From Candidatus Avoscillospira stercoripullorum (GTDB taxonomy: Bacteria; Bacillota; Clostridia; Oscillospirales; Oscillospiraceae): a stretch of DNA of 38,374 bases. The notes below the pieces were generated by a model. The model was not told where the DNA came from, searched no databases, and was given only the letters and a program-made list of their open reading frames with translations. The first letter of the stretch is position 1. Each line of letters opens with the position of its first letter. This document shows, piece by piece, positions 1 through 38,374 of this stretch. The stretch covers positions 1 to 38,374 of the forward strand of contig DVGD01000076.1 of the NCBI GenBank assembly GCA_018712905.1. The letters run 5' to 3'. The position numbers were made by a program, and so were the translations under genes.

Positions 1-59
1 GACAGAGCAGCGGGGGGTGTGTGCGGGGGGCAAAAAGCCCACCGCGCGTTCAATCAACA

Positions 60-93
60 GGATTTTGAAACTTTTTTGTAAGTTTCAAAATCC
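60..93. repeat. Perfect 14-bp AT-rich inverted repeat (GGATTTTGAAACTT / AAGTTTCAAAATCC) with 6-nt spacer TTTTGT
   Basis: The arms at 60-73 and 80-93 are exact reverse complements. The element is AT-rich in a GC-rich region, and no U-tract follows it on either strand. Confidence 0.8.
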
Positions 94-129
94 GCACAGC
101 GTGGCGAAAATACTTTTTCGACACGCTGA

Positions 130-164
130 GGCGCTGTCTCTCATTCCGGGAGACAGCGCCTTTT
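130..164 (+). terminator. Rho-independent terminator-like hairpin at a convergent gene junction
   Basis: An 11-bp perfect stem GGCGCTGTCTC (130-140) / GAGACAGCGCC (150-160) has a 9-nt loop and is followed by TTTT (161-164) on the plus strand. It abuts the stop of the minus-strand macro-domain CDS, so it may also act on that transcript. Confidence 0.55.
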
Positions 165-167
165 CTA

Positions 168-704
168 TCACAGCGCGGTGTGCGGCTCTTCCGCATCCGC
201 CGTGAATCCATATCGCTTTTTTGCAATTTCATAGGCAAATGCATCAAAGAGTACAAGGTACACCACCATGTCGTGGCCTTTTAAGAATGCGCGGATGGTT
301 TCCACCGCCACCTCTAGAGCCTGCTCCTTAGGATAGCCGTAGACGCCTGCGGAAATCAGCGGAAAGGCCACGGTTTTTAAGCCGGTTTGCAGCGCCAGGG
401 AGAGGGAAGTGCGGTAGCAGGAGGCAAGCAGCTCCCGCTCTCCGAATCCGCCGCCGCGCCAGACGGGACCCACGGTGTGGATGACGTACTTGCTGGGAAG
501 GTTGTATCCCAAGGTGAGCTTGGCATCTCCGGTGGCGCAGCCGCCCAGCGTCCGGCATTCGGCCAGAAGCTTCGGCCCCGCTGCCCGGTGAATGCAGCCG
601 TCCACGCCCCCGCCGCCGAGCAGCGAGGAGTTGGCGGCATTGACAATGGCATCAACAGCCAAAGTGGTGATATCACAGCGAACAAACTGAAGCGGCATAC
701 CCAT
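168..704 (-). CDS. Macro domain protein (O-acetyl-ADP-ribose deacetylase / ADP-ribose binding, YmdB-like)
   Basis: 178-aa ORF with macro-domain signatures: [36 protein letters not shown] and [12 protein letters not shown]. Confidence 0.9.
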
Positions 705-738
705 TTCCCCTTTCCCATTCTCTCTTTAATATGGCATA

Positions 739-1266
739 TTACAGGGTATTTTCATAGAGCGGCGTGCCATCCGGCTGCTTGACAAAGGAGACAAATTCAA
801 GAAAGAGCCCCTCCTGGCGCATACCGAGCCGTTCGCAAAGCCGCTGGCTGGCAAGGTTGTCATCCTCCACATAGGCGTAAATCCGCCTGGCGCCCTTGTC
901 GCGGAAGAGATAGTCCAGGAAAGCCTGTGCCGCCTCAAAGGCGTAGCCCTTGCCCTGGTAAGCGGGGTGAAGCATCCAGCAGGGGCTGAACGTATCCAGG
1001 ACGGCATCCTCCTGGGCATGGGGATCTCCCGCCTCCGGCAAGGCCTCGATTTCCCCGATGACGGCTCCGCTCTCCTGAAGCGTGATGGCCAGGTGGAACT
1101 CCGCCTCTTCCCTTCGCCGCCGCATTTCAGCCCTGGCTTCATCCAGGGAGTGGAGCTTCATGGACGCAAAGCACCGGACGGCAGACTCCTTTAAGTAAGC
1201 ATAGACCTCCGCCGCATCTGCCTCCACAAAGGGACGCAGCAGCAATCGTTCTGTCGCAATGAGCAT
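739..1266 (-). CDS. GNAT family N-acetyltransferase (RimJ/RimL-like)
   Basis: 175-aa ORF. The N-terminus TERLLLRPFVEADAAEVYAY and the QGKGYAFEAAQAFLDYLF acetyl-CoA-binding-type motif are typical of GNAT/RimL-like enzymes. A GAGG RBS lies about 8 nt upstream of the ATG. Confidence 0.85.
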   Translation of the reverse strand: MLIATERLLLRPFVEADAAEVYAYLKESAVRCFASMKLHSLDEARAEMRRRREEAEFHLAITLQESGAVIGEIEALPEAGDPHAQEDAVLDTFSPCWMLHPAYQGKGYAFEAAQAFLDYLFRDKGARRIYAYVEDDNLASQRLCERLGMRQEGLFLEFVSFVKQPDGTPLYENTL

Positions 1267-1352
1267 ATTTTTTACCTCTATGTGTTTTTCCCTTTATGGC
1301 GCAAATCCTTTAGCTAGCCGCGATCTTAGAACCGAGCGCCAATTCAAAGACG

Positions 1353-1406
1353 AAAAATGCGGAGCGCCCCTCGTCGGATCTTCAAACCCGCTCAAGACAC
1401 TCCGCA
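1353..1406 (-). terminator. Putative terminator hairpin downstream of tRNA-Pro
   Basis: On the minus strand the outer 7-8 bp stem TGCGGAG/CTCCGCA encloses an inner GAGCG/CGCTC pairing and is followed by TTTTT (plus-strand AAAAA at 1353-1357). The large internal loop lowers confidence. Confidence 0.45.
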
Positions 1407-1483
1407 TGGTCCGAGTGGCGGGATTCGAACCCACGGCCTCTTGGACCCGAACCAAGCGCGATACCAAACTTCGCCACACCCGG
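1407..1483 (-). tRNA. tRNA-Pro (anticodon CGG), CCA encoded
   Basis: Reverse complement is CCGGGTGTGGCGAAGTTTGGTATCGCGCTTGGTTCGGGTCCAAGAGGCCGTGGGTTCGAATCCCGCCACTCGGACCA. It folds as a cloverleaf: 7-bp acceptor stem, GCGA/TCGC D stem, CTTGG/CCAAG anticodon stem with loop TTCGGGT (CGG, G37), and a GTTCGAATC T-loop. Confidence 0.93.
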
Positions 1484-1495
1484 ATAACGACAATC

Positions 1496-1524
1496 ATTAT
1501 ATCCGCCTTTCCGCCTCCTGTCAA
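1496..1524 (-). promoter_or_regulatory. Consensus sigma-A type promoter driving tRNA-Pro
   Basis: The minus strand reads TTGACA (plus 1519-1524), a 17-nt spacer, then TATAAT (plus 1496-1501). The -10 element ends about 12 nt upstream of the mature tRNA 5' end. Confidence 0.8.
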
Positions 1525-1560
1525 GTGGAAATCATGCGCGTCCATCTGGCGGCATACCAT

Positions 1561-1839
1561 ATGAGGAGGAGGCGATCAAGGGTGGAACGACAAAAAGGCA
1601 GCGGAATTGCAACATTTCTATCCATATTATATGTAGCAGCGGCACTGGCGCTTCTCTTGGGCGTGTGTGGCTGGTGCTATCCGGAGTTCTCCCAGCGGGC
1701 AAAGGAAGTCCTTGGAGGCTGGGAAAATGGACAGGTGCGGCAGGCCTTCAGCACCCTTGCAGAAGGCCTGGAGGCAGGAGAGCCGGTGAAAGAGACCCTC
1801 TCTGAGTCGATTGAGGTGCTGCTGGGTGAAGAAAATTAG
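1561..1839 (+). CDS. Small single-pass membrane protein, function unknown
   Basis: I used the ATG at 1561, because the longer track ORF from 1357 runs through the tRNA gene. The 92-aa product has a basic N-terminus MRRRRSRVERQK, one hydrophobic helix (IATFLSILYVAAALALLLGVCGW) and an acidic tail. Its end overlaps the start of the next gene. Confidence 0.55.
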   Translation: MRRRRSRVERQKGSGIATFLSILYVAAALALLLGVCGWCYPEFSQRAKEVLGGWENGQVRQAFSTLAEGLEAGEPVKETLSESIEVLLGEEN

Positions 1840-2383
1840 GGTAACGCTGGGATTTGCGGCAGTGGTTTGCCTGCTGGGGTGGTGCGATCTCGGGCTGTGC
1901 GGATGGTTTTTGCTGGCATTATTGCTCCATGAATTGGGGCATCTGGCGGTGTTGGCATGCTTTCACCGACCCATTCGAGGGATTACCCTGGGAGCGGGCG
2001 GGGCAAAAATAGAGACGGAGGGACTCAGCTACCGGCAAGAGGCGCTCTCCGCGGCGGCGGGACCGGCAGTCAATCTCCTGTCGGCAGGATTGACGCTGCG
2101 GACTTTTCCGGTTTTTGCGCTGGTGAGCCTTGCGCTGGCGGCGGTGAATTTGCTGCCGCTCTATCCCATGGACGGCGGCCGCATTCTCCGCGCCTCGCTG
2201 CTCTCTCGCCTGCCGCCGGAGCGGGCGGGGCGCATTCTCCGACTGTGCGTCTATCTCACCTGTACAACGCTGATGGTGGGCGCTTGCTGGCTGACTGCCA
2301 TGCGCCAGGCGGGGCTGTGGCCGATCTTTGCGGCGCTGGTGCTATTGTGCAGGGCTGGCAATGCAGCAGCAGAGATTTGCTAA
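1811..2383 (+). CDS. M50 family site-2 metalloprotease, short SpoIVFB-like form
   Basis: It has an HELGH zinc motif inside a TM helix and the NLLPLYPMDGGRIL (NxxPxxxLDGG-type) second motif, and it is polytopic. The start is uncertain: TTG at 1811, or GTG at 1826 with GAGG about 9 nt upstream. Confidence 0.8.
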   Translation: MRCCWVKKIRVTLGFAAVVCLLGWCDLGLCGWFLLALLLHELGHLAVLACFHRPIRGITLGAGGAKIETEGLSYRQEALSAAAGPAVNLLSAGLTLRTFPVFALVSLALAAVNLLPLYPMDGGRILRASLLSRLPPERAGRILRLCVYLTCTTLMVGACWLTAMRQAGLWPIFAALVLLCRAGNAAAEIC

Positions 2384-2390
2384 AAATACC

Positions 2391-2419
2391 TTCCATTTTT
2401 TTGCATAATTTGGTATACT
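2391..2419 (+). promoter_or_regulatory. Putative sigma-A promoter with extended -10
   Basis: TTCCAT (2391-2396), a 17-nt spacer, then TGgTATACT (TG at 2411-2412, -10 at 2414-2419). A TGCACCAAGGTGCA palindrome lies just downstream. Confidence 0.55.
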
Positions 2420-2469
2420 GATGGTATGCACCAAGGTGCACAAGAAAATGAGAAGGAGGAGAGGGGAAA

Positions 2470-3249
2470 GTGTGCATTCCCTTCAAAGAAAAAATGAAAC
2501 AACATAATCGTTGGATGGCCTGGTTTCTCAGTGTTTTCATGCTCTTGAGCATGGCGGCATGCGCGTCGGACAAGGCGGATCCCACTACAACACCGGAAAG
2601 CACCCAGAAAGAAGAGACCATTCTTGACGAGAAGGAAGCGATCCAGCTGGAGGAGGAAGAGCCGGAGGAGCGCCAAGAGGACGAAGAGAGCGAAGACGCC
2701 GGATATGAGCTGGGAATCATTGACGGCTTGACCTTTACCAATGACTTTATGGGCATTTCCTGCACGCTGCCGGAGGACTGGGTCTATGCCTCGGAGGCGG
2801 AAATTGCTGAGCTCAACGGCGTAGTTCTTGAAATGTTTGAGGACAATGAGGAAGTTGCGGAGCTCATGAAGAATTCCACCAGCATCTATGATGCAGTTGC
2901 TTATTCCGGCGATGGACTCTGTAATTTTAATATTATCGCGGAGAATATGGGGCTTCTCTACGGCGTGCTCATCGATGAAAAAGAGTATGCGGAGATTACG
3001 GTGGAGCAGGTAAAGAGCATCTATGAAACGGCCGGCTATGCCAATGTCCAAAGTGAAATCACCGAGAGGGAGATCTTTGGAGAAGAGCATGTGACCATTT
3101 ACACCACCTCTACATTGCCGGAAGCGCAGGGCGGAATGGACATGTACCAGCTGCAAATTCTCAAGAAAAACGGGAACTTTATGGGCGTCATCAGCATTGC
3201 GAGCTTTGTGGAGGATCGCACGGAGGAGATTGCCTCCTGGTTTTTCTAA
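2470..3249 (+). CDS. Putative lipoprotein with an acidic low-complexity linker, function unknown
   Basis: GTG at 2470 follows a GGAGGAG RBS, with an alternative ATG at 2494. The signal peptide ends in the lipobox-like LSMAAC. An E/D-rich stretch (EEEEPEERQEDEESED) follows. Confidence 0.75.
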   Translation: MCIPFKEKMKQHNRWMAWFLSVFMLLSMAACASDKADPTTTPESTQKEETILDEKEAIQLEEEEPEERQEDEESEDAGYELGIIDGLTFTNDFMGISCTLPEDWVYASEAEIAELNGVVLEMFEDNEEVAELMKNSTSIYDAVAYSGDGLCNFNIIAENMGLLYGVLIDEKEYAEITVEQVKSIYETAGYANVQSEITEREIFGEEHVTIYTTSTLPEAQGGMDMYQLQILKKNGNFMGVISIASFVEDRTEEIASWFF

Positions 3250-3273
3250 GGGGTGGAGCACCACAAATTCAGG

Positions 3274-3302
3274 TTGCTTTTCCGGTGCCGGACGGGTAAA
3301 AT
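3274..3302 (+). promoter_or_regulatory. Putative sigma-A promoter
   Basis: TTGCTT (3274-3279), a 17-nt spacer, then TAAAAT (3297-3302), about 30 nt upstream of the radical SAM CDS. Confidence 0.6.
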
Positions 3303-3332
3303 AGACCCAAAACGCTGCAAAGGAAGAAAACT

Positions 3333-5168
3333 ATGACCGATCAGCTCCACCGGATTCTCCCCACGGTGCAAAAGCCCGCGCGCTACGTGGGCGGGGAGTA
3401 CGGACAGATCATCAAGGACAAGGCCAAAGTGGATCTCCGGGTGGCATTTTGCTTCCCGGACACCTATGAGATTGGCATGTCCAACATCGGCATGCGCATT
3501 CTCTATGGCATCATGAACAACATGGACGGCGTGTGGTGCGAGCGAGTCTTTGCGCCCTGGGGGGACATGGAGGCGGCCATGCGCCAACACCAGATTCCGC
3601 TCTATGCCCTGGAGAGCCGCGACCCGGTGAAGGACTTCGACCTTATCGCCTTCAGCATCGGCTATGAGATGAGCTATACCAATATTCTCAATATGCTGAA
3701 CCTGGCCGGGGTGCCGCTTTTGAGCCGGGATCGCCCTGGCCTGCAGGGGCTGGTATTTGCCGGCGGCGTCTGCGCTGTGAACCCGGAACCTCTGGCGGAC
3801 TTTATCGACTTTTTCTCTCTGGGAGAAGGGGAGGAGATGACGCCGGAGATTCTCAACCTCTACCGCAAGGCCAAGGGCGAAGGGTGGGACAAGCCGCGCT
3901 TTCTCCATGAAGTGGTGAAGATTCCCGGCGTCTATGTGCCGTCGCTTTACCGCCATCACTATGGCGCGGATGGACGGCTCCAGTCCATTGAACCCCTGGA
4001 CGGCGCGCCGGAACGGGTGGTCAAGCGCATTGTGCGGGATCTGGACAAGGCGTACTATCCGGCGCAGACGATCGTCCCCAATACGGAGATTGTCCACGAC
4101 CGGACAAACCTGGAGGTCTTCCGCGGCTGCATTCGAGGCTGCCGGTTCTGCCAGGCGGGCTTCTGCTACCGGCCTGTGCGGGAGCGCAGCGCCGAGACGC
4201 TCTATCATCAGGCGGTGGAGGCGCTGGAAACCTCAGGAAACCACGAGATCACCCTTTCAAGCCTCTCTACCTCCGATTACCGTCAGCTCGCGCCGCTGGC
4301 CGACGGCTTGCTTTCCTATTGCGAGAGCCGCCACATCAACCTCTCCCTGCCCTCCCTTCGTGCGGATAATTTCTCCAGAGAGCTCATGGCCAAGGTGCAG
4401 CGGGTACGCAAGAGCGGCCTCACCTTTGCTCCTGAGGCGGGCAGCCAGCGACTCCGGGACGCCATCAATAAAAATGTCACCGAGGAGGAGGTGCTCACCA
4501 CCTGCGCCACGGCCTTCTCCGGCGGCTGGAACAACGTGAAGCTCTACTTCATGCTGGGGCTTCCCACGGAGACCGACGAGGACGTTATCGCTATTGCGGA
4601 TCTGGTGTGGAAGATCCTTAAGGTCTGGAAGGAGAACGCCGCCAACAAAAAGCGGGGGCTTTCCATCAACCTCTCCACGGCCTTTTTTGTGCCCAAGCCC
4701 TTCACACCCTTCCAGTGGGAGGCACAAATCACGCCCGAGGAGTATATGCGCCGGGTGCATCTCTTAAAGGAGCACCTCCACAGCCGGGCAGTAGACTATC
4801 GCTACCACGGCTCGGATCTGAGCTTCCTGGAGGCGGTGCTGGCCAGGGGCGACCGGCGGCTGTGCCCGGTGCTCTCCTATGCGGTGGAGCACGGCGCCCG
4901 CTTGGATGGCTGGGATGAGTATTTCCGCTTTGACATCTGGCAGGAGGCCTTTACCGCCTGCGGCGTGGATCCGGCGCAGTATGCCCAGCGCGCCTATGAA
5001 AAGGACGAGCTGCTGCCGTGGAGCACCATGGACGTGGGAATTTCAAAGAGCTATTTCTGGCGGGAGCGGGAGAGAGCCTATGAATCCAAGACAACACCGG
5101 ATTGCCGCACGGCCTGCGGCGGCTGCGGTGCAAATCGGCTGGAAGGCGGGGTGACATGTGATGTCTAG
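3333..5168 (+). CDS. B12-binding-domain radical SAM protein (TIGR03960-like family), function unknown
   Basis: 611-aa ORF with the radical SAM cluster motif CIRGCRFCQAG and an N-terminal B12-binding-like region. It is coupled to a DUF2344-like gene, which is the usual arrangement for this family. Confidence 0.85.
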   Translation: MTDQLHRILPTVQKPARYVGGEYGQIIKDKAKVDLRVAFCFPDTYEIGMSNIGMRILYGIMNNMDGVWCERVFAPWGDMEAAMRQHQIPLYALESRDPVKDFDLIAFSIGYEMSYTNILNMLNLAGVPLLSRDRPGLQGLVFAGGVCAVNPEPLADFIDFFSLGEGEEMTPEILNLYRKAKGEGWDKPRFLHEVVKIPGVYVPSLYRHHYGADGRLQSIEPLDGAPERVVKRIVRDLDKAYYPAQTIVPNTEIVHDRTNLEVFRGCIRGCRFCQAGFCYRPVRERSAETLYHQAVEALETSGNHEITLSSLSTSDYRQLAPLADGLLSYCESRHINLSLPSLRADNFSRELMAKVQRVRKSGLTFAPEAGSQRLRDAINKNVTEEEVLTTCATAFSGGWNNVKLYFMLGLPTETDEDVIAIADLVWKILKVWKENAANKKRGLSINLSTAFFVPKPFTPFQWEAQITPEEYMRRVHLLKEHLHSRAVDYRYHGSDLSFLEAVLARGDRRLCPVLSYAVEHGARLDGWDEYFRFDIWQEAFTACGVDPAQYAQRAYEKDELLPWSTMDVGISKSYFWRERERAYESKTTPDCRTACGGCGANRLEGGVTCDV

Positions 5169-5799
5169 GCTGCTGTTTGAAAAGACGGGAGAGAGCATCT
5201 ATATCTCCCACTTGGATCTCATGCGGGTCTTTCAGCGGGCGTTTCGCCGGGCAGGGCTGCTGCTGCGCCACTCCCAGGGCTTTACGCCCCGCGCCATCGT
5301 GTCCATTGCCCTGCCTCTGGCGCTGGGCACGGAAAGCCGCTGTGAGCTTTTGGACTTTGAACTGCAAGAGGCCGGCACGGTGACGCCGGAGCAGCTCAAC
5401 GCTGTGCTTCCCGCAGGCATTCGTGTGCTGGAGGTATACGAGACGGGCAGAAAGCTCAAGGAGCTTGTCTATCTCAGGGTACAAGTGGAGCTGGAATATG
5501 ACCAGGGGGCGCCGTCGGCGGAGGCTGTGGACGCGGTGTTCCGCCAGGAGAGCATCATGGTGGAAAAGCAGTCCAAAAAGGGGAGCACCCAGGTGGACAT
5601 TCGCCCGATGATACGTAAACTCTCAGTGGATCGCCCCGATGGACATACCATCGTGCTGGACGCCGAGATCACAGCGCAGCAGCCATCGCTCAACCCCATG
5701 CTCCTCTCCCAGGCAGTGGAGACGGCGCTGGGCAAGGCGGACTTTGTCCATTGCCGCCGCCTGGAGGTTTTGGATGGACAGGGCGAGGTATTTCGATAA
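5158..5799 (+). CDS. Radical SAM-associated protein (DUF2344 / TIGR03936-like)
   Basis: 213-aa ORF overlapping the upstream stop (GTG 5158 or ATG 5161). The N-terminus FEKTGESIYISHLDLMRVFQRAFRRAGL is characteristic of the DUF2344 partner of the preceding family. Confidence 0.8.
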   Translation: MMSRLLFEKTGESIYISHLDLMRVFQRAFRRAGLLLRHSQGFTPRAIVSIALPLALGTESRCELLDFELQEAGTVTPEQLNAVLPAGIRVLEVYETGRKLKELVYLRVQVELEYDQGAPSAEAVDAVFRQESIMVEKQSKKGSTQVDIRPMIRKLSVDRPDGHTIVLDAEITAQQPSLNPMLLSQAVETALGKADFVHCRRLEVLDGQGEVFR

Positions 5800-5815
5800 G
5801 AAAGAAGGATACAGG

Positions 5816-6793
5816 ATGCGACTGCTTTCAGATTTCCCCCGGGTTTCTCTGGGATGCTTTCCCACGCCGCTGGTGGCGCTTCCCAATCTGAGCCGGATGT
5901 TTGGAAAACGGCTTTATCTCAAGCGGGATGATATGACAGGCGTTGGCTTGGGCGGCAACAAGGTGCGCAAGCTGGAGTTTTTGCTGGCGGATGCCCAGAA
6001 TAAGGGGGCATCCATCGTGATGACCACCGGCGGTGCCCAGTCCAACCATGCCATGCTCACGGCCGCCTGCTGCGGCCGCCTGGGCATGCAGGCGGTGCTG
6101 CTGCTCAAAGACCGCGGTGTTTCCCAGGAAGTGGGCAACGTATACCTCGATCACCTGCTGGGTGCCGAGGTGGTGCTCATGGATACCGACGACTACCGGG
6201 TGATCTATGAGGAGATGGCACGGCGCAAGACGGCCTATGCCAAGGAAGGCAAGCTCGCCTATGAAATTCCCCTGGGCGGCTCCAACGCCTTGGGCGCTCT
6301 GGGCTATGTGGAGTGCTTCCGGGAGACCATGGCGCAGTGCGCGGCGCTGGGCATTCACCCCGACCGCATGGTGTCGGCGGTGGGCTCCGGCGGCACCTAC
6401 GCCGGGCTCTGCGCCGGCGCGGATCTATACGCACCCGACGTGAAGGTCACCGGTGTGGCAGTGGACAGCGAGCCCTTCGCCCAAATCTGCACCCAGCTCA
6501 AGGCCGAAATCAGCGGCCTCTTGGAGCTGGAGCACCCATTAAACGGGAACAATGTGGAACTATTTGACAATGTGGGCGCAGGCTACGGCATCCCCGGACA
6601 GGAAGAGAAGGAAGCGGTGGAGCTCATGGCGCGGGAGGAGGGCATTTTCCTCGACCCGGTCTATACAGGGAAGGCATTTTCCCTGCTCCTGCGAAAGCTC
6701 CGTGCCGGGGAATTCCAGGAGGATGAGACCATCGTCTTCCTCCACTCCGGCGGTGCCGGCGGGCTGTTTGCCATTCCGTTTCCGGGAAAATAA
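5816..6793 (+). CDS. PLP-dependent ACC deaminase / D-cysteine desulfhydrase family enzyme
   Basis: ATG at 5816 follows GAAGGA; the track extension from 5639 overlaps the previous CDS. Motifs seen are FPTPL, KRDDMTG and GGNKVRKLEFLLADA, and the product is 325 aa. Confidence 0.85.
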   Translation: MRLLSDFPRVSLGCFPTPLVALPNLSRMFGKRLYLKRDDMTGVGLGGNKVRKLEFLLADAQNKGASIVMTTGGAQSNHAMLTAACCGRLGMQAVLLLKDRGVSQEVGNVYLDHLLGAEVVLMDTDDYRVIYEEMARRKTAYAKEGKLAYEIPLGGSNALGALGYVECFRETMAQCAALGIHPDRMVSAVGSGGTYAGLCAGADLYAPDVKVTGVAVDSEPFAQICTQLKAEISGLLELEHPLNGNNVELFDNVGAGYGIPGQEEKEAVELMAREEGIFLDPVYTGKAFSLLLRKLRAGEFQEDETIVFLHSGGAGGLFAIPFPGK

Positions 6794-6796
6794 TGC

Positions 6797-6825
6797 TTGC
6801 ATTTCCGGGAACCATATGGTAAAAT
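6797..6825 (+). promoter_or_regulatory. Putative sigma-A promoter for rplS
   Basis: TTGCAT (6797-6802), a 17-nt spacer, then TAAAAT (6820-6825). This leaves a leader of about 100 nt before the rplS ATG. Confidence 0.65.
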
Positions 6826-6928
6826 ACCTTGGTCTGTAAATGGGCGGTCCTCTGCCACGGCCGGTACGAAGGTACTGCGGCATTCCATGTGGGTATGAAC
6901 GTCTAAATATTCTTAGGAGGACGAAACA

Positions 6929-7270
6929 ATGGATTTAATGAAGGCATTAACCAGCCAGTACATGAAGGCTGAGGCTCCGGAAGTCCATGTGGGCGATACG
7001 GTTCGCGTTCATGTGAAGATCAAGGAAGGCTCCCGCGAGAGAGTGCAGGTTTTTGAGGGTACCGTCATTGCCAAGAAGCATGGCGGCCTGGAGGAGACCT
7101 TCACCGTCCGCCGCATCTCCTACGGCGTGGGCTGTGAGAAGGTGTTCCTGGTGCACTCCCCCAGCATTGTGAAGGTGGAGACGGTGCGCAAAGGTAAAGT
7201 GCGCCGCGCTAAGCTCTACTACCTCCGCGATCGTATGGGCAAGGCTGCCAAGGTCAAGGAAAAGGTGTAA
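6929..7270 (+). CDS. rplS: 50S ribosomal protein L19
   Basis: 113-aa ORF with an AGGAGG RBS. The L19 hallmark sequence [29 protein letters not shown]...[16 protein letters not shown] is present. Confidence 0.97.
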
Positions 7271-7286
7271 GCCATCATACGTCCCC

Positions 7287-7318
7287 AAATCCCCGCCGGA
7301 TAAGCGGGGATTTTTTTT
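7287..7318 (+). terminator. Rho-independent terminator after rplS
   Basis: AAATCCCCGC-cggataa-GCGGGGATTT followed by a T-run (TTTTTTTT). Confidence 0.85.
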
Positions 7319-7442
7319 GATTGCTCTTTTCTTTCGGGCGTGGTTTGTGTATAATATTACAATGCTATTTTATTGCGCTTTGGCAAAGCAGCGCCGGCGC
7401 AGAGGAACTTGCATGGAATGGGCTTCCCATTGGACATAGAGG

Positions 7443-8213
7443 ATGATGAAGATGGAACAAGACAAGTATTCTGTACACGATACCATAGATCTCCAGGAGA
7501 TCCGCTCGCTGTTGGAGGACGAAAAGCCCCAGGAGCCCCAGGAAACGCCGCCGCAAACGCCGCCGGAGGATGCGGCGCCTGCGTCCGCGGAAAAGCCGGA
7601 GAAGAAGTCTGAGCCGCTCTATGAGTGCTATGGCATTCTTCACGATATCACCTACATTCTTGCGGCGGTGACGCTGCTGTTTGTGTTTGTGGTGCGCCTG
7701 GTGGGCGTGGACGGTACGTCCATGCTGCCCACCTTGCACCATGGGGATTATCTCATTTTGGAGAGCAATTTCCTCTACCATGGCGACGACATTGAGACCG
7801 GGGATATTGTGGTGCTCACCGTGCCCTATTATAAGGAAGAGCCTATCGTCAAGCGCGTCGTTGCCACAGGCGGACAGACGGTGGACATTGATTTTGAAAA
7901 TCACATCGTCTATGTGGATGGGCAGGCACTGGAGGAACCCTATCTCATAGACTACACCGGCACCGGCAGCTGGAACAACTGGGATGGGGAGTATGGCCTT
8001 TCGTATCCCGCCACCGTGCCGGAGGACTGCATCTTCGTCCTGGGCGACAACCGCAACAACTCCACCGACAGCCGCTTTGCCCCTGTGGGCATGGTGAATG
8101 TCAGCTGTGTGCTGGGAAAGGTGCGCGCCATTGTCCTGCCCGGACAGACCAAGGACGAAATGGGCAACATCACCGATCCCCGAGACTGGGGAAGAATTGG
8201 ATTGGTGTCATAA
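7443..8213 (+). CDS. lepB: Signal peptidase I
   Basis: Motifs seen are GTSMLPTL (catalytic Ser), VKRVVATGG (Lys box) and GDNRNNSTDSR. The start may be the ATG at 7452, which has the best spacing from the AGAGG RBS. Confidence 0.92.
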   Translation: MMKMEQDKYSVHDTIDLQEIRSLLEDEKPQEPQETPPQTPPEDAAPASAEKPEKKSEPLYECYGILHDITYILAAVTLLFVFVVRLVGVDGTSMLPTLHHGDYLILESNFLYHGDDIETGDIVVLTVPYYKEEPIVKRVVATGGQTVDIDFENHIVYVDGQALEEPYLIDYTGTGSWNNWDGEYGLSYPATVPEDCIFVLGDNRNNSTDSRFAPVGMVNVSCVLGKVRAIVLPGQTKDEMGNITDPRDWGRIGLVS

Positions 8214-8214
8214 T

Positions 8215-9090
8215 ATGGACGAGCAGATGAACATACAGTGGTACCCCGGCCACATGACCAAGACCCGCCGGATGATGGAGGAGAGCCTCAAGCTGGTGGA
8301 CGGGGTCTGCGAAATTCTTGATGCGCGCATCCCGGCCTCCAGCCGCAATCCGGATTTGGATGAGATTGTGGGAGGAAAGCCGCGGTTGGTGGTGCTTAAC
8401 CGCATCGATCAGGCGGATCCTGCCATGGTGCGCCGCTGGGCGGCCTGGTTTAAAAGCCAGGGGATGGCGGTGCTGGAGACCGACTGCAAGAGCCGCAAGG
8501 GCGTCGGCGGATTTGTTCCCGCCATCCGCGCCATGCTGTCTGAGAAGCTCCAGCGCTATCAGGAAAAGGGGCAGGTGGGTCGACCGCTGAAGATCATGGT
8601 GGCGGGTATTCCCAATGTGGGGAAGTCCACCTTTATCAATCAGATTGCCGGGCGCAAGAGCGCCAAGGCGGAGAACCGCCCCGGTGTCACTCGGGGAAAG
8701 CAGTGGATCACCGTGGATCAGGGGCTTCTTCTTTTGGATACGCCGGGAATCCTCTGGCCGAAATTTGAAGACCGGGAAGTGGGCATGCGCCTTGCTTACA
8801 CCGGCGCGGTGAAGGACGACATCATGGATCTGGAGACCCTTTCCTCCGGCCTTCTGGCGCTGCTCTGGCGGCAATACCCCGAAGCGGTGGCCAGCCGGTA
8901 CAAAATCGAGGCTGAGCCCGATGCCCAGGGCTACGCGCTTTTGGAAGCCGTGGGGCGAAAGCGCGGCTTCCTGATCTCCGGCGGTGAGGTGGATACCGAG
9001 CGCGCTGCGAGGATGGTGCTGGAGGAATACCGCAGCGGCAAGCTGGGACGTTTTACCCTGGATCTGCCGCCCCAGGAGGAGAAAGTATGA
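8215..9090 (+). CDS. rbgA: Ribosome biogenesis GTPase A (YlqF/RbgA)
   Basis: ATG at 8215 lies just after the lepB stop. It has QWYPGHM, a circularly permuted GTPase layout (NRID before GIPNVGKST), and encodes 291 aa. Confidence 0.92.
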   Translation: MDEQMNIQWYPGHMTKTRRMMEESLKLVDGVCEILDARIPASSRNPDLDEIVGGKPRLVVLNRIDQADPAMVRRWAAWFKSQGMAVLETDCKSRKGVGGFVPAIRAMLSEKLQRYQEKGQVGRPLKIMVAGIPNVGKSTFINQIAGRKSAKAENRPGVTRGKQWITVDQGLLLLDTPGILWPKFEDREVGMRLAYTGAVKDDIMDLETLSSGLLALLWRQYPEAVASRYKIEAEPDAQGYALLEAVGRKRGFLISGGEVDTERAARMVLEEYRSGKLGRFTLDLPPQEEKV

Positions 9091-9695
9091 TTGATTTTTG
9101 GGAACTGGAGCATCAGTGCTATGAGGGCGGCTTTGACCTGGTGTGCGGCATAGACGAGGCGGGAAGAGGCCCCTTGGCTGGACCCGTGTGCGCGGCGGCG
9201 GTAATTTTGCCCCGAGACTTGCAGATTGAAGGGCTCAACGATTCGAAAAAGCTCTCCGACCAGAAGCGGCGGGCGCTCTTCGATGTGATTACCAAGGAGG
9301 CCTATGCCTACGGCATTGCCTTCGCCTCCGAGCAGGAGATTGATTCTGTAAATATTCTAAACGCCACCTTCCTTGCCATGGAGCGGGCGGTGGCGGCGCT
9401 GGGCATGGCGCCGGACATTGCCTTGGTGGATGGAAACCGCAGGCCGCCTCTTGGAATGCCGGTGAAGACGGTGGTGGGCGGCGATGGCCTCAGCGCCAAT
9501 ATCGCGGCGGCCTCCATCTTGGCCAAGGTGACCCGGGATCGCCGCATGGAAGAGCTGGACGCCGAATATCCCCAGTACGGCTTCGCGGTACATAAGGGCT
9601 ACGGCACCAAGCGCCACTATGCAGCGCTGCGGGAATTCGGCGCATGCCCCATCCACCGCACTACATTTTTGAAGAAGTTCTATGGGGAGAAATAA
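9087..9695 (+). CDS. rnhB: Ribonuclease HII
   Basis: GIDEAGRGPLAGPV and DSKKLS motifs, with an ATGA start/stop overlap with rbgA. Confidence 0.93.
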   Translation: MIDFWELEHQCYEGGFDLVCGIDEAGRGPLAGPVCAAAVILPRDLQIEGLNDSKKLSDQKRRALFDVITKEAYAYGIAFASEQEIDSVNILNATFLAMERAVAALGMAPDIALVDGNRRPPLGMPVKTVVGGDGLSANIAAASILAKVTRDRRMEELDAEYPQYGFAVHKGYGTKRHYAALREFGACPIHRTTFLKKFYGEK

Positions 9696-10047
9696 TCTCG
9701 CCGGTGCCTGGGGCGAGGGAGTTGCGGCGGAGTATCTCCGCAAGAAGCGCTTCACCATTCTGGCCTGCAATTACCGCTGCCGGTTCGGGGAAATCGACAT
9801 CATTGCCGGGAACAGAAAGTACCTCGTCTTCGTCGAGGTAAAGCTGCGGCGCTCGGATCGGTTTGCCGCTGCCCGGGAGTTTGTGGGCTTAGAGAAGCAG
9901 AGGCGCCTTCGTACCACGGCCATGCTGTGGCTTCAGGAGAATCCCGATGGGCGGCAGCCCCGCTTTGACGTCATTGAAATCTATGCGCCGGAGGGAGTGG
10001 ACACGGCGCACCCGGAAATTTATCACTGGGAGGACGCCTTTCAATGA
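9682..10047 (+). CDS. YraN family (UPF0102) endonuclease-like protein
   Basis: 121-aa ORF with GEGVAAEYLRKKRFTILACNYRCRFGEIDIIA...VFVEVK, typical of UPF0102. It sits at the conserved position after rnhB. Confidence 0.85.
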   Translation: MGRNNLAGAWGEGVAAEYLRKKRFTILACNYRCRFGEIDIIAGNRKYLVFVEVKLRRSDRFAAAREFVGLEKQRRLRTTAMLWLQENPDGRQPRFDVIEIYAPEGVDTAHPEIYHWEDAFQ

Positions 10048-10982
10048 AGTATGCCGTGTTTGACGCCCACTGCGATACGGCGCTGGAGCTCTGGAGCAGG
10101 GGAGAGACCTTCGAGACCTGCACCACGGCGGTGGATCTCTTGGCAGCGGATTATCCGGCGTACGGACAGTTCTTTGCCATCTGTCCGCTGTCTCTGGGGC
10201 GGGGGAGCGAGGCCTGCGGGGAGATTCTTTCCAACGTCTATGGGCACTTTTTGAAATTGCTCCGGCAGCCGGGCAGCCCAGCCGCGCTCATCCGCGACCA
10301 CGATGCCTTTGCACGAACGTGGGAGGCAGGGAAGTGCGCCGCGTTCCTCTCCCTGGAGGGCGCCGAGGGAATTGGCTGCGATCCCGGACGGCTGGAAGAC
10401 CTGCACGCCATGGGCGTGCGGATGGTCAATCTCACGTGGAATGAGAATAATGCCCTGGCCGGCTGCGCCGTCAAGGACGGCGGGGGATTGACCGCCCAGG
10501 GACGGGAATTTGTCTGCCAGGCACAGCGCCTGGGGATCCTCCTCGACGTGAGCCATCTCTCGGAGCGCGCCTTTTGGGATCTCATGGATCTTGCCGAGGA
10601 GCCGGTGGTGGCCAGCCATTCCAATTCTGCCGCCCTGTGCCCACACCGGCGCAATCTCACCGATGCGCAGTTTCGCGCCATCTGTGAAACCGGCGGATTT
10701 GTGGGAATCAACTTTTATACGCCGTTTCTTGCGCCAAGCGGGAAGGCGGATCTCGATACCGTGCGCTGTCATATGGATCACTTCCTCTCTCTGGGTGGCT
10801 TTGGCCATGTGGCACTGGGCGGTGATCTGGACGGCTGCGACGCGCTGCCGGTTGGGCTTTCCGGCCTTGCCGGTTATGCCGCCCTGGCAGACCACTTGGA
10901 GCAGGCGGGTTTTTCAGAAACGTACATTCAGGAAATCTATTCCAATACAATAAAAAGGGTTGTGAAGTCATGTATTATGTGA
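10044..10982 (+). CDS. Membrane dipeptidase family (peptidase M19) protein
   Basis: The N-terminus has the FDAHCDT metal-ligand motif, followed by NLTWNENN, the HLSERAFWD region and ASHSN. The product is 312 aa. Confidence 0.85.
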   Translation: MKYAVFDAHCDTALELWSRGETFETCTTAVDLLAADYPAYGQFFAICPLSLGRGSEACGEILSNVYGHFLKLLRQPGSPAALIRDHDAFARTWEAGKCAAFLSLEGAEGIGCDPGRLEDLHAMGVRMVNLTWNENNALAGCAVKDGGGLTAQGREFVCQAQRLGILLDVSHLSERAFWDLMDLAEEPVVASHSNSAALCPHRRNLTDAQFRAICETGGFVGINFYTPFLAPSGKADLDTVRCHMDHFLSLGGFGHVALGGDLDGCDALPVGLSGLAGYAALADHLEQAGFSETYIQEIYSNTIKRVVKSCIM

Positions 10983-12448
10983 GCACCAGAGACCATACGC
11001 TGCGCTATACTGCCGCGCAGGCCATTGAGCAGGGCTTGAGCCGGGAGGGCGGACTGTTCCTGCCGGAGACGTTCCCCCAGCTGCCGGATCTCAAGACGCT
11101 GCTTCCCATGAACTATCAGCAGCGCGCCGCGGCCATTATGGGCTTATTCTTAGACGGTTTCTCTGGCGAAGAGCTGGAGACCTTTGCATCCAAGGCCTAT
11201 GGCGGCGGCAAGTTTGACTGCCCCGAGGTTGCCCCGGTGCGGGAGCTCCACTGCAAGACCCATATGCTGGAGCTCTGGCATGGCCCCACCTGTGCCTTCA
11301 AGGACATGGCGCTGCAAATGCTGCCCCATCTGCTGACCGCCTCCATGGCCAAGAACGGCGAGGAGAAGACGGTCTGCATCCTGGTGGCCACCTCCGGCGA
11401 CACCGGCAAGGCCGCCCTGGAGGGCTTCCGGGATGTGGCTGGCACGAAGATCATGGTCTTCTACCCCAAGGACGGCGTCTCGGACATCCAGCAGCTCCAG
11501 ATGGTCACCCAGGAGGGCGAAAATGTGGGCGTTTGCGCAGTGGTGGGCAACTTCGACGATGCCCAGACCGGCGTCAAGAAGATATTCTCCGATCCTGCAT
11601 TCCGGGATGTTCTGGCGGGACGGGGCTATGTGCTCTCCTCGGCCAATTCCATCAACTGGGGCCGCGTTCTGCCCCAGGTGGTCTACTACATCTCCGCCTA
11701 CTGCGACCTCGTCCAGGAAGGAAAGCTGAAGCTCGGCGATAAGTTCCATGTCTGCGTGCCCACAGGCAACTTCGGCAACATCCTGGCCGGCTACTACGCG
11801 AAGAAGATGGGACTTCCCATTGACAAGCTCATCTGCGCGTCCAATGCCAACAATGTCCTCACGGACTTCCTCCAGACCGGCGTATATGACCGCAACCGTC
11901 CGTTCTACAACACGGCCTCGCCGTCCATGGACATTCTCATTTCCTCCAATCTGGAGCGTCTGCTCTTTGACCTCACCGGCTCGGATGAGGAGGTACGCGG
12001 CTATATGGCGTCTCTGAATGCCACAGGACGCTATGAGGTTTCCCGGAAGGTGAAGGATGCCGTGCGGGCGCAGTTTGTCTCCGGCTTCTGCGATGACGCG
12101 CGAACCCTCAACACCATTGAGAAGGTGTTCCACAACACCGGCTATCTCATGGATACCCACACCGCCGTAGCCTACACGGTGCTCCAGGACTACCGGGCGA
12201 AGACGGCCGACGATACCACCGCGGTGGTGGTCTCCACGGCCAGCCCCTTCAAGTTCTGCGACAGTGTGCTCACCGCCCTGGGGGTTACAGAGCAGGCCAA
12301 GGGGACGGAGATCCTGAAGCAGCTGAGCGATGTGACCGGCAAGCCCGCACCCAAGCCCCTGGCGTCTCTGGCGGGGAAGGCTGTGCGGTTTACGAAGACC
12401 GTGGAAAAGCAGGAGATGCTGTCCGTGGTGGACGGCATGCTGCGCTGA
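10970..12448 (+). CDS. thrC: Threonine synthase (long form)
   Basis: 492-aa ORF with MYYVSTRD, the PLP-lysine motif PTCAFKDMALQ, and VATSGDTGKAA. Confidence 0.92.
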   Translation: MYYVSTRDHTLRYTAAQAIEQGLSREGGLFLPETFPQLPDLKTLLPMNYQQRAAAIMGLFLDGFSGEELETFASKAYGGGKFDCPEVAPVRELHCKTHMLELWHGPTCAFKDMALQMLPHLLTASMAKNGEEKTVCILVATSGDTGKAALEGFRDVAGTKIMVFYPKDGVSDIQQLQMVTQEGENVGVCAVVGNFDDAQTGVKKIFSDPAFRDVLAGRGYVLSSANSINWGRVLPQVVYYISAYCDLVQEGKLKLGDKFHVCVPTGNFGNILAGYYAKKMGLPIDKLICASNANNVLTDFLQTGVYDRNRPFYNTASPSMDILISSNLERLLFDLTGSDEEVRGYMASLNATGRYEVSRKVKDAVRAQFVSGFCDDARTLNTIEKVFHNTGYLMDTHTAVAYTVLQDYRAKTADDTTAVVVSTASPFKFCDSVLTALGVTEQAKGTEILKQLSDVTGKPAPKPLASLAGKAVRFTKTVEKQEMLSVVDGMLR

Positions 12449-13140
12449 TGGCGCTCTACGCCCTGGGAGACCTCCATCTAGCCCTGGGTGCTGCCGACAA
12501 GCCCATGGACGTCTTTGGCGGCAAGTGGACAGGCTATATGGAGAAGCTCCAAGAAAATCTCAGCATTCTGCGCCAGGAGGATACCCTGGTCATCGTGGGA
12601 GACTTCTGCTGGGCACTGGGACTTTCCGAGGCAGAGGCCGACTTCCGCTTTCTTTCTCAATTTCCCGGCAGGAAGCTCTTCGTCAAGGGCAACCACGACT
12701 ACTGGTGGAACACGGCGGCGAAGTTTGAGCGCTTTTGCCAGGAGGGCGGCTTTGCGGACATGCACCTGCTCCACAACAATTGCCATTTCTACGGCGATAT
12801 TGCCCTGTGCGGCACCCGGGGATGGTTTTTTGAGGAGGAGCAGGGCGGCAGTCACGATGAAAAGGTCTTCCGGCGGGAGCTGATCCGGCTGGAAACCTCG
12901 CTCAAGGCTGCCGGAGAGATGGAAAAATACTGTTTTCTCCACTATCCGCCCCGGTATCGCGGCTATGTCTGCGACGAAATCCTCGCGCTGCTCAAGCAGT
13001 ACCGCGTCAGCCTTTGCTGCTATGGCCATCTCCACGGCGACAGCCACAAGCTGGCCATGGAAGGGCTCTATGACGGTACGGATTTCCGCCTGGTGGCCGC
13101 TGATTTTGTGAATTTTCAGCCGGTCTGCCTGGTTCCGTAA
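12448..13140 (+). CDS. Metallophosphoesterase family protein
   Basis: Calcineurin-like phosphoesterase signature motifs are present: LGDLHL, VGDF, GNHDYWW and GHLHG. Confidence 0.85.
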   Translation: MALYALGDLHLALGAADKPMDVFGGKWTGYMEKLQENLSILRQEDTLVIVGDFCWALGLSEAEADFRFLSQFPGRKLFVKGNHDYWWNTAAKFERFCQEGGFADMHLLHNNCHFYGDIALCGTRGWFFEEEQGGSHDEKVFRRELIRLETSLKAAGEMEKYCFLHYPPRYRGYVCDEILALLKQYRVSLCCYGHLHGDSHKLAMEGLYDGTDFRLVAADFVNFQPVCLVP

Positions 13141-13273
13141 AAATTTTTCCGATTTCCCGGAAAAAAAGGTGGAAAAATTCATGAAGTTCTGTTAATATTA
13201 TAGTCTGCCATGATGTAATGGCAATTTTGTAAACATGGGCATTTGAGCCTACCACATAGGAGGAACGACACCA

Positions 13274-14590
13274 ATGAATGTGAAAAGCACCGAGAAGGCT
13301 GCCGGTAAGGCAACGATTGTTATTGAAGTGGAAAAGGCGGAGTTTGACGCCGCTTTGACCAAGGCCTATAACAAGGCGCGCAAGGACATTTTTGTCCCTG
13401 GCTTCCGCAAGGGCAAGGCGCCCCGGAAGGTCGTTGAGGGCAAGTACGGCGCCAAGGTGTTCTATGAAGATGCTGTCAACGAGATCTATCCCGATCTCTA
13501 TGAGAAGGCCATCGTGGAGCAGGCCATCAAGGCTGTGGGAACGGCCTACATCTCCAAGCTGGACGACGGCGAAGACGGCGGTGTCGTCCTCACCATGGAG
13601 ACCGACCTCTATCCCGAGGTTACCCTGGGCGACTACAAGGGCTTGGAAGTGCCCAAGGCGGACGTGAACGTCACCGACGAGGAAGTGGAAGCCGAGATCG
13701 ACCGCATGGCCGAGCGCAACAGCCGCATCGAGACCGTCGACCGTCCTGCTCAGGAGGGCGACACCGTGGTGCTGGACTTCGAGGGCTTCGACAATGGCGT
13801 GCCCTTTGAGGGCGGCAAGGGCGAGAAGTACAGCCTCAAGCTGGGTTCTCATCAGTTTGTCCCCGGCTTTGAAGAGGCGCTGGTGGGCGTTTCCGCCGGT
13901 GAGGAGAAGGACGTCAACGTCACCTTCCCCGAGAACTACACCCCCGAGCTGGCTGGTAAGCCCGTGGTCTTCAAGTGCAAGATCCACGAGGTGAAGGAGA
14001 CCATCCTCCCCGAGAAGGACGACGAGTTTGCCAAGGACGTCTCTGAGTTTGATACCCTGGACGCCCTCCGCGCCGATATCCGCACCAAGCGGGAGAACGA
14101 GCGCCGCGAGGCTGTGGAGCGTGCCTTTGAGAGCGCTGTGGTGGAGAAGGCCGCAGCCAATATGACCTGCGACATCCCTGCCTCCATGATCGAGGAGCAG
14201 CTGGATAAGCACCTGGAGCAGTTTGCCTATCAGCTTCAGATGAACGGCATGAAGCTAGACGACTATGCCAAGATGATGGGCGGCGATATGAGCTCCCTGC
14301 GCGCTTCCATGCGTCCCATGGCCGAGACCACGGTGCGCAACAACGTGCTGCTGGACGCTGTGGTGGCTGCTGAGAATATCACCGTTTCCGACGAAGAAGT
14401 CAACGACGAGATCAAGAAGCTGGCCGAGCAGTACTCCATGGAGGAGGACAAGGTGCGTGCCGCTGTGGGCGAGGAGAGCCTCAAGACCGACATGGCTGCC
14501 AAGAAGGCCATGAAGCTCCTGGTGGAGAGCGCTGTTGCCACCGAAATGCCCAAGGCAGAAGAGAAGGAAGCCTCCAAAGAAGAGGAATAA
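13274..14590 (+). CDS. tig: Trigger factor
   Basis: 438-aa ORF with an AGGAGG RBS, the GFRKGKAP ribosome-binding signature, a central FKBP-type PPIase region (GDTVVLDFEGF) and an acidic C-terminus. Confidence 0.96.
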   Translation: MNVKSTEKAAGKATIVIEVEKAEFDAALTKAYNKARKDIFVPGFRKGKAPRKVVEGKYGAKVFYEDAVNEIYPDLYEKAIVEQAIKAVGTAYISKLDDGEDGGVVLTMETDLYPEVTLGDYKGLEVPKADVNVTDEEVEAEIDRMAERNSRIETVDRPAQEGDTVVLDFEGFDNGVPFEGGKGEKYSLKLGSHQFVPGFEEALVGVSAGEEKDVNVTFPENYTPELAGKPVVFKCKIHEVKETILPEKDDEFAKDVSEFDTLDALRADIRTKRENERREAVERAFESAVVEKAAANMTCDIPASMIEEQLDKHLEQFAYQLQMNGMKLDDYAKMMGGDMSSLRASMRPMAETTVRNNVLLDAVVAAENITVSDEEVNDEIKKLAEQYSMEEDKVRAAVGEESLKTDMAAKKAMKLLVESAVATEMPKAEEKEASKEEE

Positions 14591-14645
14591 TTCTCCACTG
14601 CCCCGGTTAGAATCTCTCAGATAAAACCGGTGAAAGGAGTATCCC

Positions 14646-15227
14646 ATGAGTTTTATTCCCTATGTTGTGGAGCAGACCAGCCGCGGCGAGCGCAGCTATG
14701 ATATCTTTTCCCGTCTGCTCAATGACCGCATTATTCTCCTCTCCGAGGAGGTCAACGACGTGACAGCCAGCCTGGTGGTGGCGCAGATGCTCTACCTGGA
14801 GGGACAGGATCCCGACAAGGACATCCAGTTCTACATCAATTCTCCCGGCGGCTCCGTCACGGCCGGTATGGCGATCTATGATACCATGCAGTATGTGAAG
14901 TGCGACGTCTCCACCATCTGCATCGGCATGGCCGCGTCCATGGGCGCGTTCCTGCTCTCGGCCGGCGCCAAGGGCAAGCGCATGGCGCTGCCCAACGCCG
15001 AAATCATGATCCATCAGCCTCTGGGCGGCACCCAGGGTCAGACCACGGACATGAAGATCCACGTGGAGCGGATGCTGAAGATCAAGGATCGTCTCAACCA
15101 CATTCTGTCGCAGAATACCGGCAAGCCCCTGGACGTCATCGAGCGGGACACCGAGCGCGACAATTTCATGTCGGCGGAGGAAGCCTGCGCCTATGGCCTG
15201 ATCGACCAGGTCATCTACCGGCGCTAA
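14646..15227 (+). CDS. clpP: ATP-dependent Clp protease proteolytic subunit
   Basis: [11 protein letters not shown], the catalytic Ser in GMAASMGA, and His in MIHQPLGG. The product is 193 aa. Confidence 0.97.
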
Positions 15228-15256
15228 AAGCTCCGCCTTCGGAAAGGAAGTTCACC

Positions 15257-16522
15257 TTGGCTAGAGAGAGCGTCCGCTGCTCCTTCTGCGGCAAGCGGCA
15301 GGAGCAGGTCAACCGGATCATCGCAGGACCCAATGTCTATATCTGCAACGAGTGCGTGGAGCTGTGCGCCGGCATCCTCCGGGACGATATGAGCCCCAAC
15401 CAGGCGCCGAGCTTCGAGCTGCCGGACACCCTGCCCACGCCGCAGGAAATCAAGAACTATATGGATCACTACATCATCGGCCAGGACGACGCCAAGGTCG
15501 CCCTGTCGGTAGCGGTCTATAACCATTATAAGCGCATCTACTTTGAGAACAGCACCGATGTGGAGCTCCAGAAGAGCAATATCCTGCTCATTGGCCCCAC
15601 AGGCTCGGGCAAGACCCTCTTTGCCCAGACTCTGGCCAAGATCCTCAATGTGCCCTTTGCCATCGCAGACGCCACCACCCTCACCGAGGCAGGTTACGTG
15701 GGCGAGGACGTGGAGAATATTCTCCTGCGCCTTTTGCAGGCAGCCGACTTCGATGTGGAGCTGGCACAGCGTGGCATCATCTACATCGACGAGATGGACA
15801 AAATTGCCCGTAAGAGCGAGAATACCTCCATTACCCGGGATGTGTCCGGCGAGGGCGTGCAGCAGGCACTGCTGAAAATTCTGGAGGGCACTGTGGCCAA
15901 CGTGCCGCCCCAGGGTGGCCGGAAGCATCCCCAGCAGGAGTTTATCCAGATCGATACCACCAACATCCTCTTCATCTGCGGCGGCGCCTTTGATGGCCTG
16001 GACAAGATCATCGAAAGGCGCACCGACCGCTCTGCCATTGGCTTTGGCTCGGAGATCAAGAGCAAGGAAGATCACGATGTCGGCCAGCTCTTCCGGCTGG
16101 TGCAGCCCCACGATCTTCTCAAGTTCGGCATTATCCCCGAGCTGGTGGGACGGCTTCCTGTGATCACGTCTCTCCAGAGCCTCCAGAAGGAGGATCTCAT
16201 GCGGATCCTCACAGAGCCCAAGAACGCCCTGTGCAAGCAGTATCGCAAGCTCTTGGAGTATGACCAGGTGAAGCTCAGCTTTGAGGAGGGGGCTCTGGAA
16301 GCCATCGCGGAGAAGGCCATTGAGAGGAAGATTGGTGCTCGCGGTCTGCGTGCGATCATGGAGGAAATTATGACGGGTATCATGTTTGAGATCCCGTCGG
16401 ATCCCTCCATTCAGAGCGTTTTGATTACAGAAGGGTGTGTGCGTAACGGCGAGAAGCCCCAGGTTACGAGAGATAGCTCCAAGCCGCGCCAACCCATAAA
16501 AAACGCCGGAGTAACACTGTAA
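15257..16522 (+). CDS. clpX: ATP-dependent Clp protease ATP-binding subunit ClpX
   Basis: An in-frame TTG at 15257 follows GGAAAGGAAG; the track start at 14900 lies inside clpP. It has the zinc ribbon CSFCGK...CNEC, Walker A GPTGSGKT and IYIDEMDK, and encodes 421 aa. Confidence 0.95.
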
Positions 16523-16528
16523 GTGTGC

Positions 16529-16560
16529 AGAGAGGGGGCTTTTGCCCTCTCTTTGTGTAT
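16529..16560 (+). terminator. Hairpin/attenuator between clpX and lon
   Basis: An 11-bp stem AGAGAGGGGGC / GCCCTCTCTTT (including G-U pairs) has a TTTT tetraloop and is followed by the T-rich TGTGTATATTT. Confidence 0.55.
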
Positions 16561-16594
16561 ATTTCCCCAATTCCCTGATAAGGAGGGAAGATTG

Positions 16595-19024
16595 ATGAAT
16601 GAAATTCTCTTATCCCAGCGGCTGCCGGTTTTAGCGCTGCGGGGACTCAACGTATTTCCCGGCATGACCATCCACTTTGACGTGGGCAGGAAAAAGTCTA
16701 TCCGTGCCGTGGAGGAGGCCATGCACAACCATGGCCAGGAGATTTTCCTGGTGACCCAGCGGGACGTCCAGGATGACGATCCGGATCTCTCCGGCCTCTA
16801 CGCCATCGGAACAGTCAGCGTGGTCAAGCAGATTTTAAAGCTGCCGGGGGAAACCATCCGCATTTTGGTGCAGGGCAAATACCGCGCCCGAATCACCGAG
16901 TGCATCCAAAGTGAGCCCTATCTCTTTGGCCGGGTGGAGACGGTCAGCGACCTGCCCTATTCCAAGGCTTCGCCCAAGACAGAGGCGCTGCTTCGGGAGG
17001 CACAGGCGCTCTATGAGCATTTTCTCGAGCTCACCGGGCGCTCCGTCCAGGACGGCCTGGGCGCTCTGCTCACATCCCAGGATCCGGGCTATATTGCCGA
17101 CTATATCACCCAGAACTCCACCATCAACTATACCGACAAGCAGCGGATTCTCGAGCAGCTCCATCCTCTCAAGCGGCTGGAGCAGGCCACCATTCTTTTG
17201 GGTCGGGAGCTTCATATTCTGCAATTGGAGACCGAGATCCAGGAGAAGGTGCAGGAGAGCGTCAATAAGGGGCAGCGGGACTACTACCTCCGCGAGCAGA
17301 TGCGCGTCATCCAGAATGAGCTGGGAGAGGGCGACGAGGAGGAAGAGCTGCAGCAGTACCACGATGCCATCACCAAGCTCGAGGCACCGGAGGAAGTCAT
17401 TGAAAAGCTCTTAAAGGAGCTGCGGCGCCTTGGAAAGCAGCCGTCCAATTCTGCTGAGGCGGCGGTGCTGCGCACGTACCTGGATACCTGCCTGGAGCTT
17501 CCCTGGAATAAGCGCACCAAGGAACGGGTGGACGTGCGTGCCGCCCGCAAGATCCTGGACGAGGATCACTTCGGCCTGGAAAAGGTGAAGGAGCGGATTC
17601 TCGAGATCTTTGCCGTGCGGAAGATGGCACCGGAGCTGCCGGCGCAGATCATCTGCCTGGTGGGGCCTCCCGGCGTGGGCAAGACCTCTGTGGCCACCAG
17701 CATTGCCAGAGCGCTCAACCGCAATATGGCGCGGATTTCCCTGGGCGGCATCCATGATGAGGCCGATATCCGCGGCCACCGCAAGACGTATATCGGCGCC
17801 ATGCCAGGCCGGATCATGGCAGCCATTCAGCAGGCGGGCTCCAAAAATGCCCTGCTTTTGCTGGACGAAATTGACAAGCTGGGCAGCGACTACCGCGGCG
17901 ACCCCTCTTCGGCGCTGCTGGAGGTGCTCGACAGCGAACAAAACGGCAATTTCCGCGACCACTACCTGGAGGTGCCCTTTGACCTGAGCGAGTGCATGTT
18001 TATCACCACCGCCAACACCACCTCCACCATTCCCGCGCCGCTGCTCGACCGCATGGAGGTCATTGAGCTCTCGTCGTATACCGACGAGGAGAAGCTGATG
18101 ATCGCCAAGGAGCATCTTCTGCCCAAGCAGCTCCAGAAGCACGGCCTCAAAAAGACCCAGGTGCGCCTGAGCGACGATGCCATTCGCGAGATCATCGCCT
18201 GCTACACCCGGGAGTCCGGTGTGCGCAATCTGGAGCGAGAGCTGGCAACCCTCTGCCGCAAGTGCGACATGCGCTTTGTCTCCGAGAAGCCGCCCAAGCG
18301 GATCACCATCCAGGGCGCCAATTTGGAAGCGTACCTGGGTGTTCGGAAATACTTGCCCGACGAGCTGCCCCCGGCTGATACGGTGGGGCTGGTTACCGGC
18401 CTTGCCTGGACGAGCGTGGGCGGAGAAACACTGGAAGTGGAAGTCAATGTGGTGGACGGCACCGGCAAGCTGGAGCTCACCGGCAATCTGGGCGACGTGA
18501 TGAAGGAATCGGTCTATGCGGCCATGAGCTATATCCGCTCCCGCGCGGACAAGCTGCATCTGCCCCAGGATTTCTATAAGACCAAGGACATCCACGTCCA
18601 CTTCCCTGAGGGCGCCATTCCCAAGGACGGCCCCTCTGCCGGCATCACCATCTGCACGGCCATGGTTTCTGCCCTGACGGGGGCACGTGTCCGCCGGGAT
18701 ATCGCCATGACCGGTGAAATCTCCATCCGCGGCCGGGTGCTTCCCATCGGCGGCCTCAAGGAAAAGACCATGGCCGCGCTGCGCCACGGCATCAAAACGG
18801 TCATCATTCCCGAGGGAAATGCCAAGGATCTGGAGGAAATCGACCAGACGGTGCGCCATGCCCTCAATTTCCTCACGGTTTCCCACGTGGATTCCGTGCT
18901 GGAGGCTGCGCTGGATTTTCAGCCCTTACCCGAAGCGTCCGCCCCGGTGCAGGTGCCCCAGGAGGCACAGCTGGCCGTGGCGCGGGAGCAAAATAAAAGC
19001 CGCAATACCGGAATTCGACAGTAG
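16595..19024 (+). CDS. lon: Endopeptidase La (Lon protease)
   Basis: ATG at 16595 follows AGGAGGGAAG. It has an N-terminal LON domain (LPVLALRGLNVFPGM), Walker A GPPGVGKTS and the protease Ser in PKDGPSAG. The product is 809 aa. Confidence 0.96.
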   Translation: MNEILLSQRLPVLALRGLNVFPGMTIHFDVGRKKSIRAVEEAMHNHGQEIFLVTQRDVQDDDPDLSGLYAIGTVSVVKQILKLPGETIRILVQGKYRARITECIQSEPYLFGRVETVSDLPYSKASPKTEALLREAQALYEHFLELTGRSVQDGLGALLTSQDPGYIADYITQNSTINYTDKQRILEQLHPLKRLEQATILLGRELHILQLETEIQEKVQESVNKGQRDYYLREQMRVIQNELGEGDEEEELQQYHDAITKLEAPEEVIEKLLKELRRLGKQPSNSAEAAVLRTYLDTCLELPWNKRTKERVDVRAARKILDEDHFGLEKVKERILEIFAVRKMAPELPAQIICLVGPPGVGKTSVATSIARALNRNMARISLGGIHDEADIRGHRKTYIGAMPGRIMAAIQQAGSKNALLLLDEIDKLGSDYRGDPSSALLEVLDSEQNGNFRDHYLEVPFDLSECMFITTANTTSTIPAPLLDRMEVIELSSYTDEEKLMIAKEHLLPKQLQKHGLKKTQVRLSDDAIREIIACYTRESGVRNLERELATLCRKCDMRFVSEKPPKRITIQGANLEAYLGVRKYLPDELPPADTVGLVTGLAWTSVGGETLEVEVNVVDGTGKLELTGNLGDVMKESVYAAMSYIRSRADKLHLPQDFYKTKDIHVHFPEGAIPKDGPSAGITICTAMVSALTGARVRRDIAMTGEISIRGRVLPIGGLKEKTMAALRHGIKTVIIPEGNAKDLEEIDQTVRHALNFLTVSHVDSVLEAALDFQPLPEASAPVQVPQEAQLAVAREQNKSRNTGIRQ

Positions 19025-19032
19025 GTGCGACA

Positions 19033-19623
19033 ATGAATTTACACAATGTGGAGTTTGTACGCTCCGCCGCCAGCTTAAAGGACTGTCCGCATGATCGGCT
19101 TCCGCAGATTGCCTTTGCCGGACGATCCAATGTGGGAAAGTCCTCGGTGATTAACCGCCTTTTGCAGCGGAAAAACTTTGCCCGTGTGGGCGAAGCACCG
19201 GGGAAGACCACGCACATCAACTATTTTCTGGTGGATCAGGTGCTGTACCTGGTGGATCTGCCCGGCTATGGCTTTGCCAAGGTACCCAAGGCGGAGAAGG
19301 AGCGGTGGGCGAAGCTCATTGAGAGCTACTTTGCCGACCCGGATCTCATCACTCTCGGCGTCCTCATTGTGGACGCCCGCCATAAGCCCACGGAGAACGA
19401 CGTGACCATGGCGCGCTGGTTTCAGCAGACGGGAAGACCCTATGCGGTGGTGGCCAACAAGCTGGACAAGCTGAAAAAGACCCAGATCGAGCCAAGTCTC
19501 GCGCTGATCCGCGAGACGTTGGCGCTGGGGGACGATGTGCCGCTCATTCCGTTTTCTGCGGAAAAGGGCGAGGGGCGCGAAGCGCTGTTAGCCCTCATCG
19601 AGGGGACGCTTCCCCCATGTTAA
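19033..19623 (+). CDS. engB: Ribosome biogenesis GTP-binding protein YsxC/EngB
   Basis: GRSNVGKSSVINRL, DLPGYGFA and NKLDK GTPase motifs. It sits at the conserved position after lon. Confidence 0.93.
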   Translation: MNLHNVEFVRSAASLKDCPHDRLPQIAFAGRSNVGKSSVINRLLQRKNFARVGEAPGKTTHINYFLVDQVLYLVDLPGYGFAKVPKAEKERWAKLIESYFADPDLITLGVLIVDARHKPTENDVTMARWFQQTGRPYAVVANKLDKLKKTQIEPSLALIRETLALGDDVPLIPFSAEKGEGREALLALIEGTLPPC

Positions 19624-19644
19624 TCGCAAAAATGAGGTGAAATC

Positions 19645-20343
19645 ATGGGCGGATTGACCCAATGGCTTGCCCAGCTGCGGCTGGACAGCATCTGGCAGAC
19701 CCTGGTGGTGGTGCTTGCCTCCCTGTTTTGCATCACGGTGCACGAGACATGCCATGGCCTTGCCGCCTATTGGATGGGCGATGATACGGCCAAGCGCATG
19801 GGACGGCTCACCCTCAATCCCCTCAAGCATGTGGATCTGGTGGGACTGATTATGATGGCCTTGGTGCACTTTGGCTGGGCAAAACCAGTGCCCATCAATA
19901 TGCGCCGGTTTCGCAACCCCAAGGCGGGCATGGCGCTCACGGCGCTGGCAGGCCCCATATCCAATGTGCTTCTGGCGCTGGTGGCACTGCTCCTGCGAAG
20001 CGTGGTCATTCTGGTGGCCATGGGGACGGCGCACTATGGTACGCTGATTTCCTATCTCATCTTATTTTTTGAGTACATGGCCGTGCTCAGTGCCGGCCTG
20101 GCGGTCTTCAATCTCTTTCCCATTCCGCCGCTGGACGGATCCAAGGTGCTCTTTGCGCTGCTGCCGGATTCGAGCTACGATAAACTCATGCGCTATGAGA
20201 AATATGGCATGCTGCTTCTGGTGGTGCTGCTCTTTTTCAATGTCTTGGATACGCCGCTCATTTTCCTGCGCGAGAAGCTTTTGGACGGGCTATCCTGGAT
20301 TCTGACGCCGGTGGTTCGGGGACTGACGAAGCTGTTACTGTGA
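19645..20343 (+). CDS. Site-2 protease (M50) family membrane protein
   Basis: HETCHGLAAYWMGD (HExxH) and NLFPIPPLDGSKVL motifs, with multiple TM helices. Confidence 0.85.
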   Translation: MGGLTQWLAQLRLDSIWQTLVVVLASLFCITVHETCHGLAAYWMGDDTAKRMGRLTLNPLKHVDLVGLIMMALVHFGWAKPVPINMRRFRNPKAGMALTALAGPISNVLLALVALLLRSVVILVAMGTAHYGTLISYLILFFEYMAVLSAGLAVFNLFPIPPLDGSKVLFALLPDSSYDKLMRYEKYGMLLLVVLLFFNVLDTPLIFLREKLLDGLSWILTPVVRGLTKLLL

Positions 20344-20350
20344 GGTTACT

Positions 20351-21157
20351 ATGGAAGAACCGCAATACCATCTGGATCAAGTGGTCCACGCCAAAGCCGA
20401 GCATCTGGAGGACTTTGACGGCCCCCTGGACGTCATTCTCCTGCTTTTGAGCAAGAATAAGATTGAAATACAGGATATCAGCATCACGTCCATTTTGGAG
20501 CAGTATCTTTCGTACCTCGACGAGATGAAGCGGATGGACATGGAGATTGCCAGCGAGTTCATCGCCATGGCCTCCCACCTGATGCTCATCAAGACCAAGA
20601 TGCTTCTCTCCGCTGCCGAGCAGGAGGAGGCACAGAGCGAGATGGAGCTGCTCATTCGCTCTCTGGAGGAGCGGCAGCGGCAGGACGCCATGAATCAGAT
20701 TCGCGGCTCGGTGACCTTTCTCGCCCAGCGCAATGAGATTGGCCTGGGGCTATTTCCCAAAGAGCCGGAGCCGCTGCGCCGGGATCAGACTTACCGCTAT
20801 TCCCACGACCCTGCCGATCTAGTTCGGATCATGGCCGTGCTGGCCGATCGCAGCCAGCGGTCACTGCCGCCCCCAACGTCCAACTTCTCGGGCATTGTGG
20901 GTCGGGAGCCATACCCGGTGACCAAAAAGGCGGCAGAGGTGCTGCGGCGGCTCCTCGCCCATGGCGTGTCGGCCTTTCGGAAGCTCTTCCGGGGCAATCG
21001 CTCCCGTTCGGAGATTGTGGCCACCTTTTTGGCCATCCTGGAGCTGTGCCGGCTGCGCTCTGTGACGCTGGAAGAGGATCAGGGCGAGGAGACCTGCGTC
21101 AAATTTGTCAAAATGCCGGAGGAAACCAAGGAAGGGGAGAGTGCCGTTGGAGAGTAA
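20351..21157 (+). CDS. scpA: Segregation and condensation protein A
   Basis: 268-aa ORF with FDGPLDVILLLLSKNKIEIQDISITSILEQY, typical of the ScpA/kleisin N-terminus. scpB follows. Confidence 0.9.
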   Translation: MEEPQYHLDQVVHAKAEHLEDFDGPLDVILLLLSKNKIEIQDISITSILEQYLSYLDEMKRMDMEIASEFIAMASHLMLIKTKMLLSAAEQEEAQSEMELLIRSLEERQRQDAMNQIRGSVTFLAQRNEIGLGLFPKEPEPLRRDQTYRYSHDPADLVRIMAVLADRSQRSLPPPTSNFSGIVGREPYPVTKKAAEVLRRLLAHGVSAFRKLFRGNRSRSEIVATFLAILELCRLRSVTLEEDQGEETCVKFVKMPEETKEGESAVGE

Positions 21158-21728
21158 TGAGATCCAGCGCGCCTTGATGGCCATACTATTTGCAGCGGGT
21201 GAGCCGGTGGAGGCCAAGCGTCTGGCCGCGGCATTGGAATTAGACGAGGACGAGATCCATCAGGAGCTTCAAGCGCTTATGGACATGCTGTCCTATGAAA
21301 GAAGCGGAATTCGGATCATCCGGCTGGAGAGCGCATACCAGATGTGCTCCTCGGCGGAGATGGCGCCCTATGTGACCAAGGCGCTGGAGACCCGCAAGCC
21401 GCCCAAGCTCAGCGCATCCCAGCTGGAGGCGCTGACCATCATCGCCTACTACCAGCCTGCCACCAAGGCCTATGTGGAGCAGCTAAGAGGGGTGGACAGC
21501 TCCTATTCCATTAGCGCCTTGCTCACCAAAAAGCTCATTGAGGAGTGCGGACGGCTCAATGTGCCCGGACGCCCCATTCTCTACCGCACGACGCCGGATT
21601 TCCTGCGCACCTTCGGACTCTCGTCCCTGGAGGAGCTGCCGGAAATTGAGAAAATCAACCTGCAAAAGAAGCCGGAGATCCCACAAGAGGGAAATGGAGA
21701 ATCGGAGGAAAAGGAGAGTGCACCGTGA
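21147..21728 (+). CDS. scpB: Segregation and condensation protein B
   Basis: IQRALMAILFAAGEPV and LSASQLEALTIIAYYQPATKAYVEQLRGV motifs. The start is ambiguous: TTG 21147 with an AAGGGGAG RBS, GTG 21141, or ATG 21178. Confidence 0.88.
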   Translation: MESNEIQRALMAILFAAGEPVEAKRLAAALELDEDEIHQELQALMDMLSYERSGIRIIRLESAYQMCSSAEMAPYVTKALETRKPPKLSASQLEALTIIAYYQPATKAYVEQLRGVDSSYSISALLTKKLIEECGRLNVPGRPILYRTTPDFLRTFGLSSLEELPEIEKINLQKKPEIPQEGNGESEEKESAP

Positions 21729-22321
21729 CGGCGCTGGTGATATTCCTGGTTCTTGCCGCGATTGTCGCGGGGCTTGCGTGGCTCAAGGTGGGCATCCACG
21801 CCACGTGGCAGGACGGGGACTGGAATGCGACCTTCACGGTGGGCGGCATCCCGCTTTCGTGGAAGAAAACCCATCAAAGCGGGAAGAAACCCACCCCTGC
21901 GCCCAAGGCACAGAATAATGCGCCTCCACCAAAAAAAGAGAGCCGGCTTTCGCTCCTGCGGCAGCACTGGCGGGAGGTGGCGGTCATTCTGGGCAAAATC
22001 CTGGAGAAGGAGACCGTGGAACTCCTGCGCTTTGAGATGATTGTGGGCGACGAAGACCCGGCGCGCTGTGCCATTCGCTATGGTGAGGTGCAGGCGGCGG
22101 TGCATCTCGTCCGCCCGGTGATTTTGCAGTGTTTTCGCGTCAAGCGGGAAATGGTGCAGATAGACTGCGATTTTGCTGGACGCCGTTCTACGGCGCAGGC
22201 AGAAATCAAGGCAACGATACGCGTATACGAAGCGGTGGCGATTCTCTTTGCCGTGCTTCGTTTTCAGCAGCAGCATACTCCCACAAATCAAAATCAAAAA
22301 AAGGCGGTGCAGCGATCATGA
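21725..22321 (+). CDS. DUF2953-like (YtfI-like) sporulation-associated membrane protein
   Basis: 198-aa ORF with an N-terminal TM helix that overlaps both neighbours by 4 nt. Its position immediately upstream of a YtfJ/GerW homolog mirrors the Bacillus ytfI-ytfJ pair. Confidence 0.6.
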   Translation: MTALVIFLVLAAIVAGLAWLKVGIHATWQDGDWNATFTVGGIPLSWKKTHQSGKKPTPAPKAQNNAPPPKKESRLSLLRQHWREVAVILGKILEKETVELLRFEMIVGDEDPARCAIRYGEVQAAVHLVRPVILQCFRVKREMVQIDCDFAGRRSTAQAEIKATIRVYEAVAILFAVLRFQQQHTPTNQNQKKAVQRS

Positions 22322-22707
22322 GTCATCCTTTGCCCAATCTGCTCGGCGAGACCATGGAGAAGATTCGCTCCATGGTGGATGTCAATACCATCATCGGCGA
22401 TGCCATCACCACACCCGATGGCGTCAGCATCATTCCCGTGTCTAAAATCAAGATTGGATATGCCGGCGGCGGCACGGACTTTGCCACCAAGGGATATCCT
22501 GCCACCAAGGAAAACACCTTTGGCGGCGCCAGCGGCGCTGGCATCACCATCACGCCTGTGGCATTCCTGATTCTCAAGGGTGATTCGGTTCGGCTGCTGC
22601 CCATTGCGGAGCCAGCCTCCAATGCCATGGAACGGGTGATTGAAATGCTGCCGGAATTGATCGATCAGATTTCTGAGCTGGTGAAAAAGAAATCGGCGGA
22701 GGAATAG
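22318..22707 (+). CDS. ytfJ: GerW/YtfJ family sporulation protein
   Basis: ATG at 22318 forms an ATGA overlap with the upstream stop. The sequence LLGETMEKIRSMVDVNTIIGDAITTPDGVSIIPVSKIKIGYAGGGTDF is characteristic of YtfJ. Confidence 0.85.
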   Translation: MSHPLPNLLGETMEKIRSMVDVNTIIGDAITTPDGVSIIPVSKIKIGYAGGGTDFATKGYPATKENTFGGASGAGITITPVAFLILKGDSVRLLPIAEPASNAMERVIEMLPELIDQISELVKKKSAEE

Positions 22708-22746
22708 TCCTCATGGTTTTCTGTCAAAGGGGGTATACTATCCCCG

Positions 22747-23805
22747 GTGATGGAAATGAAACGGTTTTTAAGACGTGCGGCGGCTCTATGGACTGCCGCC
22801 GTCCTTTTCTCTGTGGCGGTGGGCGCGGAAGCAGCGCCTTCTGCCAAGGAGGTAATCTTGATTGACGGCCATACCAGCCGGGTGATTTTGAGCCACAATG
22901 CCGATACGCCTGCCTTGATTGCCAGTACCACCAAAATCATGACAGGGCTTCTCATCGCGGAGCGCTGCTCCCTGGACGAACCGGTGACCGTTCCGCCCGA
23001 GGCAGTGGGGGTGGAGGGATCCTCCCTTCATTTGCAGGCGGGAGAAGTACGCCAGGTGCGGGAGCTGCTCTACGGCTTAATGCTCCACTCCGGCAACGAT
23101 GTGGCGGTGGCGCTGGCCATCCACTGCGCGGGGAGCGTGGAACAATTTGTGGCGCTCATGAACCGCCGCGCAGAATCCCTTGGCATGACGGGCACCCATT
23201 TTGCCAATCCCCACGGCCTGGATCACGAGGAACACCATGGAACAGCCAGGGATCTTGCTATTCTCACGGCTGAGGCCATGAAAAACGATACCTTTCACAC
23301 CATTGTGTCCACCAAAACCGTCACCCTGGGCGGGAGAACCTATACCAATCACAATAAGCTTCTCTGGCGCTATGACGGCGCGGTGGGCGTGAAAACCGGC
23401 TATACCAAGGAAGCGGGACGGATTTTGGTATCCTGTGCCGAGCGCGGCAACCGCCGCCTGATCGCGGTTACCATTGACGATCCCAATGACTGGGAGGATC
23501 ATGCGTCCATGCTGGATCATGGCTTCTCCCAGTTTACCAGCCGCACCATTGCCCAGGCGGGCACAGTGCTGGGGGTTGTCCCGGTGGCAGGTGGCCAGAG
23601 GAGCGCCTGCGGCGTGACGGTGTGTGAGGATGTGACGGTTTCCTTGGCGCCTGGAGAACGGGTGAAGCTCACGGTGGAGCTTCCGCCCTTTTCCTTTGCA
23701 CCCATGGAAGTGGGGGCGCAGGCAGGTTGGCTCCAAGTGGAGGTAGATGGCGCGGCAGTGCTGCGCGTCCCCCTGGTATGGAAGGACACGGTAAGGGAGG
23801 CATAG
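22747..23805 (+). CDS. dacB: D-alanyl-D-alanine carboxypeptidase (serine peptidase S11, DacB-like)
   Basis: It has a signal peptide, SxxK (ASTTKIMT), SGN (HSGND) and KTG (VKTGYT) motifs. The position after scpAB resembles B. subtilis dacB. Confidence 0.85.
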   Translation: MMEMKRFLRRAAALWTAAVLFSVAVGAEAAPSAKEVILIDGHTSRVILSHNADTPALIASTTKIMTGLLIAERCSLDEPVTVPPEAVGVEGSSLHLQAGEVRQVRELLYGLMLHSGNDVAVALAIHCAGSVEQFVALMNRRAESLGMTGTHFANPHGLDHEEHHGTARDLAILTAEAMKNDTFHTIVSTKTVTLGGRTYTNHNKLLWRYDGAVGVKTGYTKEAGRILVSCAERGNRRLIAVTIDDPNDWEDHASMLDHGFSQFTSRTIAQAGTVLGVVPVAGGQRSACGVTVCEDVTVSLAPGERVKLTVELPPFSFAPMEVGAQAGWLQVEVDGAAVLRVPLVWKDTVREA

Positions 23806-23807
23806 CC

Positions 23808-24542
23808 TTGGAGGAACGAATTCAGAAAATACTCTCCCGCCACGGGATTGCCTCCCGCCGGCAGGCAGAAGCCATGATTGCCGCGGGACGGGTGGCGGTC
23901 AACGGCGTGGCGGCGCACTTGGGCGATACCGCCAACGCCGAAAAAGATGAGATTACGCTGGACGGCCATCCCCTCTCCCAGGCGCCGCCCAAGTGCTATC
24001 TCATGCTCCATAAGCCCCGCGGATATGTGACCACGCTTTCCGATGAGAAGGGAAGAAAGAATGTCTCCCAGCTGGTGGCGGACTGCGGCCAGCGGGTCTA
24101 TCCCGTGGGGCGGCTGGATCTCGATTCTGAAGGGCTGCTGCTCATGACCAATGACGGCGCCCTGGCCAACCGCCTGATGCATCCCAGCGGCGGGATTGAG
24201 AAGTGCTACCGGGTCACGGTGCGAAATTTCAACGAGGCCTGCCTTCCGGTGCTGCGCAAGCCCATTGAAATTGATGGGCGCTACACCCATCCGGCACGGG
24301 TTCGCTGCCTGTGGCAGCGGGAGGATCGGGCGTGTCTGGAGTTCTGGCTCTCAGATGGAAGAAATCGCCAGATTCGGCGGCTGTGCGAGGCGGCAGGGGT
24401 AGAGGTGCTCCGGCTTTTACGCATCCAGGAGGGGACGCTTCGACTGGGGAAGCTGCCCCCGGGCGCGTGGCGCCCGCTCACCTTGGAGGAGCTCCGTGAC
24501 CTGGAGCGTACCTTGCAATGGAAGTTTTTAAAAGATCTGTGA
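23808..24542 (+). CDS. rluB: Pseudouridine synthase, RsuA/RluB family with S4 domain
   Basis: TTG at 23808 follows a GGGAGG RBS; the track start at 23727 lies inside dacB. Motifs seen are RIQKILSRHGIASRRQAE (S4), GRLDLDSEGLLLMTNDG and the catalytic Asp. The product is 244 aa. Confidence 0.88.
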   Translation: MEERIQKILSRHGIASRRQAEAMIAAGRVAVNGVAAHLGDTANAEKDEITLDGHPLSQAPPKCYLMLHKPRGYVTTLSDEKGRKNVSQLVADCGQRVYPVGRLDLDSEGLLLMTNDGALANRLMHPSGGIEKCYRVTVRNFNEACLPVLRKPIEIDGRYTHPARVRCLWQREDRACLEFWLSDGRNRQIRRLCEAAGVEVLRLLRIQEGTLRLGKLPPGAWRPLTLEELRDLERTLQWKFLKDL

Positions 24543-24548
24543 TTTCCC

Positions 24549-24577
24549 TTGCAAAATTAAGTCGAAACCGGTATAGT
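24549..24577 (+). promoter_or_regulatory. Putative sigma-A promoter for the RpiR-family regulator
   Basis: TTGCAA (24549-24554), a 17-nt spacer, then TATAGT (24572-24577). Confidence 0.65.
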
Positions 24578-24628
24578 TTTAGATAGCATGTAACCAATTT
24601 GATCCTGGCGCTGCAAAGGAGCAACGGC

Positions 24629-25492
24629 ATGGCCACTGACTTTTTAACGACCATACATAATGAGATGGCCTCATTTTCCAAGGGGCAGCGACGCATTGCC
24701 CAGTATATTGAATCCTCCTATGACAAGGCGGCCTTTATGACGGCCAGCCGTCTTGGAAAAATGGTCAACGTTTCCGAATCCACGGTGGTGCGCTTTGCCG
24801 TGGAGCTGGGGTTTGACGGCTATCCCAGCATGCAGAAGGCGCTCCAGGAGATGGTGCGCAATAAGCTCACCTCGGTGCAGCGCATTGAGGTGGCCAGTGA
24901 TCGCCTGGGCGATCAGGATGTGGTCTCCATGGTGCTCCAGGCGGATTGGGAGAGCATCCGTATGACCAGCGAAGCGCTGGATCGGCATGTGCTCGACCAG
25001 GCGGTGGAGGCCATTCTGCGCGCCAGGAATATCTATATCGTGGGCGTGCGCTCTTCGGCGGTCATTGCCACGTTTATGAGCTTTTATTTCCGAAATATCT
25101 TCGACAATGTGCATCTGGTGACCTCCTCTGCTACCAGCGAGATGATTGAGCAGATGCTCCATGTCTCCCGGGAGGATGTGGTCATCGGCATCAGCCTGCC
25201 GCGCTATTCCAGCCGTACCATCAAGCTCATGGAATTTGCCCGGGATTCCGGCGCGAAGATCATCGCCATCACCGATTCCCTGGACGCGCCGGCGGCCAAG
25301 CGGGCAGATCACATTCTCCTGGCAAAAAGCGATATGGTGTCGGTGGTGGATTCTCTGGTGGCGCCCATGAGTCTGGTGAATGCCCTGATTGTTGCCATTG
25401 GGCAGAAGAAGAAGGGAGAACTGGCGCGGATTTTTGAAAATCTCGAAGGCATTTGGCAGGAGTATGAGGTGTATGAACGGGTTGAGACATAA
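24629..25492 (+). CDS. MurR/RpiR family transcriptional regulator (HTH + SIS domain)
   Basis: ATG at 24629 follows AAAGGAG. It has an HTH region (ASRLGKMVNVSESTVVRFAVELGFDGY) and an SIS region (IYIVGVRSS...IAITDS). Confidence 0.88.
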   Translation: MATDFLTTIHNEMASFSKGQRRIAQYIESSYDKAAFMTASRLGKMVNVSESTVVRFAVELGFDGYPSMQKALQEMVRNKLTSVQRIEVASDRLGDQDVVSMVLQADWESIRMTSEALDRHVLDQAVEAILRARNIYIVGVRSSAVIATFMSFYFRNIFDNVHLVTSSATSEMIEQMLHVSREDVVIGISLPRYSSRTIKLMEFARDSGAKIIAITDSLDAPAAKRADHILLAKSDMVSVVDSLVAPMSLVNALIVAIGQKKKGELARIFENLEGIWQEYEVYERVET

Positions 25493-26726
25493 GGTTGTCG
25501 TCCTGGGCGGCGGCGCGGCCGGCATGATGGCGGCCGGCGCTGCGGCGGAGGCCGGGGCGAAGGTCATCTTGGTGGAGCAGAACGACCGGCTGGGAAAAAA
25601 GTTGGCCATCACCGGCAAGGGAAGATGCAATGTCACCAACTGCTGCTCGGCGGAGGAAGTGCTCAAGAATATCCCGCGCAACGCCCGGTTTCTCTATAGC
25701 GCCCTGGATGCCTTTTCGCCGGAGCAGGCAATGGCCTTTTTTGAGGCGCACGGATGTCCCCTCAAGGTGGAGCGCGGAAACCGCGTGTTTCCCATATCGG
25801 ACAAGTCCGCCAGCGTCATTGGCGCGCTGGAGCAGTACTTACGCAGCGGCGGCGTGGAAGTTTTCCGCGGAAAGGCCATAAAGCTTCTCACCCAGGAAGG
25901 AACGGTCTGCGGCGTGGAGACCAGCCGCGGCACGATTTCTGCCAGCCGCGTGATATTGGCAACCGGCGGCCGCTCCTACCCCCTGACGGGCTCCGACGGC
26001 AGCGGCTATGGGCTGGCGCAGGAGGTGGGGCACACCATCGTGCCCACCTGGGGCTCACTGGTGCCGCTGGAGGAGGATGGCGATTACTGTGCCAGGCTCC
26101 AGGGGCTTTCCCTTCGAAACTGCGCCATCAAGGTGAAAAATCAGGCGGGGAAGACCATTTACCAGGACTTCGGGGAGCTGCTCTTTACCCATTTCGGGCT
26201 GTCCGGCCCCGTGATTCTCAGTGCCAGCGCCCATGGAAAGCCCGGCGATCTTCATACTGTTTTCATCGATCTCAAGCCGGCGCTGGATGAGCAGAAGCTG
26301 GACCTTCGAATTCTGCGTGACTTTGAACAATATCAAAACCGCACCATTGAGCATGCCTTGCAGGATCTCTACCCCAGGCTGCTGATCCCGGTGATGGTGG
26401 AGCGCGCCGGCATCCCGCCGGAGACCCGCGCCAACTCTGTGACCCGTGCCCAGCGCCGCAGGCTTTTGGAGCTTACCAAGGCATTCCCAGTGAAAATCCG
26501 CGGCCGCCGTCCGGTGGAGGAGGCTATCATCACCGCAGGCGGTGTGTCGGTGCGGGAGGTCAATCCCAAAACCATGGAATCCAAGCTGGTGCATGGGCTC
26601 TATCTGGCGGGAGAAATCCTGGATGTTGACGGCTATACAGGGGGATTTAATTTGCAGATCGCCTGGGCGACCGGCCGCGCTGCCGGACTGGCGGCGGCAA
26701 GGAAAGAAGAGGAGGAGCGTCCATGA
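25473..26726 (+). CDS. NAD(P)/FAD-dependent oxidoreductase, HI0933/BaiN-like flavoprotein
   Basis: It has a Rossmann motif VVVLGGGAAGMMAA plus GKKLAITGKGRCNVTN and a C-terminal LYLAGEILDVDGYTGGFNLQ. The start is ATG 25473 or 25464, overlapping the rpiR-like 3' end. Confidence 0.85.
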   Translation: MNGLRHKVVVLGGGAAGMMAAGAAAEAGAKVILVEQNDRLGKKLAITGKGRCNVTNCCSAEEVLKNIPRNARFLYSALDAFSPEQAMAFFEAHGCPLKVERGNRVFPISDKSASVIGALEQYLRSGGVEVFRGKAIKLLTQEGTVCGVETSRGTISASRVILATGGRSYPLTGSDGSGYGLAQEVGHTIVPTWGSLVPLEEDGDYCARLQGLSLRNCAIKVKNQAGKTIYQDFGELLFTHFGLSGPVILSASAHGKPGDLHTVFIDLKPALDEQKLDLRILRDFEQYQNRTIEHALQDLYPRLLIPVMVERAGIPPETRANSVTRAQRRRLLELTKAFPVKIRGRRPVEEAIITAGGVSVREVNPKTMESKLVHGLYLAGEILDVDGYTGGFNLQIAWATGRAAGLAAARKEEEERP

Positions 26727-27403
26727 ACACGTTTGTATCCATTGCCATCGATGGCCCCGCAGGGGCTGGAAAGAGCACTATGGCGCGGATGCTGGCAGAC
26801 CGGCTGGGGTATTCCTATGTGGACACCGGGGCAATCTACCGCACCATCGGCCTATTCTTGAGCATTTGCGGCATCAGCCCCAAGGATGTGGATGGGATCA
26901 CCAGGCTCATTGACGAGGCGTCCATCCAGGTGGAGTACGACGAGCAGGGAATGCAGCATATGCTGCTCAATGGCCAGGACGTCACCGGTGAGCTGCGCAC
27001 GCCGGAGATGAGCGACTATGCCTCCAAGATTTCCGCGCTGAAGGTGGTGCGGGATGTGCTTTTGGATTTGCAGCGGGATCTCGCTGGGACGCGAAACGTG
27101 GTCATGGACGGCCGGGACATCGGCACGGTGGTGCTGCCCCGCGCCAATGTGAAGATCTTCCTCACCGCCTCGCCGGAGGTGCGGGCAAAGCGGCGGCTTT
27201 TGGAGCTGCAGGCAAAAGGCGACAAAAAGTCGAGCTTTGATAAGGTGCTCCAGGAGATCCGCGAGCGGGACAAGCGCGATGAAACGCGGGCGGTGGCGCC
27301 GCTCAAATGTGCGCCTGACGCTGTCCGGCTGGATACCTCCGAGCTTAGCATCGAGGAGAGCGCCGCCGCCATGGAAAAAATCGTGAAAGAGAGGCTAGGG
27401 TAA
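26723..27403 (+). CDS. cmk: Cytidylate kinase
   Basis: IAIDGPAGAGKST P-loop and DTGAIYR motifs. The product is 226 aa. Confidence 0.94.
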   Translation: MNTFVSIAIDGPAGAGKSTMARMLADRLGYSYVDTGAIYRTIGLFLSICGISPKDVDGITRLIDEASIQVEYDEQGMQHMLLNGQDVTGELRTPEMSDYASKISALKVVRDVLLDLQRDLAGTRNVVMDGRDIGTVVLPRANVKIFLTASPEVRAKRRLLELQAKGDKKSSFDKVLQEIRERDKRDETRAVAPLKCAPDAVRLDTSELSIEESAAAMEKIVKERLG

Positions 27404-28005
27404 TGCTGCACGGCGCCATTTACTACTTCCTTTATGTGGCCTGCCGCTTCGGCCTTTTCTTCTATCACCCCATTTTTCGCGTAATTGGCCGGGAAAATGT
27501 GCCCAAGGAAGGGCGGCTGATGATCTGCGCCAACCACAGCGGTCTCGCGGATCCCATCTGGATCATCATGGCGCTGAAGATGGGACATATGCCCCGGGTC
27601 ATGGCCAAGAAAGAGGCATTTGACGTTCCGATCCTGGGCTGGTTTCTCCGCAGCATCGGCGTTTTTGGCATCGACCGGGAGGGGATGGACATCGGCGGCA
27701 TCAAAACCGGCATCAAGTGCCTCAGGGAGAACCAGCAGCTGATGGTATTCCCGGAGGGTACCCGGGTACGGCCTGGAAAGGTGGTCAAGCCCAAAAAGGG
27801 CGCCCTGCTTCTGGCGGCCAGAACAGATGCGCCGGTGCTTCCCGTCTATCTCACGGTGAAGCGGCATCCCTTCAGCAAGCTCACCTGCGTCATCGGAAAG
27901 CCGTACCACCCTGCCTACGGCAGCAAGAAGCCCACGGAGGAGGAGCTGGAGACGGCCACCCAGGAGCTGATGGAGAAGATCTACCGCTTGGGGGAGACGG
28001 CATGA
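27403..28005 (+). CDS. plsC: 1-acyl-sn-glycerol-3-phosphate acyltransferase
   Basis: NHSGLADP (HxxxxD) and FPEGTR acyltransferase motifs. The product is 200 aa. Confidence 0.88.
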   Translation: MLHGAIYYFLYVACRFGLFFYHPIFRVIGRENVPKEGRLMICANHSGLADPIWIIMALKMGHMPRVMAKKEAFDVPILGWFLRSIGVFGIDREGMDIGGIKTGIKCLRENQQLMVFPEGTRVRPGKVVKPKKGALLLAARTDAPVLPVYLTVKRHPFSKLTCVIGKPYHPAYGSKKPTEEELETATQELMEKIYRLGETA

Positions 28006-29954
28006 AGGTCATATTGGCCAAGACGGCCGGATTTTGCTTTGGTGTGGATCGTGCGGTATCCCTAGTGGAAGAAGCCGTGGCGCAGGGAAAACAGGTGGCA
28101 ACCCTGGGACCCATCATTCACAACCGCCATGTGACGGCGCATTTTGCTGAGAAAGGCGTGCGGGAGCTCCAGGAGCCCGAGGAGGCGCAGCCGGGGAGCG
28201 TGGTGGTGATTCGCTCCCATGGGATCTCCCGTGCCGTCTATGAGCGTCTCCAGGTACAGGATGTGGAGATTGTCGATGCCACGTGTCCCTTTGTCAAGCG
28301 AATCCATAAAATTGTGCTGCGGGCGGAGGAGCAGGGGCGACTGCCGGTGATTATCGGCACCAAGAGCCATCCCGAGGTGCAGGCCATCGCCGGCTGGTGC
28401 AAGCATCCGCTGGTCTTCGAAACACCGGAGGAGCTGTCGAGCTGGCTGCAAGAGGATCCTGCACGCTGCCATTTGCCCCTCACCATGGTCTCTCAGACCA
28501 CCAGCACACAGAATTTATGGGAAAGATGCAGGAAAATTATAAAAAAAGAGTGTACAAACGGCGAAATATTTGATACAATATGCGAAGCAACAGAAAATAG
28601 GCAGAAGGAAGCAAACGAGCTGTCACAAAGCTGCGATGCGATGGTTGTCATAGGCGATTCCATGAGCTCCAACACCAAGCGGCTTGCCATGATCTGTGGG
28701 CAACATTGCAAGGATGTTGTACTGGTGGAAGATGCCTGTGGGCTGGACGTATCGCATTTTTCGTCTGCGCGGTCTGTTGGTATCACGGCGGGGGCGTCCA
28801 CTCCGGCGTGGATAATAAAGGAGGTCAACAACATAATGAGCGAAGAAATCAAGGTTGAAACTGCCCAGGAGGAAGACTTTGCCGAGCTTCTCGAGCAGTC
28901 TATCAAGACTTTAAATAACGGAGATAAGGTCACAGGCATTGTAACTGCCATTGGCGCCACCGAGATTCAGGTGGACCTGGGTACAAAGCACGCAGGTTAT
29001 ATCCCTGTTGATGATTTCAGCTCCGATCCTTCCGTGAAGCCGGAAGATGTTCTGAAAGTCGGCGACGAGATTGAGGTGCTGGTGGTGCACGTCAATGATT
29101 CCGAGGGTACGGCGCGTCTTTCCAAGAAGCGTCTGGAAGCCGGCAAGGCTTGGGAAGAGATTGAGGCCGCTGCGGAGAGCAAGGCCGTTGTTGAGGGTCT
29201 CATTACCGAGGAGAACAAGGGCGGCATCGTGGCCAATGTCAAGGGCGTCCGTGTGTTCATCCCCGCCTCTCAGACTGGTGTGCCCAAGGGCGGCGACCTG
29301 TCTAAGCTGGTGAAGACCACCGTGCAGATGAAGATTACCGAGGTCAACCGTGCCCGCCGCCGTGTGGTCGGCTCCATTCGTGCCGTGACCAACGAGCTGC
29401 GCAAGGCTGCTCAGGAGAAGATCTGGGCTGAGATCGAAGTGGGCAAGAAGTATCATGGCGTTGTCAAGAGCCTCACCTCTTATGGCGCCTTTGTGGACAT
29501 TGGCGGCGTGGACGGCATGGTGCATGTCTCTGAGTTGTCCTGGAACCGCATCAAGAATCCCGCCGAGGTGGTCAAGGTGGGTGACGAGATCGAGGTCTTT
29601 GTCATCTCCTACGATCCCGAGAAGAAGAAGATCTCCCTGGGCTACAAGACCCCCGAGACCAACCCCTGGAACATTTTCCTGAACCAGTACAAGGTTGGCG
29701 ATGTGGCCAAGGTGAAGATCGTCAAGCTGATGACCTTCGGCGCCTTTGCTGAGATCATTCCCGGTGTGGACGGCCTGATCCATATTTCTCAGATTGCCGA
29801 TCGCCGCATCGGCAAGCCCGAGGATGTGCTCTCTGAGGGTCAGGAAGTGGATGCCAAGATCATCGACATCGACGCCGAGAACAAGCGCATCAGCCTCTCC
29901 ATCCGCGCGCTGCTCACCGCAGCGGAGGACGAAGCTCCCGCTGTCGAGGAATAA
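28002..29954 (+). CDS. ispH: Bifunctional 4-hydroxy-3-methylbut-2-enyl diphosphate reductase (IspH) / ribosomal protein S1-domain fusion
   Basis: ATG at 28002 forms an ATGA overlap with the plsC stop; the track start at 27717 lies inside plsC. The N-terminal ~280 aa are IspH-like (AKTAGFCFGVDRAV, DATCPFV, VSQTT, SSNTKRL). The C-terminal half carries four S1 repeats (GDKVTG, VEGLI, GKKYHGVVKSLTSYGAFVDIGGVDGMVHVSE, GDVAKVKIVKLMTFGAFAEI). Confidence 0.92.
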   Translation: MKVILAKTAGFCFGVDRAVSLVEEAVAQGKQVATLGPIIHNRHVTAHFAEKGVRELQEPEEAQPGSVVVIRSHGISRAVYERLQVQDVEIVDATCPFVKRIHKIVLRAEEQGRLPVIIGTKSHPEVQAIAGWCKHPLVFETPEELSSWLQEDPARCHLPLTMVSQTTSTQNLWERCRKIIKKECTNGEIFDTICEATENRQKEANELSQSCDAMVVIGDSMSSNTKRLAMICGQHCKDVVLVEDACGLDVSHFSSARSVGITAGASTPAWIIKEVNNIMSEEIKVETAQEEDFAELLEQSIKTLNNGDKVTGIVTAIGATEIQVDLGTKHAGYIPVDDFSSDPSVKPEDVLKVGDEIEVLVVHVNDSEGTARLSKKRLEAGKAWEEIEAAAESKAVVEGLITEENKGGIVANVKGVRVFIPASQTGVPKGGDLSKLVKTTVQMKITEVNRARRRVVGSIRAVTNELRKAAQEKIWAEIEVGKKYHGVVKSLTSYGAFVDIGGVDGMVHVSELSWNRIKNPAEVVKVGDEIEVFVISYDPEKKKISLGYKTPETNPWNIFLNQYKVGDVAKVKIVKLMTFGAFAEIIPGVDGLIHISQIADRRIGKPEDVLSEGQEVDAKIIDIDAENKRISLSIRALLTAAEDEAPAVEE

Positions 29955-29964
29955 TCGATCTCAT

Positions 29965-29996
29965 AGCCCCCGGTCATGATGACTGGGGGCTTTTTT
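29965..29996 (+). terminator. Rho-independent terminator after ispH-S1
   Basis: AGCCCCCGGTCA / TGACTGGGGGCT stem (one G-U pair) followed by TTTTTT. Confidence 0.85.
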
Positions 29997-30028
29997 GCGC
30001 CCATACCCCATAGAAAGAAGGTTTTGAG

Positions 30029-30928
30029 ATGGAATCTGCTGCCATACAGGAGATACTTCAAACAATGACCTGCCCCTTTTCCCCGGCACAGGCGTCGCTG
30101 ACACAGCTTGTCCATGAGGAGGACGGCGCGCCCTACCAGGTATATCGGATTGAGGCGGATGGTAAGCACTATATTCTGAAACAGGCCAAGGAATACGAGG
30201 CGGAGGTCTACCAAAAGCTCCTCAAGGACGCGGGCAGCTGCGTTCCCAAGATCTACGCCACGGCTGAGGCGGCGGGCGAGACGTACCTTCTGATGGAATA
30301 TATCCCAGGGGGAGACCTGCGCAACTGCACCAGGCATGCTCTGATTTTGGCGCTGGACGCCCTCATCGCCCTGCAAAAGAGTTACTGGAACAGCGATTCT
30401 ACCGTGGGCTACACCTATGAAGAGAGCCTTGTCCACCGCAAAAAGCGGGGCACATACCTCTGCGACCCTCAGCTGGAACAGGCCTATGAGATCTTTCTCA
30501 AAGACTATGCATCGCTTCCGCGCACCCTCTGCCACGATGATCTCTTGCCCTTTAACGTGCTGTTTGCCGGAGAGCGTGCGGTGTTCATCGACTGGGAGTT
30601 TGCCGGGATCCTGCCCTATCCCACTTCCTTTGCCCGGCTCATTGCCCATGGGGAGGAGGACGAGAACGCATTCTTCCATATGACTGCCGCCGACCGGGAA
30701 TTTGCCATTGACTATTACTATGAAAAGCTCCTGGCGGAACAGGGGATATCCTACAGAGCATGGCGCGAAGCCCTCTTGTCATTTCTCCTGTACGAGGCCT
30801 GCGAATGGGTGATGATCGGAAACAAATACGGCGAGAAGGACAGTCCGTACTTTCAAAAGTATCTTCCCATGGCCAAGCACCTGGCGGAGGAGATGCAAAA
30901 GCGCACAGCGGGAGCACCTTGTGAATGA
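30029..30928 (+). CDS. Aminoglycoside/choline-kinase-like phosphotransferase (APH family) protein
   Basis: 299-aa ORF with kinase-fold motifs: HYILK (beta3 Lys), LCHDDLLPFNVL (HxDxxxxN catalytic loop) and FIDWEFAG (metal-binding Asp). Confidence 0.8.
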   Translation: MESAAIQEILQTMTCPFSPAQASLTQLVHEEDGAPYQVYRIEADGKHYILKQAKEYEAEVYQKLLKDAGSCVPKIYATAEAAGETYLLMEYIPGGDLRNCTRHALILALDALIALQKSYWNSDSTVGYTYEESLVHRKKRGTYLCDPQLEQAYEIFLKDYASLPRTLCHDDLLPFNVLFAGERAVFIDWEFAGILPYPTSFARLIAHGEEDENAFFHMTAADREFAIDYYYEKLLAEQGISYRAWREALLSFLLYEACEWVMIGNKYGEKDSPYFQKYLPMAKHLAEEMQKRTAGAPCE

Positions 30929-30932
30929 CTGC

Positions 30933-30961
30933 TTGTATATTCATGAATAATGTGATATACT
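30933..30961 (+). promoter_or_regulatory. Putative sigma-A promoter (extended -10) for the large ncRNA
   Basis: TTGTAT (30933-30938), a 17-nt spacer, then TGaTATACT (TG at 30953-30954, -10 at 30956-30961). It begins 5 nt after the APH-like stop codon, and no RBS or plausible start follows it. Confidence 0.65.
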
Positions 30962-30967
30962 GTAAAC

Positions 30968-31612
30968 GATAATGGCGCAGTATCCTAGTCAGCGCCACCG
31001 GCTCCCAGGAAGGGCCTAAAAATCCTTTGAAGGGCATAACTGTGAAACCTCTGGTGCTTGCTTCTTACGCCCAGTTTGGGGTGAGTGCTGGAGGAAGGCG
31101 TAACAATTACGCCTGCGGCGGAAGGGCGGTCTTCAATGGCATGAAGATCCCGACCCTGCCGTTGTGGAGACCCACTGTTGTGCAGACGCGTACTCCCCAG
31201 TGGTCGAAGCGACGTCTGTACGAGGTGGGATGTAAACCTGCAATGCGGTGCAAGGGCTTGCCCGAGCGCTGTGTGCAGAGTAGCCTGCCTTGCGTGAGCA
31301 GATCGGGACTGCGGTCAGGCATGCAGACCCCTGGCCAGGGGCGAGGCATGATATTGCCGCACGAAAGCCTGCTTGCAAAAGAGGATAAGAGTCGGAGGGC
31401 GCTGTGGTGGAAATCACCTAGGCTGTCTTTCATAGAGCAGATAAGGGATTGCAGTACGGACTCAGTGGCAATCGGGTCGCTTTCTTGGCAACGGAAAGAC
31501 GGCGGCTTTCATGGGAAACCACTCCACCGGCGACGGGGAGCAGCCTCCGGGGAAATCCTACCCGACCTAAGCCGTAAGCTTAATCTTATCTGCTGCCATT
31601 ATTCTTGAGAAT
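30968..31612 (+). ncRNA. ole: Large structured non-coding RNA, candidate OLE (ornate, large, extremophilic) RNA
   Basis: About 645 nt between the predicted promoter and the RBS of the next gene. Only mutually overlapping, RBS-less, R/C/W/G-rich ORFs occur here, on both strands. There are many short GC hairpins: TGGCGC/GCGCCA 30973-30997, GGCGTA-acaat-TACGCC 31097-31113, CCACTG/CAGTGG 31172-31203, CCCGA/TCGGG 31261-31307, CCCCT-GGCC-AGGGG 31328-31341, GGTG-gaaat-CACC 31406-31418, TGG-GAAA-CCA 31512-31521 and GGAG-cagc-CTCC 31537-31548. The downstream synteny (4-TM protein, dxs, tlyA, nadK, argR, recN) matches the known OLE/oapA locus. Boundaries are approximate, and the family was not verified by a covariance model. 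Confidence 0.7.
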
Positions 31613-31624
31613 TGAGGGAGTATC

Positions 31625-32224
31625 TTGCAGCAAAACCAGGGGAAAAAGTCCAAAAAGCTGAAAATCAAGCCGGACTGGCACTGGATCACCACGATCTTTG
31701 GCACGACCATCGGCATCTCCGCCGCCATGTCCTTTCTCTCCAATGAGATGTTGTCCGGCGGCGGCCTTATATTATCCTTTGCCGTTCTCCTGGTCATTAT
31801 CTTGATCGGTATTCTCTTTGATATTATCGGCGTGTCGGTGACGGCTGCGGAGGAAAAGCCCTTTCACTCCATGGCCGCAAAAAAAGTGCCCGAGGCCAGA
31901 GAAGCGCTGAAAATGCTGCGCCGTGCCGAGCGGGTTTCCTCCTTCTGCAACGACGTGGTGGGCGACATCTGCGGCGTCATCTCCGGTTCTGCCGCCGCCG
32001 TCATCGCCGCAAAGGCCATCACCGGCATGAGCCCTGTGTTGGGGAGCGTGGTGCAGCTCCTGCTGTCCGCCGTGGTGGCCGGGCTCACCGTGGGCGGAAA
32101 GGCGTTTGGAAAGTCCATCGCCATGAATAACAGCACGGCCATAATTCATGCGGCGGCGAAAGTGATGTATCTCGTAAAATCTCTGCCCGGCCGTGTGACG
32201 CGCCGGAAGGGGGACAGGGGATAG
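31625..32224 (+). CDS. oapA: Four-helix integral membrane protein, candidate OLE-associated protein A (OapA)
   Basis: TTG start follows a GAGGGAG RBS at 31614-31620. The 199-aa product has a basic N-terminus (KKSKKLKIK) and four predicted TM helices (ITTIFGTTIGISAAMSFL, LILSFAVLLVIILIGILFDIIGV, FCNDVVGDICGVISGSAAAVIAA, VVQLLLSAVVAGLTVGG). It lies between the ncRNA and dxs. Confidence 0.7.
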   Translation: MQQNQGKKSKKLKIKPDWHWITTIFGTTIGISAAMSFLSNEMLSGGGLILSFAVLLVIILIGILFDIIGVSVTAAEEKPFHSMAAKKVPEAREALKMLRRAERVSSFCNDVVGDICGVISGSAAAVIAAKAITGMSPVLGSVVQLLLSAVVAGLTVGGKAFGKSIAMNNSTAIIHAAAKVMYLVKSLPGRVTRRKGDRG

Positions 32225-32233
32225 GAGCCAGCT

Positions 32234-34081
32234 ATGTTACTCAATGAAATCCACACCCGGGCGGATTTACTTCGCCTGACGCCCCAGGAAAATCAGCAGC
32301 TCTGCGGAGAGATTCGCGAATTCCTGGTGCGGCACATCGCCAGAACCGGCGGCCACCTGGCCTCCAATCTGGGCGTGGTGGAGCTGACCGTTGCCCTGCA
32401 TCAGGTCTATGATACGGAGAAGGACAGAATTCTCTTTGATGTGGGGCATCAGTCCTATGTCCATAAGATTCTCACCGGGAGAATGGATCGGTTTTCCACC
32501 CTGCGCACCTATGGCGGCCTGGCTGGCTTTCCCAAGCCCTCAGAGAGCGTGCACGACGCGTTTATTGCCGGACATGCCTCGGAGTCGGTTTCCGTGGCGC
32601 TGGGCATGGCGCGGGCGAGAACCCTGCTCCACGAGGATTACAGCGTGGTGGCGGTTCTGGGCGATGGGGCGCTGACGGGAGGTCTTGCCTACGAAGGACT
32701 CAACGACGCCGGCGCCAGCGGAGAGCCGCTTGTGGTGGTGCTCAATGATAACGGCATGTCCATCACCACCAACGTGGGCGCCATTTCCCGGCACCTGAAG
32801 CTCTTGCGGCTCAAGCCCGGCTATTTTGATCTGAAAAAGGCATACCGGCAGTTCACCCGGAAAATTCCCGGCGGTGCGGCGCTCTACCGCTTTACCCATG
32901 GACTCAAGACCAGGCTGCGCCGCCGCTTGATTGGCGTGACGATTTTTGAGGAGATGGGATTTTCATATCTTGGCCCCGTGGACGGCCATGATGTGGAGAA
33001 GCTCAAATTCCTCCTCAAGGAGGCCAAGGGGATGAACTGCCCGGTTCTCCTCCATGTTATCACCAAGAAGGGGAAGGGCTATATTCCCGCGGAGGTCACG
33101 CCGTCCAAGTATCACGGCGTGGGGCGCTTTAATCCGGTCACCGGTCTCAGCGCCGGGGGCAGTGGGAAGAGCTTCTCAGAAACCTTTGGCCAGACGCTTT
33201 GCGACCTTGCCATCGAGGATCAGCGAATTTGCGCCATTACGGCTGCCATGGAGCAGGGGACGGGACTATCCCAATTTGCTGCCAGCTTCCATGATCGATA
33301 TTTCGATGTGGGCATTGCCGAAGGGCATGCCGTTTCCATGGCGGCAGGGCTTGCCAAGCAGGGACTGCTGCCGGTCTTTGCCGTGTATTCTACGTTCTTG
33401 CAGCGAAGCTACGACATGCTCCAGCAGGACGTGGGGCTTCTAGGGCTTCATGTGGTGCTGGCGGTGGATCGCGCCGGATTGGTGGGTGAGGACGGCGAAA
33501 CCCACCATGGCGTCTTTGACGTGGGGTATCTGCGCCAGATCCCGGGCATGACGGTGTTCTGCCCGGCCAGCCAGGCGGAGCTTCGCCGGATGCTCCGGGA
33601 GGCCATTTTGGAGACAAGCGGCCCCGTGGCGGTGCGCTATCCCCGCGGCGGAAACGGCGCCTACGATGGCGCGGTGTGGGAAAATCAGTGCTGCGACGCG
33701 CCTGCTGTGACCATTGTCACCTATGGTATCACCATCAACGATGTTTTGGCGACCGTCAAGCGGCTGCGGGACGAGCATATTTCCGTGGATCTCATCAAGC
33801 TCGATCAGATTGCGCCCCTTCACTTGGAGCCCGTCCGGCAATCCCTCGCGCACAGCGGAAAGCTCCTGGTGGTAGAAGAAACTGCTGCTGCCGGATGCGT
33901 GGGCAGCGCGATTCTCGCCCAGCTGGTGCAAGAGGGTGCTGCACCCAATGCAGTGCGGCTTATCAACCTCCAGTCCGGCTTGGTGCCCCACGGAAGCCTC
34001 CCCCTGCTGCGCCATCGTACCGGCTTGGATGAAGCGGGGATTTATCAAGCGACAAAGGAGTTGATTGGCCTTGAAGCATAA
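32234..34081 (+). CDS. dxs: 1-deoxy-D-xylulose-5-phosphate synthase
   Basis: 615-aa ORF with GGHLASNLGVVELTVALH, GHQSYVHKILTGR and the TPP-binding motif GDGALTGG. Confidence 0.96.
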   Translation: MLLNEIHTRADLLRLTPQENQQLCGEIREFLVRHIARTGGHLASNLGVVELTVALHQVYDTEKDRILFDVGHQSYVHKILTGRMDRFSTLRTYGGLAGFPKPSESVHDAFIAGHASESVSVALGMARARTLLHEDYSVVAVLGDGALTGGLAYEGLNDAGASGEPLVVVLNDNGMSITTNVGAISRHLKLLRLKPGYFDLKKAYRQFTRKIPGGAALYRFTHGLKTRLRRRLIGVTIFEEMGFSYLGPVDGHDVEKLKFLLKEAKGMNCPVLLHVITKKGKGYIPAEVTPSKYHGVGRFNPVTGLSAGGSGKSFSETFGQTLCDLAIEDQRICAITAAMEQGTGLSQFAASFHDRYFDVGIAEGHAVSMAAGLAKQGLLPVFAVYSTFLQRSYDMLQQDVGLLGLHVVLAVDRAGLVGEDGETHHGVFDVGYLRQIPGMTVFCPASQAELRRMLREAILETSGPVAVRYPRGGNGAYDGAVWENQCCDAPAVTIVTYGITINDVLATVKRLRDEHISVDLIKLDQIAPLHLEPVRQSLAHSGKLLVVEETAAAGCVGSAILAQLVQEGAAPNAVRLINLQSGLVPHGSLPLLRHRTGLDEAGIYQATKELIGLEA

Positions 34082-34877
34082 GGAACGGCTGGATGTGCTT
34101 CTGGTGGAGCGCGGCCTTTCGGAGAGCCGCACCAAGGCACAGGCCGTCATCATGAGCGGCGAGGTCTATGTGGACGGGCAGAAGGCAGATAAGCCCGGCG
34201 CGTCCTATGACCTGGAGGCCAAGATTGAAGTGCGCGGCAGCGTCTGCCCGTATGTGAGCCGCGGCGGGCTCAAGCTCGAAAAGGCGCTGCGGGACTTCGG
34301 CGTGGATCCCACGGGCTATGTTTGCAGCGACTCCGGCGCCTCCACCGGCGGCTTTACCGACTGCCTGCTGCAGCAGGGCGCCAGGAAGGTCTTTGCCATT
34401 GATGTGGGCTACGGCCAGCTGGCCTGGAAAATCCGCAACGATCCCCGGGTGGTGACCATGGAGCGCACCAACATCCGCTATGTCACCCACGAGCAGCTGG
34501 GCGAGCCGCTGGATCTCTCGGTGGTGGATGTTTCGTTTATTTCCCTCAAGCTGGTGCTCCCGGCCATCCGGGCGCTGCTCAAGCCCGATTGCGGCCAGGT
34601 ACTCTGCCTCATCAAGCCGCAGTTTGAGGCGGGCAAGGATCGCGTGGGCAAGAAGGGCGTGGTGCGCGACCCGGAAGTACATCGAGAGGTTCTGGAGCAG
34701 TTTGTGGAGACGGCCAAGGCGCTTTCCTTTACCATTTTGAATCTCACCTTCTCGCCGGTCAAGGGACCCGAGGGGAACATCGAGTTTTTGGGTCACCTGA
34801 GCCTGCGACCCGGGATCGACAACATTCCGCCCCTGGAGGAATTGGTCTCCCAGGCGCATGAAGCATTGAAGGGGTGA
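34065..34877 (+). CDS. tlyA: TlyA family rRNA (cytidine-2'-O)-methyltransferase
   Basis: It has an S4-like N-terminus (RLDVLLVERGLSESRTKAQ) plus VSRGGLKLEKAL, GASTGGFTDCLLQ and DVGYGQL. The start is TTG 34065 or 34071, after AAAGGAG. Confidence 0.9.
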   Translation: MALKHKERLDVLLVERGLSESRTKAQAVIMSGEVYVDGQKADKPGASYDLEAKIEVRGSVCPYVSRGGLKLEKALRDFGVDPTGYVCSDSGASTGGFTDCLLQQGARKVFAIDVGYGQLAWKIRNDPRVVTMERTNIRYVTHEQLGEPLDLSVVDVSFISLKLVLPAIRALLKPDCGQVLCLIKPQFEAGKDRVGKKGVVRDPEVHREVLEQFVETAKALSFTILNLTFSPVKGPEGNIEFLGHLSLRPGIDNIPPLEELVSQAHEALKG

Positions 34878-34880
34878 GCC

Positions 34881-35741
34881 ATGAAAATTGTAATGACTCC
34901 CAATCCCTACCGGGATCGAAATTTCAAGTACGTGGAGCAGGCGGTGGAAATCCTCCAGAAGGCAGGCGCCGAGACCAAGATCTGCCTGCCCTTCGACGTG
35001 GACAAGAATTTTGAGCTGCCCAAAACGGTGCGGTTTTTTGACATTCATCGGGAAATCAAGAATGCGGATCTGCTCATCTGCTTTGGCGGGGACGGCACCA
35101 TTCTCCATGCCTCCAAGATTGCCACCCGTCACCATGTGCCCATTCTCGGCGTCAACATCGGCACCATGGGCTTTATGGCGGAGCTGGAGGCCGGGGAGCT
35201 GGAGCTCCTCTCCCGGCTCCCTGCCAACGACTACCGGGTGGAAAAGCGCATGATGCTCCGCGCCACGGTGCGCAGTGAGGGAAAGGTGCTCTTTGACGAG
35301 CTGGCGCTCAACGACGCCGCTATTACCAAGGGCGCCATTGCCCGGGTGATTCAGCTGTCGGTGGAGTGCGACGGCGTGGAGGCCACGGCCTTCTCCGGCG
35401 ACGGCGTCATTGTCAGCACACCCACCGGCTCCACGGCCTACTCCATGTCTGCCGGCGGCCCCATTGTGGAGCCCTCGGCGCAGAATATCATCATCACCCC
35501 CATCTGCGCCCATGCCATCCATGCCAAGAGCATCGTCACCGCGCCCTGGCGCACCATCACCGTGCGGATGGGAAAGCTGGGGCGGCGCAATGCCTTCCTC
35601 TCAGTGGACGGCGGCCGCGCCTTCCGCCTCAACGTGGGCGACGCGGTGACCATTCGCAAGGCCGAGCAGGAGACGCGGCTGGTGAGGCTGAAGGATACCA
35701 GCTTTTACCAGATCATCAACAATAAATTTTACGTCCCATAA
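34881..35741 (+). CDS. nadK: NAD kinase
   Basis: GGDGTILHA, NDAAI and GDGVIVSTPTGSTAYSMSAGGPIV motifs. The product is 286 aa. Confidence 0.95.
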   Translation: MKIVMTPNPYRDRNFKYVEQAVEILQKAGAETKICLPFDVDKNFELPKTVRFFDIHREIKNADLLICFGGDGTILHASKIATRHHVPILGVNIGTMGFMAELEAGELELLSRLPANDYRVEKRMMLRATVRSEGKVLFDELALNDAAITKGAIARVIQLSVECDGVEATAFSGDGVIVSTPTGSTAYSMSAGGPIVEPSAQNIIITPICAHAIHAKSIVTAPWRTITVRMGKLGRRNAFLSVDGGRAFRLNVGDAVTIRKAEQETRLVRLKDTSFYQIINNKFYVP

Positions 35742-35752
35742 GGAGCTGTGCC

Positions 35753-36205
35753 ATGAAACCCAACAGACAGGCGAAAATTTTGGAATTGATTGAAACCAAG
35801 GACATTGAAACCCAAGAGCAGCTCCTGCAGGAGCTGGAGGCCTGCGGCTTTGCCACCACCCAGGCGACGATCTCCCGCGATATCAAGGAGCTTCGCATCA
35901 TCAAGGAACTGGGGGAGAACGGCAGCTACCGCTACAGCGCCGTGCCCAAGCAGCTCGAGAGCAACGCAACGGCCAAGCTCCACAACATCTTCCGCCAGTG
36001 CGTGGTTTCCTGCGACTATGCCCAGAATATCGTCGTGATGAAGACCATGCCTGGGCTCGCCTCGGCAGCCTGCTCTGCCATGGATTCCATGAATATGGAC
36101 ATGATCGTGGGCACCCTGGCCGGGGATGACACGGCATTTCTCCTCCTGCGGGACACGCCCTCGGCGGCGGCCTTGTGCGCGGACATCAAAAAGCAGATCA
36201 ACTGA
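35753..36205 (+). CDS. argR: Arginine repressor
   Basis: 150-aa ORF with a winged-helix N-terminus (RQAKILELIETKDIETQEQLLQELEACGFATTQATISRDIKEL) and a C-terminal GTLAGDDT motif. Confidence 0.94.
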   Translation: MKPNRQAKILELIETKDIETQEQLLQELEACGFATTQATISRDIKELRIIKELGENGSYRYSAVPKQLESNATAKLHNIFRQCVVSCDYAQNIVVMKTMPGLASAACSAMDSMNMDMIVGTLAGDDTAFLLLRDTPSAAALCADIKKQIN

Positions 36206-36223
36206 TGCGACGGAGGCGGGCGT

Positions 36224-37876
36224 ATGCTTAGCTTACTCCATATCGAGAATATCGCCGTGATCGAGCAGGCGGAAATCAGCTTTGACCGGGGCTTCAACGT
36301 CCTCACCGGCGAGACCGGTGCAGGCAAGTCCATTGTCATCGACGCCATCTCCGCCATTCTCGGCGAGCGAACATACCGGGATGTGATCCGCACCGGCACA
36401 GACCGCGCCTTTGTGAGCGCCGTTTTTACTGACGTGCCGGAGTTACCTTGGTTTGCGGAAAACCGGGTGCCCTACGCGCCGGAGGAGCTGCTCATCCAGC
36501 GGGAAATCTACGGCGATGGAAAGAACGTTTGCCGGGTGAACGGGCGGCCTGTCACCGTGGCGCTTCTCAAAAAGCTGGGGGCGTCCCTCATCAACATCCA
36601 TGGCCAGCACGATTCCCAGCAGCTCTTTGACGAGACAAAGCACCTGGGTTACCTCGACCTCTTCGCCCGCAACCAGGCTGAGCAGGCGGCCTATCAGGAG
36701 GCCTATGGCCGCGTGGAGGCGCTGCGCAGGGAGAAGGAGCGCCTGACCATGGACGATGGAGAAAAGCTCCGCAGGGTGGAGGCGCTTCAATTCCAGCTGG
36801 AGGAGATTCAGCGCGCCCAGCTCCAGCCCGGGGAGGATGAAGCGCTGGAGCAAAGCCGCAAACGGCTCCAGAACGCGGAAAAGCTCTCCGAGCACTTGGC
36901 GCTGGCCGTGGCTGCCCTCTCCGGCGGCGAGGAGGAATCGGGCGCGGTGGATCTTTTGGGGGAGGCGGAGCACGCCATCTCCCGGATCACGCGCTTTGAC
37001 GACGCGCTCCAGCCCTTCTGTGAGCGGTTATCAGCGCTCCAATATGAGGCGCAGGATCTCTCCGGGGAGCTTCGCGACCGGCTGGAGCAGCTGGCCTATT
37101 CCGGGGAAGAGCTCGAGCAGATTGAAAGCCGATTGGATGTGCTCCACCGGCTCAAGCGGAAATATGGCGGCAGCGTGGAGGACATTCTCCAGTATGCCCA
37201 GCGCGCCCAGCAGGAGCTCGACGAGATTACCTTCTCTGAGGAGCGCCTGGCGCAGCTCGAAGCGGATCTTGGCGAGGCGACCGCCCAGGCCGAGGCGGCG
37301 GGGCTTACCCTGCGGAAGACGCGCCAGGCGGCTGCTGCGGCCATGGAGCAGCGGCTTTCGAAGGAGCTGGCTGCTCTGGATATGCCCCGGGCGCAGTTTG
37401 TCTGCGAGCTGGAGGAGATTCCGCTCTCTCCCTCCGGCATGGATCAGCTGCGGTTTTTGATGACGGCCAACGTGGGCGAAGCCCTCAAGCCCTTGAGCAA
37501 GGTGGCCTCCGGCGGCGAGCTGGCGCGGATCATGCTGGCTATCAAGAATGTGCTGGCCGAGCAGGATCAGGTGGGCACGCTGATTTTTGACGAGGTGGAC
37601 GCCGGCGTCAGCGGCCGCGCCGCCCAGAAGGTGGCGGAGAAGCTTCGAAGCGTCTCCCGCAGCAAGCAAGTGCTCTGCGTCACGCACCTTCCCCAGATTG
37701 CCGCAGCGGCGGATGTGCACCTGCTCATCGCCAAAACCGAGCGACAGGGGAGAACCTATACCCAGGTGACCCGGCTGGATCGGGCTGGAAGAACCAGAGA
37801 GATTGCCCGGATCATCGGCGGCGCGGAGATCACGGAGACCACCCTGCGCAGCGCCGAGGAGATGCTTTCCGGTTGA
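36224..37876 (+). CDS. recN: DNA repair protein RecN
   Basis: 550-aa ORF with LLHIENIAVIE, Walker A GETGAGKSI, a coiled-coil middle region, the SMC signature ASGGELARIMLAIK and Walker B LIFDEVDAG. Confidence 0.95.
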   Translation: MLSLLHIENIAVIEQAEISFDRGFNVLTGETGAGKSIVIDAISAILGERTYRDVIRTGTDRAFVSAVFTDVPELPWFAENRVPYAPEELLIQREIYGDGKNVCRVNGRPVTVALLKKLGASLINIHGQHDSQQLFDETKHLGYLDLFARNQAEQAAYQEAYGRVEALRREKERLTMDDGEKLRRVEALQFQLEEIQRAQLQPGEDEALEQSRKRLQNAEKLSEHLALAVAALSGGEEESGAVDLLGEAEHAISRITRFDDALQPFCERLSALQYEAQDLSGELRDRLEQLAYSGEELEQIESRLDVLHRLKRKYGGSVEDILQYAQRAQQELDEITFSEERLAQLEADLGEATAQAEAAGLTLRKTRQAAAAAMEQRLSKELAALDMPRAQFVCELEEIPLSPSGMDQLRFLMTANVGEALKPLSKVASGGELARIMLAIKNVLAEQDQVGTLIFDEVDAGVSGRAAQKVAEKLRSVSRSKQVLCVTHLPQIAAAADVHLLIAKTERQGRTYTQVTRLDRAGRTREIARIIGGAEITETTLRSAEEMLSG

Positions 37877-37901
37877 CAAATGCGCCGGGGTCTGGTAAGA
37901 T
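37873..37901 (+). promoter_or_regulatory. Putative sigma-A promoter for the T-box leader
   Basis: TTGACA (37873-37878, overlapping the recN stop), a 17-nt spacer, then TAAGAT (37896-37901). Confidence 0.7.
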
Positions 37902-37907
37902 GATGTC

Positions 37908-38154
37908 GTTACAAGCGAGGAAAAGGAAGAGTACGGCAGATCACGCCCTCAAGAGAGCCTCCGGCTGGTGGAAGGAGGCGGACGTCCTGCCCGAATACGC
38001 CTTGGAGCTGCGGCCTGAAGGAGAGTAGGGCTTGCCGGGTTTGCCCGTTACAGCTTGGAGTTTATACTCCCTGAGGCCGCATCCGCGAGGCTGCGGCGAA
38101 CATGAGGTGGTACCGCGAAATTTCGCCCTCTGTCCAAAGGACAGGGGGCTTTTT
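37908..38154 (+). promoter_or_regulatory. T-box riboswitch leader, specifier codon UAC (tyrosine)
   Basis: Stem I has GCGAGGA...GAAGAGTA, the AGAGAG bay, the distal loop GGCTGGTGGAA, and GGCAG/CTGCC closing a specifier loop GAA-TAC-G (TAC at 37996-37998). Further elements are the F-box CCCGTTA, Stem III GCCGCA/TGCGGC and the T-box sequence AGGTGGTACCGCG (38105-38117). The terminator is GCCCTCTGTCC-aaa-GGACAGGGGGC followed by TTTTT (38125-38154). Confidence 0.9.
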
Positions 38155-38155
38155 G

Positions 38156-38374
38156 ATGCTTTACGGCAGAGAACTGATCGACCAATTCCCGGTGCGCAAA
38201 TCCAAAAAGCAAAAGGCGGCATTCCGGGAAACCGTGCTTTCCTATGGAGCGGCACAGGGCTATGCGGGCAAGGTGGAATCCGGTACCTTCGGCTCCAAAA
38301 ATGTGGTATTCGGCGATCCAGAGCAGGCAGAATACTTGGTGACCGCCCACTATGACACCTGTGCGCGGCTGCCC
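38156..38374 (+). CDS. Partial CDS (5' end only), probable M28-family zinc peptidase-like protein
   Basis: ATG at 38156 is open to the window end (73 codons) and is not in the ORF track because it has no stop. A GGGGG RBS candidate lies inside the 3' arm of the T-box terminator. The sequence NVVFGDPEQAEYLVTAHYDTCARLP resembles the N-terminal region of clostridial M28-like peptidases. The functional call is tentative. Confidence 0.5.
   Translation, partial: MLYGRELIDQFPVRKSKKQKAAFRETVLSYGAAQGYAGKVESGTFGSKNVVFGDPEQAEYLVTAHYDTCARLP

Follow-up and report, generated by a model that had tools for sequence, protein, structure and literature searches.

We identified the gap at positions 30929-31624 of a 38,374-nt stretch of Candidatus Avoscillospira stercoripullorum DNA (contig DVGD01000076.1; hereafter, the window) as an ole gene, which specifies a full-length OLE (ornate, large, extremophilic) RNA of ~636 nt. 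We put the probability of this reading at about 97%. The gap holds an ordinary member of a well-known family: the original prediction, made from the sequence alone, that an OLE-class RNA lies here was correct, and the find is not new. OLE, a family of anaerobic or extremophilic Bacillota, was described in 2006, is curated in Rfam, has been studied genetically, biochemically and by cryo-EM, and is catalogued in ~2,800 GTDB species, gut MAG lineages included. The features of the locus are listed in Table 1.

Table 1. Coordinates of the OLE locus and its neighbours in the window, with the basis for each assignment
Feature	Position	Strand	Basis or remark
APH-family kinase (phosphotransferase)	30029-30928		Pfam; upstream neighbour; stop TGA 30926-30928
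OLE-proximal sigma-A-type promoter (predicted)	30933..30961	+	Sequence; comparison of OLE loci
Full-length RF01071 match	30956..31615	+	412 bits, E 8.4e-118
OLE RNA proper (probable extent), ~636 nt, bounded by P1	30968..31603	+	Direct complementarity, compensatory changes
P4 hairpin, conserved A-rich loop CCUAAAAA	31009..31028	+	Model alignment; invariant in 17 sequences
L5.1 loop CGCCCAG	31068..31074	+	Model alignment, 17-sequence alignment
Extra J5/6 hairpin GGCGUAA-CAA-UUACGCC	31097..31113	+	Insertion relative to RF01071 model
L6.1 loop CAAUGGCAUG	31134..31143	+	Model alignment, 17-sequence alignment
P9 tip (P9.3) CCCC-UGGCCA-GGGG, palindromic GGCC 31333-31336	31328..31341	+	Model alignment, 17-sequence alignment
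P13 hairpin CUUUC-U-UG-[GCAA]-CG-GAAAG	31480..31498	+	Sequence, model alignment
P14.1 tip CCG-[GCGA]-CGG, loop GCGA 31530-31533	31527..31536	+	Sequence, model alignment
Shine-Dalgarno GAGGGAG of oapA	31614..31620	+	4 nt before TTG start, 10 nt after P1
Predicted oapA-type gene, 199 aa, TTG start at 31625	31625..32224	+	Hydropathy; homologues always after OLE
dxs	32234-34081	+	Pfam
tlyA-like FtsJ/S4 methyltransferase	34065-34877	+	Pfam
NAD kinase (nadK)	34881-35741	+	Pfam
argR	35753-36205	+	Pfam
recN	36224-37876	+	Pfam

The gap matches the OLE covariance model over its full length

We searched the whole window against Rfam. The OLE RNA model (RF01071; gathering score, 50 bits) matched the plus strand of the gap with 412 bits, and the match spans model positions 1-616 of 616, that is, it is not truncated. 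A chance origin is excluded by the E-value of 8.4e-118. A search with this covariance model had been proposed along with the original prediction, and its outcome is a significant, full-length match; at the gathering threshold, the region matched no Rfam family except OLE. The window RNA matches every conserved block of the model, and P7, P8, the long P9 and the tip of P13 all align to it, with some non-canonical positions flagged within P9.

The ends of the RNA are given by its closing helix. The first ~10 model positions overlie the -10 box of the promoter and the last ~10 overlie the RBS region of oapA, and the RNA proper, delimited by the strands of P1, probably extends from ~30968 to 31603. 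The 5' strand of this helix, GAUAAUGGC (30968-30976), is complementary to the 3' strand, GCCAUUAUU (31595-31603), and compensatory changes connect alignment columns 17-23 with columns 672-678 in an alignment of 17 sequences (see below). The length of ~636 nt follows from the outer ends of P1 at 30968 and 31603. OLE RNAs are characterized by a length of ~600 nt, by ~25% of nucleotides that are >97% conserved, and by ~25 helices; the distance between the outer P1 ends agrees with the first of these.

Relatives share the RNA and preserve its base pairs

Among species-representative genomes, we found 535 relatives of the OapA-type protein encoded directly downstream. The best of these, with 67-72% identity over the aligned segment, come from Candidatus Avilachnospira and other gut MAGs of the Oscillospiraceae; Papillibacter cinnamivorans and Thermosediminibacter litoriperuensis are among the more distant ones. 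We scanned 16 loci from Oscillospiraceae and other Clostridia, and in every one the gene for the OapA homologue is immediately preceded by a full-length OLE (404-530 bits).

We aligned 17 RNAs (the window RNA and 16 relatives) with MAFFT and folded the alignment with RNAalifold; the Rfam structure was not used in this step. Covariation across the orthologous regions, which had been suggested as a check on the OLE assignment, was strong. RNAalifold predicted 182 consensus pairs, and for 96 of them at least one sequence carries a compensatory double change that maintains pairing; the covariation term was -22.85 kcal/mol. The 17 sequences, which include those of Thermosediminibacter and Papillibacter, are identical at more than 230 columns.

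The window RNA retains the motifs for dimerization and OapB binding

We located in the window RNA the elements to which functions have been assigned in other OLE RNAs, and the named motifs are all intact: the P4 loop, L5.1, L6.1, the GGCC loop, the P13 loop with its bulge, and the GCGA loop of P14.1. In cryo-EM models, the A-rich loop of P4 is a dimerization contact, and L5.1 of one monomer kisses L6.1 of the other (PMC12265935). The GGCC palindrome forms the symmetric kissing loop of the OLE dimer, and covaries (PMC12286853). The window RNA keeps these dimerization loops, and by analogy it would itself dimerize. In the window, 59 nt (31075-31133) separate L5.1 from L6.1, a spacing of the class found in loci L001 and L069.

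The determinants of OapB binding are the GNRA tetraloop of P13 and a single-nucleotide bulge, and in H. halodurans OapB also binds weakly, at a secondary site, to the tip of P14.1 (PMC7936274). P13 of the window RNA carries both determinants, with GCAA (31488-31491) as its tetraloop, and three of its pairs show double compensatory changes in nine or ten of the 17 sequences (columns 554-572).

Two details of the original prediction did not stand. The hairpin that it described as GAAA-capped reads GUG-GAAAU-CAC (31407-31417), and the true GNRA loops are GCAA and GCGA. It also proposed competing CTTTC/GGAAAG/CTTTC segments that could pair alternatively. We rejected this switch: the first two segments form the stem of P13, which covaries strongly, and the alternative pairing is without comparative support because relatives do not conserve the second CTTTC (31506-31510) but have UUUAA, AUCAA or CUGAA at this site.

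A conserved promoter has its predicted start at the foot of P1

The promoter proposed just after the upstream stop codon comprises a -35 hexamer TTGTAT (30933-30938), a 17-nt spacer, a TG dinucleotide (30953-30954), and a -10 hexamer TATACT (30956-30961). Our generic promoter scan, which needs 4 of 6 matches per hexamer, missed it because the -35 hexamer shares just 3 of 6 positions with TTGACA. We therefore compared OLE loci directly by anchoring 64 distinct loci, each on its best -10 element. The extended -10 (TGnTAnnnT) is present in 60 of the 64, and the most information-rich upstream part is a CTTGTATATT block over the -35; farther upstream, the loci are unconserved. At the sequence level, then, the OLE promoter that had been claimed is real, and it is conserved; its -35 and spacer are conserved beyond promoter needs. 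The -10 ends 6 nt 5' of P1, so that the predicted start (~30967-30969) falls at the foot of this helix. In H. halodurans, the proximal promoter raises OLE expression >100-fold, and 5' ends map to the start of P1 (PMC3413148).

The spacer contains a palindrome, TATTCATGAATA (halves TATTCA/TGAATA, 30938-30949), that is unique in the window and is found in full in 9 of the 64 loci. ARG boxes are composed of half-sites arranged as TGAAT-N4-ATTCA. We rejected TATTCATGAATA as a standard ARG box: its half-sites are spaced as ATTCA-0-TGAAT or TGAAT-N12-ATTCA, few loci (9 of 64) have the palindrome in full, and it stands singly in the window. An operator role is speculative because of this misfit in half-site spacing and the rarity of the full palindrome. 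ArgR, whose gene belongs to the cluster, could be one candidate regulator at the CTTGTATATT(CATGAATA) block; unpublished work cited in the literature ties ArgR to the OLE complex.

A terminator scan found no terminator-like site within 30929-31625. The earlier claim that no terminator precedes the next gene, and that a GAGGGAG RBS and a TTG start follow directly, was thus borne out. Since a terminator is missing and the RBS lies 10 nt after P1, oapA is likely co-transcribed with OLE. The same arrangement could mean that OLE is only a cis-acting 5' leader (riboswitch-like, or an attenuator) of the oapA-dxs operon and not a stable trans-acting RNA, and the H. halodurans cluster, too, is transcribed as a polycistronic RNA that includes some OLE. 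However, we consider this reading highly improbable. OLE of H. halodurans is a single, very stable and highly abundant product that forms a ribonucleoprotein with OapA, OapB and OapC (PMC3413148), and the window RNA retains the dimerization and protein-binding motifs of that particle. Moreover, it has no conserved expression platform, as the alternative CTTTC pairing fails in relatives.

The region shows no sign of coding for a protein or of decay

Open reading frames are present in the gap at 31027-31608 (plus strand, 193 codons), 31107-31433 (minus strand) and 31133-31417 (minus strand). Several observations agree with the view that they are not genuine. None of these internal ORFs matched Pfam. 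Their GC content by codon position is flat (0.55/0.54/0.61 for 31027-31608), unlike that of real genes in the window (~0.65/0.40/0.75), and inspection of the sequence found no Shine-Dalgarno before 31027-31608. The frame of this ORF is disrupted in 16 of 16 relatives, each of which has 4-16 indels with lengths not divisible by three; the orthologues have longest open frames of 35-156 codons, which lie in varying frames. A check for protein-level conservation of 31027-31608 found none, and conservation of the region tracks base pairs rather than codons. A protein-coding reading can point to the existence of the 193-codon ORF, and to the gene callers that annotated a 188-aa product (L081) and a 185-aa product (L085) in two metagenome assemblies, but we regard it as refuted because relatives have not preserved the ORF.

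We likewise give virtually no weight to the idea that the RNA is a decaying, non-functional OLE relic: its 412 bits are fewer than those of Thermosediminibacter (530 bits) and Papillibacter (505 bits), and the model flags the P9 positions noted above, but lower scores occur throughout the clade (seven relatives score 404-419 bits) because of clade-specific insertions that themselves covary, the invariant blocks of OLE and the oapA gene are intact, and near-identical copies (687-696 of 696 nt; 99-100% identity over the OLE region) occur in seven independent ENA metagenome assemblies. Samples with this contig include ERZ5324408 and ERZ2916587.

OLE precedes an oapA-type gene and a conserved cluster, and upstream synteny breaks at its promoter

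The gene at 31625-32224, which begins 10 nt after the end of the RF01071 match and 22 nt after P1, is predicted to encode an OapA-type membrane protein. A simple hydropathy scan showed hydrophobic segments at residues ~20-39, 46-72, 114-133 and 137-160 (mean Kyte-Doolittle values of 1.3-2.7); the loop 73-113 is basic (8 K/R), as are the N- and C-termini. This profile fits the published picture of OapA, which spans the membrane with four helices and carries clustered positive charges on its cytoplasmic side (PMC12265935). The identity of the window protein rests on the fact that its homologues always follow OLE, because searches of Pfam, NCBIfam and PDB returned no sequence relative.

Downstream of oapA, the order dxs-tlyA-nadK-argR-recN is present as originally described. 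We compared the cluster across 80 loci, and drew otherwise on general statements in the literature: dxs follows oapA in 78 loci, tlyA in 74 and nadK in 70, and argR is a known member of OLE clusters, whose theme is isoprenoid synthesis, translation and DNA repair. On the other side, the APH gene is preceded by ispH-rpsA, which has its own terminator near 29971-30000, and neither ispH-rpsA nor the APH gene lies upstream of OLE in any related species among the 80 related loci. The closest relative, L069, has tsaD-xseA-ispA before OLE. The APH gene is variable even within the species, being absent in two assemblies, in which the OLE promoter lies ~60 nt past the ispH-rpsA terminator. Upstream synteny thus breaks exactly at the OLE promoter. 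We note that the gap was also said to be the longest in the window, which is correct among family-supported genes (Pfam/NCBIfam gene map), with the caveat that 2384-3332 holds only unannotated ORFs, where 2470-3249 (plus strand) has coding-like GC.

An extra hairpin interrupts J5/6

The hairpin in J5/6 is a lineage-specific, covarying insertion relative to the OLE model. Differing self-complementary sequences were found at this place in 26 of 62 loci, for example GGUGCAG/CUGCACC and AAGCGCGG/CCGCGCUU, and that of locus L071 is much longer; the other 36 loci have no hairpin and read GGGGUUAAGG. In H. halodurans, J4a/5, J5/6 and the shoulder of P6 form the k-turn for OapC (PMC9723947). The window RNA reads GGAA-[17-nt hairpin]-UGCGG at J5/6 in place of UUAAGG. 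Its J4a/5 keeps the ...C-UGU-GA... pattern, and we derived no consensus k-turn by inspection of J4a/5 and J5/6. Recognition by OapC, the ybxF product, may differ in this RNA because the hairpin interrupts the J5/6 strand, which lacks UUAA. With the hairpin, the k-turn could become a three-way junction, or the RNA could lose its dependence on OapC. A broader proposal, in which the window RNA is a J5/6-remodelled sub-variant of full-length OLE and the CTTGTATATT(CATGAATA) block is an operator for an OLE regulator, is tentative, and we judge it unlikely. If it is true, the J5/6 hairpin would mark a sub-variant of full-length OLE with a structure of its own in an Oscillospiraceae sub-lineage.

Discussion

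The window RNA resembles OLE of H. halodurans (Halalkalibacterium/Bacillus), the experimental model of the RF01071 family, in most respects. Helices P1-P15 are all present in both, oapA lies directly downstream, a proximal promoter has its start (here predicted) at P1, and the cluster contains dxs, tlyA, NAD kinase, argR and recN. Both RNAs also have a GNRA loop with a one-nucleotide bulge in P13 and a GCGA loop in P14.1. They differ in the P13 loop (GCAA in the window, GUGA in H. halodurans), in J5/6 (a 17-nt hairpin versus UUAA), and in their hosts, here probably an uncultured, Oscillospiraceae-like Clostridium related to mesophilic gut anaerobes and there an alkaliphile. Their upstream neighbours are also unlike: ispH-rpsA and an APH-family kinase precede OLE in the window, while those in H. 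halodurans are xseA-ispA, which L069 still has.

The window RNA shares the consensus P4 A-rich, L5.1/L6.1 and L9.3 GGCC loops with OLE of C. acetobutylicum and C. botulinum, the 577-nt RNAs seen as dimers by cryo-EM. It is ~60 nt longer than these because of the J5/6 hairpin and longer tips of P7 and P8. OLE variant 1 (TANB77) and variant 2 (RF39), described by Fernando and Breaker in 2024, likewise come from uncultured gut Bacillota; in them, P7-P9 are shortened or missing and the OapB site is often absent (PMC11332333). As P7, P8 and a long P9 are present in the window RNA, it belongs to the full-length type and not to variant 1 or 2. GOLLD, ROOL and raiA are also large, highly structured ncRNAs of unknown biochemistry, with architectures and gene contexts unrelated to those of the window RNA.

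Work on these models suggests how the RNA may function. As in H. halodurans, transcription from the OLE promoter would yield a stable RNA that accumulates, and OLE would probably also form the 5' part of a longer, polycistronic transcript. By analogy with the Clostridium cryo-EM structures, it would dimerize via the A-rich loop of P4, the L5.1/L6.1 kissing loops, and the palindromic GGCC of P9. OapA, a four-helix membrane protein, would tether OLE to the membrane, and OapB, a ybzG-like KOW protein, would bind at the GNRA loop and bulge of P13. The resulting membrane ribonucleoprotein may aid adaptation to stresses such as short-chain alcohols, cold, excess Mg2+ and poor carbon sources.

The main value of the assignment is correct annotation, as gene callers still put a bogus protein of ~185 aa on OLE in metagenome assemblies. 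For OLE specialists, it adds comparative points, namely, the J5/6 hairpin of the clade, the conserved promoter block, and the break in synteny, and it leaves the picture of OLE unchanged: a membrane-associated, dimeric ribonucleoprotein for stress adaptation, built on one of the most intriguing large RNAs in bacteria.

A clade-specific hairpin within the OLE RNA and the proteins called over it

In the OLE RNA of the window, the UUAA of the strand that contributes to the OapC k-turn is replaced by a covarying hairpin inserted in J5/6 (see the table for coordinates). A J5/6 hairpin occurs in 26 of the 62 related loci examined; its stem sequences differ from locus to locus, and one of these loci, L071, carries a far longer version. 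In public metagenome assemblies, automatic gene callers have placed a protein of 188 or 185 aa within the OLE RNA gene, and no protein was called there in other assemblies of this sequence.

Coordinates of features within and around the OLE locus
Feature	Position (window unless stated)	Strand	Remarks
Lone tRNA-Pro (CGG)	1407-1483	-	Surrounded by plus-strand housekeeping genes
Overlapping ORF pair, 1357-1839 and 1811-2383	1357-2383	+	
Gene fusing IspH (LytB) to ribosomal protein S1	27717-29954	+	NCBIfam NF000907, bifunctional, 720.8 bits
APH-family kinase gene	30029-30928		Immediately 5' of OLE promoter
Clade-specific covarying hairpin in OLE J5/6	31097-31113	+	
Gene calls inside OLE (same-species assemblies)	L081 1809-2375; L085 1299-1856		Equivalent to window ~31040-31610
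T-box leader	37909-38133	+	Rfam RF00230, 117.8 bits; 3' of recN
ORF, incomplete at window edge	38156-38374	+	Start at 38156

The OLE promoter and its upstream neighbors

A CTTGTATATT block over the -35 element is kept in most Oscillospiraceae OLE loci. In the window's promoter region (30922-30961), the spacer holds a palindrome, TATTCATGAATA (30938-30949), and a further TGAAT lies 12 nt upstream, at 30922-30926. A second subgroup of OLE loci has CTTGAATATTCAG together with an upstream repeat, TTGTATATTC. The conserved -35/spacer block may be an operator. We also considered a standard ARG box at this promoter and rejected it, as the half-site spacing does not match.

The APH-family kinase gene varies among strains: it is missing in two same-species assemblies (L085 and L086, 1072-1180), where the OLE promoter lies only about 100 nt beyond the ispH-rpsA stop codon, and such a gene was found upstream of OLE in none of 80 related loci. 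In L069, the locus of a close relative, tsaD-xseA-ispA lies upstream of OLE instead. The true start of ispH-rpsA is likely near 28002, and a strong terminator-like hairpin, CCCCCGGTC...GACTGGGGGCTTTTTT, follows the gene at about 29971-30000. ispH-rpsA is an additional isoprenoid-pathway gene adjoining OLE.

The ends of the window

Near the 5' end, the two overlapping ORFs may represent a split gene. Because the C-terminal part of Peptidase_M50 is matched by the second ORF only, and not by ORF 1357-1839, the pair could represent an M50 gene with a frameshift or a truncation. The following ~950 nt (2384-3332) contain unannotated ORFs only, with no Pfam match.

At the 3' end, the position of the T-box specifier in the model alignment indicates that it is probably UAC (Tyr), at about 37996-37998. 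Longer same-species contigs (L085, 8404-10589) show that the ORF starting at 38156 encodes an M28 peptidase of 315 aa, and that its gene overlaps the gene for tyrosyl-tRNA synthetase. Since the two genes overlap 3' of the T-box, the M28-tyrS pair is under T-box control.

Follow-up and report, generated by a model that had tools for sequence, protein, structure and literature searches.

The reading frame downstream of an OLE RNA in an Oscillospiraceae-like Clostridia genome is almost certainly oapA

We show here that the open reading frame at 31625-32224 in the window, that is, in the whole analysed stretch of 38,374 nucleotides from Candidatus Avoscillospira stercoripullorum, is almost certainly oapA, the gene for OLE-associated protein A, in the genome of an Oscillospiraceae-like member of the Clostridia. 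OapA is known as a small four-helix membrane protein that is encoded right after the OLE (ornate, large, extremophilic) RNA and tethers this RNA to the cell membrane. The original prediction, made from the letters of the DNA, had proposed such a membrane anchor of a ribonucleoprotein (RNP), and the identity is now supported by the adjacency to OLE, by homology to the protein of Halalkalibacterium (Bacillus) halodurans, by a DxxxD motif, by four predicted transmembrane (TM) helices and by a CorB-like predicted fold. Each check that had been suggested and could be run gave a positive result, and no finding contradicts the identification as OapA. The OapA reading is already-known biology, and the lineage lies within the published range of OLE (Bacillota, Clostridia).

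Results

Homology to the OapA of H. halodurans

OapA of H. halodurans C-125 has reportedly been studied by Block et al. in 2011 and by Harris et al. in 2018/2019. The resemblance to a characterised OapA, which had been proposed, was borne out by the match between the window protein and the H. halodurans protein P0271 (44% identity over 172 aa, E = 4e-48), which is 200 aa and 21.2 kDa in size and bears the source name 'hypothetical protein [Halalkalibacterium halodurans]'. The sole DxxxD of P0271 occupies residues 100-104, and the PM1 mutant of H. halodurans OapA is described as D100A/D104A in a '21-kDa transmembrane protein' (PMC9723947). In the alignment, D110 and D114 of the window protein fall column for column on D100 and D104 of P0271, with FDIIG, PFH-MA and LTVGGKA-GK in register. 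The size had likewise been proposed to resemble that of OapA, and the computed 20.9 kDa agrees with the published 21 kDa (PMC9723947). Moreover, Kretsch et al. modelled OapA with AlphaFold3 and printed its sequence (Nature 2025, Supplementary Table 4). A machine-read copy of this sequence, from which 6 residues were lost, matched the window protein with 43% identity over 171 aa (E = 1e-34) and the family profile with 163.7 bits.

The family to which the window protein belongs is large. In a word-indexed database we found 7,907 relatives, which form 1,111 clusters at 50% identity and are nearly all 185-215 aa long; the family signal lies far beyond chance. An alignment of 65 diverse members, with 35-48% identity to the window protein, revealed that D66, D110, G113, D114, G121 and K163 are invariant in all 65, with the consensus FCNDVVGDICGIxSG around the DxxxD motif. 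The NCBIfam search returned no family for the window protein, and since neither Pfam nor NCBIfam holds a curated model for OapA, no library gives it a name. The features of the locus are compiled in Table 1.

Table 1. Coordinates of the oapA locus, of the segments of its product and of the neighbouring genes (positions are those of the window)
Feature	Position	Strand	Basis or remark
APH-family phosphotransferase	30029..30928	+	upstream of OLE
Promoter-like element TTGTAT, 17-nt spacer, TG-n-TATACT	30933..30961	+	found by eye
OLE RNA, full length	30956..31615	+	Rfam RF01071, 412 bits, E = 8.4e-118; structured core to ~31594
Shine-Dalgarno sequence GAGGGAG of oapA	31609..31615	+	9 nt 5' of TTG; within unstructured 3' tail of OLE match
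oapA coding sequence	31625..32224	+	199 codons + stop, TTG start, 44% identity to H. halodurans OapA
Basic N-terminal segment, residues 1-17, net charge ~+5, predicted cytoplasmic	31625..31675	+	
Predicted TM helix 1, residues 18-45	31676..31759	+	AlphaFold2, moderate hydropathy
Predicted TM helix 2, residues 48-74, with invariant D66 (FDIIG)	31766..31846	+	hydropathy, alignment, AlphaFold2
TM2-TM3 loop, residues 78-103, PFHSMAAKK motif, K86, K87, R92, R99, R103	31856..31933	+	
Predicted TM helix 3, residues 101-131	31925..32017	+	hydropathy, AlphaFold2
DxxxD motif D110-V-V-G-D114, OapA hallmark	31952..31966	+	invariant 65/65
Predicted TM helix 4, residues 137-168, with LTVGGKAxGK	32033..32128	+	alignment, AlphaFold2
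Amphipathic C-terminal helix 170-186 and basic tail 187-199	32132..32221	+	AlphaFold2, charge analysis
dxs (1-deoxy-D-xylulose-5-phosphate synthase)	32234..34081	+	TIGR00204, 645 bits; 9 nt past oapA stop
tlyA	34065..34877	+	canonical OLE gene cluster
nadK	34881..35741	+	canonical OLE gene cluster
argR	35753..36205	+	canonical OLE gene cluster
recN	36224..37876	+	canonical OLE gene cluster

The OLE RNA and its co-occurrence with oapA

The Rfam match to OLE covers model positions 1-616 of 616 and, at 412 bits, compares with a gathering score of 50. It ends at 31615, and oapA begins at 31625 on the same strand. The claim that the ribosome-binding site abuts the RNA is accurate, for the last base pair of OLE lies at about 31594, which places the Shine-Dalgarno sequence within the 3' tail of the Rfam match, where OLE is unstructured. 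A TTG-initiated ORF of 193 aa (31027-31608, +) is contained wholly within OLE, and the opposite strand carries ORFs of 94-108 aa; these are chance frames of a GC-rich structured RNA, which gene callers could mis-annotate.

The promoter-like element in front of OLE combines a -35 sequence with 3/6 consensus matches (TTGTAT) and an extended -10 sequence with 5/6 (TATACT), which predicts a transcription start at about 30968. It was not called in a consensus promoter scan, because the -35 sequence matches at just three positions. As evidence the element is weak, and transcripts reading through from the APH gene upstream are possible too. OLE may have its own promoter in the window, given that the operon genes normally found upstream are missing. 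Between OLE, oapA and dxs, no convincing terminator was identified in a scan for promoters and terminators, which is consistent with their co-transcription.

Co-occurrence of the protein with OLE was examined in a contig scan with one genome per species, in which we analysed the best 80 of at least 599 loci encoding relatives; these 80 all derive from Oscillospiraceae-like metagenome-assembled genomes (MAGs) and Sporobacter termitidis. A full-length OLE RNA was found directly upstream on the same strand in 20/20 loci searched with Rfam, and a profile built from the Rfam matches (nhmmer) extended this to 79 of the 80, the exception (L070) being a contig end without upstream DNA. The RNA also precedes the gene in all four distant relatives (35-39% identity), cut by the contig end in two of them, and in the H. 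halodurans locus, where OLE scores 538.6 bits and ends 49 nt before oapA. Overall, a same-strand OLE immediately precedes the gene in 84/84 testable loci, whose proteins span 35-72% identity and include that of H. halodurans. In this sample the search ran solely from the protein to the RNA, and Oscillospiraceae-like MAGs dominate. Co-occurrence of orthologs with the RNA, which had been suggested as a check, is borne out by this count. The original prediction was to be abandoned if the protein lacked similarity to OapA and its orthologs were not adjacent to a long structured RNA; both the similarity and the adjacency are clearly present.

Reading frame and non-ATG start of oapA

The oapA product has a computed mass of 20.9 kDa and a pI of 10.2 over its 199 aa. 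The frame had been proposed to start at a TTG with a ribosome-binding site, and it is present as described; upstream it is closed by a stop at 31613, and the TTG at 31625 is the earliest start that this stop permits. The peptides quoted at the time are all found, with GKKSKKLKIK at residues 6-15, KKVPEAREALKMLRRAER at residues 86-103 and RVTRRKGDRG at residues 190-199.

Could the frame be a chance or mis-started one, in which the TTG is unused and there is either no functional 199-aa protein or a true start at a downstream ATG? TTG is a weak start codon, and the GC-rich region holds many overlapping spurious ORFs including the one within OLE. However, database homologs span residues 1-199 of the window protein at 95-100% identity, strongly conserved motifs are distributed along the whole length, and a good Shine-Dalgarno sequence precedes the TTG. 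The next in-frame ATG, at 31727, has no Shine-Dalgarno sequence, and starting there would remove half of TM1. A count that is free of assumptions, namely of loci in which no ATG occurs in frame from the upstream stop to TM1, showed that oapA lacks such an ATG in 60/77 related loci, so that in these 60 a TTG or GTG start is obligatory and a non-ATG start is normal for oapA. We consider it next to impossible that the frame is spurious or mis-started; this candidate was excluded by the full-length conservation.

The same count for neighbouring genes found no ATG for dxs in 57/81 loci, for tlyA in 20/78 and for nadK in 4/65; the oapA of H. halodurans starts with ATG. The pattern of non-ATG starts may reflect a tuned low translation of the promoter-proximal genes that follow an abundant RNA. 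In most loci, the ribosome-binding site of oapA lies about 10-25 nt past the 3' end of OLE.

Predicted topology and basic segments

An AlphaFold2 model built with the 65-sequence alignment (mean pLDDT 92.3, pTM 0.83) has long helices at residues 18-45, 48-74, 101-131 and 137-168, together with short loop helices at 78-85 and 89-99 and an amphipathic C-terminal helix at 170-186. In the Kyte-Doolittle profile, TM2, TM3 and TM4 are strongly hydrophobic, and TM1 is less so. The four long predicted helices and the hydropathy profile support the four-TM topology that had been proposed. Because of the positive-inside rule, we infer an N-in/C-in orientation, in which the basic N-terminus, the TM2-TM3 loop and the tail would face the cytoplasm.

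The basic segments named in the original prediction are present, but residue-by-residue conservation is confined to the loop positions and to K159 and K163. In the 65 members, the fraction of Lys or Arg is 0.80 at K86, 0.95 at K87, 0.68 at R92, 0.83 at R99 and 0.77 at R103, while position 159 is basic in 100% (Lys in 98%) and K163 is invariant. At the N-terminus and the tail, net positive charge is what is kept and the sequence itself is variable: the N-terminal net charge has a median of +5 and is at least +3 in 63/65 members, and that of the tail has a median of +3 and is at least +2 in 49/65. A 'conserved cluster of positive charge' has been described for OapA (PMC12265935), and its counterpart in the window protein is the TM2-TM3 loop. 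That the lysine-rich N-terminus contacts RNA, as had been suggested, is speculation; this segment varies within the family and is far shorter in H. halodurans (MKSLGKSINW).

Relationship to CNNM and CorB proteins

According to the literature, OapA is weakly homologous to CNNM proteins and has a CorB-like predicted fold. The window protein agrees with this, as it matches the Pfam CNNM/DUF21 family (PF01595) at E = 1.3e-3 with 18.9 bits, below the gathering score of 28.4. With an E-value limit of 0.01, 42/65 family members match PF01595, the best of them at 1.3e-8, and it is the sole Pfam family that recurs. No CBS, CorC_HlyC or other Pfam domain was detected in the 199-aa protein at E up to 0.01. 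With the predicted structure, the top six Foldseek matches in the PDB were the membrane domains of MtCorB (7M1T, 7M1U) and CorC (7CFF, 7CFG), with a probability of 1.00, TM-scores of 0.42-0.57 and E = 9e-3 to 0.2; the seventh match had a probability of 0.13. A PDB search with the window sequence yielded noise only (E > 0.5), and the 65-member profile had no matches at E up to 1. The CNNM link is therefore carried by the structural matches and by the weak Pfam similarity. Neither of the two found a solved OapA structure for comparison.

These matches bear on a further alternative, namely that the gene encodes an ordinary CNNM/DUF21 Mg2+ exporter, a paralog of MpfA, CorB or CorC that functions independently of RNA and lies beside OLE by chance. 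The Pfam match of the protein and of 42 of its 65 aligned relatives, the CorB and CorC membrane domains as the best structural matches, and database names such as 'CNNM transmembrane domain-containing protein' or 'CorB' for some relatives all speak for this alternative. However, the Pfam score stays below the gathering score, the protein is just 199 aa long without a CBS pair or CorC_HlyC domain, and at the sequence level the family profile picks up none of the CNNM chains of the PDB. In addition, four TM helices are predicted where CorB has three, and the invariant DxxxD is absent from CNNM domains (PMC11332333). Finally, an OLE adjacency in 84/84 testable loci cannot be coincidence. An exporter of this kind is very improbable, and membership in the CNNM family is effectively refuted by the sub-threshold Pfam score, the lack of CBS and CorC domains, the DxxxD motif and the OLE adjacency.

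Gene neighbourhood

The gene order in the window is OLE-oapA-dxs-tlyA-nadK-argR-recN, and that in H. halodurans is OLE-oapA-dxs-tlyA-argR-recN. Among the related loci, dxs lies directly downstream on the same strand in 79/81, and tlyA is present in 78/84. Upstream of OLE, xseA-xseB-ispA are found in H. halodurans and in the closest long relative (72% identity); in the window, the corresponding region (26723-30928, +) holds cmk, a PlsC-type acyltransferase gene, an ispH(LytB)-rpsA(S1) fusion and an APH-family kinase gene. The ispH-rpsA fusion and the APH kinase are absent from all 84 related loci searched. The upstream rearrangement has its breakpoint at the OLE promoter, and the OLE-oapA-dxs unit is unaffected by it. 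Like ispA and dxs, ispH is a gene of the isoprenoid pathway.

The ORF of the ispH-rpsA fusion (27717-29954, +) starts at a GTG at 27717, yet its Pfam LYTB match begins at residue 98 (MKVILAKTAGFCFG...). Its first ~96 residues are rich in Pro, Gly and Ala and overlap the preceding acyltransferase gene, for which reason the true start probably lies near 28005. Just past recN there is a T-box leader (RF00230, 117.8 bits, 37909-38133, +), which presumably regulates an aminoacyl-tRNA synthetase gene or an amino-acid gene extending past the last position of the window. A tRNA gene (RF00005, 61.6 bits) occupies 1410-1483 on the reverse strand. Homologs of OapC and bS21 were not found within the window; the genes for both normally lie elsewhere in the genome, so that their absence from the window is uninformative.

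Discussion

Much of what OapA is expected to do in the window genome can be read from work on H. halodurans. There, OapA binds OLE cooperatively at a ratio of at least 2:1 near P2 and P4a, is required for the localisation of OLE to the membrane, and is needed to tolerate cold, short-chain alcohols, more than 2 mM Mg2+ and poor carbon sources (PMC12265935, PMC11332333, PMC9723947). In the same publications, it is suggested that OLE perhaps takes over the part that CBS and CorC domains play in MpfA, and recent cryo-EM-based models propose that OLE spans the bilayer beside OapA (PMC12265935, PMC11332333, PMC9723947). Deletion of OLE alone results in the same phenotype as deletion of oapA in H. 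halodurans. Furthermore, MpfA anticorrelates with OLE across the Bacillota (PMC11332333), and OapA has come to be seen as a CNNM-like putative divalent-cation transporter module and a tether rather than as a passive anchor (PMC11332333, PMC12265935).

Applied to the window, this suggests the following mechanism. The oapA gene would be transcribed together with the OLE RNA, whose end lies about 10-30 nt upstream, and translation from the TTG would yield an integral membrane protein of 21 kDa that crosses the membrane four times in an N-in/C-in orientation. By analogy with H. halodurans, this OapA would dimerise, bind OLE cooperatively with at least two proteins per RNA, and hold the RNA at or in the membrane. 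Its divergent CNNM/CorB-like membrane domain with the invariant DxxxD would probably serve as a module for transport or sensing of divalent cations of the Mg2+ type, and the OLE RNA would take the place of the regulatory CBS and CorC domains that MpfA and CorB carry in the cytoplasm. RNA binding, dimerisation, membrane localisation, stress and Mg2+ phenotypes and transport are all inferred for the window protein from its H. halodurans counterpart.

The tight and conserved arrangement of OLE and oapA in cis invites the question of whether it is itself functional. It is rather unlikely, in our estimate, that the arrangement serves either an SRP-dependent co-translational loading of OLE in cis or a translational autoregulation of oapA. 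If loading were at work, a nascent OapA inserting co-translationally would possibly drag its own OLE-containing transcript to the membrane. If autoregulation were at work, binding of OapA or folding of OLE would possibly set the ratio of protein to RNA through the translation of oapA. Neither idea was found in the OLE and OapA literature that we examined. Both are compatible with the published observation that, in E. coli, nothing beyond OLE and OapA is required for membrane localisation.

Public names of OapA orthologs in the Bacillaceae are diverse: 'hypothetical protein', 'CNNM transmembrane domain-containing protein', 'Mg2+ and Co2+ transporter CorB' and, despite the absence of a CBS domain, 'CBS domain containing-hemolysin-like protein'. 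Among the Bacillaceae ortholog matches listed, no source uses the name OapA. Given that there is no naming model, that the names are inconsistent and that a spurious 193-aa ORF lies within OLE, the locus should be labelled explicitly as ole-oapA, which is of modest value for annotation. Biologically, the locus represents an intact OLE RNP core in an Oscillospiraceae-like lineage of the Clostridia, and the preservation of the OLE-oapA-dxs unit despite the upstream rearrangement fits the view of OLE and OapA as an inseparable functional pair. It raises no new question beyond those posed by the H. halodurans and Clostridium models.

Two known systems are close enough for comparison. With the CNNM/DUF21 domains of MpfA, CorB and CorC (PF01595), the window protein shares a similar helical membrane fold and a weak sequence similarity, and the literature proposes that the role of OapA overlaps with theirs in Mg2+ homeostasis. 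Unlike these transporters, it scores below the Pfam threshold, is predicted to have four TM helices instead of three, and carries DxxxD; unlike MpfA, CorB and CorC, it has no CBS pair and no CorC_HlyC domain, and its family is always paired with OLE RNA.

The OapA of H. halodurans C-125 (Fernando & Breaker 2024, PMC11332333; Breaker lab 2025, PMC12265935) is the other. In both genomes, oapA directly follows ole and precedes dxs, all on one strand, and the two products are similar in size (199 versus 200 aa, 20.9 versus 21.2 kDa for the window and the reference). They have in common the motifs FDIIG, PFH-MA, FCNDV-GDI-G--SG and LTVGGKA-GK, the aspartate pair (D110/D114 versus D100/D104), four predicted TM helices, a basic, presumably cytoplasmic loop and a CorB-like predicted fold. 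In contrast, the N-terminus of the window protein is longer and lysine-rich, with 17 versus about 8 residues before TM1, and its tail is rich in Arg whereas that of the reference is rich in Lys. The window gene starts with TTG and the H. halodurans gene with ATG, and the gap between the OLE match and the start measures 9 versus about 49 nt. The surroundings differ as well, with ispH-rpsA and an APH-type kinase gene upstream in the window in place of xseA-xseB-ispA, and with nadK placed between tlyA and argR.
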